From Antedon mediterranea (taxonomy: Eukaryota > Animalia > Echinodermata), in contig NC_092672.1 of assembly GCF_964355755.1 (NCBI RefSeq), positions 7,874,001 through 7,938,000 on the forward strand: DNA of 64,000 bases, in the 5' to 3' direction. The notes beneath the pieces were generated by a model, which was given only the letters and a program-made list of their open reading frames with translations, was not told the DNA's origin and ran no database searches. Numbering within the stretch: position 1 is the first letter of the stretch; each line of letters starts with the position of its first letter. The translations under genes were made by a program, and so were the position numbers. Shown one piece after another: positions 1 to 64,000 of the stretch.

Positions 1-1565
1 AATCAGTCAATCATTAATAAAAACTTTTGCCTTAGGATTAGCTCATTTTTTAGAAGTTTCTTTTTTAACAGTTTGACGTACGGTACCTCGGAAAACACAT
101 CTATACTGTTTTTCCAGGGGAGGGGGAGGGAGGGAGGGGGAGCAAGTTTTTGAATGCGAATGAAAACGACTAGGCCCTAATAAGATTAAATTACAATACA
201 GTACAATATTATTTCTAGTGTAAAAGATTGAATACTGTATGTTCGGGGGAAATATTAGTCAGGTAACCGTTTTATGATAGGTGGTTTGGATTTGAGATTC
301 AGGTTTTGATCGCGCATGTAGCCTACTTGTCTTCTTTTTAACGACCTTCGTTAAAGACCACTATAATTAAGACTATTTTCTGTGCAGCCTGTGCATGCCA
401 TAACAAGGCAAAGTAGGCACAAAGCCTTAAATTATAGTTGGCACAAAACAAGTTGATGATGCCCCACTAGTTTTCTTCCAATTAAAGTCCACTTTAGTTA
501 AAGACACCTCCAATTAGCGACCATTATATTATTTGAGTAAAGACAAGAATAATAAATATTTTTAATTATGTGACAAAAACACGTAACTGTACTGGTACTC
601 TTCCAATAAAAGATCACTTTACTTAAAGACAGCTTCAATTAGCGACCATTATATTATTTGGTATGAGTAAGTTTTTAATTATGTGACAAAAACACGTTGT
701 GTACTGGTTCTTATATCAAAAACACAATGAATGGCTAGATAATAAAATTCATTCTCAATGAAACAGCAGTTAAAATAAATTCATTCAGCAATCGAAATAT
801 CGCAGAATCACATTGCAACGTATGTACCCTATACTGTACACCTCAGATATATTCATGGACAAGTACGTACCGAGGGACTTATATTCTAATGTCGATTCCA
901 GTCTCTACCCCGAAGTAAACCAAAGTAAAGATAATCATTCATCTATTGTAAACATGATTAAATCAGCTTATCATAATTTTGAGTTCTGGTAATTAAATAA
1001 ATAATATGGTAAGAATAGGCTATGATTATCTTTCTGGAAATTGATAACTGCACTATTTACCAAACAATAGGAGATTCGTTCGTTCCAGCGATTAATTTAG
1101 AATAGTGGGAAATATCTTATTCTATAAATAGGCCTATAAAGGGGAAACAGTGTTTATAATAACCTACATGACGCGAACTTCTATTGTTAGCGTTTACCTT
1201 CCTGTAAATTGATCTATCGCCATTTTGGCTTAATACACGGTAAGTATACTATTTCGATTTTTTTATTTCTGTTTAAGCATTTCTACCAAACAAAAACCGT
1301 TTGTGTGTGAATATTGTTAGTATGGTCTATAAAGGAGTACAGTCTAAGACTCGAACACACAAAATAAAGTAGCCACAGGATGTGTACTTACAATAGATTA
1401 AATTATTAATATTGAGGTGTGGGAGTGTCATGAATACGGTAAGCCTATTCTTAATTCTTAATTAGTGGTGTTATAAAGTAATGCTACTTACTATTTATAT
1501 GTTTTACAATTAATTTCAGTAAACTGCATACCTATTATTAAACGATAGTCAAGAATTTCAACAAT

Positions 1566-4500
1566 ATGGATGGTAAATATATCCTTTTTTATGTTTCCTT
1601 CTAATCTATAAACTAATAGTTCAACCAATAAATAAAAAGCCAGCTTTGGTTGGCCTTAGTATGTAATAGGCTGATCAGTCTACAAATAAACAAATAGGCC
1701 TACATGTCTTCTTCGAAGAAAAAACACTTTTGGGACCAGGTTTCTGGTGGTTCCTTCTGTTTTTTGGTATCGACTGTTCAGCTTGTGTATTATTATTAAT
1801 ATTATTATCAATACAATGACATGGTGAACATAAGAGAAAAAAGATCTGGACAATTGAAGACGTGAGCACTATTACCACGGGTCAGCAAGCATGTTCACAA
1901 GTCAGATAAAATTAACCATGACTCTCTGGCATGGAAACAGATAAAGTTCTATAGGATACATTAAAAAACAAACTGCAAATGTCAAACAATACTGAAACGA
2001 ATGTAGAATATCATCCGGGTGATGGAATGCCATGTACTTGAGGGCACTATTAGTAATTTTACCAAAAAAAACGGGAGACTTGTATTAATTTAATATCGTC
2101 AGAACTCAACATGTATCCTATGTATATCAAATATTTTTCTACGTAGTTTATTCTAGTGAAACAAGTACATTTTGGTTTTAAACGAAATAAATTCGTAAAT
2201 AAAATCATAAATAATATCGTAAATACTGCTTATATAATTAATAACGTAATAAAGTCTATACAATACGGTACTGCAATCAGACGTAACTAGTTTGACTAAA
2301 TCTAAACCCAAACCAAAACAGGTAAAAAAGAAAAAAATAATTAAATTGAAGTATAGACAATGCGCGTATTTTGGGAAAACGTAAAAGCTCCTCCAAATTG
2401 ACGTATTTTGGAAAGTTTGCCTCTAAACTTATTTTTCCATCCTTCTGCACTTTTCTTTAATAGTTTAATTTTGTTCTTTAGTTGTAAGTGCGTGTGTGTG
2501 TGTGTGTGCAGAATAAAAAAATAAAACAAACCAGAGCTATATATATGGCTCTGAAACAAACAAACAAATAGCGCTCTCAAGTTCACCAACCCTAATATAT
2601 TGTTGTTCTTTCATTCTCAGAAATTACGTTCAATTTAATAAAGTTATCTGTGGCAGATTATTATGACGATAATCATTGCCTCGTTATGCTGAAGGTATTA
2701 TTCAAAGATGACATCGACCATCATGAGCTTTCCAACATTGCCGATACAATGAGCTTACTTAATGCGTTATATAACAAAGGAGTGTTGAGGTGCAACGATC
2801 TTACATTCCTTTATAACACCATCAGACTAACTGGACACTTCGCTCTACAAGATAAGATTAAGGCAACTTGGACATCATTCCCGAATGTCAGAGAAATAGC
2901 CGTAACTGAGTTTACAGAACACCGACAGAAGCTGATGCGATTTGGACAACAGGTGATTCAGACAGACGTGAGGAGGATTGACGGATTATACAACACGCCG
3001 ACGAAGAACTACAAGAACAGTTGGGAAATGATACACCATTTGGAAGACAGGAATGACATTAAAGAAGATATGACAGAATTTATTGCTAGATTGAAACAAC
3101 TTGATCTTCCTAAAGCGGTAGATGCACTTGAAAAGCCAATACAAGGTACAATTTTGTCCATCAGCCTATAATGCATTCGTTTCTTTAGCCGTGCATTATG
3201 GCTTATAGAATGAACAAATAAAAACATAGCCTACATTAAAATAGAAAAAATAATCTCTTTATTAATTTAGTTTTACACCTAGACCAAAAGTACCGTCAAA
3301 GAATATTATATATATTCTTTGGTACTGTGGTAATGCAATACCAGTTTAAACTGGTTATTTGATATTTTTAATACAGCCGATTATCGTATGATGTCCTAGC
3401 TTAAAAGAGAAATATATTTAATAGGATTAGGAGACGTTATAAAACAGCCCATGTAGCCTACACGATGTCAGCATAGGGTGCAGCATGGCAGGTATAAGTA
3501 CAATACTGAGTACTGAAATGAACCGATATTAAAACAATTCAAACCTCTTAATGCATATTCATGAGTGTAGTTAATTATGCATATTAAATATTATTTCTAT
3601 TAATATAGCTGATTGGCATGAATGAACGAATTCCGTTTCAAATGTGGCCTGAATAACCACAATTAAGAAGTATGCTAATTTTGTATTACATTGTTCTCTG
3701 TCCTAACCCGTGTTATTTGTTTCTGTTGTTTGCTATTACCATGTATAAGTGTATTTTTAAAGTATTTATGTCTGAATCTGGTCAGCCGTTCTCAAGCTTT
3801 TGATTTCCGGGATTTAACCTTTCCTAATTTGATGTAGGCCTAAATACAACTTTTTATTGATTATATTATTTAATAAACGTTAAATTGATTTTAAATGATA
3901 TTATCTTATAGGTCCTGGCGCCGCTGTGGCGCCCGATGTTATCCCAGCTACACCAACCACCGGTTAGTTGATGGTGTATATTTGCTATAGGCCTACATAA
4001 GTTCAGTTCAGTTTTATATATTTTATTTGTGATATGAGCCTATTCTTTTATATTCCTAACAATCAAAATATAATAATATAAGTTGCTTTGGATATATTAT
4101 GTAATCATGGTATTCCGAAATAAAAAATCGAATGAAATAGTTATAAATATAATTATAAAATGTATTAATACACCATTTTATTTTGTAAATTACAATTTAC
4201 AGTTGAAAGAGAATTCTAAGTCTACATAAACAAACGAATTATGAAAATAGGTGATAAAATCGGCCTAAACTCAATTGATAGTTGAGCATCTTCAGATGTG
4301 TCCTTAACAAATCGTTTTTCATCATTATTAGAATTGGATGAAGAAGATTTCAATGAACTGATCACTGAAGTATCTGATTGGTGGAGGGATCATGGAAACA
4401 TTCACATGCTAAGAGTGTTACTAAGCGAGTTCACAACTCGTGCCAAAATTACTTTGCACAAGATAGAAAGGATAAACACAACTTTTGATCTACTTGACCT

Positions 4501-4897
4501 ACTTCAGGCTTCTGGACTTCTCAAACCGACAGACATAGATATCCTCGTTGAGGCTACTAATTTATGCGGACTTCAGGGAGTTCAGGAAGCGATTGCGAAA
4601 ATTGTGAAATCACCAAACTTTGACGTTCCATACAAAAACTTCTCAGACCATCGAAGAAAATTAATAGCGTTGGGTCAACAAATGAATACAGACAACATGA
4701 TAACTATATGCCACCTGAAGGGCATTAAGGTCAACGATGACACAGATCCGTTTTGGTTAATCTTAAAATTGGAAATGAAAGGCACACTTGATGAAGGAGA
4801 GAAGATGAACAAGTTCATCAAACTACTTGAAGGTAAAAAGATGAATAGAGAAGTAGAGGCATTAAGGAAACTAAGTGGTGAACCAACAGTTTCATAA
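1566..4897 (+). CDS. Death-fold protein with four DED-like domains (two tandem pairs), no catalytic domain; about 382 aa
   Basis: Phase-consistent GT-AG exons: 1566-1572 (ATG GAT G; exon starts 1520), 2621-3145, 3912-3962 (Pro/Ala linker GPGAAVAPDVIPATPTT), 4332-4897 (stop). Probable non-coding exon ends at the donor at 1240. The two large exons align with each other (FNLIKLSVADYY..MLKVLF / FNELITEVSDWW..MLRVLL; FTEHRQKLMRFGQQ / FSDHRRKLIALGQQ) and show the helical DED hydrophobic pattern (LLnaL..kGvL...DL.fL). Domain call is by eye. Confidence 0.7.
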
Positions 4898-4905
4898 AGG
4901 TATTA

Positions 4906-5131
4906 CCAAGGCAATCTAACAGGATGCTCCGAAGATCAAATGGCCTATCTGTAGCTGCGCCACGATCAAGTCCACGCCTCTTAACAGACACCACGCGCCG
5001 CGAAGAATAAGTACATACGGTAGTATTATTAGTACATGTTGGTATTTGTCGCAACCAGACATAAGATCAAAGGACTGTTACGAGTTCCTATCTTGACAAG
5101 GCGAACTCAGTTGCCTGTTAGATTGCCTTGA
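4906..5131. mobile_element. MITE with TIR CAAGGCAATCTAAC in the 3' UTR of the DED gene
   Basis: CAAGGCAATCTAACAGG ... CCTGTTAGATTGCCTTG inverted ends, flanked by TATTA on both sides. A second, oppositely oriented copy lies at about 10755-10940. Confidence 0.7.
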
Positions 5132-5645
5132 TATTATATAAAAATAGGGTTCTGAATGTGTGACCATAGTCAATAGAAAGTTTTGACGGGTGTAGCACAT
5201 TATGATTTTCCTGATATGTTTGTGATAAAAAGCGAGAGCTCAGTTACCAACAAAGCAGTACAAACTTGCACAACTTATGTTGGATTCTGGATGGAGATAT
5301 TAACGGAATGTTCTTATGTCACGACTATCAATCTGGTATGAAAGTGTGTAGAAGATAGACAGATAGTGGATGAGCTTTAGGACAATTAAAAACAGATTTT
5401 AATGTCTTGCAATGTATATAGTTTTTTCCTTAATTTGTATAATTATGGATATTTCTGACAAAAGAAGAGATAGAGAATCCACTAAAATCACCCAAAGATG
5501 CTGAAACAAACGGTAAAGATAAGAAAAGAGAAAAATTGCTCTCTTGAAATATTTCTTAGACCTGCTCCTGTAAATTATATTTATCCTACCATACAATCGA
5601 ATTTCGATTAATTAAATTGATTAAATGTTGAATGTTCAGGCTGTA

Positions 5646-5821
5646 CAATAGAAGCCCTCCTTCGGTGTACTCCTATTCAGGGGACACCCTATTAAAGGGA
5701 TACTTTTCACTAAGCAATTGGAAATATTGTTATAATAGACTACTACGCTTAATCCCTGCTCAGGGGACACTTTATTAAGAAGACACTTTCTTGGAGGTGT
5801 CCCCTTAATGGAGTTCTATTG
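5646..5821. mobile_element. Tc1/mariner-type MITE (TA TSD)
   Basis: TA-CAATAGAA ... TTCTATTG-TA ends with internal GGGGACAC repeats. Related copies at 14412-14607 and 20437-20908. Confidence 0.6.
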
Positions 5822-7905
5822 TATTATTAGTTTTAGCATAGTTCACCATAATATCTCTATGGTTTTAGTAGTAACATTATGTATACATATTTCGTTTATA
5901 CTTCTTTTAGCTTAGTAACTACGTACGATTATAATCGTATGTCCATATTATAAATGGGTGTGTGTGTGTTTTAATAAAGAATTATTTAAACTTAATTGAC
6001 AATACGGTTTTCACGTTTTCTCTTCTGTTTAAAAGTGCTTTTCATGCCGATGGCTTCTCCAACGACCGACGGCCTCTCCAACGACCGACGGCCAACCAAT
6101 GTTAATTAATTGTGCGCATGCGGAGACATTGGGACGTGTGTCTTCCTTGCTCACCACCTCAACACAGTTTTGATGGTTTCAGGCGATGACCGACGACACA
6201 TCGATTGACCTGACGTTGGTCATCGATTTTCGCAAATCGAAAGCTCCCTAAAATATTGTCGCAGACAAAGGTCATGCGTCACGTACTAGTAACCAATAAA
6301 ACATAGCAGGCCTCCGTAGTTGGCACTCAAATTTGTTAAATGCATTACATACACAACTAATTCATTTAATATATATATTATTATATTGTATGTTTGTAAT
6401 TGTATTTTTGGCGGTGATTGCCTTCCATACTAGATGCATTACATATACAACTAAATCATTTAGAACAATAACATTGACTCTTTATTTCATACAAATCTAT
6501 AAAAAATGTATAATAGGTTTCTTTGACACAATTTACAAGACTGCTATAATAATTATATACATTCAAAATTCCCAGTACATACAAATATTGTTCAAAGGCA
6601 CAATATTAGTTGATTAACAAGGGAATGGTAACATAAAACATTTATTAAAATGATTAATCTATATTTTTATATAATATATATTTTAAAAAGTTTCGGTTAT
6701 TCAATTTACAGACAATAATTAAGCATAATATATACATTTACTAAATATTATTCTACCCAGTGCCAACTTAAATTAATACCTGTATATACATAAATTACAA
6801 AAACAATGTTTTTTTGGAGACAAAGAACAAGAATTTTGCGAGCGAGTGGTTGAGCAGAAAGTAACGAAAACGACGTCCTTTAAAAAACGAGAAACTTTTG
6901 ACTTGTGTTTATTCTTAAATATCTTAATAAACATTTGTGCTACAAGTGAAACTTAATTGTGAAGATATATTGCACTGTTGCAGTGAGTCTATTGAATATT
7001 GTATGCATAAAAATGAATGTATCACAACTTATCTTAACATGGAAGAATAACAATATGTGCCAAGCAAATATATTTGTTCAATAATTGTTTGTGAAAAGTA
7101 TAAAATGGCGTAAAAATTGGCAAAAGTTTCATAAAAAAAATCTATAGGATACTTTAATGGCCACCCATACATACATACATTCTATAACCAAGAATTGTCC
7201 TCAGTACAATCAAAGCAAAAAGTGGCCATCTCTGAGCATTTGTATGTAAAGCATACACAAGTTAAAGTTGGTATATATAGATAGATAGACAGATATATGT
7301 TGGAAAAATTCATAACAATTCTCCTGTCGTTGTCGTTTTATGAAGCTATTATGAAGAGTAAAATGGTAGAAATATAAAACATATTTGGAATGAAGGTAGG
7401 TTTTGTTTTCTGTAACTCTAACTTGGAAGAACAATTAAATAAAAATACGACAGTATTCTAAATTGCATAAAGCTTATTTGAACTAGTGGCAACCTAAAGT
7501 GTGTTACATAAAATATAAACATAAAAAAAAAATGTTTATGAGGTAGGTTTCTACTAAGAATTTTTGAACACAGTATCAGAGGTTAATAAACAATTTATAA
7601 TAACTATACTATTTAAAGGGAAGTATACTACAGCACTCATATTATCGTAATCAAATGAAGCAGCGAGGCAGGTATTTGTTTTTGGTTAGAGTGTGGCACA
7701 TATTTGACATGGTCCCTCATGAAATGACGTGTTCCCGCATTCTAAATATAAGCTCACATTTACTGATAAGCCCCATTCACATTATGTGATACCATATAAG
7801 TAATGTTTTTCCTGAGCTTTCATTACATATATAATAATCGCCCTATTCCATGACAACCCAACAAAATATTAAAATCTGGTATGTCATCAACTTAATACCT
7901 TATAA

Positions 7906-10900
7906 TCAATCACTTTCACTCTCTGACTTGCCATTATTGATTGCACATGTTTTGGTAAAACCCTTTTGACGCTGTCGTACGTTCCAATGAAGACATTCTG
8001 CTAAACTGTCGAACCAATCGCTGATTTGGTCTCGTCGACATACACAGGCTACAGGGTAGATGGACGTGGTAATACGTACCCTAGAATATGATATTTAAAT
8101 TTTTTCAAATCTCTTTAAAAGCATATATTATAAAAATAATGAATGTTTATGAGTGCAATATGGCAAATAATTTCATGAGCTGAAAATAGAATGTTTCATC
8201 TTTCACAGAATTAAATTATTTGACCCATTGCACAGTTTATTATGTATGTTTTATAACACACCTAGTCTTAAGGAGAAGCTAGGAAAGGCCAAAAACATTC
8301 GCAGCAGGCAACAATCCAATTGGACGCGGAGTAGAACATTATAGATGACGTAAGTAAGTTGATTTTCAAATGCGCAGTCAAGAGCCTAACCTTGCATGCT
8401 CTGGTTGCTCAATTGTAATACAAGAATATGTACTCTGATGTAAAAGTTTAATATTACCGGTCTATTGAACATCATGTGAACCACAATTGTCCAATTAAAT
8501 GACAAGAACCTATTCCTATATTGCTATAAAGTGATTTAGAATCAAATTATAATACTTACGCCCATCCTTTATGAATTTCTTGTCGACTTCTTCCATCATG
8601 TGATACCCACGCTGTGTGTCTTGCATCTGGTGGTACCATAATCTAAATAATATAATCGACTTCTGTGTTTATGTGAAGAATAAAAATAGTATTTTCTTAA
8701 CTCAGTATCATAATACTATTATTTAACTCATCAGTAAAGCTCTGTCTATACTATCAAACTAGTTTGACAAAAAAAGTGTGATGTGCCCAAATATGGTAAT
8801 GATATGACATCATGTCCATATATGGGCACATCACATTGTTTGTCACACATAAAATTTGATAGTGTACACAGAGCTTAACATACTACACAATACTTATAAT
8901 TTCTTATCTTGTTGAGTCCTTACTAAGTAGGGTCAAGTGATTAACATATTGAGTTAAAAAGGGGAATTTCCCTTTACAAATTTGGCTTAACGCCTACATG
9001 ATGTTTATGTGTAACAGCTAACTATGAAAATTTAAATAGTAACTAGAAAGATAGTTTAATTGTTAAAACTATGTCTTGTACTGTACAGTATTTGTTAAAG
9101 TTAGTTTCAGATGTATAAAGAGTATTAAAGCTATATCTAATATGTATTTTTAAAGATGCTTAATAAAGACAGGTAAGAAATTGACTTAATCAGATATGTA
9201 TACAGCGCACTGTGTTACATTGATGTTACATCTTTACATGCCTCTCTGAAGTCTTAAAGATTACCACCTTGTTACAAAATTTTACATTGTAGTGTAGTCT
9301 ATTCCACATACTATTCCCATAATTGGATCGGAATAATTAAATAAATAATAATGTAAACAGTAACACGCAAACACACATTCATACCAAGGAAACAATTCAT
9401 TACAATATGTTGCATTTTGTCAAATTTGTGTATTGTGAATGTAACAGAATTGCAAAGACTCAGACTCCTGTATTACCTTCAGTTCAACACCAGCAGGGAT
9501 GATAATTGGTCTAAAAGACAGAGAATGAGGGCATATTGGAGTGATCATGATGGCTGGAACGTTAGGATGTATCATGGAAGCTCCTGCTGCAGCTGCGTAC
9601 GCCGTGCTGCCGGTAGGTGTCGAGATAATCAATCCTAAATTGAAAAAAAAACCATTAACATTGATGAGGTTAGTTATTCAAACATGAATACTTTGATTGA
9701 AAGTTAAACGAAAATAAAAAATAATATTTGTTTATTTGCTATTTGTTGTTTATTTAAAAAATTTTTTAATGACTTTTTATTCTTCTGGCATTACAATGAT
9801 CATGTGAAATTTCTCCTGCCTGACCAAGAACCACAGCATGGAGTTGTCATCTATGTAGTACTCCATTCTCATAACTGCTTTAAACTTGGTTCCCACTGTG
9901 ACGCAACACAAAATGATTTGACCAATCACAAGCAATGGGTTATTAAATGACTTTTTATTCTTCTGGCATTACAATTATCATGTGAAATTTCTCCTGCCTG
10001 ACCAAGAACCTCAGTTAACTAGCAACATGGAGTGGTCATCTATGTAGTACTCCATTCTCATAACTACTTTAAACTTGGTTCCCACTGTGACGCAACGCAA
10101 AATTATTTGACCAATCACAAGCAATGGGTTATTCGAACAGTCGCTTGTTATTGGTGAATGCGCTTGCTCTGTGTCTATGTCCTTGCGCTGCGCTTTCTTC
10201 TAGAAGGGAACCAAGCTTAGTAGACTACATTGATTCAATTTGTATTCTCATTTTTCCACTCAAGATGTTAAATAAAAAGCAAAAGCTATTGGCATGATAG
10301 TATGAAGGTCACCATAAGTTTGGCGAACTGAAAGTTACAGCCCTTTGGTTCAAGAGAAGCACTTAGAGAGACAGATGGCCTAGCAAGAAAGAGCATACAA
10401 GATATAAGTAGAGTTGAGCTTGATTGGTTTGGTCAAGTTAACCTAATAAGTGTGAAACTAATAATAATATGCAGTAAAGAAAATCGCTACGAAAGAGTAC
10501 ATCAAATCATAGGGTTTTACACCACCAAACTATACTGTCGAATATAAAACATACCATCTCCCTGAACGGTTGTGATGTGTCGATTATCAAGATAAAGGTC
10601 AAGGTTTGATAGGTACGGTGATGGTCCACGATCAATCACAACTTCATTTAAAACCTACAATGTAATAGAATAAGGAACAGTTATAACACACTAGATTGGT
10701 AAAATAACTGTTCATGTCTTTTCATCAAAAGGTCTATTCCTGAATATATTCTGAGCAAGGTAATCTAACAACAGAATACTGAGCTCGCCTTGTCAAGATA
10801 GGAACTCGTAACAGTCCTTTGATCTTATGTCTGGCTGTGACAAATATCAACAGTACTGTACTATGTACATATTCTCCGCGGCATGGCAGCCACAGATAAA

Positions 10901-13900
10901 CCCTTTGATCTCTGGAGCTCAGCATCTTAGATTGCCTTGGTCTGTGTACCATATTTGAAAATGGTTCAAGAGATGTAGAAATATATAAATTATATAATAA
11001 CAAATAATTTAAAAACATAATAAAACTGCATACTCATGAAGTGTTTTAGTGAAATTATAACAAAATTTAAATAGTAAACTCTATTCAATGCTGATAAGGA
11101 TCTCAACAAGTTCGAAAAAAAAAATTAAATGTTTTCAATAATCTATTTGGCCAAAAGACAGAATACGATTTTTATCATGTAATCTACAGTACATTTTGAA
11201 GGTAATGACCCTAAAAGTATAGTGAGTTTGTCAAAAGAAAGTTAAGCCTATCATTGTTACCATAAAGAATAGGCAAAAACGATAATTGTTTTGAAGTTAA
11301 ATCTTTGAAAAAACATGTTTTGATAAAATCTGACCGTAAAATATGCAATTTGTGATTCTTTTTGGAGTTCATATTTTGTAGATAAACCCACTTAATCTTT
11401 AACAATATTTGTTGAATTTGTAATTTTCAGAAGAATAAAATGTGAACCTATTTTTTTTAACCTTTATGGTGTTCAATATTTTTTTAAATATCTAAATAGC
11501 TTACCTGAAATTTTACTTTGAGGTTTGGTGGGTCAGGAAGTTTGTGTTCTGTCCCAAATATAGAATCATGGTCATAATTGTGGTTGTTGTTTGGAATATT
11601 ATCATCAGTGTATATATGACTATTTAGACGACTCCTTAAGGTCACTGATGAATTACCTATAGAAGAAAAAGAAGAAATGTTATTAATACAAATCATATCA
11701 TTCTTTTAAAAGAAAAAAAAAAGAAGTGGAATGGATAACATTTAATATTATTTTAAAAATCCAATCAAATGATGTCATGATCATTAAGAACAATAACATA
11801 ATTGTATCATATTATTGCTTTTACTAAATCATGACATCATTGAAAATATTATTTTCATAAACTTCGACAGCATAAATAGTTATCCTATTAGTTCTAGAAT
11901 GAAAACTTTTCGAATTGTTTTTGTAAGTTTTAAGAAAATTGTATGTTTATCTTTTTTATCGTTATTTTCCTAGAGTAAATGGGCCTTTAACGTGCAAAAT
12001 CTAGTCCACCTATTGATCTTTATGGAATAGTGCTATAAATATCACACTATCTCACCTTTTAATACAGCATTAATCGAGTCTTGATAATTGTCAAATTCAA
12101 ACGGCGTTAAGAAGCCTAAAGATCCTAATGAGAAAGCCATGACAGGCGGTACACTACCCTGCAAAACAAATTAAAGAAATATATGAATGAAAGAAGGGGA
12201 TGCAATGTTATGTTTCAGTGCTGCATTATCGTTTCATGACGATGATTGCATCACATTTAATAATAACACAGAAGTATTTTGATATTAAAAGAGGACTTAA
12301 AGACAGGCAAACATTTTGCATTGAAGAAGAAATTGAAAACTATTGAGAAACTTAAAGAACAGCAACAGCAATGAAAGAACTAGAAGAAAACCAACTAGAT
12401 AAACTTAAGACAGAAGAAGCTCTTTTAAAGGAATTACAACAGTTTGAGGTATCCTAAGTATATATAGATATGTTTTGATAACAAATTACAGATTGAACAA
12501 TTACAGATCTAAGAAAGAGGGTCTGACGGGGAAAAAGTGCGTCAAGCAAACTCTTGTTCTTAGCAGGGATAGTTCAGCCAACTAAATAGCAAAATCCAAA
12601 GTTGTGTAATACAGCACACATAATTGTGTGCATGTTGATCATTGGGTACAGTCTACTATTTGCTACTTGAACGGGTTATTGCCAACTTCCTGTTGAACCC
12701 ATCCCAAGTTGCTGTTCTCACTGAAAAGCTCTGTCTACACTATCAAACTTTATGTGACAAATAAATGTGATGTGCCCATATATGGACATGATGATGTCAT
12801 ATCACTACCATATTCGGGTATATCACCTCCATATATGTGGGCACATCACATTAGTTTGATAGGTGTAGACAGAGCTTAAGAACTTACCTCTTGAAATAAT
12901 GATGAAGCATACAACAAGGTACCGTCACCGCCGAGACATACAATAAAATCAATCTTATCTGTAATATCATCACCTGTGATTGAAAAATTTACAATATTGT
13001 CCATTAGTAACTTTGCTGCACTATGATCGACTGTTTATTTATACCCTGGGGATAAATAGTAGATGTATGTAGAGCCACTTAGTCACAGCTGATAATATTG
13101 ATGAAATAGCATCCTCAGTATTGTTTGTCATGCATGCATGAAGGTGTACTCAACAGGTACAGTATAAGCATAAGAGGTACTGTAAAGTATGCAGTAATAA
13201 ATTATTCAAAATTGTTTTTAATTTCTAAATCCATAGATGCAGGATTTTATTGAGGGTGGGAGTGCTAAGGTATACAAAAAATACTTTTTTCAAGTGCTAT
13301 CCCCTGGATCATCAGCACCTAATATTTCACAGTAGGTTTTGATAATGTTTAGATGTACAGGTAAAGAGGTACAGTGTAAGAGGTATAGTGTAAGAGGTAT
13401 AGTGTAAGAGGTATAGTGTAAGAGGTATAGTGTAAGAGGTATAGTGTAAGAGGTATAGTATTATGCATAATAAATTATTCTATTCTATTATTTTTAATTT
13501 CTAATACAAACAAACTTTTAATATTTTATGAAATTAAAGGGACAGACCCAGGATTTTTTAAATGGGGAGTCCTAACATAAAAATAGAAATATAAAAAATA
13601 GCTCCATTTTAGCTGTTAAAATTTGGGAGCACACAACCTAAGCTCTACCCCCTAAATCAGCACTTAATATTTCACAGTAGGTTTGAGGTTTAAGTGCAGA
13701 ACAATAATTGATCTGGCAGGACAATGGAACAAATCGATAAAATTGCATGAAAAGGGACTGTCCCTAAAGAGTGAAAAGTGTAGGTACCAGTCACCTGACA
13801 ATGTTGTTTTCCGCCCATTAAATAGTTTTAGCACATTCATTTCCTTGTAGATGTTTACAATGTTAACAACATTAAATATGTTGAATCATCATCAGTGGCT

Positions 13901-16900
13901 ATGAGCGCTCACTGGCAAAAACCCAGGGCCCGGGGTTATGGGGGCCTCTGAGCAGTACCCAATGGAAACAGGCATTAAAATATGTTGAAAAAGGCTAAAA
14001 ATGTTCAAGGCTTCCAGCGTTCGAGGGCCACTTAGGGTTCCTAAATCAGGGGCCTCGGGTCTCTACGTTACTCCTCCACTGATCATCATCACATTTTACA
14101 ATCACATTGGGTTAAATGATGATTAAGCTGAATGAAATTTATGTTTGAAATTCAATAAGTCACAAGAATCAATAATTAGGATAGGCTTAAAATTCCAACC
14201 ACTGTGTGAGTTAAAACTGTTTAAACAATCCCAGCTGAGTCCACCACTTACCATACACAAATAACAAGTGTTGTAAATACTGTACTGTGGGTATACATTA
14301 TAGAAAAGGTTCAGTGGCCATGGATGGCATTAATCATTCACAATTAGAATATTAAGGAAACACCTTTCAAATTAAAAAATTATCTAAATGAGTAAGAGAA
14401 ATCTTTAAATACAGTAGAACCATTTTAAAGGAGACTCCACAAAATATCTCCTAGTGTAAATAAGCGTGTCCCCTGAATATGTGTTGGCTGTAGTGTTGAA
14501 ACATATATTTCCTCTCATTCGTTTCATGAAAGTGTCCCCTTAATAGGCGTTTCTCCTGAATAAGAGTGTCCGCTGAATAGGGGTATCCCAAAGGAGGAGT
14601 TATACTGTATTTATTGACTATTATCTCACTGATATATTGATATATCTCACTTTGGTGTGATTGGTGAATATGACCATAAACGACATAGCAATTGAAATTC
14701 ATAGTAAACCTAAACATCATTTACACATCTGTCCTTCTATATTATGAAATAAGTACAGTGCATTGATTTTATCACTGTACATCTGGGTGAAATAGAATAA
14801 TTGAGATATTTCTCCAAAAATTACAGATTGCCTTTTAATCAGAGTAGATTAGAACTAATAATAATAATTCTACTCAAGATACTATAAAACAAATTGTCTG
14901 TTGAAACTCGAAATAGTTACTTAAATGACCTATTTCAAATAATTACCTTCTTTAAATGTTTTCATTTTATTTCGAATTGATGTGAAGTGATCATCATTTA
15001 AAATACTTTCTTCTTTTTGGACTCCAGCCTCCACAAAAATTACTAAGTTTTTTTCCTATAAAGAATAAAAGTAACTGCATTTTAATTTTAAAAAAATATA
15101 TATTTAAAGAACAGATATATTTAAAGAACAGATATATTTAGTACTTGAGAAAAGATCCCTTTAACAAATAATCCTTTTTCACATCCACACAGTGCGTCCA
15201 CACTGGCGTTTTTTAATGGTGACCTGGTGTGTGTCAACTCTAGAGTTTACACACATAATGCGTCCACACTGGCGTTTTATATGGTGATCCAGTGTGTCAA
15301 CTCTCGAGTTTTGCAAAGCTGTGTGTGTGTACACTTTACATCGAAGAAAAGATTGACCTTAATTACTACTGTATTCTGCATGATTGTAAAAATTGTCAAT
15401 TAATTTTGTAGACTTTTTTTATGTTTTTAGACTGTTTTTGATTTTGGCTTTTTGTTTTCATTTTTATCATTATATATTATATTCTATGTTTATCGCTGTT
15501 GGTTTAGATCGAATGCAATAAAAATAAATTTGTTTATTTTTTACACAGTTTTATTGTAAAATGAAATGTTCTTTTCAGATTCACATACTACAGATTTATA
15601 TCATAATTCAAAGTTTTCGTACAATGTACTGTATTGTTACAAACAGGATATTACAACAGTAGGAAGTATCATCAGTAGTATAGTTATGATTCTGAATTTA
15701 TCACTTCGGCTCTATGGAAAAGGACAAGTAATAATCATAACAGTTTTGATACAATACCGTAGCTAAAATCCTGGATTATAGTAAGCGTAATAATACAAAA
15801 TAGTAAATTGTTGTGTTTCTAAATATAGTATTTAGTATTACTGTTTTTATACTATATTGTACGTCAATCCTGCTGTTGGTCTTTTGTCAATTCTCATTCT
15901 CTCTGGTTAATGTATTTCTACAATAATTGTTGAAAAAAAAAACATCAATCATCCTTACTACACCCTGGTTACACGACAATTGAAAATACTGTAGATGATC
16001 GGCTCAATACCTGTACATACTCTAACATTCTGTACACACTGTCCTTTAATTTTAAAATAGCCTAGACATACTAATATAATTAGTATTCATTTAATAGTCA
16101 CAACGATAATAGATTTAGCTCTTTTAATTCAAAGATGCTCTTCATGTGGAATACCATCCTGATGAGAGCGCATCTTGTAGTAATTTGTCAGTACAGTTTA
16201 TTTTTGTAAATTTTGTTTTTTTAAACTTTCTATCGGCCAGAGATTCCGAAATAAAAGATTGAATGAATGACTAAATTATATAAACCAATAACATTTACTG
16301 TAATGAAAAAAAAATGGAAACAAATCGTAGAAAGCGTAATGTTGGTAGAAGGAAATGAAGAATTTACGATAATTTATTTTTAAAAGTATCTCAAGTTTAA
16401 ATCTATCATCATTAGTACAAGTCAAACTTTACTCACACTCATCAAGTACAGTAACACTGTATTATAACCAACCAGGCCTAGTAACTGTAACCAGATATTT
16501 TCATATTTCTATTTAAATTATATTCTGTAAGTGAATTAATCCCTAAAGATCTTAAAGTATTGATTAATTCGTAGATAATATATGTATGTATTTTGACTTT
16601 TCATGTACCATTGATTTTACAGTAAAACCTGTATGCTATTGAATGAGACAAAAGTAATAAACATACATGTAGTACAGTTTACCCTTATTTATGTAAAAAT
16701 ATAAGTATGTACTGTTATTCAACAATACATACTAATGTGTTTGTTGGTGAATACATTTTGTGTTTTTGTCTCTCCTCAGAATTGTTGTTTATATATTTTT
16801 TCTTTCAATATTCAAATATTCAATGTTTTGTCGAAACAAATAAACTTCAATAAAAATAAAAAAGTAATGAGGTTTTAATATTATAATTGTTTATCTTGAT

Positions 16901-19900
16901 GTTAATTTTATAAATGTGTTTTGATGTACCTGTATTAAAGAATTTGAATTTTATAAAGACTACGCACAGTATTGCAAACATATTAATCAACTACTAATAG
17001 AAAATTAGCAAATTTAAAAATATGCTTTAACAATCTGATACAAAATGTACTTGGCTTAATAAACTTGTACATTACTCGGCAAGGCACTCATTATAAATTT
17101 TATAGCAAATTTTGAATGGTTAAAAGCAACGTAACAGTAAAGTCCATCTATAAATTTTTACTTTCAATTTAGTTATAGACGTAAAATGTTAAAAGTTACT
17201 ATGTAGGAAAATAATTACTGAACTTGTTAAACTAGTGAATGAAATGTTAGCAAAAACACAATTACAGTTACACTAAGGTGTTGATTGAAATCTAAAAAGA
17301 CTACTCAATTATCCGTAAATAAATTCATTTGGATCATGAATAATTATGTTCTTATAATTTTCCTTTGAATGATACAAGTTGAGAATAAATTAAACTTTAT
17401 TTTCTCTACAGTTTAGTCATGAGTAAGTGAGAAAAAAAAAACCCTGCTCCATTTGAATTGAAATGTTTCATTGAAAATTATTCAATGAAACATTTCAATA
17501 CAAAGTTTCTATTCTTCAAAGTAAAACAAAATCACACCTCAATTGATGGCTCGTACTGTAAACAATGGCTCAGTAATTCTAGGCTAAAGCTTTCCCTGAA
17601 ATATTTACTACAGGTAGGGATCTTTTCTGTAGCTTTTTCGAAGGATGCCAACAGGCAATTCAAAACAAAAATTCAATAAAAAAACCGTTCATTTTAAAAT
17701 CAATTAATAAAAACATATTAAAGTATTTAATTATCTTGACATTCTAATATGTAAATTATGACTTTATGTTTTTGTCTTTCGAAGGATGCCAACAGACAAT
17801 CCAAAACAAAAATCCAATAAAAAAACAGTTCATTTTAAAATCAATTAATGAAGACAAAGAATTTAATTATCTTGACATTCTAATATGTAAATTATGCCTT
17901 TTTAGACTATAATAATTATTATTAGCAATTTATGCATGGCAAACAACGTATGTTATTGTATGAAAATGTTTTGTTTTTCAAAATGACAATCCGTGTTGAC
18001 ACATGTCTTTAATACCGTCTGTAAACGTCATTGTCGCATATGGCCAAGTTGTCTATAGTTAGACCGGTAACTTCTTTCTCCATGGTTAGACAATCGATAG
18101 TATACCTATACCTGGGTACCGTAAACTGAAGCAGTGTTCTCCCCAGGCCTTTGAAGGGTCACGGTACCGTGACGCTTGGGTTCTCTACCGTGACGCTTTA
18201 CGGTCGGCCGTGACGCTTAAAACCTTATCCGTGACGCTTAAAAATATCAACCACAACAATCTAAAAATAGATTAACAGGCAGGTACGGTACTTTTTCTAG
18301 AGCTGAGGCGCGGCATGCATAAAGAGCCTAATGCATACGAGACACGTGACATGACCACTAGACGAAAAACAAAAGACTGCGTAACAAAGTGTTAAACAAC
18401 TGAGACTCGCTTTCACCGGCCGCCGCCGCCGAGAGATGTAAACACGTGTTTTGTTACTGCCATGTCTCTCTTTCGATCTCTAGTATTTGGCTGTTGTCTA
18501 AAGTGTAGTAACTTGTATATTGTAAATAAAGTAAATGATTGATTTTATTGTTTTTCTTGTAAAAATGTTATGTGTATTAAAAATAAATATCGATGATATT
18601 ATTATTTTCAATATCACACTGAATTAATCGACTCTATCGGTGGGATTTACTCTTTCGTTGGTAACATACGCACGTCATCGAATGATTTCTAGGCGCAATT
18701 CAATGCTAGCTGCTTTGATCGTATAATACATTCAAGAAGGCTACGATCGTTTTCCTATTTGCTAGTGCACTAAAGTCTTATTTCACTTAACTTAAGGTAC
18801 ATTTGTACATCGGTGCTAGAATGTTTTAGGCCCTACTTCGTGAGAAAGTCAAGTGACAAGGGATGTCGCATGGTATTGTGATATCAGTACTGCGATACTG
18901 TATGTCACATGGTGCTTTCACCGGCCGCCGCCGAGAGATGTAAGCACGTGTTTTGTTACTGCCATGTCTCTCTTTCGAATGTTTTCCTATTTCCTTGTGC
19001 GCTATGAAGTCTTATTTCCGGGCAACTTGAGGCGTCTTACTAATGAGTAAGCCTAGTTTTATTTCATCGGGACTTGCCCCCGATGTTTGTATTTGAACGC
19101 AAAAAATGTTTTTTTATCGCATATGTTTACCCGCCGGCGAAAAAAAAAAGTAGGCTACGATCGTTTTTAATGTTTGCTAACGCGCTATGAGGTGTCGTTT
19201 CCGGCTAACTACAGTTGCCTACTGATGAGGCATATTTTTTTTTCATATATCGCGTATACAGTATGTTTACCTGCGGAAAAGTAGGCTCAATCGGGCTGTT
19301 TGCTAGCGCGCTATGAAGTGTCCTTTCCGGCCAACTACAGAGTTGTCCTACTGATGAGTAGGCATTTTTTATTTCATCGGGGAATTCCCCTTGACGTTCG
19401 TAATGAACGCAAAAAATGTTTCTTATCGCGTATGTTTACCGGCGGAAAAAGCAGGCTACGATCGTGCGGTTTGCTAGCGCGCTATGAAGTGTCTTTCCGG
19501 CCAACTACAGAGTTGTTCTACTCATGAGTAGGCCTAGCTTTATTTCATCGGGGAATTCCCCTTGACATTCGTATTGAACGCAAAAACATTTTTTTATCGC
19601 GTATGTTTACTGGCGGAAAAAGTATGCTACGATGGTTTTACTGTTTGCTAGTGCGCTATAAAGTTTCGTTTCCGGCCAACTAGAGTTGTCCTACTGATGA
19701 GTAGGCTAATAGATTAGGCCTATTTTTTTCATTGGGGCTTCCCCCTGACGTTCGTAATGAACGCAAAAAATGTTTCTTCGCGTATGTTTACCGGCGGAAA
19801 AAGTTGGCTACGATCGTTTTGTTGTTTGCTAGCGTGCTATAAGTGTTATTTCCGGCCAAACCAGAGGTGTCATTCAACATAAATGTTATGTGCGAGAGTA

Positions 19901-22900
19901 CCATTTCCGGCCCCAGGGGGGGGGGGAAGCGTGACGCTTGATGTGAATCCTGGGGAGAACACTGCTGAAGGGTTAAAACTTAAAACCTAATTATACAAAT
20001 AGTCTTATTTTGAATGTTCAAAGGTTTTGTTTAGTGATAGTGGGATATTTTTAAATATTTTTTTTCAGCATTTACCTTAGATAAGAAAGTGACAAGAGCC
20101 TTAAATGGTTCTATTACGCTCTCGTCATAGATCTTCTTGATAACCAGTACTGAGAGAGCATTCACTTTCCATGTAAGTAACTGACTTGATGGGTCTGTCA
20201 CATGCCTAAAAATTATCAAATAATGCATTGAAAATAAACCAGAAAAATAAACCAATATATTACTTGTTTCTGGTGGCTGAAAGACCAACATTTTCATTCT
20301 ATCACACCGTTCAGACTTTGGTCCATATTTGGGTGGGTATTACAGTGGTGGCTTTTTTATACAATCCTTTGGAACATATTGGGCACTATCCTGTGATTCA
20401 AACAAATGTACAGTACTACTAAATGCTTTAACACTACGGCCAACCCATATTGAGGGGGTACTCCTCTTAATGGGGTACTCCTCTTAATGGGGTACTCCTC
20501 TAATAATGGGGTACTCCTCTTAATGGGGTACTCCTCTAATAATGGGGTACTCCTCTAATAATGGGGTACTCCTCTTAATGGGGTACTCCTCTTAATGGGG
20601 TACTCCTCTAATAATGGGGTACTCCTCTTAATGGGGTACTCCTCTTAATGGGGTACTCCTCTTAATGGGGTACTCCTCTTAATGGGATACTCCTCTAATA
20701 ATGGGGTACTCCTCTTAATGGGGTACTCCTCTTAATGGGGTACTCCTCTTAATGGGGTACTCCTCTTAATGGGGTACTCCTCTTAATGGGGTACTCCTCT
20801 TAATGGGGTACTCCTCTAATAATGGGGTACTCCTCTTAATGGGGTACTCCTCTTAATGTGGCACTTTGTTGGGTCCTGAATGTGTTCAATTTAATAGAGT
20901 TTTGACTGTAGAATAACAATAGATAATTCGTTTTTTTTTACAAGGATTATGTAGTAGTAGTATATTAAACAATTAAACAAATGATTTTTAATAATTTAAA
21001 AAACTTACATTATTTGTGAGGCTGGAACTTTTTTAAGACATGCTTTTGGTCCAAATGTCGTTGACGGTGTAGGCGCATAGATGGAACGTCCTCTCCTACA
21101 AAAAAACAAAATAAAGAATTGTTTTATTTTACAACGAAAGAAAAAAAAAAGAAAAATCTGAAATATTAACCAAAATTGTCTTAATAATTGAAATACTGTA
21201 AAAGAATGTTAAAACATACATACACAATAAAAACATCTTAATTTTTACCAGATCTGATTTCTTGTTTTTATTTCCTTCTCTTTCGATATCTGTGGGTGTC
21301 TAAATATGTTTGACAACCACAATTTAGGAATGTAATTTTGTGTTCATTGTGCTTTGTCACCTGTTGTTCTTTCACAAGCACTAATTATGCATGCAAAATA
21401 AAACTCCGCCCCCAGCCAAACTTTAATAATTGGATTGGCTAAGCCTTTACAATGTTATGCAAATTGAAGCCCTGCCCTAGCCTAACAGTCAATGTCGTTA
21501 TAATGTTATGCAAATTGAAGCCCCACCCTAGCCTTAAATTTGTTTTATTTGACTGGCAAAACCTTTTCATTGTTATGCATGGGCAATGGATTTGGTGAAT
21601 TATGGAATGAACAATTCCTATAATACAATTTAAACCTACTGTAACTAATACAGAGCTGTGAGAACACAATCAAATGCAAATTTGTCTTGAATAAAATGAT
21701 CTAAATACAGTAGTTTTTTAAATAATTTATAAGAATTAGTATTGCTAGTAGTGTATCCTTTTTCTCCACCAGTTAATTTTGAATACAAAATTCTGCATAC
21801 TGTATATCTTTTTAGTATTCGGTTTGCATACACATTTTTCAACATACCAAAAAAGGAAATTCATTCATTTTATTTTTGTACAAGAGGCAAGAGTTAATTT
21901 GTGATTTGTAAATTTAAAATTATTTAATGTACAGGTTTTTTTATACGAGTAGGAGAATTTTACAGTAGGTGGAGGTATGCACTCTCGGAGTGCCGTTCTA
22001 GTTTAAACTGAATTCAGTAAAATAAATAAAATGAGAAAAAATGGAATGGAGAGGGAAAAGATGAAGCACATACATTTCTGTTCTCTCTCACTGAAAGGCA
22101 ATGCTTGTTTGGAACCAGTCACTGTCTCAATAATTATGGTTAACAAAATAAGTAATAAGTAGCAATATGGTTATTTAATGCTTAAATGGTACATTTCTTC
22201 CAGTTGGTACTAACCTTGTACATGCCTACAGCACTGTAGGAAACATTGCAATGAATTATTTAAAAAGGCTTTTGCTTGCAACAAATGCTAAAGTTACATA
22301 CCTTAGTTTAAAACTACTGACATCCCGATGTCTAATAGCAGATCCAGACATATTAACAATAACGTACAACCACTACCAACTGTCGGTAAAATAAATATTA
22401 ATAACGATATACTTCAGAAGGTAATAAGAATAGCCTCTGGTTTTGATAGTTTTAATAAATGCCTACTGCACTGGAATAATCGAGCTATCTGTGATTTTAT
22501 CGCCTGAATAACTTGAGAATGTTAAGAGATCCACTGTTGGAACAGGAAAGAGCCAATACATAATCCAATGACACCACACAAATTCCCTAAACAATAGCAG
22601 AAATTTTAGGTAAAGTTTTCCTCTTCGCCCTCAACCAAAAGTTATTAACAGTTTCACCACGGCCTGGTATTATTATGTGCTATTGTGACACGTCAAGGGG
22701 TGTTGACAATGCTGAATAGCCTATTGTTTTTTTGTTAACGCATCGTTGAATAAGTGTCAAACAGAAGTTCAGCACAGGCAATTGTTAAATTTAGCTGAAT
22801 CATCATATTATTAAACTTGTTTCATGCTACTATTGGCCTTGCTTTACCACCAGGATGTAATCAACTATAAACACTGTCATTGTTATTATCAACATACAGT

Positions 22901-25900
22901 AGGTAAATATATGCTTTATTACTGTACTGTTTGGATAGTACTGTATACCTCCCTGTAAACTATCAAAAGGGACTCTAGCCATAGAAATAGATTAGGTTAT
23001 ATAATATGATAATTTAGCTACAGAATGATTCTAAAAAGACATTTTGGCACACATGGCGTATAATAACTAGACATGAGCTGACATTTAATTTTGAAAAACA
23101 AATCAGAAAGCCTGCTGATGGCACTACAAAAAAACAATATCTATAGACAATTGCAGCAAGCCTACTGAAACATAGATCTAACAGGCATACACAGATACAA
23201 CTATGGGTCACTGAAAATTAAATTAATAATACTAATAATTTATTTGGATGCTACACTTTTGAAACAGTGGCACACTTCTTGAGTGAAGGTACGTACGTCC
23301 AGAGTAAGTAATATAAAAGTTAGAGGACAAAAAATGATTTAACAATACAGTAGGCCTATTTACAGTACAAGGAAATTTAAACTAAATTATGTACAACAAG
23401 ATATCAAAAATAACATTAACAATAAGTAATACTTTGAAACAGTGGCACACTTGTTGAATGAATGTGCGTCTATAGTACAGTAAGTAAAATAAAATTTAGG
23501 AGAAAAAAAAATTATTTAACAATAGGCCTATTTATAAGGAAACTTGAAATAAATTATGTACAAGGATATTAAAAAAATAACATTTTAACAAAAGTAATAC
23601 ATTATTTAAAAAGCAAAGAACTAATCATTTTCATTGTTGATTTCCTTTCTCTTTTTCCATGCCCGTTTGGTGAAACTTTTACAAAATCTATCGAATGCAA
23701 CTTCAATATTTATAGGAAGATCAGGTACAGGTGAACCAAGAACATACATTAATTTTTGATCTGTTGTTCCATTATTAAATTGGTTCCAAACATCAATTGC
23801 ATTCGATAGATTTTGCTCGATTATTGCCAATTCCTCCAGTCCAATATTCTGGAATTTAAACTGGAATTATATTAAAATGATGGTGCTAGTCTCTTGTATT
23901 TCAACTTCAATCTCAAATGTTGGTTTATCCATCTGCAATTGGCACAAAATAGGCTGTTAAAAAAGTACAGTATTTTTTTGCACTAAATTTGTGGGGTTTT
24001 TTTTAACCATATATTTTAATATATATATATATAATAATAACTAATTTTATTAAAATACAGTACTTTTATTATTAATTATTGAGGAAATAAAATAAAAAAG
24101 AGAGTACTATACAGCTATAGGTTTATCTATACAGTTGGCAAAAAATAGATTGTAGCATTGTAAATTAATTAATAAGTAATTGTTTGAAGTGAATTTGACG
24201 GTACCATTATTTGATAAGGGTGCCCTACTGTTTTCTTCTTTTCAGAAACAGGCTATTATTGGTTTATCCAGGTAAGCTAGGCACAAATAGACTTGTTTTA
24301 ATACCAAGACAGTACCACACTCTATTTAATAGCTTAGACTAGAGCTTAGACTTTTATTATAAAATACATACTTATTATAATATAATAAGTATATTGAAAT
24401 ATTATATTGAATGAAAGAAATAATAATAATAACGTAACAATGGTACAGTATATAGTAGTTAATTGTTATTGTCCTTTACACAATAGTTACTTAAAAGTAC
24501 AATACCAGCTGAATTGATAACTGTATCTATTTTAAGTCTCTAAAATATGGTTTTACATCAATGAATTAATTATATTAAAATAAGAAATGTTACGCTAGTC
24601 TTCACTGATAGTACTTAATAATAATTAATATCCATGATCCATTAGCAAATAATTGACTTGGATAATTTCAGTACAACTAAAAAATGTAAAAATAGCAGAA
24701 TTAATTGACCAACTGGCGTGGGATAAGGCAGAGCGTATTCTGGTATTGACATAATACTAGAAGAGCCAGGACTAGAACCAAGAATTTAGGATTACAAGCA
24801 AACCTCCTCTCTATTGGCCTTCACTAAAAATCACAGGGTTATACAGTAGTGACTGACAGTACACTAATCATTTTTAACAGTATTCTTTTTTTTTTACTAC
24901 TGTAAATGCATCAATTTTCAATGGACAAAAATTTAACAAAATAATTTAAAACAAATAAACAGGAGAAATATGCCGAATGCTTTGTAATATGCAACAAACT
25001 TAAAAAGTTTGGAGAAACTCTCTTCATATTCAGTCAAAGCTGAACTGGATTTAATTTTCTTTTCTACTGAAACATAATCGATAAATTACTTACCCTTCAT
25101 CAATTTGAATTGAACAATCCATAACAAAATATTTATTTCCCATCTGCATCAATTATTACATAAATCTTTATCGGTATCTCTATAATAAGTACAACTATGT
25201 TTAATCATATCCTATACTTCTTGATTTGATCAACAAAATCAATTTACCATCAATCAGCAACAAGCATTTGTTGAATTTTCAACAAAATCTCTGTACTAAC
25301 GTTAGTAGTAAAGTACCATGCATACACCGGTTATGATAAACTCAGAAGCAATTGAATATAATTCATTATCGACAGTACTGTAGAATGTTTTACAAAAACT
25401 CGCCGAGTGTAAATTCGCCAAAGTTAAACCAGGAATTAAACGGACAGTGCAACAGATCTTCTATGTCTCTATAAGGAAATTACAAAAATTCAAAAAACAT
25501 ATCCTTTCCAAAATTCAGTGTAGGATGGCTCGACAGAAATAAGCAGAATTACTGTCAACAGATATTTGATACAGTTTGTTTGACTGACTGACAATTGATT
25601 GTAAAACGGTACTGCGGCATGATCAACTAGCGTTCTTGCGCTCAAAAGAACATTCATAAAAGCATTGATGAAGAAGGCCTACTACTAGTGGTAACAGTAG
25701 AATGGTTCCAACACATGACTATACTTCGGATATCCACACAGCTTAACAATCAAGAAGTAGTAATTTTGGTTCATCAAAATTCAAAAAGCACTATCAGTAT
25801 CAGTACCAGCGAATTGTATAATTATTAACTCGGCTAAACTGGTCACCAAAAATGTACAGCTCGATTAGTAAACATATTATGCTGATAAACGGTGTGGTAA

Positions 25901-27090
25901 GAGTGGAATGATTACTCTCCAATAAAATCATTATTTGCCTAATGATAAATGCCACTAATTTGATTCTTTGAACTACGGTTTAAAAATAGGTAAAATGACT
26001 TGCTGGTAAAAACCTACTGTTCCATGGCGTACATTTCATTTAGGTCAGGTGATTGGAATTGCAAACTACTGTAACTAATAATAATATAATCAAAAGATAT
26101 TTTAATCCTCAGTGCAGTACAGTATAGACAGTAGGCAAAATTAACTTCTGATTTGGTCTCAATACAAAACAATTGGTTAAAAAAAATATGATCTTTCCCA
26201 TAGTGTACTAATACTATTAAATGTAACCCTTGTATGCCCTAGCACTTTTTTTTTATAACAATTAGTTGCTGGGTGTTGTGCTTAGGTACTTTAGAAATGA
26301 GGGTTAAGAGTATAATATGCATATTAAAATGCAGTACAGTATGTACTGTACTAGAGTTCTAGAACTGTTGAATATCCACGCACAAATTATTGAATTAACA
26401 TCAATGTTTACACAATTTCAGGTTATCGATTATAAAATAGAGGGCAGTGTATAAAATACTTTATTCATCATTATACACTTTTGAACAGAAACACCACTTT
26501 TCGGTAATTCTCAAAACTAACAAACACCCAGTGAGAACCTTATTCAAATTTAAACCATTTATCACATAATCATTTGCTGTGTCAACCCTTAAACTAACTT
26601 GAACCCTTCATAATATAGTGCCTTCATTGTACAGTACTTTTTAATAATTCAATTTTAGAGCGCCCTCAATTAATAATTATAGTGATCAGCTGTTTTTTAC
26701 CCTTTTTTTTTTATAAAATAAATCAAATTAAATAAATCGTAAATCATTTAAATGTGAATTATCAACAATTATTTTATTATTGCAATCAGCATAATTTCAC
26801 AACCGAAATCATTCTAATAATTAGATGCACAGGACTTAAAAAAAGATTGTTTTAAGCTAGGCCTAGGTAGCCTACGTGTTGGCGATGATTCAAATCGTCC
26901 ACCGCCTAACCTACCGGATAACTCGGCGAGGTCCAAGCATCATCTGGCCAACGCTACGTCTCCTACAGCAGTCTGTATTGGATTCTAATGAACTAGGACG
27001 AAAATCATCACAATCTAAAGAAACATTTCCTTCCTCCACTAAACTCATTCCCCGTTCGTATATTCGGGGAAAATCGCCATTTTCATCCAT
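7906..27090 (-). CDS. NADK: NAD kinase (cytosolic NADK), 452 aa, 11 coding exons
   Basis: Exons 5'->3': 27090-26915, 21095-21009, 20205-20076, 15055-14947, 12973-12888, 12158-12056, 11656-11505, 10654-10555, 9634-9477, 8642-8560, 8080-7906. All GT-AG and phase-consistent (1359 nt). Motifs: [17 protein letters not shown] (GGDG), [66 protein letters not shown]. The first-exon choice is less certain than the rest. Confidence 0.97.
8738..8875. mobile_element. PIF/Harbinger-type MITE family B (TIR AGCTCTGTCTACACTATCAAAC)
   Basis: Inverted ends with TAA TSD. Further copies at 12727-12876, 41658-41784, about 41890-41955 (partial) and 55117-55267 (TTA TSD). Confidence 0.85.
9765..10217. repeat. Local ~190-bp tandem duplication ending in a PIF/Harbinger family A MITE (10072-10217)
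   Basis: 9765-9945 is nearly identical to 9945-10135. The MITE has ends A(A/G)CTTGGTTCCCACT ... GGGAACCAAGCT. Confidence 0.7.
10755..10940. mobile_element. MITE with TIR CAAGG(C/T)AATCTAA, second copy
   Basis: Reverse-complement match to 4906-5131, including the internal CTTGTCAAGATAGGAACTCGTAACAGTCCTTTGATCTTATGTCTGG. Confidence 0.7.
12321..12457 (+). pseudogene. 5'-truncated processed pseudogene fragment of eIF2A (C-terminal coiled coil), antisense in an NADK intron
   Basis: Translates as [17 protein letters not shown]-[1-nt frameshift][27 protein letters not shown]. This closely resembles the eIF2A C-terminus (human LKKKLKAIEQLKEQAATGKQLEKNQLEKIQKETALLQELEDLEL, from memory). No intron and no upstream ORF. 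Confidence 0.65.
12727..12876. mobile_element. PIF/Harbinger-type MITE family B
   Basis: AGCTCTGTCTACACTATCAAAC ... GTTTGATAGGTGTAGACAGAGCT followed by TAA. Confidence 0.8.
13364..13460. repeat. 14-bp minisatellite (AAGAGGTATAGTGT)n, about 6-7 copies
   Basis: Directly visible tandem array. Confidence 0.9.
13893..14081. mobile_element. hAT-type MITE with 8-bp TSD
   Basis: CAGTGG ... CCACTG ends flanked by ATCATCAT on both sides (13885-13892, 14082-14089). Confidence 0.6.
14412..14607. mobile_element. Tc1/mariner-type MITE (TA TSD)
   Basis: TA-CAGTAGAAC ... GTTATACTG-TA ends with internal GTGTCCCC repeats. Confidence 0.6.
18132..19964. mobile_element. Non-autonomous hAT-like DNA transposon with 6-bp TSD and internal ~180-bp tandem repeats
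   Basis: Perfect 16-bp TIR CAGTGTTCTCCCCAGG / CCTGGGGAGAACACTG. TSD CTGAAG at 18126-18131 and 19965-19970. Subterminal CGTGACGCTT repeats at both ends; about 5 diverged ~180-bp repeats at 18960-19870. No transposase ORF. Confidence 0.85.
20452..20858. repeat. 17/19-bp minisatellite (ATGGGGTACTCCTCTTA / AATGGGGTACTCCTCTAAT) inside a Tc1-like MITE (20437-20908)
   Basis: About 23 near-identical units of two lengths; flanks resemble the MITEs at 5646 and 14412. Confidence 0.9.
23621..23955 (-). mobile_element. Decayed 3' end of a LINE ORF2
   Basis: Frameshifted remains of a CCHC-like knuckle (CQL.. ET.. HHF) followed by ..[25 protein letters not shown], which resembles non-LTR retrotransposon ORF2 C-termini. 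Pattern recognition only. Confidence 0.4.
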
Positions 27091-27959
27091 ATTCTGGTGT
27101 TTTACGAGAAGTTTCAATTGCGGTTTGCTGCAGCACGTCGCTGAGAGTGAGGCATACATATATTGTATTTGTCTTGAGGTATTGCCTGTTAAAGAATAGC
27201 ACGGGCTATTCCATTTTACTGTGGGTAATTGCGGTCAAATTTATAATAAATATTGAAAAACTGCAGGTATATACAAACGATTTCCTGATTGCTGCCCTCT
27301 ATATATTTTATTCCGTGGATTTTTAACTGTATTCAATAGATACTATTTGCTGTATATTGTAGAAACCTACTGTAAAGTTTGTTTTCTTTTCTCTCTCGTG
27401 TTTTCTTTCACATTTCTACTTTATAAATTACGGTGTATTTTTGTAGTATGATTTAAGGTTTTATTTCAATTGCCGTATACAAGAAATAACACGAGGTCAA
27501 AATATGGAGATATAAATTCAAAATGATCAAGGCAATTTTCCATCGACGGTATTAAAAAGAAAATACCCGGCACGGGTCATACTATACTAGATAATTTTTT
27601 TAAAGCATACCATGGCACAGGCGTACATGCATAGGCTATAAAAGTGTTTAAATTTCATATAAATATTATTTTGATGATTTGCATCTCTAAGTATGATTAT
27701 TAAGAAAATCGGTTTTAATTCAATTTAAGTTTCATCTTACTCAATGACAGATTCATCTTTTTAACATGCTCTTTTTACTGCTCTAATTTTGTTCCAATAT
27801 AACAAACCTAAAATTAAACATAAACAAAGTCCCAAGTTAAATATGCAATTTTTGTTATTTTTAAAGCGAGTTTGTTTTGTTGTACTTATTTTAATACATA
27901 CAATTAAATACTTAAAAGTATTTAATTGTTGTAATAACAGCCAATTTAACGATGACCAC

Positions 27960-28650
27960 CATACTTACCAACCTGAGAGATTTAAAATGCGTGATCGGAC
28001 ACAAAGTATTTACAGCCCCCACCCCCTCGTGGCGACTTGCGACGGAAACAAATTTAGTTCACTGGCACTCCTGGCCGGAAATATTACTCTCGCACGTAAA
28101 ATTCATGATGAATGGCACCTCTTGTATTCCGGTACGGCGGTAAACGATGCAAATATTATTAGATTGTATATTACTCTTTTTTTTGTTAATTCAACGTTTT
28201 TCATGCTGATTCATGAATTTATTTTATTAAAAAACATTTTTTGGAGGGTAAAAATTGAACTGATCCACCAACCAATAGCAAGAAAATTGGGTTTACCTTT
28301 TATAAACGCACACAAAATCATGTCATGTGTAATTGTGATCATGACAAACGTCAAGTGGTTATAGGCCCATCCTCGTCACGGCGAGCGACCACGGACACAG
28401 TAATTGTAACTTTCCCTGATATTACGTATTTTATTGATGTGTCATGATGTAATAATATAAATAGGCCTACTCGTGTAATGTTCTATACTTTTAAAATATA
28501 CCAATTAATTTGAATGCATTTTCCTCTCAAATTGTGTTAAAAAATGATAACGCATCGTATATAGGCCTACTTAGGTTTAAACGCGTGTTTCATTAAAATC
28601 ACTTGAAATGCGGGACCGTCCCGAACGATGCGAGACGGTTGGTAACTATG
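27960..28650. mobile_element. Non-autonomous hAT-like element with 6-bp TSD
   Basis: TIR CATACTTACCAAC / GTTGGTAACTATG; TSD GACCAC at 27954-27959 and 28651-28656. Confidence 0.75.
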
Positions 28651-28871
28651 GACCACATAAATAATTTTAAGTAGCCCTACCATTTGTTTGTTGGAATTAA
28701 TGGTATCGATTAATTACAAAACTATTGCATATTATGTAATACAAACAATACGCATGCATACAAACATAGCGGATTAATACAATTTACAGCTTGCCCAGCT
28801 TGTTTAAATGGACCCGAACTCATGGTGGTTACAAAATGGGGATTTGAATTGAATGTTATTTAACTAAAAAA

Positions 28872-31117
28872 AACACGCTCTCAGGGAAAAATCACAGAAA
28901 TTGCATAACTGTACCTTTAAATTTATTTTTATTGAATGAATTTATTAGTGTTCATCACATAGAACTAAAGTAAAGTCAAACAAGATAAAATCAAGTCTAT
29001 TTAAGCAATTGAATGCTGTACATTTAAATTTATTTTTATTGAATGAAATTATTAGTGTTCATCACATGGAACTAAAGTAAACTCAAACAAGAAAAAATCA
29101 GGTCTATTTAAGCAATTGAATGCTGTTTAATTAAATAAACACGCTCTCAAGGAAAATCACAGAAATTACGTAACTGTACCTTTAAATTAAATTTTATTGA
29201 ATGAAATTATTAGTGTTCATCACATGGAACTAAAGTAAACTTAAACAAGAAAAAATCAGGTCTATTTTAGCAATTGAATGCTGTTTAATTAAAAAACACG
29301 CTCTCAAGAAAAATCACAGAAACTACGTAACTGTACCTTTAAATTTATTTTTATTGAATTAAATTATTAGTGTTCATCACATAGAACTAAAGTAAACTCA
29401 AACAAGAAAAAACCAGGTCTATTTAAGCAATTGAATGCTGTTTAATTAAAAAACACGCTCTCAAGAAAAATCACATAAATTACGTAACTGTACCTTTAAA
29501 TTTATTTTTATTGAATTAAATTATTAGTGTTCATCACATAGAACTAAAGTAAACTCAAACAAGAAAAAACCAGGTCTATTTAAGCAATTGAATGCTGTTT
29601 AATTAACACGCTCTCAAGAAAAATCACATAAATTACATAACTGTACCTTTAAATTTATTTTTATTGAATTAAATTATTAGTGTTCATCACATAGAACTAA
29701 AGTAAACTCGAAAAAGAAAAAATCAGGTCTATGTAAGCAATTGAATGCTGTTTAATTAAAAAACACGCTCTCAAGAAAAATCACATAAATTACGTAACTG
29801 TACCTTTAAATTTTATTTGATTGAATGAAATTATTAGTGTTCATCACATGGAACTAAAGTAAACTCAAACAAGAAAAAATCAGGTCTATTTAAGCAATTG
29901 AATGCTGTTTAATTAAATAAACACGCTCTCAAGAAAAATCACATAAATTACGTAACTGTACCTTTAAATTTATTTTTATTGAATTAAATTATTAGTGTTC
30001 ATCACATAGAACTAAAGTAAACTCAAACAAGAAAAAACCAGGTCTATTTAAGCAATTGAATGCTGTTTAATTAAAAAACACGCTCTCAAGAAAAATCACA
30101 TAAATTACGTAACTGTACCTTTAAATTTATTTTTATTGAATTAAATTATTAGTGTTCATCACATAAAACTAAAGTAAACTCAAACAAGAAAAAACCAGGT
30201 CTATTTAAGCAATTGAATGCTGTTTAATTAAAAAACACGCTCTCAAGAAAAATCACATAAATTACATAACTGTACCTTTAAATTTATTTTTATTGAATTA
30301 AATTATTAGTGTTCATCACATAGAACTAAAGTAAACTCAAAAAAGAAAAAATCAGGTCTATTTTAGCAATTGAATGCTATTTAATTAAAAAAACATGCTC
30401 TTAAGAAAAATCACATAAATTACGTAACTGTACCTTTAAATTTATTTTTATTGAATTAAATTATTAGTGTTCATCACATAGAACTAAAGTAAACTCAAAA
30501 AAAGAAAAAACCAGGTCTATTTAAGCAATTGAATGTGGTTTAATTAAAAAACACGCTCTCAAGAAAAATCACATAAATTACGTAACTGTACCTTTAAATT
30601 TTATTTTATTGAATGAAATTATTAGTGTTCATCACATGGAACTAAAGTAAACTCAAACAAGAAAAAATCAGGTCTATTTAAGCAATTGAATGCTGTTTAA
30701 TTAAATAAACACGCTCTCAAGGAAAATCACATAAATTACGTAACTGTACCTTTAAATTTATTTTTATTGAATTAAATTATTAGTGTTCATCACATAGAAC
30801 TAAAGTAAACTCAAACAAGAAAAAACCAGGTCTATTTAAGCAATAGAATGCTGTTTAATTAAAAAACACGCTCTCAAGAAAAATCACATAAATTACGTAA
30901 CTGTACCTTTAAATTTATTTTTGTATTGAATTAAATTATTAGTGTTCATCACATAGAACTAAAGTAAACTCAAACAAGAAAAAACCAGGTCTATTTAAGC
31001 AATTGAATGCTGTTTAATTAAAAAACACGCTCTCAAGAAAAATCACATAAATTACGTAACTGTACCTTTAAATTTATTTTTATTAAATGAAATTATTAGT
31101 GTTCATCACATGGAACC
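28872..31117. repeat. 157-bp satellite array, about 14 copies
   Basis: Unit ACACGCTCTCAAGAAAAATCACATAAATTACGTAACTGTACC...GAATGCTGTTTAATTAAAAA recurs at a 157-bp period (e.g. 29296, 29453) with high identity. Confidence 0.95.
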
Positions 31118-31199
31118 AAAATATATATAATAATAATTTTTCCTTGATAGTGTGTTATATTAATATTTATAATATGTGAATAAAAGATACTGTACATAA

Positions 31200-34100
31200 A
31201 TTGACCCGATTAAATAATACTGTAGAGTAACAGACAAATATACAACATCTTGCACCTTGATATTTTTGTATCTTTGCAAATTTGTTTTCAACAGATGCTG
31301 CAGTTTGTTAAGGAGCCAACAAGCTATGGAAGACAAAATAATTCAGCTACCATACACTCTAAAAAGAACAAACAAATATTAAATGTCAACCAGGAACTAG
31401 ATTGAGCACCAAAAAACAAAAGTATTATATCAGCCACAGTTTCTCTTAATATCATATAAATAAAACTAAACATTCTTATTCACCAGGTTTTATTGTAGGA
31501 CATTTTGATATTATAAATCCATTTACCTGAAAATGTATTTAAATTTCTTGGGTAAAATCACAAGTCCTTACGGCATTATCAACTGCAAGTCCAATCAAGG
31601 TCAGGAAAGTGTTTTGGTACAGCAGATTTTTATTACCCTATGGTAAAAAGAAAAAAAATCATAAAATATTCTATATAGAAGTCTGCAACATGTATACAAA
31701 TAACACACCTATGCACTTGTTCTGACCAGTATGATGATGATATGAATATTAATTATACCATAATTAATTTTTTTTTTTTTAAAATACAACACGACCAATA
31801 ATTACTTCACAATCTATTTTATAGGTCTAGTAGTAGGTAGTTATAACACTATTTACAGTAAAAGAGATGCTACAATGGTCACATTAATCTTCTATGATAT
31901 AAATAGATATAGTATCTAGTACATTAATATTAAAATTTAACTTATATACATTTTTCTTTCAAGAAACAAGTTAAAATAAATATTAATATTGTTAAACTTT
32001 TTAGTAATCAGTATTTTTACAGTTTTTTACATTGTAAAAATGTATTTATAAATTAAAATGTACATGTATAACATTGATTAATAATTGAATGTTAGCTAGC
32101 ATTTACTTGCTTGCTTCATCCCGCCTAGTAGTACTAGAGTAGTAGTAGTAATGTATAGTAGGCTACCTGCTACTACTAGGGCCAGGCCTATTTTACTATC
32201 TAGGCTTACTACTAGCCTACTGCTACACTCTTCTATTTCTAGCTAGTAGGGCTACACTATAGTATAGGCGTAGCTAGGCCTAGGCCTAGGCTAGGCCCTA
32301 TAGGCTATATAGATAGATCTAGCCTCTACTAGAGAGGCTAGTAGGCTTAACATTAATTAACCAGGCCTAGCCTAGCTAGGCTACAAAAGTTAAAAACTAC
32401 CATGAATGAATTGAAAAGACAGCCTAGCCTAAACGATCCGCCTAGACTAGGTTTCTTCGACGTTAAGTCCTGCCCATCCAAGCCTTCCTCTAGGGGTGTG
32501 TCGAAAGCGAAGACCTCGAAAGCGAAGATCGAAGACCGAAGACCTCGAAAGCGAAGACCCTACGAAATGGTAGTGTGCACAAAATCCGACCAAAATCGAT
32601 GATAACACCTTGAATTTACAGATTCTAAAAAAATATTTTCTTTATCTAGCTATGAACAAGCTCACGTGTTTTCGCTAATGGAGTTAATATGTGATATAGT
32701 TTTACGAACAAACACATCGCGCTATTTGCAAGGCGACGGACACACAAGAAGGACCTCGAATTGAATGCAATATTAAATGTCACTTTTTCCGATAACTTAG
32801 CATTGTAGCACACGTCCCCTACAATTTAAAGCCATAGCCAACTGTATAGAAAAGTATAGAAATAAACTACAGTAAAGTAAATAAATTAAAGTAAGTAAAT
32901 TGTAAGAAGTAAAGGATGGCCATATGCTTATTTAGCCTAATTTTAGAGCCTATAGGCCTAGGCCTATAAAAAGTGTCCGTATCATAGATTTTACACTTGT
33001 TTTTAAAAATGTTATACGTACGCGTGAATACAACTTAGAGATCTTTTTTTTTTTTGCATTTAAATATTATTATGTTGATGTATGTTTATTATCTATAATA
33101 TTTGCCTATTGTCTAAATGTATGAATAAATACAATAAGATATTTATTTTCCTTTAGTTATTCTATATAGGCCTATAGTATTTTAAACTTGTACATTTTCC
33201 CCATTGTAGCCAATACTACAGTATTACTGATTTAATTATTCGCCAGTTTAAAAATGTTTTTCTAATGTATTCATAATGGACAAATAATATTATCAGTATC
33301 GGTTAGTGTGGTTGGCGAAGCGACAGTACTATGTAAAGAAGAAAAATGTAAAATAAATATTTCATTAACCAACGTGAACTACTAAACGAAAACATCCTAC
33401 CGCAACGTATTGTATTGGCGCGCGCGCAACATTAGAAAATACTCTTCTATCTATTTTTGCATCCCCTCTTACAATCGAGAATCATGATGAACGTAAAGCA
33501 GTCGGTGTTGAACACGTCGGTTCCCACTTATGTTGACACGCAAGTTTGTTCTTAAGGCGCACTTTGCGTCGATCTGGAAACTAATTCCAGCTCTTAAAAT
33601 ATTTCCCGGGCCAAATTTGTCAGAATATATTCAAATTATGATTTGACAAGAAGTAAAAAGAACGAACGATATAGGCATCAGCGTTCTGCAAATTTTGGTT
33701 ATAAATCGGTCGTTTCCTGCGACATATCATCTGTTTCACGGCTTCCATAATTCCGAATAATTATGCCATTATGTCAACGTTCACAAAGACAAAAGCCATT
33801 CAAAACAAAGATTGAAATAAAAAATATTCCCTCCAAAATTACAAGTTGCCGATTTTGTTACGGTTGCAATGTGATTAGTGACGATAGTGTGTTCACGTTT
33901 AATTTTTTTTCAATATTAAAACGGGTGTTTATTCATATCGGTATTACGTTTACCGACACTGTCAAAAGATTAGTTTAATGAAGTTCCAGTCCCCCCAACC
34001 ACAATTTTCCTCATCATCAAATAAAAAACTGACTTTTGTTTTCAAGCATTGCCCGTGGTGAATACAAAAAGAGATACTCTCTATAAATCTTTATTAAGTG

Positions 34101-35780
34101 ATGGTGAATGTTTATCGGGCTTAACCACTCTAACCCCCAACCTTCTATCTCACAGGCTTGTGGTTGAGACGACTATTCAACAGTCTCCCGATTTTCAACA
34201 GATTGTCGACGTCCCGCTTCTAAATGTTTGCATCCCTGCCATGACAAAACAAACAACAAAACAAAACATAAAATTTTAATTAAGAAACAGGTTACCGGTT
34301 GTTGACCATTTAAATATAGAATTGACACTAATACAAACAAATCTAACAGAATTATACTATTATAACGGGTTAACGATCAAGAAAAATTTTCAGAGTGTGA
34401 TGTCTATCGTTCGTTCTACAGTATTAGCCTTTTGTCAAATCATAATTTGAATACAGTATTATTTTTTACTTTGACAATACAAAGATATAAAATAAAGTTC
34501 TGTTCACGGTAAGCTATTGGGACGAACTGTCATTGGCCCGGGAAATATTTTAAGAGCTGTAATTGGTTTTCAGATCGACGCAAAGTGCGCCGTAAGAAAA
34601 TAACGTTGCGTGTCATCACAAGTGGAAACCGGTGAGTTCAACAATATTTCTGCTTTATTACGTTCATCATGATTCTCGATCGTAAGAGGGGATGCAAAAT
34701 AGATAGAAGATAGATGGATAGATTTTCTGTTGCGCGCGCCAACGATACGTTGAGGCAGAATTTTTTTGGTTTAGTGGTTCATACGTTGGTTAATGAAATA
34801 TTTATTTTCCTTAAAAGGAAAATAAATATTTCATTAACCAAAAAAAAATTTACATTTTTCTTTACATCATCTGTCGCTTCTCCAACCACACTAAATATTC
34901 TGATACTGATATAGGCCCTATTATTTGTCTATTATGAATACATTAGAAAACATTTTGAAACTGGCGATTAAGTAAAATAGCAATAGTTACAATGGGAAAA
35001 TGTAAAAGTTTAAATACAATACAGGAAAATGAATATCTTATTGTATTTATTCATACATTTAGATAATAAACAATAGGCAAATATTATAGATAAAAAACAC
35101 ATAGCAACATATTTAAATGCAAAAAAGATCTCTGTACCTAACATTTAAAAGCAAGTGTAAAATCTATGATACGGACACTTTTTATAGGCCTATAGGCTCT
35201 AAAATAAACCTAAATACCGGGCCTACCGCCATCCTTTACTTCTTACAATTTACTTACTGTAGTTTATTTCTATACTTATAAACAATTGGCTATGATTTTA
35301 AATTGTTATCGGAACAAGTGACATTTCATGTGCGAGGTCCTTCTTGTGCGTCCGTCGCCTTGCAAATAGCGCGATGTGTTTGTTTGTAAAACTATATCAC
35401 ATATTAACTCCATTGGCGAAAACACGTGAGCTTGTTCATAGATAAAGTCATGATTTTTTTAAATATAACGATTAAAAATGAAATATTTTTTCAGGATCTG
35501 TAAATTCAAGGTGTTATCACGATTTTGTATGATTTTGGTCGGATTTTGTGCACACTACCATTTTGTAGGGTCTTCCCTTTCGAGGTCTTCGGTCTTCGAT
35601 CTTCGCTTTCGAGGTCTTCGCTTTCGACACACCCCTTCCTCTAGTCTAGTACTAGTAGGCCTACCGCCTAGGCCCAGGGCTAGGCACTCACCCATTCCTC
35701 GAAACACACGGCAACAGTTGCTGCTGTCGCGTTCCTCTTCATCACACACACGATACGAAGAAATACTGTAATCAGATTTA
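31200..35780 (-). other. Putative spliced transcript (lncRNA or 49-aa small ORF)
   Basis: GC-rich first exon ending at a GTGAGT donor (exon boundary 35692), internal exon 31637-31527 (CATAG acceptor, GTAAAT donor), last exon starting at 31358 (TTTTTAG acceptor). The first intron is CTAG/AGGCCT-rich as in NADK and PHB2. Both transcript ends are approximate. Confidence 0.35.
32494..35634. mobile_element. Mutator-like foldback element with ~1.1-kb inverted arms
   Basis: Ends GGGTGTGTCGAAAGCGAAGACCTCGAAAG / CTTTCGAGGTCTTCGCTTTCGACACACCC. Direct repeat CTTCCTCTAG at 32484-32493 and 35635-35644 (8 bp if a fourth G belongs to the TIR). Arms about 32494-33680 and 34430-35634 are diverged reverse complements. 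Non-coding spacer. Confidence 0.85.
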
Positions 35781-36799
35781 TATGACGGTTTGCGGGAGTT
35801 ACAAACACAAAAGTAACGCCACTTGACGCGAAATTACAGTGGAAAACAAATACCCACGAACAAATGGTACAAGCAATACCTCAAGAAAAATGCAATATAT
35901 GTAGGGCATATCCTCAGCGACGTGCTGCAGCAAACTGCCTATCAGAAGTTTTGGTTGATGTTTTTGTTGGAAAGTATAAGTTTTCAAAGGGCGCCCTCTC
36001 TGAACAAAATGTATTAATAATGATGATTTATCCCGTGCTCCGATCCGATCCGATATATATATCGATCTTGATGTGGGTTCAATAGCAAAAGGGGTAAGCA
36101 GCTGGTCACATGATGACCATCCACTTAAATTTAAACTCGGCCGTATTTAATTATATATATATATTATTATAATAAAAAATAGTATTTTTTAATTGTTTGT
36201 GCTTTATTTTATCTTTATAAATTATATTTATTTTAATTAAATTTTTAGTTACATGTTTAATGTCTTGTTATGATATATTTGTGTGAGGGTCCCCAATGAT
36301 CAGCTTCGGCTAAATGGACCACCTTATAAAATATTGTTGAAATAAAAAAATAAATGTCTAGAAAACTCAGATAACGCGACATGTTTCGTTTCAATTAAAA
36401 ACTATACACAACAATATGTTTTCATGTCAAATTTATTTAATTAGTCACCTATCAATCAGTTAAGCACCAACAGTTAAATTCTCTTTCATAATTAGAATCT
36501 TAGCAACACCCTCACATACACATTTTACCATGTAGGCCTAAAGCAAATTCATGCTTCATTCAGAACAAATATAAAATTAGTAATATTCTTTAATTCCGAT
36601 CCAAGTTTATATTTTTGAATACTTCTGTATTATCATTTAATATATTGGTTTTCAGGGGTACAATAAGTAAATCTGTATTAAAAGTCCTGTCCATTAATGT
36701 GTAAAACCAGAGAGTCCATGACGCAATGTAAAATTTAAAATTTCTTCCATAACTACATATACATAGCATGCATTACATTACCATATATATTTCCCCTCA

Positions 36800-37006
36800 A
36801 GCGTGGTTCCCACTAGGACGCAACAAAACGACGTACCGACGCAAAGTGCTGTATTGCGTAATCACAAGTGGAAACCAACGATGTAACAGTGCTGCAAACA
36901 TTGCAGGTTTGATTCCACGCAAGCAGGGGCAAACACAATTATTGGAAGGGCATTTTCTTACGTTGCGTCGTTTGCAGTACGTTGCGTCGCTAGTGGGAAC
37001 CACGCT
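36800..37006. mobile_element. PIF/Harbinger-type MITE family A (TIR AGC(T/G)TGGTTCCCACTAG), in the probable PHB2 3' UTR
   Basis: AGCGTGGTTCCCACTAG ... CTAGTGGGAACCACGCT followed by TAA; ACGCAAC subrepeats. Confidence 0.85.
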
Positions 37007-37213
37007 TAACATACTGTGCAAGAATATCAATTGTCATTGATTTTCAATGAATTTTTTCACTTTACCTGTAGGTATACAGATTTCAAAGAGTGACAATAAT
37101 TATAAAATTCAAACATGGTACTTAACTGTGTTTCTAATATTTCAAAATTGACATTATTTTAACAACAATCTGTTATATGTATTTCGATGTAAACAATTCT
37201 ATTTATAAATGCC

Positions 37214-40200
37214 TTATTTTTTCTTTTCAATTCTTTTTACTGAATCATCAAACTCTTTGTCAATGACATTCAGCATGAGGCTGCCAGCATTCAAGTATAC
37301 ACGATTCTGAGAAGCTGCAACCTGTGGAAACAGTATTAAATATTACAGTATTAGTAATCATTGAAGAGAGTGTGTATGTTTGTCGGGAATAGAAATGTTA
37401 CTGCTGCACACATCCATACAAACACACACACACAGGGTATCGTAATGACCAAAATTGTACTTGGAAGGTTGTAAATTACATTTGAACTACCCATAGGAGG
37501 TGGTTTGGGCTGGTAATTACACTTGTAAGCTATTAATACAATACAACTCCTCCCTCCAGGGAATACCCACCATTTAAGGGACACTTTCCTTTGAAACCAA
37601 CAATATAGTATTTATATTAAAAGGACACTTCCCTTTGAAACCAACAAGGGGATTTTTTTCATTTCTTTATTCGAATTCATAAAATAACACAACATAAAAA
37701 AAAAAAATACAAAGAATGAATTCAGGGTAACACAAAAAAGTAACCAAAGGTCAAACTTATTTCCATTGTGGCCCTTAGTGAAATATATTATTCTTAAATA
37801 CTACGACAAAGTTTTAGCAGAAGACACCATCTTTAAAAAGACACTATTCTGTAAACTAACGAGGGGACAAATAATATGTTTTTAACACCATTTAGTATTC
37901 AGCTTCTCATAAATTACAGTTTTTCCCAAACAAATCCCAAAAAAAACTTACAGTTCTTGCAATATTTTGAGCAGCACGGATCTTCCTCAGCTTCAAGTAT
38001 CCAGGGTTTTGAGAAATGGCCTCTCCCAGGTACAAATCAATGTTAAGGTTAACAAAAGAAATTACAGAATAGATATGTACTCAAAACAATGGGAAGCTCT
38101 AAAAAGACTATGATCATAGTGCTTATTAGTCACATTCATTTAGACTAGACAAAAAGTAGTTAGCCCTCTAGCGGTCATTTGTGATTTCTGAGATTCATCG
38201 AAGCGCGACAACATCACCGGAAATGATGTGAATTTAAAATTTTTATAGGGTTAAACTCTTTTAACCAATTGAAAGCCTTAATTTATAGTTCCTTATGAAT
38301 AATTCATGAGAATAATTAAAGCAAGGGTTGAAGAAGCATGTGACTTGGTTTTTGGAACAGGATAGCAGTTATGATTGTGTAAGGTAATCATTGAATTTGC
38401 TCTTCTTTTTGTTAGATTTTATACGGTTTTTATCAATAATAATATTGTACATTTTTACGAGACCATAAAAAAATTCCTCAATTTTTGAGTAAACGAGTGA
38501 CTAAATAAAAAGTTACTATGTAATGTAATTATTCGTTTGACAAAAAATGGGCATGTTGATATTTTCAGGTATTTTTTAAATGGCGATTGAAATAGGTAAA
38601 CAAATCACATGTATGACAGTGGTTTGTGCGAAGCTGGGCCTAGCCTTGATGGTCCAACGCGTACTGCGTGTTAATCAATGCGTATAGATATAAACGTAGT
38701 CGTTTAGGCCAATTTTTTACATGTTTATTTATTAATATTAGGCCCCATTCTCATTTATTTTAATTAATGTACTGAATGTACCACACTTTACAATTCTATA
38801 TAAATTAGATTTTGTACTTGTATTAAATTCAAACGTTTTATGGGATTTAAAACATTAAGCTAGGCCTAGTAGTAGGCCTAAGACCACAGGCTAGGTTTTT
38901 CAGCCCATCTTTCAAATACATATTTAAATTAACATACTTTTTATATTTCTATATTTTGTATAGGATCTGACTCCAGAAAACATTTGCATCACTTGAAAGC
39001 GGCTATTTATGGACAGCATGTTGACATTCAAGAAAATTTGACCAGCTCTTATTAATTAAATGTCTTTTAAATTAAAGGTTTTCATTATAAAGAAATGTAC
39101 GGTGACAGAAATTTAAATGATTCTCATAATTGAGGTTCTCATAGATATATTGAAGGTAAATAAATAAAGGTGTTTGTTATTCTTGCCTTTAGAAATAAAC
39201 ATGTTGTTAGTACTATATTATTAGGCCTAGGCCATGGCCATTATACAAATTAAAACTAACAAAATACAGTAATCATATTTAAGGCCTACGCAGCAGTACC
39301 TTATTTGATTTTATTTTTTTCAAATATTTAATTGATGAACTAAATGAGTTTGACTTTTCAATTAGTTGCCATTTTATTATTAGTTTCTGAGTGTTTTTAT
39401 TTATATTCTTAAAATAATTGTATACAACAACTTTAAAGTATTGCGAAGAAGTGATCAAATTATAGTATTTGTATTTTATTGTCGCTTAAAATTATGGAGT
39501 TAAAGTATTTTATTTTAGGGCGACAGAAACGGTTAGGCAAGAAAAGAAATAAATTTGGGAATTTTTTTATGCGGTAAAAACAATTAAACATAATCTACCC
39601 CTAATGCATGTAAATGTAGAAAACATTGCTTATGTTAGCGCGACCGAAACTCGCTACTGGGAATAGAGCCTGCAAAAGCGACGCGTGCACACCTACTCGG
39701 GCACCAGCGGAGCGCGATCGATAGTAAATATACCCGACTTCAAATGATCATAAAATTCTTTTAAAAAATATCAACATTTTGATTTTTTGAGGATTAAAAG
39801 TAAAGATATTGAAATTTAACATAATATTTACAAATATGTATTTAAAAATTCGGAAACAATTTTAGCGTGATATTAAAACTAACGTTTTAGAGTTCCGCGA
39901 TTTCCTACGCAGGATTTGTTTGTTTTCATTGTTAATGGGCGAATGTTACCTAAACTAGAATCGTTATAAATCTTTTAAATTTGTATTATAAGTAATTTCT
40001 TTAGTATTCTTAGTAACATCGAATGTCTCAAATTAACTAGCAGTTATTTATACTAACTATTGTTCAATAATAAGCGTGTATGAAGTGAAAATCTATAGTA
40101 ATAATGTTCTTAGTCAGTTCGTCTCGCTCGCGTGAAGTCTTCGGGTTTCTCAATAAAATTCTCAGCGGTTTGATAGGCTCGCGCTAATGTTTAAATCAAA

Positions 40201-43200
40201 AGCGCTCTCAAAACACTTTTTGTCCAAAATTCCCAATATGACGTGGGTGTGTAGTTTTGTCATATCAGACACTGGTTTGATATACCATCAGATTACCAAA
40301 GATAGGAGCACATATCTCCAACAGCTACCAGGTTCACCACCTTAACTTAGTTCCAACCCTTAACCACCCTCACCCGACCCTATTGTCTGACCATCAAGAT
40401 CCAGGCTAGCCACATCTTTGGCTTACCCTCTGTGCTTAAGGTCATGTTTTGTGTCGGTCTGATTTTACAGCAGGTGTACAGACTTCACCAAACACCCACC
40501 AAGATTACAGAGCGCTCCCTAAACTAAACTCTGGTTTCTCGTGGGAGTTCTAGGCTAGGTGGCTTGTGAACCGATGTCTATTGAAACTTCACTACATGAT
40601 ATTCATCATATGGTCATATCACCAGAAAACAACACTTGGTTGGGGTGTGGGGAGGGGGAGTGGTGGTGGCGAAAGTTTTCAAAAATGGATTAGAAAGGAT
40701 ATCATGATTGCTGACTCTGCCTCTCCCTCAGCCTGAACCACTTTTTGTTGTCTTTCTTGTTTTGCTTTCTCCACCAAAAATTGCGCCCTCTGGGCTTCTT
40801 GCTGTGCAACTTGCTTAGACTCCACAGCAGCAGTGTATTCTCTGCCAAAACTTAGCTCAGTGATTGAAACATCATCAAGAATAATGTTAAAGTCCTTAGC
40901 TCTGCTTGTTAATTGACGTCTGATCAGTAAACTAACCTGGAAAAAAAAACATTTACTAATGTATTTGCATCACTTTAGTTAATTTGAAATTTAGTCTTGT
41001 GGACCTAATGCTCTCTATGGTAATTGTTATACATTAGTGAGTGGCCGAGCTGTGGAACCGTAATTACATAGCCATAACATCGACAAGGGTTCGAGGCTCA
41101 CTCGTTCCATGGTTCTGGTGGTAGAACGAGTATTCTCAGCTAAGGCCTATAAATCGTAGGTCCAGTGTAGACATCTAGCTAGTGTGCACTTTAAAGAATT
41201 TAGTACATCTTTCGACAAGTAGGGTGTTACAACGATGTACACACACAGTCACAGGTGTTTACCACCTGTTGGTCCCATCCTTCACTAATGAAGATCTTAG
41301 AAATTGAATAAATAAAATATACAAATCAAGAGGTTTCCATCACAATACATTTGATTTCTTGTACCACAAAACCAGTTAAAAATAGTACATAACTTGAAAA
41401 AGAAATGATTTGTGTAAAACATAACAAGAGAAGTACTAGGTGTTCGTTTAAACTTACAAACTTTGTAATATGACAATTAGAGATTTTCCACAGTTCACAA
41501 TGATATTATCTAGTTTATTATGAAAAAAAATGAAAAGAACCAATTACCTGTTGACGTTGTGTGATCAACTGGGAGGCATTGAACTTTGCAACGACACCCT
41601 TTAAAACCTATATAAAAAATAGATATTATTGCATTGATAAATATATAATGAAACTAAAGCTTTGTCTACACTATCAAACTTTATGACGTGACAAAAAAAT
41701 GTGATGTGCCCACATATTACTACCATATTTGGGCACATCACACTTTTTTTGTCTATATAGATAGTTGATATTGTGGACACAGCTTAAGTGATTCTAATTG
41801 TTAACACATTAGCTTCAAAAAAGTGTTCAAACTAAATCCTTGCTATGTTTTCATTACAAACAGCCATAATAATTAGGGATGGATGCTATCATGTCCATAT
41901 ATAGGCACATCACACCTTTTTGTCCCATAAAGTTTGATAGTGTAGACAAGGCTTTAAAAATGAGTCTTCTTTTGTTTAGACTTTCCCCACCCTCCCTTTT
42001 AAGTTTTCTTTCAATAAAACTCCACACCACATTTTCAGCAGCTCAGTCTACTTAATAAAGAATTACCTCATTACATATGGATGGCAGTACACGTTCATCA
42101 TAGTCAGTGCCAAGTTGCTGGTACATCTGTGGAAGCGTGTTGTTTACTGGTCTTGACAATACACGCAGAGAAATGTTGACCATCTGCAAATCTAAAAATA
42201 ATGGCAACAGTTAAATCAAGCAGTCAAAACATAATTATTTGCTTGCAAGCCCAATCGATACCAGTACTAATATTGGGCGGGACTTATGTCAACACGGAAT
42301 TGTGTCAACACAAGTGTTGCGAGCAACTGAGCGCTTCCTCAGTTGCCATAAACATTCCAAGTGCGCAACTAATTTTAGTAGAAGTTTTAGAACAAATAAA
42401 CGGTTTCCTCTCTTTCCTGAGCTACAGTACGTGTACAGTATTTTTTCCTTCTGTATATCCATTCATCATACACAATCATAAACATAGTACAAAGACTGGA
42501 AAGGGGAATCTTGGAAGCATAGCTTATAAGTAGATACCCCCTGTTACAAAAACAATAATTAAAATATAAAACTAGAAATAAATAATTTAACTTAAAGGAA
42601 AATGCAAACCATCACAATCATTTTTTCCCAATGAATCTTGTATTCCTGTTAGTGTAAAACATACCTTTGCTCCCTGTGGGTGAGGACAGCTTTCTTGGTC
42701 TAGATCTTATGTCATATATGATTGGGTATTGAAACCAAGGTATCCTAAAATGTAGGCCTTCAGAATAAATATCATCCTTGATGCCACCAAGACGACTGAA
42801 AATAATTGCTCTATGACCACCATCAACTGAAATGGAAACATACAACATACAGTTTGTGCATTTAATCTCAGGCTTCTAATTCTATGTTAAAATACAACTT
42901 TTTTTTTTATTTGAAAACAAAGGAAATAAGAATAACAAAAATATTTACACTCTAGGCCTACCAATTAATAAGTATATTAATATTATATGTCAAGTAATAA
43001 TAGTTTATAGCTTTTATTTAAGTAGGCCTATGTAAAATAAAGACACATTAAGAATAAAGATTAATAATGTTTTTTGGTCACAACTCAAGAATTTGTCTAG
43101 GCCTAGGTTAGTTTGTTTAGGGAAGGCTACAATATACTGTTCTGTTCAGACACCATCAAAGTTGCTTCAATTCAACACTAATTACGATCAGCAACTTAGC

Positions 43201-44628
43201 GGTCAGTCTAATTACCGAAAACAACCGAAAATAACCGAAAACAACCATAAACAACCGAAAACAACCACAAACAACCGAAAACAACCATAAACAACCAAAA
43301 ACAACCATAAACAACCGAAAACGAACCGAAAACAAACCGAAAACAACATAAAATAATCTAAATACCGAAAACAAATTTGTATAATATTTTTTAAATGTCG
43401 CCCTCTATTGATGGGTGTTTCTAAATCTACTAAGACCATAACAGAGACAAAAAACCGCGCGCGCAAAAGCCAAGGAAGACCCTACGATGACAGTGTGCAC
43501 AAAATACAACTAAAAATCGTACAATCAATCAATTGATAACATCGCATTTACTTACAGAATCTATAAAAATATTTTAATTTTAGTCTTTCGATTTTTGATC
43601 CAGAAACCAGCGCATTAGGCCCTACTCCTTACAATAATTATGAATATGTTAATCCATAGTATAGAAAGTAAATTGACTATGGTTAATCATGATCAATTTA
43701 ATTATAGATTTTCAAAGATAAATTATACAAAGATACTAGGGACTATAAAGTATACTTAAAAGAAGCTCACTATAAAGGATTCACAATAAAATCTATTCAG
43801 TAAAATTACTGTAGTCGAGTAAATAACGTTTTTATCCTTAATCGCTTCAGTATTCACTTAAGTGACGAAACCGGGGACGAAAACGCAAAGTTAGGTAAAA
43901 TCATGCTTTGTTTTTGAAAAGACTAAAAACGAAATGTGTTTATAGATTTTGTAAGTAAATGTAGTCTACGGTGTATTTCATTGAATTTGTACGATTTTTA
44001 GTTGTATTTTGTGCACACTACCATTTCGTAGGGTCTTCCATGATTTTTGCGCCTCTGTGTATGGTCTTAGCTTTAGAAACACCCATCAATAGAGGGCGAC
44101 ATTAAAAAAAATATTATACAAAATTTGTTTTCGGTATTTAGATTTTTTAAATTTTGTTTTCGGTTTGTTTTCGGTTTGTTTTCGGTTGTTTACGGTTGTT
44201 TTCGGTTGTTTATGGTTGTTTTCGGTTGTTTTCGGTTATTTTCGGTTGTTTTCGGTAATTAGACTGACCCGCAACTTAGCAAGCCTGCTACATCTCCCTA
44301 TAATATGTAGACTAAGCCTACATAACAGGTAGGCTAGAGCTATGCAGTGTTAGTTATTTATCCTGGCCCTTTTTAGCTGGCTGAGCTAGCTAGTCCAGAT
44401 CAGACCTGGGCCTAGCCAGAGAGAGTAGTAACTAGCTAAAGGCCTAGGCTAGGTCTAGCTAGCTAGCTAGGGCCTAGGCCTAGGTACTTTTGCCCTTTTA
44501 CCTGTATACATCGACTCCTTTACAGCATATGCTACTGCTCCTGCACCTAACAACAGCTTAACGCCTGTAGTTAATCCAGAAGGGCCTTTTCCGAGTCTTC
44601 CAAAAGCATCTTTTACTTTGTCAGCCAT
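37214..44628 (-). CDS. PHB2: Prohibitin-2, 297 aa, 7 coding exons
   Basis: Exons 44628-44502, 42826-42665, 42191-42067, 41607-41548, 40936-40703, 38029-37952, 37321-37214 (894 nt, in phase). Sequence includes [110 protein letters not shown]. Intron 5 is AT-AC. Confidence 0.97.
38030..40702 (-). other. U12-type (minor spliceosome) AT-AC intron of PHB2
   Basis: 5' splice site ATATCCTTT (40702-40694), branch site ACCTTAAC (38049-38042) about 10 nt before the terminal AC (38031-38030). Splicing here joins ..AIM to LGEA.. in frame. Confidence 0.92.
40284..40614 (-). ncRNA. U85/U89-like composite box C/D - H/ACA scaRNA guiding U5 snRNA Cm45 and Psi46
   Basis: C box ATGATGA (40609-40603), D box CTGA (40291-40288), terminal stem ACCA/TGGT. 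D-guide ATCTTTGGTAA is antisense to U5 loop I, with the fifth base upstream of box D pairing with C45. H/ACA pocket ATCTT (40505-40501) plus GTAAAA (40468-40463) brackets U46. H box ACACAA (40454-40449), ACA (40386-40384). Shares CTGTAATCTTGGTGGG and ATCTTTGGTAATCTGA with human U85 as I recall it; about 331 nt. Confidence 0.9.
41036..41320 (+). mobile_element. tRNA-derived SINE (Deu/Nin-domain-like), decayed
   Basis: A-box-like GTGGCCGAG, B-box-like GGTTCGAG, core TATAAATCGTAGGTCC..GTGCACTTTAAAGAA..TTCGAC.AGTAGGG, and an AATA-rich tail. Confidence 0.55.
41658..41784. mobile_element. PIF/Harbinger-type MITE family B
   Basis: AGCTTTGTCTACACTATCAAAC ... GGACACAGCT with TAA TSD. Confidence 0.75.
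43200..44270. mobile_element. Mutator-like foldback element, 9-bp TSD, in PHB2 intron 1
   Basis: Inverted arms of about 350 bp starting GGTCAGTCTAATTACCGAAAA, built of (ACCGAAAACA)n subrepeats. TSD GCAACTTAG at 43191-43199 and 44271-44279. Confidence 0.9.
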
Positions 44629-46099
44629 TATTTCGGACGGCCAAAAAAAACGTGCTATTTACTGTAGTCTGTCTGTGTGGATAGAGATCCTGCTGCAGAC
44701 TGTCCGCCATGCGGTATGTCTGCCAGGCGGTATGTCCGCCAGGGGAACATATTCTCGACGATACCATTTTTTTAAAAGGGAAAATATTTGTACTTTGTTT
44801 CTGTAATGTCTGCAAGGCGGTATGTCTGCCAGGGGGAACATATTCCTGACGATACCATTTTTTTAGAGGGAAAAATTATATGTACTTTGTTTCTGTAAGT
44901 AAATTGCCTTACTAAAGCGTCACTTTGCGTTGCGTCGACATATCCAAATGGCAGTTTGATAGTCCATAATCCGAGGTGTTTTGTATATCGAATTTTTTCT
45001 GTTCGGTTTTTATATACAATATTTTTATCAGTAGAATATTCTGTGAATCTAACCTGTTTCTTGCAGGTGGTTTATCCCATCTTAGATCTCCACATGATGA
45101 ATACATTAAAAAATAACATCAAAACTATAACAACCTTAAAACAAACAAATTAATGCTAGACATCACACAACGTAGGCCTAAAAAATAACTGCATTGTCCG
45201 TATTGTAGGAACAGCTGAAAACCGTCGCCGGTGGCCATCCTTTGCATATAATACTAGTATTATTAACTAGCATAGCTATATCCTGCGCAGCATTATTATA
45301 CTGTTATTGTTATACTACTGTGTACTACATTGGCCATTATTTACCGAATTACTGTATATCTGATTCTTCATAATTTCAAAATCATATTAATTTTTCATAT
45401 CATTTTTATTGTTTCACAGTACATACAATTTTATAAAACAAATTACAAGAAAAAGCCTTGTTAAAAATGATGTGTGGAATCTAAAAAAAAGGATTTTTGG
45501 TCTGAGTTTCCAAAAGACATTAAACATTACAATGTAAAACATAAAAAAGACTTCCTAAACATAAGATATAATTTATAAATTCCATAGGAGCAAACTATAA
45601 TGAATATTGATAGATTGACTTAGGCCTATTATTTGTATTTTTTTTTAAAGAAAGTAAGGTTCGGGTAATAATTTTAACCAATGTAACCTTCATTATGATT
45701 ATTGTTTTAAATACACCCTATTTAAGTAGCATATCTTTCAAAATACTACAGAATACTGTAGCAGAAATATTACAGACAAACTGTAAATTCAAAAATACTG
45801 CACCCTTCAACACAGTGCATTTAATTAAGACATTTGTAATAGTAAAACGAAGGCTTGTAGACGAATGGACAAATGACATCTGCATGCAAAAATAAGGTTA
45901 AGTTTAAAAAATGGATAAATTGGGTTATGAAAATATTCATACTTGTGTCTACTGTTTTGTTTTAATTTTAAATCAACTTTTTTCGACTAATTTTTGGTGA
46001 AAGTTAATAACTATTATGATACTTCAAAATGACCAACTTTTTTTCGAAATATTAATTTTTTTAAATAAATTTATTTTGTTGAATTAGTCAAAGGGACAA

Positions 46100-46640
46100 T
46101 ACATCTTAACGTTGAAATAATATTGAAAAACAAACGTAATAATGGCGTTAACACAATGTAATTTCAACCTTTATTCAATGTTGAAAAAATGTTGTCATTT
46201 TAACCAAAAATGCCAAATGGATTTTAACGTTGAATTAACGTTAACATTATATTGTGTTATAAACGTAACACAATGTTCAATTCAAATCATGTTGCCATTT
46301 TAACCAAAAGCCAGCTCGATTATAACGTTAAATTATCGTTGAAATGAGATTGATATAGAAACGTAATACTGTAATAGAGTTAAAACATGAAAACATAATT
46401 TCAACCTTTATTCAATGATGAAAACATGTTGTCATTTTAACCAAAAATGCCAACTCGATTTTAACGTTAAATTAACGTTGAAAAGAGAATGCTAAAGAAA
46501 CGTAATACTGTAAAGGGGTTAAAACATGAAAGCATAATTTATAACTACCTCTTTCAATCTTTTTTCAACATTGAAAACATATCCTTTTAACCAAATTCGA
46601 CTGGATTTCAACGTTAAATTAAATTGATAAATAAACGTAA
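46100..46640. repeat. Degenerate tandem repeats rich in AACGTT / TTTTAACCAAAA
   Basis: TTTTAACCAAAA..GATTTTAACGTT..TTAACGTT recurs about 4 times. Confidence 0.6.
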
Positions 46641-46643
46641 ACG

Positions 46644-48175
46644 GTTGGGCAATGACATCAACGGCTTATCTGATGTTTATATAGAACGTACCTGTTGCTA
46701 TAATTTGTAATTGATTCATATAAATGTACAAAATAAAAATTTATGTAAAGATGCACTTAAACACTCTCTGGCGGACAATTCGGCTACACAAGGTGTAGGC
46801 TTATCCCTTCACGTCCACACCATCCCACTCCCCCTCCGTTCAACATATTGACCAACTCTCTCCCCCTCCCCATCCATGCTCAAATACACGATCACACCCA
46901 GACAAATTATTAAGAACATACAATTCGGTTACACACGGTGTAGGCCTATATCCCTACACACCATACATCACCCCCCCCCCCCCCCCCCGTTAAACATATC
47001 GACCAAACATGAACTCCCTCCCCCTTTGCTCAAATACACGATCACACCCAGACAAATTATTTAGTTAAAAAAGAACTTAGGTCCAAAAACTCCCTCTGGT
47101 GGACAAACTGCATATTAGGCCTATATCTATATTAAAACAAACAGTATTTCTCTGCTATTTTTAAACGGACATTAAAAAACGGTACGATGTATAGTCAAGA
47201 CAAAATTTGGTCACCGTCTGGAAATATTACATTAACAACAATTAAATGTATATCATATATTTTTCGACAGAATATTGTAATTCAATAAACTCTCTCTCTA
47301 GTGGACAGTTGGGCTATCTTTTACGTTATAACAAATATTGGCACGTGTTGGGCGATGAATTCAACGGCTTATCTGATATTTATATAGAACGTACCTGTTG
47401 CTATAATTTGTAATTGATCCATATAAATGTACTAAATACAAATTTATGTAAAGATGCCATTTAAATCTCTCTGGCGGATAATTCAGTTACACACGGTGTA
47501 GGCTTATCCCTTCACACCATACCCCCGCCCCCCGTTCAACATATCGACTAAACATGAACTAACGCCCCCTCCCCATCCAAGCTCAAATACACGATCACAA
47601 TCAGACAAATTATTTGGTTAAAAAAGAACTTAGGCCCGTCCAAAAACTCTCTCTGGTGGACAAACTGCATATTAGGCCTATATCTTTAGGCCTCCTATAT
47701 TAAAACAAACTGCATTTCTCTGCTATTTTTAAACGGACATTCAAAAACAGTACGATGTATAGTCAAGACTCATAATTTTTAACCGTCTGGAAGTAGGCCT
47801 ATCACATTAAAAAAATTAAATGTATATCATATTTTTTTTGGTGACAGAATATTGTAATTTAATAAACTCTCTCTTTAGTGGATAGTTGGGATATCTTTTA
47901 CGTTATAACAAATATTGGCACGTTTTTGGGCGATGAAATCAACGGCTTATCTGATGTTTATGTATCATAACATACCTGTTGCCTGTTATAATTTGTAATT
48001 GATCCATATAAATGTAAATATAAATTAATGTAAAGATGCCCTTAAAAGCTCTTTCTGGCGGACACTGTTACAGTTACACACGATGTATCCATTGACACCA
48101 TGCCCCCTCCTACCCCCTCCGTTCAACATATTATCGACCAAACATGAACTCACCCCCCACCCCCTCCCAATCCAA
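46644..48175. repeat. About 0.6-0.7-kb tandem repeat, roughly 2.5 copies
   Basis: TTGGGC(A/G)ATGA..TCAACGGCTTATCTGAT recurs at 46644, 47348 and 47926 with collinear downstream sequence. Confidence 0.8.
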
Positions 48176-49139
48176 GTCCGTTTTCCTTTGTAAAAATAAT
48201 AATAAACAATTAAACATAATGTCACATGGGCCTAAAACAACTTAAGATTAAACAATAATTATAATTATAGATAAAATTCGGAGAGCTATATAGGGTGCAA
48301 GATAATAATAATAACAATATTTAATAATAATAATGAATAATCATAGGCTTATAATGAGTTATATATGAGTATGAATTTATGAATAGCCCTTCATCAATGC
48401 ATGTGAGAGTACTTAGACAAAACTGTCGGGATATCTAAAATGTTAACTAAGCTAAAATATTCTGTATCTCCCAAAACATGCGTAAATTTCGTAGGAGCAT
48501 GCAACGTATTATTGTTGTAATTCAATAGGGGGTTTACTCTGTTACGGGATACTAAAATTGTAGAACAGTGTAACTGTACCACTACCAGAGAGATTTTAAA
48601 ATCTTTGGTCGTATTACTTACTCTTTCATTATGGCTCTGTTATAAATGTAGAAATAGCGCCCTCTGTTGCCAATATTTTCTAATTCGTCAATGTTTAAAA
48701 AAATCACAATAGACAATTGTAAAAGGTCATTTATTAATTAAAAAGAACAAAAAAATACACACAGTATATCAAATACCAGTATAAGTAATACCAATACGAG
48801 TAATTGACGGTCTACCACACTGTAGATACAATAATTACCCACTGTAAAATGGAATCGCCGGGCTATTGTACTAGTTACAGTAATTACCCACTGTAAAATG
48901 GAATCGTCGGGCAATTTGACAAGTTACCGGTTGGCGGACACAAACTCCCTCTAGTAGACATACCGCATGGCGGACAGTCTGCAGCAACATGCAATTGTCT
49001 GTGTGTGAGCAAGGCTAGTAGAAAATTACAGCATGCGAAATTTATGACGAAATATGATGCTGCCCTCAACGGACACTACTACCTGTTAAAAGAATTAGCT
49101 GAAATTAAAATTAGGAATTAAACTAGGCCTAGAATATAG

Positions 49140-51255
49140 TCTACAATTACAATATATTTACTGAAACATTGAATTTAAATAATTAAGAATTCGATATCAA
49201 GAATCGCTTAAAATATTTCCCACTGTTTTTCCAATAATATAAAAGTAGTGAATGTTTATGAGTGCAATGGTACAAATAATTTCATGAGGTAAAAGATGAT
49301 CACTGCTGAACTAGTGTCTATAAACCAAAAGTTTATTTCAACCATTCCAAGAGAAAACTCACAGAAAGCAACGTACTTTTTAAACAGGGTAAATATTCTA
49401 TTTTTTAATTTCGGTTTAGACTCGTTGCTAAGTGACTTATTAAGCAAGGAATAATCATGTTATAGATTTTGTTATTCATGGCTTATTCGATTTTAATGGC
49501 AATCGATCTCATCATATTAGAATGTATAATAGTTGAAGTAAGAAAGGAACACAAAACTAGTTTTGTTATGCCAAGGTTAATTAAACATGTTAATCGTGGA
49601 TTTTGTTCTGTATGTGTATTATTTGTCTAGCTTATTCGATTTTAATGGAAATCGATCTCATCATAATTGATCGATATTATTACTGTATATATTAGAAGTA
49701 AGAAAAGAACACCAAACTAGTTTTGTTATGCCACGGTTAAACATGTTTCTAACGTTTGCTATAAGTGTTTGGATTTTGTTCAGACCTTCTTCTTCAGGTT
49801 GTAAGTATGGCTTACTTCAAATTATTAATAGGTTCTAGGCATTGTCTTAAGTGACAATATTTGTATAAGTACATTATTATCTAATATCCATCTATAGAAG
49901 CTTGGTTCCCACTAAAGCGTGGTTCCCACTAGCAACGCAACACAAGGACGTAACGCAACGCAAGTGAATTGACCAATCACAAGCGATGGCTTATTCGCTT
50001 GTGATTGCTAACTGTCTATAACTTCGCTTGTCATTGGTTAAAACGCTTGCGTTGCGTTTACGTCCTTGCGTTACGTTCTAGTGGGAACCAAGCTTAAGTC
50101 GCAACGCAAGGACGTAAGCCGCAACGCAAGGACGAACTGACCAATCACAAGCGACAGTCGGAATAATCCATCGCTTGCGGTGGCTTCTTGTATTGCACTC
50201 TTGTGGGAATCAAGATAAAACAGTAGGCCTACCACCGTCTGGTCACGTACCAGGCAATTCACCATAAAGCTTGGTTCCCATTAGAACGTAACGCAAGGAC
50301 GTAAACGCAACGCAAGCGTGTTGACCAATGACAAGCGAAGTTATAGACAGTTAGCAATCACAAGCGAATAAGCCATTGCTTGTGATTGGTCAATTCACTT
50401 GCGTTGCGTTACGTCCTTGCGTTACGTTCTAGTGGGAACCAAGCTTTAGCTTGGTTCCCACTAGCGACGCAACGTAACGCAACCTACGCAACGTAAGAAA
50501 ATGCCCTTCCAATAATTGCGTCTGCGTGAAATCAAACCTGCGATTTTTGCAACACTGTTGCATCGTCGGTTCCCACTTGTGATTACGCAATACATCACTT
50601 TGCGTCAATACGTCGCTGCGTTGCGTTCTAGTGGAAACCACGCTATATATAGATGTAGTAATTTTGAATGGAATCGAATACTAAACTAAAGAACGACGTT
50701 TTGTACCATTTCAACTATCTCGAATCTTGGAGAACTTTCTCCAAATTAGGTGATATTCGATTCGCCTAATTTGGAGAAAGTTTTGGAATAGTTTGGTACA
50801 AATAATATATTTGAAAAATTATAAAATAAAATGAAAATACAATATTATATATATATAATATAAAAAAACAATATAATGCAGCAAGATTTTTGTACAAAAA
50901 TAAGCATTATTATTACAAGGACGAATACAAAAATAACATCAACAATGCAATAGGCCTACGTGTCAGAAAAGAACAAACGCTACAATAAAATCATTAATTA
51001 AACATTCATTACAAATAAATTAAATGTTGTTCTACTCTATCAATGTCATCAGTTATGGGATAGGGCTATTACAACGTTCAGTATACGAACGTTTCTTTTA
51101 AATGGTTTTGGATTGGTACTGTGTATTATTGTTTTGGCAGTGGTTGAGATTGGCCGTAACAAACCAGCAGTGAGAAGTTCCAACTATGGATCGTTTGGAC
51201 CAGATCGTGTCAATGACGGAAACCTGGGAACCTTCGTACACACAGGTATTACAAC
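49140..51255. repeat. Segmental (tandem gene) duplication, copy 1; copy 2 at about 61990-63930
   Basis: Collinear high-identity match across introns and exons, differing mainly by MITE insertions and short indels. Confidence 0.9.
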
Positions 51256-54200
51256 TGCACTAAAGCAACGCGACGGAAGCCAGCCTTGTTACAACCGTTA
51301 ATGTAGAAAACGCCAGCTAATGTCGAAACAACCGTTAATGTAGAACAATCCACCGCTTATGTAGTAAAACCTCCAGCTTATGTAGAAACACCAACAGCTT
51401 ATGTAGTAAATACAAATCAACACCAGCTAATGTAGAAACAATTAACAGCTTATGTAGTAACGAAAATTTCCTCCCAGCTTATGTAGTTACTATCGCCAGC
51501 TAATGTAGAAAATGTTATATATTTTACAAAAATGTCTCATTTATGTGCCAGTGCATCGATCTTTACTTAGCTATCACAGGCCCGTAGCCAGGGGGGTTTT
51601 TATGGTTCGGGCGAACCCCCCCCCCCCCTTTATAGCGAACCCCCCTTAACCAACTGCGAACCCCGATCCCCGACATGCCCAATACCTCACCCTCATCTCC
51701 AAAAATCCTCCAAATACGTGCCCCACAGTACAAAAAGTTGTTTGTAAATTGAAAAATTCGTAAACTTGTTCGTGAACCTTCTTCTCTGTATGAGCGTCAA
51801 CTATTGATACGTGTCTGTAAATTTCTAAAAGCTGCAAATGAATTGCCGATTTTAACCTGAAAAATAAATGTTTGGTCCCTGCATGTAACATGATATTGAC
51901 GCGTCTCATAGCGAGCTGGCGCACGAACGATTCGTACAAAGGACACCGCCAGAAAACTGCGTACCTATTGTTTAGATCACTGGCAGTCAGGCAGCATGCA
52001 TAAAGTATATAGCCTTCCGACGTACATCAGTATTTATGTGTGACTATGAAGTATAATGTATCATAGAGGATTATAGTGAATATTAATATTTTACACTATA
52101 ATATCTATGGTATCAAGTACTGTAGTTCACATTATGGCATCCGATAATTTTTTTCTAGACCACGCCGATACGTACTAAAATGTATCAATATCACCTATTT
52201 ACATATTTATATTCCTCAACAAATTGCTGTAAATAAATATTATAGATAGAGCTAGCAAATAGCATTTGCCTTCACCCAGTTTGCTTTTTTCGGGGCTGCT
52301 CCTAGGTATACGTTCGCATTGAACTTGAACGCAAAACAAAATACGAAGTAAATGATCAAACAATCGGCGGTTCCGCACAGAGCACGCGCATCTAACATAC
52401 GGCAACAAATAGTTATCGTCATTTAAATTATCGACGTGTTTGAGGAGGAGGAAAAAAGTACGATCTTTTTGCTCATTGGTTATATAGCATGCTGCACGAG
52501 AGTGTCTTTTCCGGCCATCTAGGGGTGTCATTTAACAAAATTCGCTTCGCATCAGGCTGGGGGAGGGGGGGGGGGGTTGATCCTGGCTACGGCCCTGTAT
52601 CAGTCTTTCCACCTCTCGTAAGCAACCAACTTTCTAAAACGAACACACATCGTAAGCAACCATCTCTGTTAAGGGACCGCTTCTCATAATCGACCACCTC
52701 TCGTAAGGGATTACCTCCTCTCATAAGGGACCACTTCTTATAACCGACCACCTCTCGTAAGCGACCACCTCTCTTAAGGACCACACCTTTCGTAAATGAC
52801 CACCTCTTTTAAGGGACCACGACCTCTTTCTCTCTATTAAAGGACCGCTTCTCATAATTGTCAGTGACGACTCTTTTAAAGGACCACCTCTCTTAACGAC
52901 CCACCAATTGTAAGTGACGACCTCTTATAAAGGACCACCACCTCTATTAAGGGACTGCTTCTCATAATCGACCATCTTCCATCGCAATGACCTCTCGAAA
53001 GTGACCACCTCTATTGCGACGACCAGTGTCTCTGTTAAGGGACCGCTTCTTATCATTGACCACTTCCGAGAGGTGGTCGATTATGATAAATGGTCCCTTA
53101 AAAGAGACGGTGGTCGTTCAATAGAGGTGATCACTTACGAGAAGTGGTCTATTATAAGCAGTGGTCCCTTAATAATAGAAACGGTGGACGTTCAACAGAG
53201 GTGGTCACTTACCAGAGGTCGTTGTGACGGGAGATAGTCGATTATAAGAAGCGGTCCTTTAATAGAGAGAAAGAGATCGTGGTCCCTTAAAAAAGGTGGT
53301 CATTTACGAGAGGTGTGGTCGTTAAAAGAGGTGGTCGCTTACGAGAGGTGGAAAGACTGATAGCTAAGTAAAGATCGATGCTTGCACATGAATTATAGAC
53401 ATTTTTGTAAAATATATAACATTTTCTACATTAGCTGGCGATAGTAACTACATAAGCTGGGAGGCAATTTTCGTTACTACATAAGCTGTTGACTGTTTCT
53501 ACATTAGCTGGTGTTGATTTTTATTTACTACATAAGCTGTTGGTGTTTCTACATAAGCTGGAGGTTTTACTACATAAGCGGTGGATTGTTCTACATTAAC
53601 GGTTGTTTCGACATTAGCTGGCGTTTTCTACATTAGCGGTTGTAACAAGCCTTGACCAATCAAAAGTGATGGATTATTCGAATGTGTCGTTTGTCATTGG
53701 TCAACTCGCTTGCGTTGCTCTTAAGCTTGGTTCCCACTAGAGACGCAACGCAACGACGTAACGCAACGTAAGTGATTTGACCAATCACAGGCGATGGATT
53801 ATTCGAACAGTCGCTTGTCATTGGTCAACTCGCTTGCGTTGCGTCTACGTCCTTGCCTTGCGTTGTATTGTTCTATTTCTTTTTTATAAATTAGCTTCTA
53901 TAGGCCTATACGACAATTCGATTACGCGTCAACTAGCAACAAGTGAGTTGACCAATCACACACGACAGTTCGGATGATCCATCACGTCATGATTGGTCAA
54001 ATTACTTGTGGAGCGATTACGTTCCTGCGTCCTACAGTAGGAACAAAAATCTAGCGTTAGCTTTATTCATGGATTATTTTCCCAACTTCAATGTTAGTAT
54101 TCTAAGTTAAACCTGCACTATATTTGATATCGAAGATCCTTAGACAGTGCTAGTGTACAGGCAGGAATTACGAATCACGAAAACAAGTTACTTGAATCAA

Positions 54201-57200
54201 ACTTTATTCATAGAAACAGGTTGCTATAATAAAAGGTATTATTATAATTATTAGCAAAACGAATAACAAAGTACTGTAATATATTGGTTTAAAGTTACAA
54301 AAATGTGATTATAATTATCCTTTAATATAAGAGATCCTTTATTGTATAATGGCTACTACTATTTTGTTTAATTAATACAAAGCTTATGTTTTACCACTGT
54401 AGTGATATAATGCATACCGTGAATTTTGATCTCTCCTGCCTTCTATAGGTATCCAACACAGTCACAACACAACTGTGAGCCAAATTACCTCAAATGAGAA
54501 TGGTATCGACCAACCAAACTGTAACCTATATCCAACCATTAGTCATTAATAACTTTAAAAACTAATTTTTTATCAAGAGGCAGTTTCAACTTTAGAGGGC
54601 ACACTTTACAAAGTCAATATGTCTGGGACAAAACAGCTAGAATATGAGATTATGTCGAAACAGCCGGTACCTGCACTATAAGAATAATAGTAATATTGTG
54701 GATACATAATATGATTGAGTGATATTTTTTTTACTGAATCAAAAATCCTACAACCGTAAATTTCTACAATCTATGAAATAATGGTTAGTATTTTATAACA
54801 TTTGTTTATTTTATTTAAGGAAATGAATTATCACCGTATGTATACATCGATCTTTTGGATATGTATTATGTTAAGCAAGTAAAAATTATCAATAGACAAG
54901 GTTGTAAGTATAGTCATTCTTTTAGAATTTTGTGTACAGTACTTGAAAGAGTACACTGGTTTGGTTTTCATAAAGTTTGTATGGCTTCTATACAGAGACG
55001 CAGCACAAGGACGAGACGCAACGGACGGCAAGTTGACCAATGACAAGTGACAGTTTGAATAATCAATTGCTTGTGATTGATCAAATTACTTGATTTGCAT
55101 TTGCGTACTTGCGTTAAACTCTGTCTACACTGTCAAACTTTATGTGACAAAAAGTGTGATGTGCCCATGGACATGATGACGTCATATCACTTCCATATCT
55201 GGGCATATCAATACCATATTTGGACACATCATACTTTTTTGTCGAATTGATTGGTGTAGACAGAGCTTTACGCCATATAGTGGAAACTAACATTGAAAAG
55301 TCTGCCACAACCGTAACAACGCAGCATAAAAAGATACTCTTCTATCAATTCCGTACAGTACAAATGTTAATGTATTTCAAAGCTCTTTCAGTGATTACGC
55401 CCTCTTTTTGGTTTAAAAATAATAAGTGAATTTATTACGCGAAATGCACATAAACTGACGCTTTCTTTTCCAAAATAAATTGGACTTGTGGAAGGTTACT
55501 TTTTCTAGCTCATGGTATTATTAATATAAGAACATAATTATATCGAGTGTTTCTGATGATGTTTTGAACAGGTTGTCAAGATCGGGTGACAGGCGGCATT
55601 GTTAGAATAGGTGCATCAGTGGATAACATATTCGCAAATGTAGCTTGTGGAGAACCTATAGCTGCAGGTGAAATTTCAAATTCAGCAGACATTTACAGAG
55701 ATTGCGAACTGACCGAATTAGTTCGATATGTCAGCTTGTCTTTAGACGGTATTCGAGAGTATATAAACATTGCTGAAATAGAGGTTTATACTAATGGTAT
55801 GTATATTTAGTATTGATAAAACAAAGTCGGTTGTACACTGGAAATTATTATCAATAAAATGTTTATAGTTCTTTTTTATTCAATCTAATCGAATCATCGC
55901 CACTAACAGGCTAGCTACAATAAAAAACTACCGATAAAAAATATAATTCTTTAAAACAGACATACAATGTAGAACATCGAACATAGAGACAAGAGTGGTA
56001 ATAAAGGGAAAAATGTAATGCCATTAAAAAAAAATATCGATATTGGTCTTATTTCCTTATAAGCTGGGTTCCCACTAGCGACGCAACGTAACGCAATCTA
56101 CGCAACGTAAGAAAATTCCCTTTCAACAATTGTGTTTGCCCCCGCCTGCATGAAATCAAACCTGTGATATTTGCAGCACTGTTGCGTCGGCGGTTCTCAC
56201 TTGTGATTACGCAATACAGCACTTTGCGTCAATATGCCGTTGCGTTGCGTTGCGCGGGGCAAACACAATTATTGGAAGGGCATTTCCTTACGTTGCGTAG
56301 GTTGCGTTACGTTGCGTACTAGTGGGAAGACTCGTTACGTTGATACTACGTATCATCGTCCTATATAGTATAAACTAGCCTTTTAAATGTAATGTGATTG
56401 CTGAATACGGCAACTGAATTCTTTTTTTTTTCTTAGCGCAAGTATTAAGAACTTATAACAATCACTGCTATGAATATTCCCTTGTTGCTGCAACATGGAG
56501 TGAAGCAAAATTAGATTGTGAGAGTCGATCTTCAACGCTCGTTACAATAAACACTGAAGACGAGCTTACCCATTTGATGTCGTCATTCAGCTCAACTACA
56601 TGCACGTGGACAGGTCTTAATGACATCACAACTGAAGGAGAACCTGATTGGTTGACTCATGATACTACGGTGTATTCCAACTACAGCAATGCTAACAACG
56701 ATGCAAATGACTGTTTTTCTATGACTACTGATGACACTCTATTACGTAATGAAGATTGCAATACTGAATTAGTTTATATTTGTGAAGGTGAGTAGTTCAC
56801 ACTGCGTTGCATTAAACGCCCCTCATTTCCACCCACCCCACCCCAACTACCCCATTAAATAACCAGATCTAATTTGAATATCTTTCTGAATTAACGTATA
56901 AGTTTAATAAACATTTAATTCGAAAACATGTTCGTACAACAAAGTAAATCACATGACGTGCGTATACAAAATTAAAGCTTGGTTTCCACTTGGACGCAAC
57001 GCAACGACGTAGGTGCAACGCAAGTGAGTTAACCAATCACAAGCGACAGATACTCAATTAAAAATAACAATGAGCTGCATGTAGTTTTAAATTTACACCC
57101 AAAAAAATAAACTCTCTCGAACAAGGGCCCCCTAAAAACCTTATAAATACGGTTAAAAAAATAGAGCATAACTATTTTTTAAATGAAATAAAATACAGTA

Positions 57201-57503
57201 AATTTTCAATTATTATCAACCTGCATTTTATATCTTGCAGCAAGGGGCAACAGCTATAAAACCTATGAGATTGGCACAAGAGACAAAATCCCGACTGATG
57301 AGTTCGTATTAAAGCGTATGCTAGCTATCAGCCCAGGCCTATGCTCACTGGGATGTACTACATTGGATGCTTGTACTTCGTTTTCATTTAATTTCATGAC
57401 AAATGAGTGTAAACTTAGTAATAGTACAGGTCAGGACAACCAACTTACAGATGAACAATTCGCTAATTTATACATAATAAATTCGTCTGGTTTAACTTGT
57501 TAA
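49784..57503 (+). CDS. Mosaic lectin-like protein: F-type lectin (fucolectin) domain + C-type lectin domain + PAN/apple domain; 5' start exon not identified
   Basis: In-phase GT-AG exons 49784-49800 (micro-exon, conserved in the paralogue), 51141-51245, 54820-54903, 55572-55796, 56437-56787, 57241-57503 (stop). F-type: IGRNKPAVRSS..VNDGN..FVHT..VYIDLL..VKIINRQGCCQDR..RYVSL..INIAEIEVY. C-type: HCYEY..TWSEAKLDC..LVTINTEDE..WTGLND..C..C..YICE. PAN: CSLGCTTLDACTSFSFN..CKL. Confidence 0.85.
49899..50644. mobile_element. Nested and adjacent cluster of PIF/Harbinger family A MITEs
   Basis: At least four AGC(T/G)TGGTTCCCAC starts. Insert 49916-50094 has TAA TSDs and is absent from the paralogous site near 62840. 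Two more copies at 50268-50644 are also absent there. Confidence 0.85.
51287..53647. mobile_element. Ginger-like (TGT..ACA) palindromic non-autonomous element with 5-bp TSD
   Basis: TGTTACAACCG ... CGGTTGTAACA ends; TSD AGCCT at 51282-51286 and 53648-53652. Arms made of CAGCTTATGTAG and GACCACCTCTC subrepeats meet near 53063. Superfamily is inferred from termini only. Confidence 0.75.
51577..52597. mobile_element. hAT-like element with 5-bp TSD nested in the left arm of the palindromic element
   Basis: TIR CAGGCCCGTAGCCAGG / CCTGGCTACGGCCCTG; TSD TATCA. The right arm of the host (about 53350-53380) shows the empty site TAGC-TATCA-GTC. Confidence 0.8.
55117..55267. mobile_element. PIF/Harbinger MITE family B nested in a decayed family A MITE
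   Basis: AACTCTGTCTACAC ... GTGTAGACAGAGCT with TTA TSD. Confidence 0.75.
56062..56330. mobile_element. PIF/Harbinger family A MITE (rearranged)
   Basis: AGCTGGGTTCCCACTAG ... CTAGTGGGAA ends with family A internal sequence. Confidence 0.7.
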
Positions 57504-58209
57504 AAGTAACGATATAAAACAAAGCGGAAAAAAGACGTACAAAAGAAGAAAATAAAACACTGTCAAGTGGCTCACCAAAATAAAAAATGAAAAGAGATAT
57601 GCAATATATCTAAATATGAACAATGTTTCTATGAATTTTATAGGAAAACATGTTATAAGTTTATTTGTAGACTGGAAGATAGTACAAACAAACTATAGTT
57701 AAAACTGTTAATAGTTACACATTTTCGACGCTAAATGTTAACAGAATGGCACTTCTCAGAGCTTAAGGTGTTTTTATTAATTTTTTGTATTTTTAATGAT
57801 GTTTTATAATGATTTATGTGCTTTATTTTCTTTTTCTTGTATGGCTTGTAAATTTCTGAAATAAAGTTGACTATTATTATTATTATTATTATTATTAAAT
57901 ATAATAATAACATTCTGAAATAAATATTTCAAAACCAATGCATTATAGTTAAAATTTTAAATATATAAAACATAAACAACCATGAATTTATATTTGTTGA
58001 TATAAGAATGTTTAAAACTCTAGAAAAAAGGGGAGGGTGGATGAATGCTTCATTTTAATTTGCTACTTGACTTTCTGACAGCATACTGCGGTGAGCAGTA
58101 GAACATTTGTAGAACATGGCATACCGAACTGTTTATGTTACAACGCAATACACATAATTGTGTCATTGATAACGATAACATGGTGGTGGTAGATAATGAT
58201 GATGCTGAT

Positions 58210-59040
58210 GAAGGTGAAACCATCGGTAGTCGATTATGACGGTGGATACACCATCGGTAGCGGATTATGATGGTGAAACCATCGGATAATTGACTGAGGT
58301 GAAACCATCGGTAGTCGATTATGATGGTGGATACACCATCGGTAGTCGATTATGATGGTGAAAGCATCGGTAGTCGATTATGATGGTGAAAGCATCGGTA
58401 GGCGATTATGATAGTGAAACCAGCGGTAGTCGATTATGATGGTGGATACACCATCGGTAGTCGATTATGATGGTGAAACCATCGGTAGTCGATTATGATG
58501 GTGAAACCATCGGTAGTCGATTATGATGGTGAAACCATCGGTAGTCGATTATGATGGTGAAAGCATCGGTAGTCGATTATGATTGTGAAACCATTGGTAG
58601 TCGATTATGATTGTGATACCATCGGTAGTCGATTATGATGGTGAAACCATCGGTAGTCGACTGAGGTGAAACCATCGGTAGTCGAGTATGATGGGGATAC
58701 AAATAGTAGTCGATGGTGATGGTGAAACCATTGGTCGTCGACTGAGGTGAAACCATCGGTAGTCGACTGAGGTGAAACTATCGGTAGTTGACTGAGGTGA
58801 AACCATCGGGTAGTCGATTATGATGGGGATACCAATAGTAGTCGATGGTGATGGTGAAACCATTGGTAGTCGACTGAGGTGAAACTATCGATATTCGATT
58901 ATGATGGGGATACCAATAGTAGTCGATGGTGATGGTGAAATTTGGTAGTTGACTGAGGTGAAACTATTGGTAGTCGACTGAGGTGAAACCATTGGTAGTC
59001 GACTGAGGTGATCTTATCGGTAGTCGATTATGATAGGGAT
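58210..59040. repeat. 28-bp minisatellite (GGTGAAACCATCGGTAGTCGATTATGAT) with 25- and 31-bp variants
   Basis: About 30 tandem units directly visible; no unique spacers. Confidence 0.92.
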
Positions 59041-59983
59041 ATCCTTATCACCCATCTTCCCTGATAACATTTGATCTAGTCAATATTTTTTTCAATTTAG
59101 ATTCAGTATAAACGCTATGTACATTTTATTGGTATATAAGATTGTTTGAATTAAAGAACTCCCTATTTTAAGAAAAAAAGCTTGCAAGAGAGCTATGTGC
59201 TACTTGTTTTTGCTGACCCGGATTTCCTTTTTATAAAAAACACCCATTTATATATGGGTTTCAATTAGACAACGCAGTAATGGCGTATAATCGTTTTCTA
59301 TATATTTTGTTATTAAATAATTTAGTAAAATGATGATACAGTTTGTTTAGGCGATAAACATTTTGGCAGATGTTTCCTCTATAACAGCTACGTGTTTTTG
59401 CTGACCGGAAATTTCCCTTTTATATAAAAAAAAAACACGCATTTAGGCCTATAATTGTCAAATAGAAAACGCAAAAATAACGTATAATCGTTTTCCATTT
59501 ATTTTTTGATTTAAATAATTCATTGATCATAAACACGTTTTTTTAAGGCAATTACACTTGTTCATAAAAAAAAATAGATCACAGCAATTCATTTGAAACG
59601 GTCTTTTTCTGCCTTAACATGTGGTTATATACTTTGCATGGGCAAGTATAATAAAAACGCACTCTGATAAAAGTACTTTGACAAATTATTATAATAAAAA
59701 CAAATTGTATCAAGAATAAAATTCGGAACTACTGCCATTGATTTGTTATACACTATCCCTTCTCTTTAAAATTTATATGTAGGCTAAAAAATTAAAGCAA
59801 TAGTGGATATGGAACTTTAGACTTTACTTTTGACTTTTCAGACTTTACGTGTGAATTAGATTTGCGCGCAAATACATAACGAAAGTATAAAATGCCTAAT
59901 ATTTTGAGTGTTTTTCGTGGTGTATTAATTATTTGATACATTAAACATAAAATAAAAAAGTGGACACAAATCTGGTGTAACGC

Positions 59984-61225
59984 AAATGATTAGAGGCTTT
60001 GGGGCCGAAACGACCTCAACCTATTCTCAAACTTTAAATTGGTAAGAAGTCCGACTCGCTCGATTGGAGCCGGGCGACAAATGAGAGTGCTCAGTGGGCC
60101 ACTTTTGGTAAGCAGGACTGGCGCTGCGGGATGAACCGAACGCCGGGTTACGGCGCCCAATTGGGACGCTCATTAGATCCCAGAAAAGGTGTTGGTTGAT
60201 ACAGACAACAGGACGGTGGCCATGGAAGTTGGAATCCGCTAAGGAGTGTGTAACAACTCACCTGCTGAATCAACTAGCCCTGAAAATGGATAGTAAATAT
60301 TCAAGTGAGACCTTTGAGGGCCGAGTGTGGAGAAGGGTCCCATGTGAACAGCCGTTGCACATGGGTCAGGCGATCCTAAGAGGGTAGTTCCGTTCCGAGC
60401 GGTGGCGTAGGCCGCGCCTCTCGTGGGTCTCGTTAGGCGAAATGGAATCGGGTCAATATTCCCGAACCTGAAGACGGAGGTCGCTGCCTCACGCAGCCAG
60501 TGCTCCAAAGCAAACAAACTCGGAGACGCTGGCGGGAGCTCCGGGAAGAGTTGTCTTGTTTGATAGGGGCTGCGGGCCCGTAAAGCACCGCGGCTCTTGC
60601 GGTATCCGGTGCGCTTCCGCTGGCCCTTGAAAATCCGAGGGACACCGACTGATTTTCGCCTCGGCTCGTACCCATAACCGCAGCTGGTCTCCAATGTGAA
60701 TAGCCCCTGGCCGATAGAACAATGTAGGTAAGGGAAGTCGGCAAATTAGATCCGTAACTTCGGGAAAAGGGTTGGCTATAAAGCGTGGTTCCCTCTAGAA
60801 CGCAACGCAACGTAACGCAGCGACGTATCAACGCAAAGTGCTGTATTGCGTAATCACAAGTGGGAACCGACGACGAAATAGTGCTGCAAACATCGTAGGT
60901 TTGATTTCACGCAGGCGGGGCAAACACAATGTTTAGAAGGGAATTTGCTTACGTTGCGTAGATTGCGTTACGTTGCATCGCTAGTGGGAACCAAGCTTAA
61001 GGTCTGGGTCGGTCGGCCCGGAGAGTGAAGCGGGACCGGGCGCGTGCCGTGAGTGAGCGAGGCCTGCGCAAGCAGGGCGAGCCCGGACTAGTGCCGGCCC
61101 CATTTCGTGGACCTTCCTGGCTTGGCGGCCTTTCGGGATCGCTTTGGCCGACGCCAAACAGCCAACTTAGAACTGGTACGGACACGGGGAATCCAACTGT
61201 CTAATTAAAACAAAGCATTGCGATG
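59984..61225 (+). pseudogene. Decayed internal fragment of 28S (LSU) rRNA
   Basis: Conserved LSU blocks ACCTCAACCTATTCTCAAACTTTAAAT, CAGTGGGCCACTTTTGGTAAGCAG, GGAATCCGCTAAGGAGTGTGTAACAACTCACC, GTAAGGGAAGTCGGCAAATTAGATCCGTAACTTCGGG, TGTCTAATTAAAACAAAGCATTGCGA. It has internal deletions, substitutions in normally invariant positions and a MITE insertion, and no flanking rDNA. Confidence 0.92.
60782..60997. mobile_element. PIF/Harbinger family A MITE inserted in the 28S fragment
   Basis: TAA TSD at 60779-60781 and 60998-61000; removing it restores TTGGCT.TAAGG.CTGGGTCGG of 28S. Confidence 0.9.
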
Positions 61226-62687
61226 CGAACTATTTACGGTCATTGATTTTTGTTACTTTGAAATATCTGTAAGCTATACAAAATGAAAGCAATATGGGAC
61301 TTTCTGCTGTATGAATATTAATATTATGTTTTTGTTCATTTACATTTTTTTTTTTTTTTGGCGGCCCGGCATGGTATTTGTAGATCCGACCATGGTGGTA
61401 CAACATAGGAGGTTGTGTAGTTTATACAGTGACGTAACATGGTCGCTGAGACGTCAAATTACTGCTTTTTTGCCTTTTAAGAGTTTTTTCTTAAAATTTA
61501 GAAAAGTGACATAGCCTATCGTGTGCAGCGCCTCAATAAACATCAGTGTGCCAAATGTGGGCACATACCGTTCTGTGGTTTTGGAGGAGATACGTAAAAT
61601 ACGCGAAAAATTTAGTACATAAAACATAAATCTCTTTATTCATCTCATAAAACAAACAAAAGCAAGCAAGGAGTAAAAAATATTTTTAAAGATAAAAGGG
61701 ACCTCCAAGAAACCCCAAGGGACTTGTGATAGGAGGCCCACTAAAAACTAGTTACATTAATTAAGCTACTGTAAAAAAAAAAAAATACATAAATTGACGA
61801 ATAGACCATTAATATTATATCAGGGGACGCGCATTGTTAGGGAATAAAATTGCCAGGAATCGAAAACCAAATACCAGATGAGGTTTGAAACACTCAGAAG
61901 CAGAAAGGTTAAATGAACCCACATAGGCCTAAATACTGTACATTACATTATACATACACATTAAAATGTTTAAGCATTAATAGATATATAGCCTACAATT
62001 ACAATATATTTATTGAAAAAATGAATTTAAATAATTAAGAATTCGATATCAAGAATCGCTTAAAAAATATTCCCACAGTTTTTCCAATAATATACAAGTA
62101 GTGAATGTTTATGAGTGCAATGGTACAAATAATTTCATGAGGCGAAAGATGATGCGATGATTGAACATTCATCATCACTCCTGAACAGTTTCTATAAACT
62201 AACAGTTGATTTCAACCATTCAAAGAGAAACCCCACAGAATGCAACGTACTTTAAAAAGGGTAAATATTCGATTTTTCAATTTCGGTTTTGAATCGTTGC
62301 TAAGTGACTTATTAAGCAACGCATAATCATCATGTTATATATTTTGTTCTGTGTATTTTATTTATGATTTAGGCCTATTCGATTTTAATGGCAATCAATT
62401 TTATCTTGATTGATCGATATTAGAATGTATATTATTTGAATTGAAAATAGAACACCAAACTAGTTTTGTAATGCCAAGGTTAATTAAACATATTGTTAAT
62501 TGTGGATTTTGTTCTGTATGTGTATTATTTATAGCTTATTCGAGTTTAATAGCAATCGATCTCATCACGATTAATCGATATTATTACTGTATATATTAGA
62601 AGTAAGAAAAGAACACCAAACTAGTTTTGTTATGCCACGGTTAAACATGTTTCTAACGTTTTCTATAAGTGTTTGGATTTTGTTCAG

Positions 62688-63913
62688 ACCTTCTTCTTCA
62701 GGTTGTAAGTATATGGCTTACTTCAAAGTATTGATATGTTCTAGGCATTGTCTTAAGTGACGATATTTGTATAAGTACGGTAGGGTGGAGGAGAGCAATT
62801 TCTTCATATCTAATATCCATCTGTAGAAGCTTGGTTCCCACTAAGTCGCAACGCAAGGACGTAAGTCGCAACGCAAGGACGTAAGCCGCAACGCAAGAAC
62901 GAATTGACCAATCACAAGCGACAGTCGGAATAATCCATCGGTTGCGGCGGCTCCTTGTATTGCGCTCTTGTGGGAATCAAGATAAAACAGTAGGCCTACC
63001 ACCGTCTGGTCACGTACAAGGCAATTCACCATAGATAGATGTAGTGAATGGAATCGATTACTAAACTAAAGGACGACGATTTGTACCATTCCAACTATCC
63101 CAAATCAACTTTCTCCAAATTAGGTGATATTCGATTCGAGAGCGGCGCACTTGTGGTTGAATTGGCTGGTCCTCACGAAAATCTTTCCGCTCCAAAATAT
63201 ATACAAGAAACAAATTAATTCGGTATCTTTATTGAATGAATAATAATATTATTTATTTCACTTTTTTTCATAAAACATTTTGTACATAGAATAGGTAACT
63301 GACTCATTTGAGTTACAGCGATGTGTTTTGCTTAAGCAGCACATGCTCAGCATTTTTTTCATCTCTTTTGGTTTTTTTAATAAATTGTATTGATTTTATG
63401 ATGGTCAAATAAATTTGGAGAAAGTTTTGGGATAGTTGGAATGGTAAAAATAATAAATTTGAAAAATTATAAAATAAAATGAAAACACAATATATATATA
63501 ATATAAAAAAAAACAATATTATGCAGCAAGATTTTAGAATTTTTGTACAAAATTAAAAATAAGCAGTATTATTACAAGGACGAATACAAAAATAACATCA
63601 ACAATGCAATACATGTCAGAAAAGAACAAACGCTACAATAAAATCATTAATTAAAAATTCATTAAAAATAAATTAAATGTTGTTCTACTCTATCGATGTC
63701 ATCAGTTATGGAATAGGGCTATTACAACGTTCAGTAGGCCTATACACATACGAACGTTTCTTTCAAGTGGTTTTGGGTATTATTGGTACTGTATTATTGT
63801 TTTGGCAGTGGTTGAGATTGGCCGTAACAAACCAGCAGTGAGAAGTTCCAACCATGGATCGTATGGACCAGAATGGGTCAATGACGGAAACCTGGCAACC
63901 TTCGTACATACAG
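62688..63913 (+). CDS. Tandem paralogue of the F-type lectin gene (first identifiable exons; continues beyond the window)
   Basis: Micro-exon 62688-62704 and exon 63809-63913 (VEIGRNKPAVRSSNHGSYGPEWVNDGNLATFVHT) with intact splice sites. Confidence 0.75.
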
Positions 63914-64000
63914 GTATTACTTAACTGTACTAACGCTTGGTTCCTACTTAAAGAGTGTGGTTCCCACTAGAACGCAACGCAGCGACGTATTGACGTAATC

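Follow-up and report, generated by a model that had tools for sequence, protein, structure and literature searches.

The window analysed here, 64,000 nucleotides of Antedon mediterranea DNA, carries on its minus strand an exon of PHB2 followed by a U12-type AT-AC intron, and within the intron lies a predicted composite C/D-H/ACA scaRNA of the U85 type (Table 1). A contig from sequencing run X8 joins the upstream exon to the next exon at exactly this intron site. U5 snRNA is common to both spliceosomes, and here an RNA that targets U5 sits in a minor-spliceosome (U12-type AT-AC) PHB2 intron (38030-40702). No second U85 copy was found within the 64-kb window. One gene in the neighbourhood resembles a cluster made up mostly of echinoderm members, a weak pointer to an echinoderm source. 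Elsewhere the window holds two ORFs resembling death-effector domains (2596-3168 and 4286-4894, the second by Atlas), exons that by eye resemble C-type lectin and PAN domains (56418-57500) and a degenerate, rearranged 28S rDNA remnant (59879-61325); a search of this remnant for the complement of the conserved core described below found none.

Table 1. Features at the PHB2 scaRNA locus, in window coordinates.
Feature	Position	Strand	Length	Details
PHB2 exon 5' of the scaRNA	40703..40936	minus		top match Prohibitin-2 chain 8rrh_B, E 5e-35; Band_7
PHB2 host intron, U12-type AT-AC	38030..40702	minus		5' ATATCCTTT, branch CCTTAAC, 3' AC
Composite C/D-H/ACA scaRNA gene, U85-type, predicted	40283..40614	minus	332 nt	Rfam RF01296, whole model, 41.2 bits, E 2.4e-7
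Box C	40603..40609	minus		sequence; Rfam alignment
CUCCC, 5' arm of the stem around the element	40543..40547	minus		predicted; P 0.54-0.86 under H/ACA constraint
Element complementary to U5 nt 3-15	40528..40540	minus	13 nt	scaRNA nt 75-87
Conserved core CCAGAGUU	40527..40534	minus	8 nt	scaRNA nt 81-88; complementary to U5 nt 2-9; first letter C/U in lineage
GGGAG, 3' arm of the stem	40515..40519	minus		predicted
H/ACA hairpin 1 with U5 Psi46 pocket	40455..40514	minus		pocket 5' strand 40507-40501, 3' strand 40468-40463
H box (ANANNA)	40449..40454	minus		14 nt past start of 3' pocket strand; sequence
Probable ACA box, 3' of hairpin 2	40384..40386	minus		fold; inferred
U5 Cm45 guide (40303-40293) and box D (40291-40288)	40288..40303	minus		same letters as Rfam U85 consensus

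U85 is a textbook double guide. The Rfam score of the scaRNA is a marginal pass, as the gathering score of the snoU85 model is 41 bits. By sequence and alignment, the fifth base of the guide next to box D falls on U5 C45 and the U46 pocket lies 14-15 nt from the H box (U5 positions are numbered on the type L024 sequence), which identifies the RNA as a U85 carrying predicted Cm45 and Psi46 guides.

The first-pass annotation had drawn attention to a 13-nt stretch upstream of hairpin 1 as the exact complement of U5 nt 3-15. The window reads ACTCTGGTTTCTC there (40528-40540) and nowhere else, and the minus strand of this stretch is nt 75-87 of the scaRNA. The 5' ends of human and fly U5 carry the same 13-mer. 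As stand-ins for Antedon U5, we used a panel of animal U5 genes found as contamination in public genome bins (23 loci on 7 contigs, falling into 7 sequence types), with one locus per type confirmed by Rfam. Several of the bacterial genome bins (L002-L024) contain animal U5 genes, and CBDAPN010000007.1 is mostly a 436-nt tandem U5 array, which points to host contamination. The complement was exact for two of the seven U5 types (L014/L015 and L024), and the remaining five matched the 13-mer at 9-10 of 13 positions, so the description was borne out for the former and not for the latter. Dinucleotide shuffling of the scaRNA produced a perfect complement to U5 L024 of at least 13 nt in only 7 of 20,000 cases, which agrees with an earlier estimate that a chance match has a probability below 1 in 1000.

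The element does not behave as a guide of either canonical class, as had been proposed from the first. A C/D methylation guide requires 10-21 nt of antisense followed directly by a D or D' box; no box of the NUGA type follows the element in the window RNA or in three homologues described below (L025, L052 and L039), where the D' candidates lie 11-15 nt past box C. The only D' candidate of the window RNA within 30 nt of box C is at nt 23. We considered the CAGA of the element as a D' box and rejected it, as better candidates lie near box C and the letters upstream of CAGA are unconserved. Nor is the element an H/ACA pocket: it is one contiguous stretch outside both hairpins rather than a bipartite antisense placed in an internal loop at 14-15 nt from an H or ACA box.

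Homologues were collected from metagenome contigs with a pattern consisting of the Cm45 guide and box D only, which left the sample blind to the element. All 48 loci obtained were screened by script and 39 of them by Rfam, the other nine being near-duplicates of scanned loci or truncated. Ten were U85, representing five sequence types (Rfam bits in parentheses): L025/L061 (84), L052/L053/L060 (68), L039 (82), L054/L062/L064 (46) and L035 (24). L035 falls under the Rfam cut-off yet has the boxes, the pocket and a D' guide. Types L025 and L052 resemble each other closely (global identity 0.87 with cheap gaps, at which unrelated pairs reach about 0.6), so that the five types amount to four lineages. 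The flanking exon of L052 is a different one, PDS5-like by a weak Pfam match (E 0.056).

An 8-nt core, CCAGAGUU, was present in 6 of the 10 U85 loci, that is in three of the five types (L025, L052 and L039) and two of the four lineages. It lies 7 nt before the lower stem of the Psi46 hairpin in all three types and 15 nt before it in the window, and it is the only 8-mer common to these four RNAs outside box C, the pocket and the D guide. When the junction regions of three lineages were shuffled, any common 8-mer arose in 2 and any common 7-mer in 45 of 20,000 trials. The core was not found in the L054 and L035 types or at the same position of the Rfam consensus, and was absent from all 147 non-U85 control loci. 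Among the controls taken from viral contigs, which gave no U5, the pocket pattern gave 1 locus without an Rfam U85 match and the D-guide pattern gave 120 loci, with no U85 features where 300 nt of upstream sequence was present. One human U85 probe has CCAG at its end, in a roughly comparable place, which we treat as a lead only (PMC4041459). The lower-stem pairs of hairpin 1 were kept in 16 of 16 cells over the four sequences compared. Immediately upstream of the core, L025 has AGUAAU and L039 has GGUAAU; each matches the end of that RNA's own Cm45 guide, down to the A/G difference, which may be chance.

Conservation thus applies to a shorter unit than the one proposed: the full 13-mer, whose 5' six letters are unconserved in distant U85 copies, is not kept, whereas the 8-nt core is kept in three of the five U85 types. 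As judged from these alignments, the feature is real but its conserved core is shorter than 13 nt, and the core is kept at the foot of the Psi46 hairpin in copies whose surroundings cannot be aligned. By this comparison the core is under selection in distant U85 copies.

Closer relatives gave a different picture of the 13-mer. Two runs, X1 (organism A) and X5 (organism B), gave contigs that cover the scaRNA, and the contigs of X8 and X13 covered the exon only. Both X1 and X5 differ from the window at 40488, 40512 and 40534. The last of these changes a C of the element to U, with which U5 G9 could still pair as G-U; the computed duplex with U5 is -22.4 kcal/mol with the C of the window and -19.8 kcal/mol with the U of the relatives. 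The perfect 13-mer is therefore not fixed in this lineage. C to U is, however, the commonest kind of mutation. One of the 3 differences in 154 nt between the window and organism B lies inside the element, so at this range it is not better kept than its surroundings. At 40512, the letter of the relatives restores a pair in the Psi46 guide hairpin that the window letter breaks in favour of a misfold, and the canonical hairpin costs 5.5 kcal/mol with the window letters versus 0.7 kcal/mol with those of the relatives. By these computed folds the guide hairpin of the window looks weaker than that of its relatives, and the window copy may be a weakened allele or a paralogue. Sequencing depth was doubled over the scaRNA (window 40284-40614) and not over the exon, with differing flanks or loose ends, which suggests that organism B, and perhaps organism A, has another U85 locus. 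This suggested second locus of organism B is identical to the first over 154 nt including the element; the X1 contigs are collapsed, and allele and paralogue are indistinguishable in them.

The same letters bear on how the element is displayed. It had been described as lying in the loop of a CUCCC/GGGAG stem. In a free fold of the window letters this stem had a probability of about 0 and the element paired with the Psi46 hairpin instead, but once the canonical H/ACA hairpin was enforced the stem reached 0.54-0.86. With the three letters of the relatives substituted, and no constraint, the stem probability was about 0.8 and that of the guide hairpin 0.93-0.98. Even with the stem formed, the element is only partly single-stranded, as a weak 4-bp mini-hairpin forms within it, and in the predicted folds it is about half accessible or less (mean unpaired probability 0.25-0.49). 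Loop display is therefore predicted for the constrained window RNA and for the relatives' letters, not for the free fold of the window letters, and then in part.

Pairing with U5 was examined for the core as well as for the 13-mer. The core can pair at 8 of 8 positions (Watson-Crick or with one G-U) with four of the seven U5 types; a fifth type allows pairing at 7 of 8, and types L013 and L020 mismatch it twice. In L025 and L052, pairing runs on to 9-11 pairs when the U5 partner is one of the two types with the 13-mer. A perfect 7-nt complement to U5 is contained in only 1.2% of all 8-mers. Conserved complementarity to the RNA's own substrate, a property of accessory guides, was thus found with the stand-in U5 sequences. 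In the Rfam structure of U5, nt 3-6 belong to a terminal stem of 4 bp, followed by a bulge (nt 7-8) and by nt 9-19 in the next helix, so that the core would face the weak stem and the bulge. Opening U5 is computed to cost 2.8 kcal/mol for the core and 6.4 kcal/mol for the 13-mer. After both opening costs, the predicted net interaction of the window RNA with U5 L024 was -13.6 kcal/mol; for three relatives with four compatible U5 types it was -4.2 to -9.4 kcal/mol, and it was about 0 with the two mismatching types. The U85 and U5 sequences compared are unmatched by organism, and the single change of the core in close relatives, at 40534, is G-U-compatible.

The first-pass annotation had further suggested that the element invades U5 stem I to expose loop I for modification. 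The computed structures do not support this part: opening U5 nt 3-9 leaves the opening cost of nt 40-53 at 4.9 kcal/mol, and even the 13-mer lowers it only to 3.4 kcal/mol. We therefore rejected the core as a loop I opener; the unchanged cost suggests that the conserved part would tether U5 rather than unwind it. The more general proposal, that the scaRNA touches the U5 5' end at a third place apart from its guides, finds real support in the conserved core and the favourable predicted net energy, with the amendments that the conserved unit is 7-10 nt against U5 nt 2-11 and that the contact is not essential in general.

We consider it most likely, with a probability of about 0.6, that the 13-mer represents an 8-nt element conserved among invertebrate-type U85 scaRNAs, lengthened at this locus, and acts as an accessory antisense anchor on the 5' end of U5. 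On this sequence-based model, the element would pair with the first ten or so bases of U5 and anchor U5 on the particle, guiding no modification itself. It is predicted to displace the 3' strand of the weak 4-bp terminal stem of U5, with entry at the unpaired U7-G8 bulge. The part of loop I bound by the Psi46 pocket overlaps with that bound by the Cm45 guide, and in one Xenopus U85 copy a C45 that is already methylated can prevent Psi46 formation, as described in part of one study (PMC5733568). The two guides would thus compete for the same stretch, with C45 methylation hindering Psi46, and an anchor outside the contested stretch could keep U5 bound during transfer from guide to guide; it might thereby raise the efficiency of modification or set its order. 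In the same study, human and Xenopus U85 modified a U5 fragment of nt 37-57, which is without the 5' end, in yeast (PMC5733568), so a 5'-end contact is accessory at most and not essential; the anchor would be dispensable in some lineages. Against the anchor, the 13-mer came from a selection for long matches, and its extension beyond the core is possibly part luck.

The most serious alternative, which we regard as unlikely though well short of negligible, is that the core is a protein signal: a third, CAB-like site for WDR79/TCAB1 on a small hairpin with a CAGA loop, the U5 match being coincidental and lengthened by chance in the window. The fly C/D-type CAB consensus, cgaGUUAnUg, binds WDR79 by itself, according to one report (PMC4041459), and the element matches it at 5, 7, 5 and 6 of 9 positions in the four RNAs; in L025 and L039 no other CAB-like site matches better. 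Each RNA has three or four of the five invariant CAB positions, and only GUU is kept in all four. The Rfam/vertebrate U85 consensus places CAGAGUU, which has seven of the eight letters of the core, in the hairpin 1 apical loop, where vertebrate U85 has its CAB box. The letters allow a 4-bp mini-hairpin around CAGA in 14 of 16 cells, one of its pairs having changed on both sides, but it is broken in L039, its covariation is not above that of shuffles (75 of 500), and a complement of the U5 end would form it automatically because that end is itself a short inverted repeat. Candidate CAB boxes in true hairpin loops vary among the four RNAs whereas the core is invariant, and L025, L052 and L039 already carry UGAG in a hairpin loop. 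In sum, the element resembles CAB boxes (H/ACA ugAG; fly C/D cgaGUUAnUg) in its GAGUU and its hairpin-loop setting (compared with the CAB boxes in the available part of PMC4041459). It differs from them in lying outside the H/ACA terminal loops, where the H/ACA-type ugAG belongs, and in conserving a 5' CC in place of the 3' invariant positions. A CAB-like site here would be a new position for a Cajal-body signal. The two readings are compatible and not mutually exclusive. Ahead of the CAB-like site, we place the accessory U5 anchor as the most likely function.

That the core is instead an intramolecular folding element, a scaffold or switch that pairs either just 3' of the H box or with the hairpin 1 lower stem, seems improbable. 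L025 and L052 do have a 6-bp partner directly 3' of the H box, with a pairing probability of 0.6-0.8 for six positions of L052, and the window letters pair the core with the hairpin 1 lower stem. The four RNAs have no partner in common, however; its place and sequence differ and the core is invariant, the reverse of a covarying stem. The best partners are also weaker than the U5 duplex (-5.6 to -8.2 vs -10.7), and the pairing in the window hinges on one letter that is absent from the relatives and costs the guide hairpin 5.5 kcal/mol. Least probable of all is an absence of function, with a chance 13-mer in a window chosen from a very large scan for this match and a common core left over from descent and missing in two of four lineages and in vertebrates, since neighbouring letters cannot be aligned between lineages and yet eight are identical at the same place.

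A broader form of the anchor model is more tentative. U85 might ancestrally grip the capped 5' end of U5 by strand invasion through a conserved element and keep hold of it while loop I moves among two or three guides that exclude one another (Psi46, Cm45 and, for some lineages, Gm37). The third guide is suggested by a stretch at L039:213-228 and the matching stretch of L035 (minus strand), where AAGGCGAAU is followed by a NUGA D' box and forms 8 bp with U5 such that the fifth base falls on G37. The Rfam U85 consensus keeps AAGgC in the same register, and this stretch was not found in the window RNA. Human U5 Gm37 is listed without a guide in the table consulted (PMC7960923), and Xenopus U85 methylated one extra, unnamed position in the experiments described (PMC5733568). 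From sequence alone, the U85 D' guide may be the missing Gm37 guide. If the broader model is correct, a scaRNA would have a distal accessory guide, and the ordered modification of U5 loop I would gain a physical basis. The seven core letters that recur in the vertebrate hairpin 1 loop might then double as CAB box and U5 contact. How U85 sets two adjacent, interfering modifications is an open question, as presented in part of the U85 literature (PMC5733568), to which a third contact outside the contested stretch would offer a testable answer; assays on short U5 fragments would then capture the mechanism incompletely.

The host RNA is an ordinary U85, and the new part is probably the element before hairpin 1. 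In the portions of the literature searched, which include PMC5733568, PMC3884663, PMC4053861, PMC6984369 with its supplement, PMC4041459 and PMC7960923 and give partial coverage, a contact of U85 with the U5 5' end is not mentioned, and within that coverage its novelty is probable rather than established. Like U85/SCARNA10 (RF01296), the window RNA has in the same order box C, an H/ACA domain with the Psi46 pocket, the Cm45 guide and box D, but it carries CCAGAGUU 5' of hairpin 1, where the Rfam consensus is without the element, and it is hosted in PHB2. Human U89/SCARNA12 is located in PHB2 intron 6, according to the part of the source available (PMC12995542). The window RNA therefore shares with U89 its host gene, compared at the level of the gene, and the Psi46 target; it differs in having a Cm45 guide too, and Rfam calls it U85.

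The closest functional precedents are the accessory guides that raise methylation by yeast C/D snoRNAs on rRNA, such as snR13 and U18, in the sections of the study consulted (PMC5389607); extra pairing has also been suggested for some vertebrate SNORDs, in the passages seen of a second article (PMC8522698). An anchor in U85 would extend accessory pairing from rRNA-targeting C/D snoRNAs to scaRNAs and snRNA substrates. As in snR13 and U18, a conserved antisense without a catalytic box of its own would pair with the substrate and may aid modification by another guide (PMC5389607, in part). In the yeast U18 construct, as far as that source describes it, the accessory pairing adjoins the rRNA target and lies in the C'/D' region (PMC5389607); in contrast, the predicted site of the window RNA is about 30 nt from the target, on a capped snRNA end, and the element lies at the foot of an H/ACA hairpin.
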